A DNA stretch of 20,950 nucleotides, taken from Octopus sinensis (lineage: Eukaryota). The stretch covers positions 1 through 20,950 of the forward strand of contig NW_021823892.1 of the NCBI RefSeq assembly GCF_006345805.1, in the 5' to 3' direction. The stretch's first letter is position 1; every line of letters begins with the position of its first letter. The notes beneath the pieces are model-generated. The model searched no databases and was not told the origin of the DNA. It was given only the letters and a program-made list of their open reading frames with translations. Below are positions 1 to 20,950 of the stretch, one piece after another. The position numbers and the translations under genes are program-made.

Positions 1-10
1 ATAATTTGTT

Positions 11-53
11 ATATGTGTGTGTATATATATATGTGTGTGTGTGAGTGTGTGTG
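11..53. repeat. Compound (TA)n/(TG)n microsatellite
   Basis: Direct dinucleotide periodicity. Confidence 0.9.
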
Positions 54-68
54 TTTTCATCTATACAT

Positions 69-230
69 TCTTTTATTCTTTTATTTGTTTCAGTCATTTG
101 ACTGTAGCCATGCTGGAGAACTGCCTTTAGTCAAACAAATCGACCCCGGACTTATTCTTTGTAAGCCTGTTACTTATTCAATCGGTCTCTTTTCCCGAAC
201 CGATAAATTACGGGGACCTAAGCACAGCAT
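69..230 (-). mobile_element. 5'-truncated SINE fragment (family C, 3' half with (ATAAAAGA)n-like tail)
   Basis: Minus strand reads ...GTCCCCGTAATTTATCGGTTCGG...GACCGATTGAATAAGTAAC...GGGGTCGATTTGTTTGACTAAAGGC...CAGCATGGCTACAGTCAAATGACTGAAACAAATAAAAGAATAAAAGA. It shares the GATTGAATAAGTA and GGGGTCGAT blocks with the family A copy at 13348-13535 and matches a recalled octopus SINE 3' end. Confidence 0.8.
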
Positions 231-675
231 GTATGTCTATATTTATATATAAATTAATATGTTCTCAAACCGGCGTAAACTACTGCTGTGAATTACTCAT
301 GCAGCATTTATTTTCGGGAATTTGGCGCGCTAGAACGAGGGAATTCGAATGTAACTGTGAATATAATAGGGCGAACTCTTCGTGTCTCTGACCTCGTGTT
401 AATATATAGCGTGCAGTTCGACAAATTATATTTTATGATGTACTCCACCGATGATCTGAGAAAAATTATGTAAGTAAAATTGCATAATTTATTAACAGTG
501 AAACAATTGTATGGGGTTAATCTATATTTTTGTTATTTTTCATTTGTCCTGCTCGCTTACGATCTTAGTGTGCTAAATTTTTCTCGAGAACAATTCTTAG
601 TGGTTCAGTCCCTTGCGGATCTATATCTAGCGTAAGAGCGTCCACATAGTGGATTCTCTCTCATATTTGTATATT

Positions 676-684
676 TATATATAT

Positions 685-724
<40 letters not shown>
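676..724. repeat. (TA)n microsatellite
   Basis: Direct periodicity. Confidence 0.95.
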
Positions 725-726
<2 letters not shown>

Positions 727-1626
727 GTAAACATAAAAAAGGAATATGGATGTATTATTTATCCTCCATTACACGTCTTTCATTTTCTAAGAATTACAAC
801 GATTTATATGGTGTATATATATGTAAGCAATTCCCTACGAGAGACCTGCCAGACAGAGGAAAGTGTTTTATATAATACCCTTGAAAACTGTTGTCCGCTG
901 TGGTCCCTTTACATGGAACGAAATATAAAAGTTGAAACACCCTAGAGATCGATGAGAATGAAAATAGTCAACGCGACAGGTCTTGATTATTGGGATCGAT
1001 TTGAGAAATACAAACATTATTTCATCCAACGACGATTGTTGCAACAAAACGTGATTTAGAATCATCATGAATATAAATGAGTTTGTTACATTGGTGAGTA
1101 ACAGTCGTGTGAGAGTTTCACGTTAAAGCTTTCCTCCAGTCATAGTAAGAAAATGGCTATGAAATCTGAAAGTCGATCCCGAGTCTAAGACTGTTTTAAC
1201 ATGTCGGTTGAATCCAGTCGCTGTGTAAGTATCTATTACCATATTTAGTCAAGACCTAATGACGTTTTGTTATACATATACTGTTCTAGTGAATGATTCA
1301 ATCTTCCTTAAGTAAATCTGGTCAAAAGAGACGAAAAAGCAATGTTACTTTTAAACTTTTTGGAGTGCGTATCTCTTACGAATAACTACATTTGAAAATT
1401 GCCGAAAAATCTCAAGTGAATAAAAAATAATTATTTACTTCCTAAAGTTTCAAAACATCTTATGGTGATCGCTATACAGAACAAATATAAATAAAGAAGG
1501 AGAGGGTGGCAGATGAAGAAAGGCAAACTGAAGAAAATGAGATGGGTGTGTGGGAGTGAATGTCCGTGTGTGTATGTGTGCACATGAGCATGTGTTCCAT
1601 TAAAGAAATCAACAAACAGCCCACAG

Positions 1627-1655
<29 letters not shown>
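1627..1655. repeat. (CA)n microsatellite
   Basis: Direct periodicity. Confidence 0.95.
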
Positions 1656-1657
<2 letters not shown>

Positions 1658-1910
1658 TGTACACATGAGAAAAGATAAAGGGAACCGAAATTAAGGTAAT
1701 TGAAATTTGGAGGGATCTTTATGCAGCGTTGGATATCGTTCATAATATATGGCAAATCGTATATAATGGATGTCTTTATAGCCTGTTCTATTGCGGTTTA
1801 TACCTTTTAATAAAGGAATTTTCTTTATTCGTGTTTCGTCTACGGTATCGCAGTCGCTTTTATATAGTGGGCAGGCACTATGATATAAGAACTATGATAT
1901 AAAGTATAGG

Positions 1911-2272
1911 AGCACTCCGTCGGTTACGACGATGAGGGTCCCAGCTGATACGATCAACGGAACAGCTTGCTCGTGATATTAACGTGCAACTGGCTGAGCA
2001 CTCCACAGACCCTTAACGTGTACCCTTAACGTAGTTCTCGAGGAGATTCAGCGTGACACACAGAATGTGACAAGGCTGGCCCTTTGAAATACAGGTAAAA
2101 GAGAAACAGGAAGAAAGAGCGAGAGAAAGTTGTGGTGAAAGAGTACAGCAGGGTTCACCACCACCCCCTGCCGGAGCCTCGTGGAGCTTTAGGTATTTTC
2201 GCTCAATAAACACTCACAATGTCCGGTCTGGGAATCGAAACCGCGAGTCCGCTGCCCTAACCACTGGGCCAT
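1911..2272 (-). mobile_element. Near full-length tRNA-derived SINE (family B)
   Basis: Minus strand starts TGGCCCAGTGG (A box, 2271-2261) then GTTTCGATTCC (B box, 2241-2231). A GC-rich body follows, ending ...CCCTCATCGTCGTAACCGACGGAGTGCT. It matches a recalled octopus SINE. No TSD found. Confidence 0.85.
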
Positions 2273-2826
2273 GAAAATATTTGAATGTGAAAATTAATGC
2301 TTATTTCACATTAATAAAGCCGTCTCCTCAGAAAGATTATGACAAAAATGCAACAGGACTTTCTGTCCAAACTAGCATATGATGTGATTTGCGAGTTATT
2401 TGACTGATGCAGAATACAGAGAGAGAGAGAGCGACTGAGTATACGGTTACTCTCTGTGGATATTTTAGTTTTATTTACCAACTATGAACTCCTGAATTAT
2501 AAGAAATATTCAGGCACCACAATTTCAACTCAGAAAGATTTACGAACTAGAACGAAAACAGAAAGTCTCTCTTTGCATGGCTTTTCTTCTACTAAGTTCA
2601 GATTCCATCTATGAAGGATTTGATTAACATCAGTCTGGGTTTGATGAAAGCAACAATGTGCTCGAAAATTTTGTTCGCCTATTGAAAATATTTACTATTT
2701 TTCAGAACCAAAACGGAATGTGAAACAAGTAAGAAAATCGCAGTTGACGAACCAAATAGACTTAAACCGAAATTATGAGGAGTGAATCGTAAACAGAACA
2801 GAGGTTTATATTTGAAGTAATAGTTG

Positions 2827-2906
2827 ATATACATATATATATATATATATATAATATATATATATATAATATATATATGTATATATATATATATAATGTG
2901 TATATA

Positions 2907-2945
<39 letters not shown>

Positions 2946-3001
2946 TATATATATATTTTATATTTAATATAAATAAAATGTATATATATATATGTTTAAA
3001 C

Positions 3002-3089
<88 letters not shown>
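2827..3089. repeat. Long interrupted (TA)n array
   Basis: Direct periodicity with occasional AA/TT/TG interruptions. Confidence 0.95.
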
Positions 3090-3859
3090 GTTCTACTTTA
3101 ATGCTCACTTTCATTTAGATAGCAAGAATATATTTTTCGTCAGCACACAACGACAGAACATTTAATTTTTCTGTTTAACCAATTTCAATTTATTTACATA
3201 CATCCTAAATACTCTATTTAAAGGAAACAATCGCCATGACAACATAGAATTATACATTTCCCTACAAAAAAAAGTAATAATTGTAACGATTGTCAGTTGA
3301 TAAAATCAACCTATATTTATGATTTAAGAAAATGAAATATCATGAAACAAATTACTATTTTTCTTATCACAATGTACGATAATATTACAAATTAAAAAAA
3401 ACACACACAGACAAAAAAAACCCAACGAAACACGACATTCTGATTGTTTACAATTGGCACAAGTTAAAATGTAAATAAAAAAAACAATCTATTGTTTCAG
3501 TCGTTTGCTAGAACTCAATTCGTCCAGACATGAATATACGTTTTCATTATTTCACAATTATATTTTTGTATATGTGATATGATATACTCTCTGGTGTGTA
3601 AAGCGTACATTGAGACATACACGCGTAAATACAGATATAATAAGAGCGTACATAGACGTACATTGTTTTCGATTATTTGTTAATTTGTTTTTTGGTTTGT
3701 TTATTTTTTTGCAGGTTCTTTTTTTTTATTGCGTGTACTTTTACCGTTCATTGTCTTTTCTCTGAAATTGCATGGCTTAAGTTCCACATAGATACCTCTG
3801 TTGTTTGTCTAACTTTCCTTGGATCCTTCCTTTTTCTAATTTTTAGAGCATCTCTTTCT

Positions 3860-4102
3860 CTCCTCTCCACTCTCTCTCTCTCTCTCCTCTAAGTATATAT
3901 ATATATATATACATGTAGATATGCATATATATATACACATACATCTAATATATATAGAATGTATATATATCTGTATTTATAAGTGCGTACATATACATAT
4001 TTATATAGCATACATATACATATATATATACACGCATTTATATATGTATGTATATATGTATATATATATATTATATACATATATATTTGTATATATATTA
4101 TG

Positions 4103-4136
<34 letters not shown>

Positions 4137-4153
4137 TAGTTATGTATATATAT

Positions 4154-4192
<39 letters not shown>

Positions 4193-4207
4193 TATTATAT
4201 GTAAATT

Positions 4208-4261
<54 letters not shown>

Positions 4262-4288
4262 TAATATATGTATGTATTATGTATATGA
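3860..4288. repeat. (CT)n followed by long degenerate (TA)n/(TACA)n array
   Basis: Direct periodicity. Confidence 0.9.
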
Positions 4289-4473
4289 TCAACTATTCTG
4301 ATATGGAAATGTCATCATGCGCATGCCAAGAACCAACAAGAAACATGAATGTTTTTTTAAAGAAATATTTTCCATTTATTTCATGCTTTTTTGCAATGAA
4401 AATATTCTTTCATTCCCTTCTCTTTCTCTTTTATCCATCGTCTGATTTATTGATTTCCTTATGTATACACACC

Positions 4474-4580
4474 ACACACATACAAAGATACATACATACA
4501 TACATACATGCATACATGCATATATATATATATATGTGTGTATGCAAGTATGTATATATATATATATAAGTATGTATGTA
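4474..4580. repeat. (TACA)n/(TA)n/(TATG)n compound microsatellite
   Basis: Direct periodicity. Confidence 0.85.
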
Positions 4581-5151
4581 TTTTTAATTATACATTAATT
4601 TGTGTCTTTTACTCTGCTACATGTTTGGTTCCTGGCGCACATATGCACATTTTTATGCTTTGTGCTTTCGTATAGGTACGTCTCTGTAATACAGACACAC
4701 AAACACACACACAAAACCGCATCTGCATATGTGTACATACATATATATATGCTCATGTATAGGACATACGTATTTTTGTATATATGCATGTTTGTATGCA
4801 TCAACACCGAAAGTATGTTATTTTCTAAAGATTTGCGGCAGACAAGAATCACGTCGTACCACTTACTTAACGATCTGCAAAAACTTAGAATAGATGAGAA
4901 TTCTGAAGTGTCCTAGTACAGTAGTGTTGTTTACCCGTTTCTGAGAGACTTGAGGAGAGATGGACAAGAATAGAACGCAGAAATTTGATTAGCATTTTAC
5001 ATGTCGACTTCGGTAGAGAGAAGACAATGTTTCTTTCCTTAGGATTTTGTCACATACGTAGATCTTGAACTGTTACTGCAAGGCCAGCGCACTAGCGATA
5101 CCGCCAATGACTGTAAAATATGTGACTGTGCGCGCATGTAAATGTATATGG

Positions 5152-5230
5152 ATATATATATATATATATATAATATATATATATTATATATATATGAGTG
5201 TATGTGAGTGTTTGTCTATGTATATATATA
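5152..5230. repeat. Interrupted (TA)n microsatellite
   Basis: Direct periodicity. Confidence 0.9.
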
Positions 5231-5448
5231 AGAGCAACAAGAGAGTCAGAGACAGGCAGAAACAAGGAAAATGCCCTTTGTATTTGAATACTATGCAAAT
5301 ATTCTATTAAAAATCTTTTCATTAAATTTTTCAAAAATTTAATTGCTTTCCATACTTGGAGTTTAAAAAGTCTCAATGACTGAAACCGGTACTAAAATGT
5401 TTTTTTATGATAAAATTATTTTAGCATTTTCTACCTTGACTTTGTCCT

Positions 5449-5466
5449 TATATATATATATATTAT

Positions 5467-5505
<39 letters not shown>

Positions 5506-5530
5506 TATATATATGTATATGTGTATGTAT

Positions 5531-5564
<34 letters not shown>

Positions 5565-5801
5565 GCATATATACGTATATAGATTATATATATATATATA
5601 TATACACTCATATACATATACATATAGTGCGTGCGTGTGTGTATATGGATGTGTGGATGTGTGTGAGTATTTAAGTCTGTGAGTGCCGGTCTGTGGGCGC
5701 GCTGGTGTCTCTATATTTTCACATATATATACATACATATATATATACACACATATATATATATATATATATAATATACATATATATATGTATATATATA
5801 T
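5449..5801. repeat. Compound (TA)n/(TG)n/(TACA)n low-complexity block
   Basis: Direct periodicity. Confidence 0.9.
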
Positions 5802-6060
5802 GATGTTATTTTCCACATTCAGCATCAAAACCTCGTAACTAGACATTCATAGAGTTATACACGCAAATATATACAAACACACGTGCACTTTCTTTCCGTC
5901 AAGCATATTCATCTACTTTCACTTTCACTTACAGATGTTCGCAAACATATTTGTACGCGTTGTTATGCGTTTTCCCAAACCGTATTCTATGGGGCTTCTG
6001 AAATCACTCTCACATCACTGTATAATGCTGTTCCCCCAGCATATTTCTCAATATCCACAT

Positions 6061-6197
6061 TCTTTCTATCTATATTTTTTCTCTTTCTCTACTACCGCTT
6101 TTCCCCTATCTCTCCTTGTCTCTCTGTCTCTCTCTATCTCTCGCTTTCTCTTTCTCTTTCCCACTTTCTCTCACTATCAATCTCCCTTCTCATCTCT
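6061..6197. repeat. Degenerate (CT)n pyrimidine tract
   Basis: Strongly C/T-biased plus strand with CT periodicity. Confidence 0.8.
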
Positions 6198-6543
6198 GTA
6201 TAGACGGTATATTTCAATGTATATTGTTCCCTCAATGCAGATAGAAATTCATTTTTTTTTTCTTTTGTTGGACATTTGAGTTTCTGTTTAAACGTAAAGA
6301 ATTGAAGGTTTGCTTTTCTGTTTTTTCCCTAGACACATAGAATCCATGGAAATAACTCTTTGCTGTAAGTGGATATAAATATGAGAATAATACTATATGT
6401 ATTGGCTTCAAAATGTCAAGCAAACTATAACATGAAAATTAACATCTATAATGCAAACGTGCTCTCACGCACAGCTACACACGCACCTAACAAACAAGAG
6501 GAAATATAAGTATAGGCACCCCCACGCAGCTAGAAACACAGTG

Positions 6544-6567
6544 TATACATATACATACATACATACA

Positions 6568-6615
<48 letters not shown>

Positions 6616-6669
6616 ATATATATATATAGATGATACATATGTATATATAATATATATAATATATATATA

Positions 6670-6708
<39 letters not shown>

Positions 6709-6710
6709 TA
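6544..6710. repeat. (TACA)n run grading into (TA)n
   Basis: About 12 near-perfect TACA units followed by interrupted TA. Confidence 0.95.
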
Positions 6711-6890
6711 TGCGTAAATACGCACAAATTTATATCATTTAGTACATATGTATATTGTATAAATATTTAATCTACGCCTTTCAAAACATCTCTCATTGAA
6801 GACATGTATCTTCATGGCAATTGTTAAAATATCTTTTTCATGAGTAGACGGTTAAAATTTTCTTTTCATGTTCTGGCCATTTTCTGAATG

Positions 6891-6893
<3 letters not shown>

Positions 6894-6928
<35 letters not shown>
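6894..6928. repeat. (TA)n microsatellite
   Basis: Direct periodicity. Confidence 0.95.
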
Positions 6929-6929
<1 letters not shown>

Positions 6930-7017
6930 CCTGTATCATTTAGGAGTATTAATGTAGAATAGAAAACGCATGAATACCTATGAATGCCTTTAACTAATAT
7001 CGTAGGATGTTTTCGTA

Positions 7018-7151
7018 ACCTCTTCCTCGCCATCCTCCTCCTCATCATCATCCTCCTGCTCTCATCATCATCATCTTCGTTGTCTTTGTTGTCATCCCGT
7101 CTTCGTTGCCATCGCTATTGTTATCACCATCCACTTCCTCTTCATCATCAT
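7018..7151. repeat. Degenerate trinucleotide repeat (CCT/CAT/CGT)n
   Basis: 3-nt periodicity, no single frame kept. Confidence 0.8.
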
Positions 7152-7762
7152 ATTAGTCTGAAAAATATAATGATCTTTTTTTCAGCTTACTGAACCTATG
7201 CTGGGGATGGGGACACTCTTCAGTGGAGCCTTTCTCTCTATTCTCACCGGTGTATCAACAAGTTCATTGGTGGTCAGTCTCTCCTGCTTTTTTTTCTCTC
7301 ACCATTCTCTGTAAATGAAAGGTCGATGAGGGCTTTGGCATAGAAGAAACGAAATATTCCTCTCCTCCAGTGGTATCCACAATAGAATATCTTTCACCTT
7401 AGTAACTATAGAAAAATTGAATGGGATTTCGATTGAAGGAACGTGTTGATTTTCACAACAGACGCAACGGACAGCCGGATCATTTGCAAATGCGACAAAA
7501 GCTACACAACAAAATTTTACTCAGTTGCTATGCTCGATACTAAACAAGTACGTATGGAAAAGATTATGGAAAAGATTCGTGAAATATGTGCATCTTCTGA
7601 AGGCCTGACGGGTTCAAATTTGCACCTATAGAGTTATCTATCTTAGTTGAAGTCTCTTTTGAAAGATCTACGATGACAAGGGTTTGGGGGGAAGTACAAA
7701 ATTTCTGTGTAGAAGCTATTTCAAATTCATTCACTTCGTTCCTTAAAACAGCACCATTAAAA

Positions 7763-7959
7763 GAAAATGGCTTATCGGTATTTCATCTGCCGCTACGTTC
7801 TGAGTTCAAATTCCGCCGAGGTCGACTATACTCTTCATCCTTTCTGCGTCCATAAATTAAGTACCAGTTACGCACTGAGGTCGATGTAATCGACTTAATC
7901 CGTTTGTCAGTCATTGTTTATCCCCTCTATCTTTAGCCCCTTGTGGGTATTGAAATAGG
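7763..7959 (+). mobile_element. SINE family A, headless copy (part of local duplicate of 8628-8887)
   Basis: Body GGTATTTCATCTGCCGCTACGTTCTGAGTTCAAATTCC...GAAATAGG; shares private variants and 3' flank with the copy at 8586-8819. Confidence 0.9.
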
Positions 7960-8054
7960 CATTAATTTTTGTCAGTCACATCCTACATGATATTTCCACA
8001 ATCATTTCTCCAACACTTAGAATCTGATGGCAGGCCTCTCAGCAAAATTTTCTG

Positions 8055-8055
8055 C

Positions 8056-8089
<34 letters not shown>

Positions 8090-8103
8090 TCGCTCGCTCT
8101 CTC
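8055..8103. repeat. (CT)n(CA)n compound microsatellite
   Basis: Direct periodicity. Confidence 0.9.
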
Positions 8104-8190
8104 TGACCCCTTTAAGTTTCAGCGAGAATGAGATCCTTGTAATAAAAGGGGCGAAATTGAGACCTTGCCTGTGTACCATAGAAAAATAAA

Positions 8191-8388
8191 AATAACAATC
8201 CTCTTGACTGAAGGCTGGAAATTTTGGGAGAGGGGACTCGACTATTATATCGATCCCAGTGCGCAACTGGTACTTATTTCATCGAACCTGAAAGGATGAA
8301 AGGCGAACTCGACCGCAGCGGTATTTGAACTCTGAACTTTAAAACAGACGAACTACCCGGATTACTAACGCTTCTGCCATCTCGCCGC
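8191..8388 (-). mobile_element. SINE of family A-related subfamily (same head and core, different 3' tail)
   Basis: Minus strand: GCGGCGAGATGGCAGAAGCGTTAG...GAGTTCAAATACC...CCTTTCATCCTTTCAGGTTCGATGAAATAAGTACCAG...GATCGATATAAT, then CCCCTCTCCCAAAATTTCCAGCC...GAGGATTGTTATT. About 78% identical to the 8586 copy over ~110 bp of core. Confidence 0.85.
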
Positions 8389-8423
8389 ATAATAAGTGGT
8401 AGCTGTTCACAAACAGTGGAATT

Positions 8424-8503
8424 TTATTATTATTATTATTTCATTATTAGTATTGTTGTTGTTGTTGTTTCTATTATCACCACCACCATCATCATCATCA
8501 TCA
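8424..8503. repeat. Compound trinucleotide microsatellite (ATT)n(GTT)n(CAC)n(CAT)n
   Basis: Direct periodicity. Confidence 0.9.
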
Positions 8504-8585
8504 TTTACAGCAGGAGTTTCAGCATAAATGCCATTTTATTTTAACTGAAACCTCGAACTTTAAAGGCATTAATGTGTGTCAGTTA

Positions 8586-8819
8586 AGACGGCGAGCTGGC
8601 AGAAACGTTAGCACGCCGGGCGAAATGCTTAGCGGTATTTCATCTGCCGCTACGTTCTGAGTTCAAATTCCGCCGAGGTCGACTTTACTCTTCATCCTTT
8701 CTGGGTCGATAAATTAAGTACCAGTTACGCACTGAGGTCGATGTAATCGACTTAATCCGTTTGTCTGTTATTGTTTATCCCCTCTGTGTTTAGCCCCCTG
8801 TGGGTAGTAAAGAAATAGG
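8586..8819 (+). mobile_element. Full-length tRNA-derived SINE (family A) with 21-bp TSD
   Basis: Head ACGGCGAGCTGGCAGAAACG (A-box-like), B-box-like GAGTTCAAATTCC, 3' end GTAAAGAAATAGG. Flanking direct repeat GGCATTAATGTGTGTCAGTTA (8565-8585) / GGCATTAATTTTTGTCTGTTA (8818-8838), 18/21 identical. Confidence 0.92.
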
Positions 8820-9849
8820 CATTAATTTTTGTCTGTTACAACCTACATGATATTTCCATAATCATTTCTCCAACACTTAGAATCTGAGGTAATTTCTAAA
8901 AAGTTTTCATGCACACGTACCAATAATTTTCTATCTTTCCATGTTAGACAATCAATACATTCTTTTTTAATCATATACGAATATTATTGTCAACAAAATC
9001 GTTCTTTTGTCGGCAAAACAAGACATATATTTGCACATGCATTTTTCAGTTATATTCATGAGGCATAATACAATATCAATTCCTGTTTATTGAAGTTATA
9101 AACTATTGATTAACGTTTATAAAATGCTTCACTTTTTGCTCATTTAAAATGTTATACACGATCATTTTTGCTTTATTTTTCAGTATTTACTTTTTTAATT
9201 CAAAGAACATTTAAATCTTTAATGGACTAAAATTGCAAGTAGGTGTATCCTATTTGCATGAGGATAATAGCCAAAGTAAATTAAATATTAGTACTTTAAA
9301 GTCGTATGTTCTTTTAAAAATACATTATACTTTAGACCTCTCATTGCTCAGTCAGGAATAATTTACGTCTCAGTCGAATGAAGAATGAAATGGGGAAATG
9401 CTAAATAATATAGTTTTAATTGTATTCTATTTATTCTTTCTCTTAGAAAGTCTTTTTATGTTCTGTTTGATCCGAAGTGAAAATCTGCCTAAATGACTTG
9501 GAAATTCATTAATTATCTTATGAAGAAGTTTCTTATGAACCTGTTCAACTGGGAAAACGTATCATTTCACTTCGCTTTGCTTCTTTACTGTGTTTTTTTT
9601 TCTCTTTTAATACTACTAATTCTACTCTGATTGTATTCTCACCTAGTACTCGCAATTATATTTCGCTCATTCAACACTAACATTTTTGCAACACCATATA
9701 TTTTTTCTTTCATTCTTCAATAATTTTTGTCTTTCTTTTACAAATATAATTATTCCATGAATATTTATTCGGTGATTGCCATTTCACTACGTGTGTATAT
9801 ACATGTCTGTGTGTGCCTGTGAACATATAAATGTGTTTATACACATGCT

Positions 9850-9852
<3 letters not shown>

Positions 9853-9892
<40 letters not shown>

Positions 9893-9950
9893 AAAAGGTG
9901 TTTTTTTTCTAATTATATATATATATATATATAATATATATATATATATA
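9853..9950. repeat. Two adjacent (TA)n microsatellites
   Basis: Direct periodicity at 9853-9890 and 9913-9950. Confidence 0.9.
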
Positions 9951-10295
9951 TTCTAAAGTCTTTCGCTAAGCAGCTGTGAGTAGAAAGCCAAAAAGCAATT
10001 TCACAATTAGATAATTTTATAAAAACTATCTTTTTAGATTTAATTAGATTCATAGTATTCCTGAATATATTATTTATCACAAGCATTATTGTTGCAATAA
10101 TTGCAGAAACGACATTGGAAGTTCAGGAATGTTAATACATATATATTTATTACCATAACAACATGAACTATATATTCGCGTTTCTGCGCTCATTTATGCG
10201 TGCTAATACTTGTCTGTGTTACGTATGCATGCGTATGTGTACATGTGTATTTTGTGTGTCATCACAACAGGTGTATTAATTATTTATGATTCAGT

Positions 10296-10972
10296 GATGT
10301 TGTCGAAGTTGTGGATCGCTTTCTTTATTTCGGCAATTTGATTCTTAGCGGCATTAGCTGTGAGTCTGAAGTCCTAAAAGAGAATTGGACGAGTTGATGC
10401 AGTTGTAGAATCACCAAAAACAAGGGGGATTTTAGTGTTGCTGATATCTGAACAGGAGGACAAAATCTCGGGTTTTAGGCCTCTGGTTCTCCCTTCCTGC
10501 TCTGTTGTTGTGAGACGTAGACTCTGTCCAGAGCCTTTGGGATTCGCTTGAACTCTTTGATAGGAGGACACTCCACCGGATTATAGATTACCATTGTTGA
10601 GATTTAGTATCCAGCCAAAGACTAAGCTCACAAACACGGATACATCCTGTTACGAGTATTATTCGGGACCGCCAGGTCAGGCTGTTTTGTCATGTAGCTA
10701 AACTACCAAGTTAGACCCAGTTTACTGTGTTCTCTTCAGTGAGGATGCAAGTGGGTTGACAGCTCGTGTTGATCGACCACACACCTCATGGTCAGAGCAG
10801 ATGAGGAAGTATATCGCTGAGCTATTTTCTATATTTAACTCAAAGTATATCACTGGGTACCTTACTGGAACTCTGCTCGGCTGGTCACCTTGGAAGACCC
10901 AGAAATATACTAACAAATGGTGAATGCAACAACACATAACAACGGCCCATATCCCCTTGCTTGACCCGACTT
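10296..10972 (+). mobile_element. Decayed, 5'-truncated RTE-clade non-LTR retrotransposon (ORF2 C-terminus and 3' end)
   Basis: Frameshift-corrected translation: DVVEVVDRFLYFGNL..SCESEVLKRIG...YLNRRTKSRVFRPLVLPFLLCCCET*TLSR...FDRRTLHRII...TSIIRDRQVRLFCHVAKLP..DPVYCV...RPHTSWSEQM...EDPEIY*QMVNAT. These correspond to the RTE motifs EVVDxFxYLGS, YGCETWTL, LRWFGHVAR and GRPxxxW. Multiple stops and frameshifts. Confidence 0.85.
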
Positions 10973-11552
10973 GGTCTAAGTGGTATTGTACTGTGAGTGA
11001 GCGCGCGTGTGAGTGTTTTCATTCATGTGTGTGGGTGTTTTTTTCTGTGTACTTTAAAGAGTCCAGCAGAATTTGAGACATAATCGCATCAAAATATATA
11101 TGAATAACATCGAGATGCGGTGTTGTGTTTCTACGAATATGTTGTCCCTGTTAAAAACGAGACCAGTAACCTAACCAGCCGGAACAGAATGATGGAGTCG
11201 ATTTGAATTTATCCTGATTATATGTACTACCGAAGGAAAGTCAAAAGTTCTTTTATTGCGCATATCTTAGTAACTAAATGCAACAGGATTTTTTATCAAA
11301 TTATATTTAGCAATGGATATTGTAAATATAATGACTTTTCTAATATAATATACATCGTTAATGAGAATTGGTTTCCTCCAATCCTGTGCACTTTCCAGTG
11401 CTATGAATATGAAGTTAATTTTCCAATTTAATCACATACATTTCGTTTCCGGAATAATATCATATATATGTTACGTCTTCGATTTCGCTTCAACTGTTAA
11501 CTTCACGTGAAAGAAGTTCAAAACATACACCCACACCAAACACACAACGCAC

Positions 11553-11579
11553 ATATATATATATATATATATATATATA
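11553..11579. repeat. (TA)n microsatellite
   Basis: Direct periodicity. Confidence 0.95.
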
Positions 11580-11584
11580 GGGGG

Positions 11585-11768
11585 AGGAGAGTTACACGAA
11601 AAAAAAAACAAAAGACGAAGACAGGTGGTGTACAAAACAAACAGATGTATTAGTATAACGTTCAGAAATAGAAAATGTCTTTTACATTTCGAGCCTACGC
11701 TCATCTACAAAAAGAGACACAGATAAAAAACAAGGAGGGAAAAAAATGTGTGTAGTGGCTACCGATCT
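11585..11768 (-). mobile_element. Short dispersed repeat, probably a Penelope-like element terminal-repeat derivative
   Basis: Carries a hammerhead-like core and has the same layout as 20735-20935 (pyrimidine-rich leader, hammerhead, then CTG..CGT/CAT..TAATAC and a T-rich tail). Flanked by (TA)n on both sides. Family assignment is from recall. Confidence 0.5.
11679..11714 (-). ncRNA. Degenerate minimal type I hammerhead ribozyme motif (likely inactive)
   Basis: CUUU-UUGUAGA-U-GAGC-GUAG-GCUC-GAAA-UGUA-AAAG. Stem I CUUU/AAAG, stem II GAGC/GCUC, intact GAAA, GUA triplet. The core deviates from CUGANGA at two positions. Confidence 0.45.
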
Positions 11769-11771
11769 ATA

Positions 11772-11773
<2 letters not shown>

Positions 11774-11806
<33 letters not shown>
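11774..11806. repeat. (TA)n microsatellite
   Basis: Direct periodicity. Confidence 0.9.
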
Positions 11807-11807
<1 letters not shown>

Positions 11808-12126
11808 CACTTGGGATGGTCATTGGTTTGTCAAATAAAGACACACTCCATATATTCGCTTTTCACTTGTTTATTATTATTCGTATTTTATGTGCACGGT
11901 CTGGAAATCTTTTATCACACGCCCTGTGGTTTTTGTTTCAGCGATTTTCCATCCCACACGTCTCCCACTCCTCTGTTGAGTCCATTCCCTCTTTCTATGA
12001 TAGAAAATGGACATAAAGTAAGAACAATAATAAAACAAGTGGAGAACGAATATATATATATAATATACGAAATATAACAATAAACGATTTCACATCAGGA
12101 ATCTTGCAAAGCAAATGCATACAAGC

Positions 12127-12480
12127 ATATATATATATATATATATATATAACTCATTTGAGTTGTATTTTTCCTGCTTGCCTCAACAAACATTCATATA
12201 CCTATCTACATACATGCGTACATACATATATGCACATATTATATACATATATACATATATATATTATATACTTAATATATATATATATATCTATATATAT
12301 ATACATGTATATATATATTAATATAATATACATATATATATATACATACATATAAATATATATAATACATATAAATATACTATATATATACATACAATAA
12401 ACATATATATATACAATATATACATATATATATATACATAGATATATACGTGTATATAATAATATACATACATAATATAC

Positions 12481-12517
<37 letters not shown>

Positions 12518-12686
12518 TATGTAAATATATATATTTATATTATATATACATTATATATAATATATTTATATATATATATATGTATAGACAGATAAATGGA
12601 TATGTATGTCTGTATGTGTGTACAAACATACAGACACACATATATACATACACATATATATACATATATGTGTATATGTATATATA
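12127..12686. repeat. Long degenerate (TA)n/(TACA)n/(TATG)n block
   Basis: Direct periodicity. Confidence 0.9.
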
Positions 12687-13347
12687 CGCATGGCTTCTAC
12701 ATAAAGCGTCATACCAAATGCTTCGTAAGCGGTTTGCATTGAAATTTTAATAAATTTGATTAGTACGATATACACTGAAATCCATATTAAAATTTATTTC
12801 CGCTCAAATAGAAATTGAAGGAAAATACAAATACAAAAAGAAAAATTGAATGGTTGCGCAAAACGTAGATGTAAATACGTAATTTTAATATAATATTGAA
12901 AATATTTCTAAATTTAATTATATAAAATTACATTAAAAGAATATTTAGTCAAAATTCCATTTATGAATAAAAAAAAAATCTCCAAAACTCCATTGTAGGT
13001 CGGAATATTAACTGGAAAATGAAACCGAAATAAAATAATTATGATTTAACATCATACATTCTTACTAATAGACATGCTCACACATTTGCAACTCACATAC
13101 GCGTCTAAAGACACAGATATATCCACGTATCAGCTTTGGGTGAGTGTGATTTGTACCTGTCTATGTCTTCTTGTTACTGTGTATGTATATGTATATATTT
13201 AGTTGTATAACATAAATATACAGAAGGAAAGACAATGAGACAGTAAAATCTTGCATCTAGTCATGAGTAAGTAATATTAAAGAACCTTGTCAGACGGCGG
13301 CAGATACATATAAATATATATACACAGGTATAAATATATATATACAT

Positions 13348-13534
13348 AGGCGGCGAGCTGGCAGAAACGTTACCGCGCCGGGCGAAATGCCTTTCGTTAT
13401 TCGTCTGCCGCTTCGTTCTGAGTTCAAATTCCGTCGAGGTCGACTTTACTTTCATCCTTTCGGGGTCGATTGAATAAGTACCAGTTACGCACTGGGGTCG
13501 ATATAATAGACTTAATCCGTTTGTCTGTCCTTGT

Positions 13535-13535
<1 letters not shown>
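13348..13535 (+). mobile_element. SINE family A, 3'-truncated at a (TA)n array
   Basis: GGCGGCGAGCTGGCAGAAACG head, GAGTTCAAATTCC B box, and core through GTTTGTCTGTCCTTGTT; the last ~45 nt of the element are missing. Confidence 0.92.
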
Positions 13536-13599
<64 letters not shown>

Positions 13600-13646
13600 A
13601 TATATAGTATGTATATATATATGATGTATATATATATATAATATAT

Positions 13647-13693
<47 letters not shown>

Positions 13694-13711
13694 TATATAT
13701 ATATACATATA
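13536..13711. repeat. Long (TA)n array
   Basis: Direct periodicity. Confidence 0.95.
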
Positions 13712-13855
13712 TGCCGTTTTGAAATAGATACAAACAACAAGTAATATTCACTTTTGGAGTCAAATTTAAATGCGATATCTGTCGTAAATACAATGGTTTC
13801 GATGCATAGCGAGTAGCAGCTTATCTGACTGGCCGTTGGTTAGTATATGTATAAC

Positions 13856-13893
13856 ACAAAACAATAACAACAACAGCAACAACAATAACAACA
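13856..13893. repeat. (AAC)n/(AAT) microsatellite
   Basis: Direct periodicity. Confidence 0.85.
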
Positions 13894-15450
13894 AGGAAGG
13901 AGAAATATGATAGTGTTTTTGTTTTTTTAATATTCACTCAGGGTTCGCTAAATCTTTGGGGTCAGCAAGATCCCTATCTCTGTGTCTGTGTATACCTAAT
14001 CTATTATTTACACATGTAGGTGTGCTGATATAAAATATGCATTAGTAATCATCTTTTGCTTTCCATATAAACGAAAACCCAAAGCCGAATCATCATTCAG
14101 ATTTTCTGTTGAATCCGTTCATCGCGTCTATCATTTCAACATTAACGTTTTGTCTTTGATTATTTTTCTGTTGCTTTTTTTCTTTTCTTACTTGTTTATA
14201 TTCCATTGTTGTTCATTTGTGATCCCATATATCTATAAGCAAAATGGAAGACATACTAACAACATCTTCATACGCTTTACGCTGTTATTTATTTTCATTT
14301 TCTTGTGTGTGTTTGTATGATAGAATAAAACAATGCATACCCCTGTTCGGTTTCTTTATTGTTAGCTTCGTTTAAATTCTTTTCTTTTGTTGTATAGTTT
14401 CTAGTGCAATACGCCTCCTGAAACGAAACAAGCGATTTACTAACTTGATCAAGAGATTCGGGGTAGACAGACACAAGATAGACGGATGGGTACCGGAAGC
14501 GTCAATAATAATATTATGAACTATCTGGAAGGTGTTTTTTTTTTTTTGGTCTTTCTTTATATCTTTCTTTTCACCTTGCTTCTTGTATTCTAGATTTATC
14601 TCCTTAGAGATAGCGGTCAACGTGTAAGTTATAAACGGCAAATCGACTCGAAGTAATCAGAAGACACATCAATGGCCGTCAGCCATCTTGCAGATTGAAA
14701 CAAACGTTTTTTATTGTTTTGTTTATATGGTTTCTGCTTAGATTTATCAGTTACAACAGATGAGATTGTCGACACAAACGAAAGAGGTTTGCGATGTAGT
14801 ATTTTAGCGGTTTTATTTCTTTCTCTTCCTGCTTATAGCTTACTTGTTTATTCAATGATATAACGTAATTTTCATTTTCTCTCAGCCAAACAAAATCTTA
14901 CTTGAAGGCTTTCCTGACATTTTTTTGCTAACTATAAATATATCCTTTTTTTTTTTTTCGTTTTGACTTTTTTTGTTCATATCTTTCTTTGTTAATGTTT
15001 CCTCCTAGTTAGACAGGTATATGTCGGAGTGTACGTATAAGAAAATATAGCTGGGGAAATATATATAAAAGTACAAAACAAAAATTAGTTAATGGATTTA
15101 GCTGACCAAGCGAAGGCTTGACGATGCTTCTAGCTATTTCTAGGAATTTTTTTTTTTAGTTTGTTTCCTTTATATGTTTGCTTTAAACTTATTATTAGCA
15201 AACATGATTACTCAGTTCTTTTTTTTTTTTTGATTTGCCTTTTGTCCTTTGCTTGTTTATTTTTTTATTTCTGGTTTTGGCTCTATCAATGGACGTTGAT
15301 ATCACGATTCGAAATGGCCAAAATTACTTTAAGAAAGTAAAAGATCTGATAAGCACATACCCACGCACACACACCCATGAATACTAGAATTGGAGCATAT
15401 ATGTGCGTATGTACGTGTTAGCCTGTGTATGTTTGCGTTATAACAATGTA

Positions 15451-15558
15451 CATACATGAATACATACACACACATATATATATATATATGTATTTCTACA
15501 TTTATATATATATATACATATACATACACAATACATATACATTATATTGTGAGTATAC

Positions 15559-15601
<43 letters not shown>
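15451..15601. repeat. (TA)n/(TACA)n compound microsatellite
   Basis: Direct periodicity. Confidence 0.9.
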
Positions 15602-15605
<4 letters not shown>

Positions 15606-15883
15606 GTTTGTTGTGTTTAGGTGAGAATTATGACATATTAAGGGTATAAATGACATGCCCGCAAGTTCTTCATCTATCATCCTGCTGTTTGTCTCTTAAC
15701 AGAAGAAACCATAATGCGAAAACCTTACAATATCCTACACTAAGACTTTTTTGCTGTTATTTTCCTTCTTCTTTTTTTTGCGTTTAACTCTCTCCGTCCC
15801 GTTTCTTATCTTTCCTACCATTTTTCGGTTTTTCTGATTTCCCTTCTCAAACTAATGACATTATATTTACATACGCATGCGTT

Positions 15884-15884
<1 letters not shown>

Positions 15885-15916
<32 letters not shown>

Positions 15917-15990
15917 ACACATACACTCAAACAAACGTGCACACACCACACACAAATGTACACACATACCCACATATGTATGTATGTATG

Positions 15991-16025
<35 letters not shown>

Positions 16026-16039
16026 ATATATTTACGTAT
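15885..16039. repeat. (CA)n/(TATG)n/(TA)n compound microsatellite
   Basis: Direct periodicity. Confidence 0.9.
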
Positions 16040-16679
16040 ATTCGCGTATTTCATTCGTGCATATTTGCATAGAGAAAGGTAGATATATATTTATACATTG
16101 AAAAAAAAAGACTCGGTGGTTATTTGTGCATGCAAGAATATAGTGTATACACCACTTACACTCAGTCTGTAAAGGGATCCTTGTAATAGAAATATAATCA
16201 CATCCACACAAGCATCAAGGAAAAAATATATTTGGGAATATGGTAAGAAATATCTTACGAACAAAGCTGCAATTTTTGTAGGTCCGGGTGTAAAGGAAGA
16301 CCTTTCTTTCATTATAGCCGGTTTACGATAAAATATTCGGATATGTCACTTCTCATCGATTTTAGAAGACTTGTCAACTTTCTATAGTTCTCAAAGTCTG
16401 TAATGAAAGTCAAAATCCACCCAGCGTGTATTGTTTCTTTGATCACCTCCTCGAAATTAAATACATGGAATTACTATATTAGGAGCATATTTCTATGAAA
16501 TCCCCTTTATCTGATGTTGGTTTACTTGCAGTAAAGTACATATTCGTTTTTGATGACAAAAACCGAACGCATATGTATGGTTCTAAGAAAAAAGTGAACA
16601 CTAAATTGACATATAGCTTTTTGGTGGACAGCTTAGGTTTAAAGTATAAAACATATGCCAACGGTATGAAGGATAAAAG

Positions 16680-17464
16680 GGCGGCGAACTGGCAGAAACG
16701 TTAGCAGGCCGGGCGATATACTTAGCAGTATTTCATCTGCCGCTACGTTCCGAGTTCAAATTCCGCTGAGGTCGACGTTGCCATTCATCCTTTCGGGGTC
16801 GATTAAATAAATACCAGTTACGCACTGGGGTCGATATAATCGACTTAATCCATTTGTCTGTCCTTGTTTGTCTTCTCTGTGTTTATCCCCTTGTGGGTAG
16901 TAAAGAAATAGGTATTTCGTCTGCCGCTACGTTCTGACTTCAAATTCCGCCGAGGTCGACTTTGCCATTGATCGTTTCGGGGTCGATTAAATAAGTACCA
17001 GATACGCACTGGGGTCGATATAATCGACTTAGTCCGTTTGTCTGTCCTTGTTTGTCACCTTTATGTTTAGCCCCTTGTGGTTAGTAAAGAAATAGGTATT
17101 TCATCTGCCGCTACGTTCTGACTTCAAATTCCGCCGAGGTAGACTTTGCCATTCATCGTTTCGGGGTCGATTAAATAAATACCAGTTACGCACTGGGGTC
17201 GATATAATCGACTTAATCCATTTGTCTGTCCTTGTTTGTCCTCTCTCTGTTTATCCCCTTGTGGGTAGTAAAGAAATAGGTATTTCGTCTGCCGCTACGT
17301 TCTGACTTCAAATTCCGCCGAGGTCGACTTCGCCATTAATCCTTTCGGGGTCGATTAAATACGTACCAGATACGCACTGGGGTCGATATGATCGACTTAA
17401 TCCGTTCGTCTGTCCTTGTTTGTCCCCTCTGTGTTTAGCCCCCTGTGGGTCGTAAAGAAATAGG
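16680..17464 (+). mobile_element. Tetrameric SINE family A: one head plus four tandem 184-bp body units, flanked by a 17-bp TSD
   Basis: GTATTTC unit starts at 16728, 16912, 17096 and 17280 (period exactly 184). TSD GGTATGAAGGATAAAAG (16663-16679) / GGTTTGAAGGATAAAAG (17463-17479), 16/17 identical. Confidence 0.95.
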
Positions 17465-17786
17465 TTTGAAGGATAAAAGAGGATGATTTAGCTGCTCTTT
17501 TTTTAAAAGAGTTATGCAATTGTGGTTTGGTTAAGTTAAATATTCCTATCTGATCGTAAAATACGGAAAATAAACCACTCGCTATTTCTTGTAGCATCTC
17601 TGTCAATGACCTTACCACCTCTCTAGTATCAGGGACCGTTTTGGCTGTGGCGGGGGTTGTATAATTGTAAGGAAGTCAGTGTATTGTTGAAATATCACAC
17701 TTCGTTAACAATAATGATTCGAAGATATCTCTGTGGGTAAACCCATAACTCGTACGGATATAGATTACCCTGGTTGTCAGATTACA

Positions 17787-17850
17787 TCATTTCCCACTGG
17801 ACAGGGCGCCGGTCCATTGCAGTGATAATGTAGTCTTCGGGAACCACTGA
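17787..17850 (-). mobile_element. Old SINE remnant with V/Meta-type central motif
   Basis: Minus strand CTGCAATGGACCGGCGCCCTGTCCAGTGGG resembles the widespread SINE motif CTGCGATGGACTGGCG(T/A)CC(C/T)GTCCAGGG (recalled). Boundaries are uncertain. Confidence 0.5.
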
Positions 17851-19016
17851 ATACAATAAATGCAAAGACTGCTATGTCTGTTCATAATAAAATTTGGGTT
17901 ACTAGATCAAGCACTTTATAAGGTCGAAGCCTTTACTATTTGAAACCCGACAACTAATATTCAGTATCGAAAATTTCTTCAACAATATTTTACGTATTTT
18001 CTCAATAAAAAGGGGGCTGCTTTTGAATGCATTTGAACGCTGCATCATATTTTAGAGCTTCTATTTATCCCCAACGATCGAAAAGCATCCACAGAAGAAA
18101 TATGAAAGCATAAGACAGAAAAAAATCCTGAGAGTTGGTGAGGAGGTCATCTGAAAGTATTCCTTGAGTGATGATCGGAATATTTGTCGAGTGAAAATGT
18201 ATAGCTATATTGCAACAGAATATCTTACGAAAGGGTATCTCACTCACTAAACATGTACAATTATATTAATCTGTTTTGGACACCCAAATCTTCTACATTA
18301 CTTGTCATTTTGAAGTGTCTGCATATGTGATCCATTAACTTACTACATTCCAATACCGTTTGACATTCATATTAAAGCAATATATAATATCTTTACGAAA
18401 GATTGCTTTGAGTTAAATATAGAAAACAGCTCTGCTGTTAAATACATAAATAATGCATTATAAGCTAAAATTATATTAGTGGAATATTCCAATTAAAACT
18501 TTGGCCAAGAATAAAGTCAACAGCCCTGATATAGTTGTTCGGACAGAAAACAAGTATATTCATACAATTTCTTTAGCGTGTCGTAGCTAAGTGAAATAAT
18601 AAAAAAACGATAACAAACCAAAAATGAAAACCAACTGGTCAACAACTAAGATTAATCGAAGAGAAGAATATATTAAATAAATAAACAAAGAATGTAATAG
18701 ACAAGATAATAGATCTTTGTGTCTCCAGAGACATACGTCTAATAAACAGTGTCCACTCCTCAAAGTGGCTGACCACAAGGTTCCTTACCTGGCATGTAAT
18801 TTGATAATGCTATGAATTATCTTGAGGTACTTGTCAGGAGTTTTTCCCACCAAGAATTGATTTACTCGCGTAATGCTAGCAAAAGTATTTACCAAGATCT
18901 CCCATTCTTATGCACACTCAGCCACAGACACATTAAACTAACTTCTTTGCTAAGATATGTTTTTTATGAAGTATCATTTAAGAAATTAAGACAATAATCA
19001 AAATTATATAGAATAT

Positions 19017-19155
19017 TCTCTCTCTCCCCTCTGTCTCTCCTCTCTTTCCCTCTCCTCTTTTTCTCTCTCTCTCTCCTTTCTTTTCTTTTCTCTCCTCTCT
19101 TTTTCCTCTCCTCCTCGATTTCCTCTCTTTCTATCTCTACCTCCTCTCACTCTCT
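19017..19155. repeat. Degenerate (CT)n pyrimidine tract
   Basis: Nearly pure C/T on the plus strand. Confidence 0.9.
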
Positions 19156-19231
19156 GTATATATATAGATATTTAGAAATGTATATATATATATTTCCATA
19201 TATATAATTATATATATATGTTTATATGTAA

Positions 19232-19311
<80 letters not shown>

Positions 19312-19370
19312 GTGTGTGTGTGTGTGTGTTTGGATTATATATATGTATATATATATAGAGAGAGAGAGCG
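19156..19370. repeat. (TA)n(TG)n(TA)n(GA)n compound microsatellite
   Basis: Direct periodicity. Confidence 0.92.
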
Positions 19371-19488
19371 AGGGGGGAGGGGGAAATTACGTAATCATCT
19401 TCACGTAGGTTACAGCAGTTTCTGCTATAAGATACAGTGCACTCAGAGCTGAGTCCTTGTGCATCTCCTTACACCATCCTCGGTGCCT

Positions 19489-19514
19489 ACCACACACACA
19501 CACACACACACACA
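19489..19514. repeat. (CA)n microsatellite
   Basis: Direct periodicity. Confidence 0.95.
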
Positions 19515-20643
19515 CGTGGTCATTATCTCGTGCTAGGTACCAATTTTACCCCCTTCTGATAAATCATTGAACATAGTCATAAAACAACCAGCCCCAGGAG
19601 AAGTTTGAACCCAAGCATTTTGGAGAAGAAACACAAAGTATTTATTCCAGTGTAAAATTATTTCTGCCAACTTTCTACCCTTGTGAACATATTATGGTTG
19701 AAAAAAAGAGAAGTTGAACAAAGAAAAGAAAAACGATTCATCATAGGTACCGAATCGGAAACTGATTGAATCCACATCTTATCAAGCGAGGCAATAATTG
19801 AAAATTATGTCTATCGATAATCTTCTAATTCCATTGTAACAAATACATTTTCAGAGATATCAAAAGAGAAACTTTGATTTTACGTTTACCATCTAAGGTG
19901 GTTTCAGTGAGAGCAATAATGGTATTTTGTGAAAATATGGAAGTAAAATAAAAGAATTTGTAATCACAGTACAACTATTCTCTTTTTCAAACAAATATTT
20001 GTAATTAGAATTGTTGATAAGAACTTTTAAAAAGTTTTTTTTTTCTAAATTAATCATTCCTAATGTTCTCAAATTTCATTTTTATTTGTACTTCTTTTTG
20101 TTATTTTTTTTTAACAAAACATTCGCTACATTGTAGCAATTGTTATCTTTAAAGGTAATTCCTACATTTAAAAAGTCAACAAATAAAAAAAAAACGAAAT
20201 AAAATCTATGACTTCTTTTCATGGCACCAGACTGTGTGAAAATTAAGATAAAAATAATGTGAAAGCAGAATAAAAAAAAAATTGCTTTTTTTTTTTCATA
20301 TTTTAAATGAAATTTGAATGGGAAGAAAAATATGAAAGCAGAAATGACAAATAAAAAAAAAATTGAAAGGTGAGAACTCTGAAAGAGTAGAGGTGTAATG
20401 TAAATTTTCGTACCTCAATGACTTTTCAAATGTGACAATTTTATACACAAGTATAGTGAGTTCAAATTCCTTAGCAATTTATTGTGTATTAATGCAGTCA
20501 TTGTGACAGAATAATCTATCGGAAATGCGAAACAAATGTTCAGATTTCTACATCCAACCATAGTTTCATCCTTGTATCTATGACTTTTAATGTGGAACTT
20601 TATGTCTCAATGACTAACGAATGCAGCAGCATTCATCTGCTGA

Positions 20644-20732
20644 CCTATCTATCTATCTGTCTGTCTGTCTTTCTTTCCTTCTATTTATGTGTATATGACT
20701 ATATATGTATACCTGTATCTATATATATATTC
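20644..20732. repeat. (TCTA)n(TCTG)n/(TA)n compound microsatellite
   Basis: Direct periodicity, degenerate. Confidence 0.75.
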
Positions 20733-20734
20733 AA

Positions 20735-20935
20735 AATGTGACCGCGTATGTACCATTGGCGAATTTTTTCCTGTTTTCTCTTCTCTGGATCTTTCCTTCT
20801 CCTATGTTTCCGACGAAGAGCTCCGCTCAAAACGTTAAACGCTCCTTCTTTCCTTCTTCCCTGGGCATCCAATAATACTATATTTGTTCCACGTCCTCGC
20901 GTTGTTGTGTTTTTTTTGTGCTTTCTTGTTTGGAT
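20735..20935 (+). mobile_element. Short dispersed repeat, probably a Penelope-like element terminal-repeat derivative
   Basis: Carries a hammerhead-like core; same layout as 11585-11768; TA-rich flanks. Family assignment is from recall. Confidence 0.55.
20806..20840 (+). ncRNA. Degenerate minimal type I hammerhead ribozyme motif (likely inactive)
   Basis: GUUU-CCGACGA-A-GAGC-UCC-GCUC-AAAA-CGUU-AAAC. Stem I GUUU/AAAC, stem II GAGC/GCUC, palindromic ACGU for stem III. U4>C and G12>A relative to the CUGANGA/GAAA core. Confidence 0.5.
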
Positions 20936-20950
20936 TATATATTATATACG

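What the first reader, a model, noticed from the sequence alone, without database searches (positions are those of the whole stretch)
16663..17479. One SINE head driving a four-unit, higher-order (A-B-A-B) concatemer inside a single TSD
Seen: a complete head (16680-16727) is followed by four body units of exactly 184 bp, and one 17-bp TSD brackets the whole array, so it descends from one insertion site. Units 1/3 and 2/4 alternate at five sites: TATTTC[A/G], AAATA.[A/G]TACC, CCAG[T/A]TACG, TCC[A/G]TT and TTTA[T/G]CCCC. That is a 368-bp higher-order repeat. Other variants cut across it: GAC for GAG in units 2-4, and ATCG for ATCC in units 2-3. Inference: a SINE caught turning into a satellite with higher-order structure and inter-unit conversion. 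It was seeded either by reverse-transcriptase re-priming during insertion or by later slippage between the 3' end/TSD (GGTAT) and the internal GGTATTTC.
Basis: partly seen in the sequence, partly recalled or inferred. Interest (0 to 1): 0.7.

Follow-up and report, generated by a model that had tools for sequence, protein, structure and literature searches.

The report
Octopus SINE with four-fold repeated body
One inserted copy of a common octopus short interspersed element (SINE) has had its 184-bp rear part copied head-to-tail four times, a small example of a kind already described in reptiles and bivalves.

Summary
Window 16663-17479 holds one 48-nt SINE head and four gap-free 184-bp units, flanked by a 16/17-matching 17-bp target-site duplication (TSD). 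The element belongs to an abundant octopus SINE. Monomers of 232 bp lie elsewhere in the window, and one lies in Octopus vulgaris chromosome OX597819.1.

The A-B-A-B alternation exists at six sites. The best ML tree is ((u1,u3),(u2,u4)), but support is only moderate (85/91 and 69/79). Units 2 and 4 are no closer to each other than units 2 and 3, and rival groupings are not rejected (p-AU about 0.09).

At most one substitution is shared by all four units, against 8-10 per unit since. The first duplication therefore happened at or just after insertion. The repeat runs from an internal GGTAT to the SINE end, where the TSD again starts GGTAT. This fits microhomology-mediated duplication, but it does not exclude a reverse-transcriptase template jump.

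The units differ by 4-10%, so this is an old array with no sign of recent growth or homogenisation, not a satellite in the making. The same architecture is published for squamate SINE-derived satellites. I could not test how common the junction is genome-wide, because no searchable collection holds the host genome.

Verdict: new member of a known kind, with modest interest.

The parts
16663..16679 (+). Left target-site duplication, GGTATGAAGGATAAAAG
   Evidence: Matches 17463-17479 at 16 of 17 positions and abuts the SINE 5' end.
16680..16727 (+). SINE head (48 nt), present once. It contains a box-A-like TGGCAGAAACG at 16690-16700.
   Evidence: Aligns with the heads of copies at 8587-8634, 13349-13398 and L001 10144-10192. 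It has 5 differences from those heads. The box A assignment is by motif only.
16728..16911 (+). Unit 1 (type A). It keeps the box-B-like GAGTTCAAATTCC at 16752-16764.
   Evidence: Its 4 private changes are at columns 24, 40, 50 and 146.
16912..17095 (+). Unit 2 (type B)
   Evidence: The junction AAAGAAATAGGTATTTC starts at 16902. Column 27 G->C falls in the box-B-like motif.
17096..17279 (+). Unit 3 (type A). It is like unit 1 except in columns 24-63, where it matches units 2 and 4.
   Evidence: It differs from unit 1 at 8 sites, 6 of them within 40 bp. The junction starts at 17086.
17280..17462 (+). Unit 4 (type B), ending at the SINE 3' end ...AAAGAAATA
   Evidence: The 3' end is defined by the L001 monomer and its TSD. 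The junction starts at 17270.
17463..17479 (+). Right target-site duplication, GGTTTGAAGGATAAAAG
   Evidence: It has one A->T mismatch to the left copy. The three internal junctions keep GGTAT.
17498..17504 (+). T7 run, the first run of 4 or more T on the + strand after the head. It is a possible RNA polymerase III (Pol III) stop for a read-through transcript of the whole array.
   Evidence: A regex scan finds no T4+ run between 16680 and 17497. The terminator role is inferred from general Pol III knowledge.
8586..8818 (+). Full-length monomer of the same SINE (head plus one body), with its own TSD of about 21 bp, GGCATTAAT.T.TGTC.GTTA
   Evidence: BLASTN gives 89% identity over 230 bp. Sequence is and the alignment.
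13348..13535 (+). Copy of the same SINE, cut at body column ~137 where a (TA)n array begins
7765..7958 (+). 5'-truncated copy. It is part of a 266-bp duplicate (7765-8027) of 8623-8887.
8244..8388 (-). Partial, diverged copy in inverted orientation

Best explanation
This is one retrotransposed copy of an abundant octopus SINE. The monomer is 232 bp: a 48-nt head plus a 184-nt body and tail. The 184-bp 3' part has been amplified in place to four head-to-tail copies.

The repeat unit runs from the internal GGTAT (SINE position 47) to the SINE 3' end. There the target DNA also begins GGTAT, so two 5-nt direct repeats lay exactly 184 bp apart.

Step 1, monomer to dimer, happened at or very soon after insertion. 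The route is unresolved. It was either microhomology-mediated slippage or unequal exchange between the two GGTATs, or a template jump by the reverse transcriptase during insertion.

Step 2 followed after the two units had diverged at about 6 sites. A two-unit (368-bp) unequal exchange or duplication most likely produced A-B-A-B. One short exchange then made unit 3 match unit 2 at columns 27 and 63.

Since then the units have drifted apart by point mutation. I infer that the array is neutral and non-functional: a small SINE-derived minisatellite or proto-satellite, not an active satellite.

Shown: the anatomy, the single insertion, the family identity, the order of branching (moderate support) and the early first duplication. 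Inferred: the molecular route of each duplication.
For: - Anatomy: four exact 184-bp units, one head, and a TSD matching at 16 of 17.
- Family: monomers with their own TSDs at 8586-8818 and in O. vulgaris OX597819.1 (L001 10144-10375, 92% identity). That locus was reached through protein CAI9723744.1, whose C-terminus is a translated SINE.
- In-situ origin: the units group together against other copies (74/79). No internal TSDs are present.
- Timing of step 1: only column 56 is shared-derived by all four units, against 8-10 changes per unit since.
- Alternation: quartet-informative sites split 6:1:0, which has P about 0.007 for this split under equal thirds (my calculation). The ML tree is ((u1,u3)85/91,(u2,u4)69/79). 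The grouping (u1,u2) is rejected at p-AU 0.0125.
- Clock: private branch lengths are 4, 4, 7 and 7, and the stems are 4 and 3. These fit one dimer duplication at about 40% of the array's age.
- Microhomology: the junction AAATA|GGTAT|TTC and the flank AAATA|GGTAT|GAAGG share 5 nt beyond the SINE end.
- The units differ at 8-18 sites, so they are distinct sequences and not one unit re-used by an assembler.
Against: - Support for the (u2,u4) pair is weak. u2/u4 and u2/u3 both differ at 13 sites. The groupings (u2,u3,u4) and (u2,u3) are not rejected (p-AU 0.086 and 0.089).
- Two of the six alternating sites (columns 8 and 125) are CpG-to-CpA changes, which recur easily. Column 8 also varies among unrelated copies.
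- A first duplication so close to insertion is what a reverse-transcriptase jump predicts. For a random later DNA event it is only about 10-20% likely a priori.
- Three independent TSDs start with RGYAT (GGTAT, GGCAT, AGTAT). The GGTAT at the flank may therefore reflect target preference, which weakens it as a discriminator.
- No orthologous locus, raw reads or genome-wide copy set could be examined.
Confidence: 0.6

Rival explanations
1. All four units were made in one event at insertion. The reverse transcriptase repeatedly jumped from SINE RNA position ~47 back to an RNA 3' end during target-primed reverse transcription. The A-B-A-B pattern arose later by gene conversion.
For: At most one substitution is shared by all units, so the array dates from insertion. 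The head sits only at the 5' end, as expected if the last round of copying ran to the RNA 5' end. The junction falls exactly at the SINE 3' end. If transcripts carry an RGYAU trailer, a 5-nt microhomology jump is plausible.
Against: A single burst predicts a star tree. The observed 6:1:0 split of informative sites and the ((1,3),(2,4)) tree would then need several separate conversion events between non-adjacent units: columns 84-159 between units 1 and 3, column 91 between units 2 and 4, column 27, and column 63. If the jump went to a bare RNA 3' end, the 5-nt match to the TSD would be chance at about 1/1024.
Confidence: 0.15
2. The array was already multimeric in a master copy. It was transcribed as one Pol III RNA and inserted here as a unit, so the A/B differences predate this insertion.
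For: There is no T4+ run on the + strand from the head to 17497 and then a T7 at 17498-17504, so read-through of about 820 nt is possible. The TSD brackets the whole array. Multimeric SINEs that amplify as such are known, for example Alu and the Dip multimers (PMC10702118, Discussion).
Against: All other copies seen are monomers or fragments: four in the window and one in O. vulgaris. The junction k-mer occurs only at the three internal junctions of this array. The GGTAT at the junctions equals this locus's own TSD start, which needs a 1-in-4 or rarer coincidence. The sample of about 41 kb is far too small to exclude a rare master.
Confidence: 0.12
3. Assembly artefact: a real dimer (or two haplotypes of it) was falsely duplicated in tandem by the assembler.
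For: False tandem duplications occur in heterozygous genomes. Exactly two periods of a 368-bp block are present. No reads could be checked.
Against: The two putative 'haplotype' copies differ by 4.3% (u1/u3) and 7.1% (u2/u4). That far exceeds the reported octopus heterozygosity of 0.08-1.1% (PMC9795677). There are no Ns or gap signatures at 17095/17096. The differences fit a clock with the rest of the array.
Confidence: 0.05
4. Three further 5'-truncated SINE copies inserted independently next to the first one.
For: SINE-rich genomes do show repeated hits at the same site (PMC10702118, Discussion). The target motif RGYAT is recreated at each junction.
Against: This would need three truncations at the identical nucleotide. 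There are no internal TSDs and the period is exactly 184 bp with no indels. The units also group together in the tree.
Confidence: 0.01

Closest known systems
SINE-derived satellites (sSats) of squamate reptiles (Vassetzky, Kosushkin & Ryskov 2023, Mob DNA 14:21; PMC10702118)
   Same: These are tandem head-to-tail repeats of a part of a SINE, with a longer terminal unit that extends to the SINE terminus. Many loci have only a few units. Unit length falls in the 150-180 bp range. Alternating dimeric patterns suggest elongation by two-unit steps.
   Different: The host is an octopus, not a squamate. The SINE family is unrelated to Squam1-3. Here there is a single locus with four units and both TSD copies still readable. 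No evidence exists for many loci, long arrays, homogenisation or subtelomeric location. That paper does not discuss TSDs or microhomology.
Tandem-like arrays of whole SINEs in bivalves (PMC11481361) and multimers of full-length Dip/B1 SINEs in a jerboa (cited in PMC10702118)
   Same: SINE sequences lie in direct tandem. In bivalves the arrays have 2-15 elements, and unequal recombination is the proposed cause. The bivalve arrays share the host phylum, Mollusca.
   Different: Those arrays repeat whole elements, heads included. Here the head is present once and only the 3' 184 bp repeats.
Alu target-site triplication (Lee et al. 2015, Gene 561:283; cited in PMC11481361 as ref. 84)
   Same: A DNA-level tandem duplication of a SINE after insertion, using short direct repeats that the insertion itself created.
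   Different: There the exchange is between the two TSDs, which gives two full elements and three TSDs. Here the exchange point is an internal GGTAT paired with the start of the 3' TSD, which gives partial units and no internal TSD.
Octopus tRNA-derived SINEs OR1, OR2 and OK (Ohshima & Okada 1994, J Mol Biol 243:25). OR1 is listed as a CORE-SINE in PMC4824008.
   Same: Host genus. It is an abundant short element with box A/B-like motifs. From memory only, the body segment TTTCGGGGTCGATTAAATAAGTACCAG resembles the CORE domain. At a very relaxed ARAGORN threshold, one copy scores as tRNA-Arg-like.
   Different: No reference sequence for OR1, OR2 or OK was available, so the family name is a lead and not a result. 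Rfam finds no tRNA match even at E<=10.
Higher-order repeats of alpha-satellite type
   Same: Units i and i+2 are more alike than neighbouring units at six sites.
   Different: Only two periods are present, and support is moderate. There is no homogenisation between periods: u1/u3 is 95.7% identical and u2/u4 is 92.9%, against 90-93% for the other pairs.

Membership tests
SINE (short interspersed element) | Short, dispersed, multi-copy element flanked by target-site duplications | tested here: met
   There are four further copies in the window and one in O. vulgaris OX597819.1. Three independent TSDs of 17-22 bp were read.
SINE (short interspersed element) | 5' head derived from a Pol III RNA gene (tRNA, 7SL or 5S) with internal box A and box B | tested here: inconclusive
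   A box-B-like GAGTTCAAATTCC and a box-A-like TGGCAGAAACG are present by motif. ARAGORN finds nothing at default settings and only weak calls at -ps70. Rfam shows no tRNA, 7SL or 5S match at E<=10.
SINE (short interspersed element) | 3' region shared with a partner LINE | not testable with these tools
   No LINE with the tail ...GTAAAGAAATA occurs in the window or in L001. No host genome or repeat library was available.
SINE-derived satellite (sSat, sensu PMC10702118) | Tandem repeats of part of a SINE with a longer terminal unit reaching the SINE terminus | tested here: met
   The structure is one head plus four 184-bp units, with the head only at the 5' end.
SINE-derived satellite (sSat, sensu PMC10702118) | Satellite-like behaviour: many loci and/or long arrays, with homogenisation | not testable with these tools
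   The number of loci is unknown, because all collection scans were empty. At this locus there are only 4 units, 4-10% diverged, so no homogenisation is seen.
Higher-order repeat (period of two units) | Units one period apart are consistently more similar than adjacent units | tested here: inconclusive
   u1/u3 has 8 differences against 13-18 for the other pairs, which meets the criterion. u2/u4 has 13 and u2/u3 also has 13, which does not. The tree is ((1,3)85/91,(2,4)69/79), and the alternatives have p-AU 0.086-0.089.
CORE-SINE / octopus OR1 | Conserved ~65-bp CORE domain in the body; tRNA-Arg-derived head | not testable with these tools
   No CORE or OR1 reference sequence was held in any tool. 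Paper-text searches for SINE strings found nothing relevant.

The most novel reading that the evidence does not exclude
The family may be predisposed by its own structure to seed 184-bp tandem arrays. Its insertions prefer targets that begin RGYAT (three of three TSDs). Many copies would then recreate, exactly 184 bp downstream, the internal GGTAT at position 47. The same junction would arise again and again across octopus genomes. Because the array has no internal Pol III stop, some multimers could be transcribed and retrotransposed whole. That would make this SINE a systematic source of nucleosome-sized proto-satellites in cephalopods.
Probability: 0.15. Interest if true: 0.55.

Novelty: new member of a known kind. 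Interest (0 to 1): 0.25.

Why it matters
This locus shows the earliest stage of tandem-repeat birth from a mobile element unusually clearly. The head, both TSD copies, the breakpoint microhomology and the order of the duplication steps can all still be read.

It would extend SINE-derived tandem repeats from squamates to cephalopods. The authors of the squamate study said it was unknown whether the phenomenon occurs outside that group (PMC10702118).

On its own it is a single, old, four-unit neutral locus. It does not change what is known about SINEs or satellites. Its value depends on whether the junction recurs genome-wide.

Tried and rejected
External searches:
- Exact-pattern scans for two conserved SINE strings and for the 26-nt junction found nothing in viral, metagenome and prokaryote-genome collections.
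- A protein word search with the minus-strand ORF that spans a junction found nothing.
- The same search with the plus-strand 69-aa ORF found only P0001.
- Exact look-ups of the two window ORFs that span the array's left and right edges were made to find independent assemblies of this locus. Neither is on record.
- Logan contigs for P0002-P0004 carry only ~73%-identical relatives from another organism, which are of no use for the junction question.

Classification attempts:
- Rfam over the whole window returned only sub-threshold miRNA hits on (TA)n and (CA)n arrays. Targeted scans of the SINE returned nothing meaningful.
- ARAGORN at default settings found nothing.
- The RNA fold of the monomer is not unusual, with z = -0.79.
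- The bacterial promoter/terminator scan is irrelevant here.
- No ORF of 80 aa or more looks coding, so the organism could not be identified from genes.
- Paper-text searches for SINE strings found nothing relevant.
- No paper found describes tandem SINE arrays in octopus.

Rejected explanations:
- Independent repeated insertions: rejected because the truncation point is identical in all units and there are no internal TSDs.
- A simple star origin without later exchange: rejected by the 6:1:0 split of informative sites.

Full report
**Observation**

Tandem Repeats Finder reports one long-period array in the window: 16728-17465, period 184, 4.0 copies, 91% matches, no indels, score 1238. Reading the sequence gives the following layout.
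- A 48-nt head at 16680-16727.
- Four units of exactly 184 bp.
- Flanking copies GGTATGAAGGATAAAAG (16663-16679) and GGTTTGAAGGATAAAAG (17463-17479), identical at 16 of 17 positions.

There is a sixth at column 147. Both cross-cutting variants are also present: column 27 reads GCCC and column 63 reads CGGC.

**What the element is**

BLASTN of head plus unit 1 against the window finds four further copies.
- A full 232-bp monomer at 8586-8818, with its own TSD of about 21 bp.
- A copy at 13348-13535, cut short by a (TA)n array.
- A 5'-truncated copy at 7765-7958.
- An inverted fragment at 8244-8388.

The normal form is therefore a 48-nt head plus one 184-nt body.

No collection scan found the sequence. 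However, phmmer of a 69-aa open frame through unit 3 against 1.84 billion representative proteins hit CAI9723744.1, a 'hypothetical protein' of Octopus vulgaris, at 90% identity. Its C-terminus is simply a translated SINE. The encoding locus is L001 (OX597819.1:6084910-6105260). It holds a 232-bp monomer that is 92% identical to the window copies and has its own TSD of about 21 bp. The element is thus an abundant octopus SINE. Octopus genomes are known for a SINE expansion (PMC10925132, PMC13282606).

A tRNA origin for the head is not demonstrated.
- ARAGORN finds nothing at default thresholds. At -ps70 it gives only weak calls, including one tRNA-Arg-like call.
- Rfam gives no tRNA match even at E<=10.
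- A box-B-like GAGTTCAAATTCC lies inside the repeated unit (columns 25-37). A box-A-like motif lies in the head.

My recollection that the body resembles the CORE domain of OR1 is a lead only.

**The 3' end and the breakpoint**

The L001 copy ends ...AAAGAAATA and is followed by its TSD, AGTATAT.... The SINE therefore ends at AAATA. The GG in 'AAATAGG' of the window copies belongs to the target. In that register the array is four units of GGTATTTC...AAAGAAATA, ending exactly at 17462.

The internal junctions read AAATA-GGTAT-TTC. The original 3' flank, preserved in the left TSD, read AAATA-GGTAT-GAAGG. Two GGTAT pentamers thus lay 184 bp apart: one at SINE position 47 and one at the start of the TSD. 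That is the signature expected of a microhomology-mediated tandem duplication.

One caveat applies. All three independent TSDs begin RGYAT (GGTAT, GGCAT, AGTAT). The flank pentamer may therefore reflect a target preference, or pairing with a transcript trailer. In that case a reverse-transcriptase template jump using the same microhomology cannot be excluded.

**History of the units**

I used L001 and the 8586 monomer as outgroups.
- Only column 56 is a candidate change shared by all four units. Each unit carries 8-10 changes of its own lineage. The first duplication therefore happened at or immediately after insertion.
- Quartet-informative sites split 6 for 13|24, 1 for 14|23 and 0 for 12|34. 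By my calculation, under equal thirds P is about 0.007 for this split, or 0.045 without the two CpG sites.
- The ML tree is ((u1,u3) 85/91, (u2,u4) 69/79), with the four units together at 74/79. The grouping (u1,u2) is rejected (p-AU 0.0125). The groupings (u2,u3,u4) and (u2,u3) are not rejected (0.086 and 0.089).
- Branch lengths are clock-like. The stems carry 4 and 3 changes and the private branches 4, 4, 7 and 7. These fit one two-unit duplication at roughly 40% of the array's age.
- Six of the eight u1/u3 differences fall within 40 bp (P 0.02-0.03). Unit 3 tests as a mosaic, with columns 24-63 like units 2 and 4 (permutation p 0.025-0.034). The stretch is CpG-rich, however. Only columns 27 and 63 are truly shared-derived with unit 2, so I regard exchange as suggested and not proven.

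JC distances between units are 0.045-0.106. On the O. vulgaris scale of JC 0.065 for about 18 My (PMC13282606), the array is many millions of years old.

**Interpretation**

The best reading is a single insertion whose 3' 184 bp was duplicated at or near insertion. The route of that first step is unresolved. A later two-unit step then produced four units, followed by neutral decay.

- A one-burst reverse-transcriptase origin would need several later conversions between non-adjacent units.
- A pre-formed multimeric master is possible. The + strand has no run of four or more T from the head to 17497, and then a T7 at 17498-17504. But every other copy seen is a monomer or a fragment, and the junction k-mer occurs only inside this array.
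- An assembly artefact is unlikely, because the units differ at 8-18 sites.
- Independent insertions are excluded by the identical truncation point and the absence of internal TSDs.

**Comparison with the literature**

Vassetzky et al. 2023 (PMC10702118) describe exactly this architecture in squamates. They report tandem repeats of part of a SINE, a longer terminal unit reaching the SINE terminus, many few-unit loci, and alternating dimeric patterns read as elongation by dimers. They state it is unknown whether the phenomenon occurs elsewhere.

Bivalves carry tandem arrays of whole SINEs (PMC11481361). Alu 'target-site triplication' is a related DNA-level route (cited there as ref. 84).

I found no paper describing such arrays in octopus.

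**Verdict**

The locus is a new member of a known kind. It is cleanly readable, but it is single, old and short.

The decisive test could not be run with the collections available. It needs a genome-wide count of the junction, with TSDs and unit variants read at each locus, plus the orthologous loci and spanning long reads.

Noticed in passing
window 7765-8027 and 8623-8887: A 266-bp dispersed duplicate at 93% identity. It consists of the 3' ~195 bp of a SINE plus ~70 bp of its 3' flank, so it was copied at the DNA level. Its SINE-side breakpoint (SINE position ~36) lies about 10 bp from the array's breakpoint at position 47.
   Followed up: partly
window 16663, 8565 (approx.) and L001 10121 (approx.): The TSDs of three independent copies of this SINE all begin RGYAT (GGTAT, GGCAT, AGTAT) and are 17-22 bp long. 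This hints at a target-site preference of the unknown partner LINE.
   Followed up: partly
window 16754, 16938, 17122, 17306: Unit column 27 is the G of the GTTC core of the box-B-like motif. Only unit 1, the one at the normal distance from the head, keeps G. Units 2-4 have C.
   Followed up: no
window 13348-13712: A SINE copy ends abruptly at body column ~137, where a ~180-bp (TA)n array begins. The microsatellite has replaced or grown out of the SINE 3' part.
   Followed up: no
window 2827-3089, 3894-4286, 5449-5626, 6544-6711, 12236-12686, 13535-13712, 15474-15601, 19157-19280: (TA)n arrays are very dense, up to ~450 bp long, with (CA)n, (TG)n and TC-rich tracts as well. They produce about 100 sub-threshold Rfam microRNA hits (mir-297, mir-3149, mir-466 and others), which are low-complexity artefacts.
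   Followed up: yes
L001 10001-10351 (O. vulgaris OX597819.1): The annotated 'hypothetical protein' CAI9723744.1 (116 aa) has a C-terminal ~68 aa that is a translated SINE monomer. The gene model is probably spurious.
   Followed up: partly
L002 (Logan SRR11869384 contig, 1495 bp): This contig holds at least three ~70-75%-identical relatives of the SINE, in both orientations, within 1.5 kb. They belong to an older or sister family in another, unidentified organism.
   Followed up: no
window 8244-8388 (- strand): A diverged partial SINE lies in inverted orientation between two direct copies. It forms 114-nt inverted repeats (75-80% complementary) with its neighbours and with the array.
   Followed up: no
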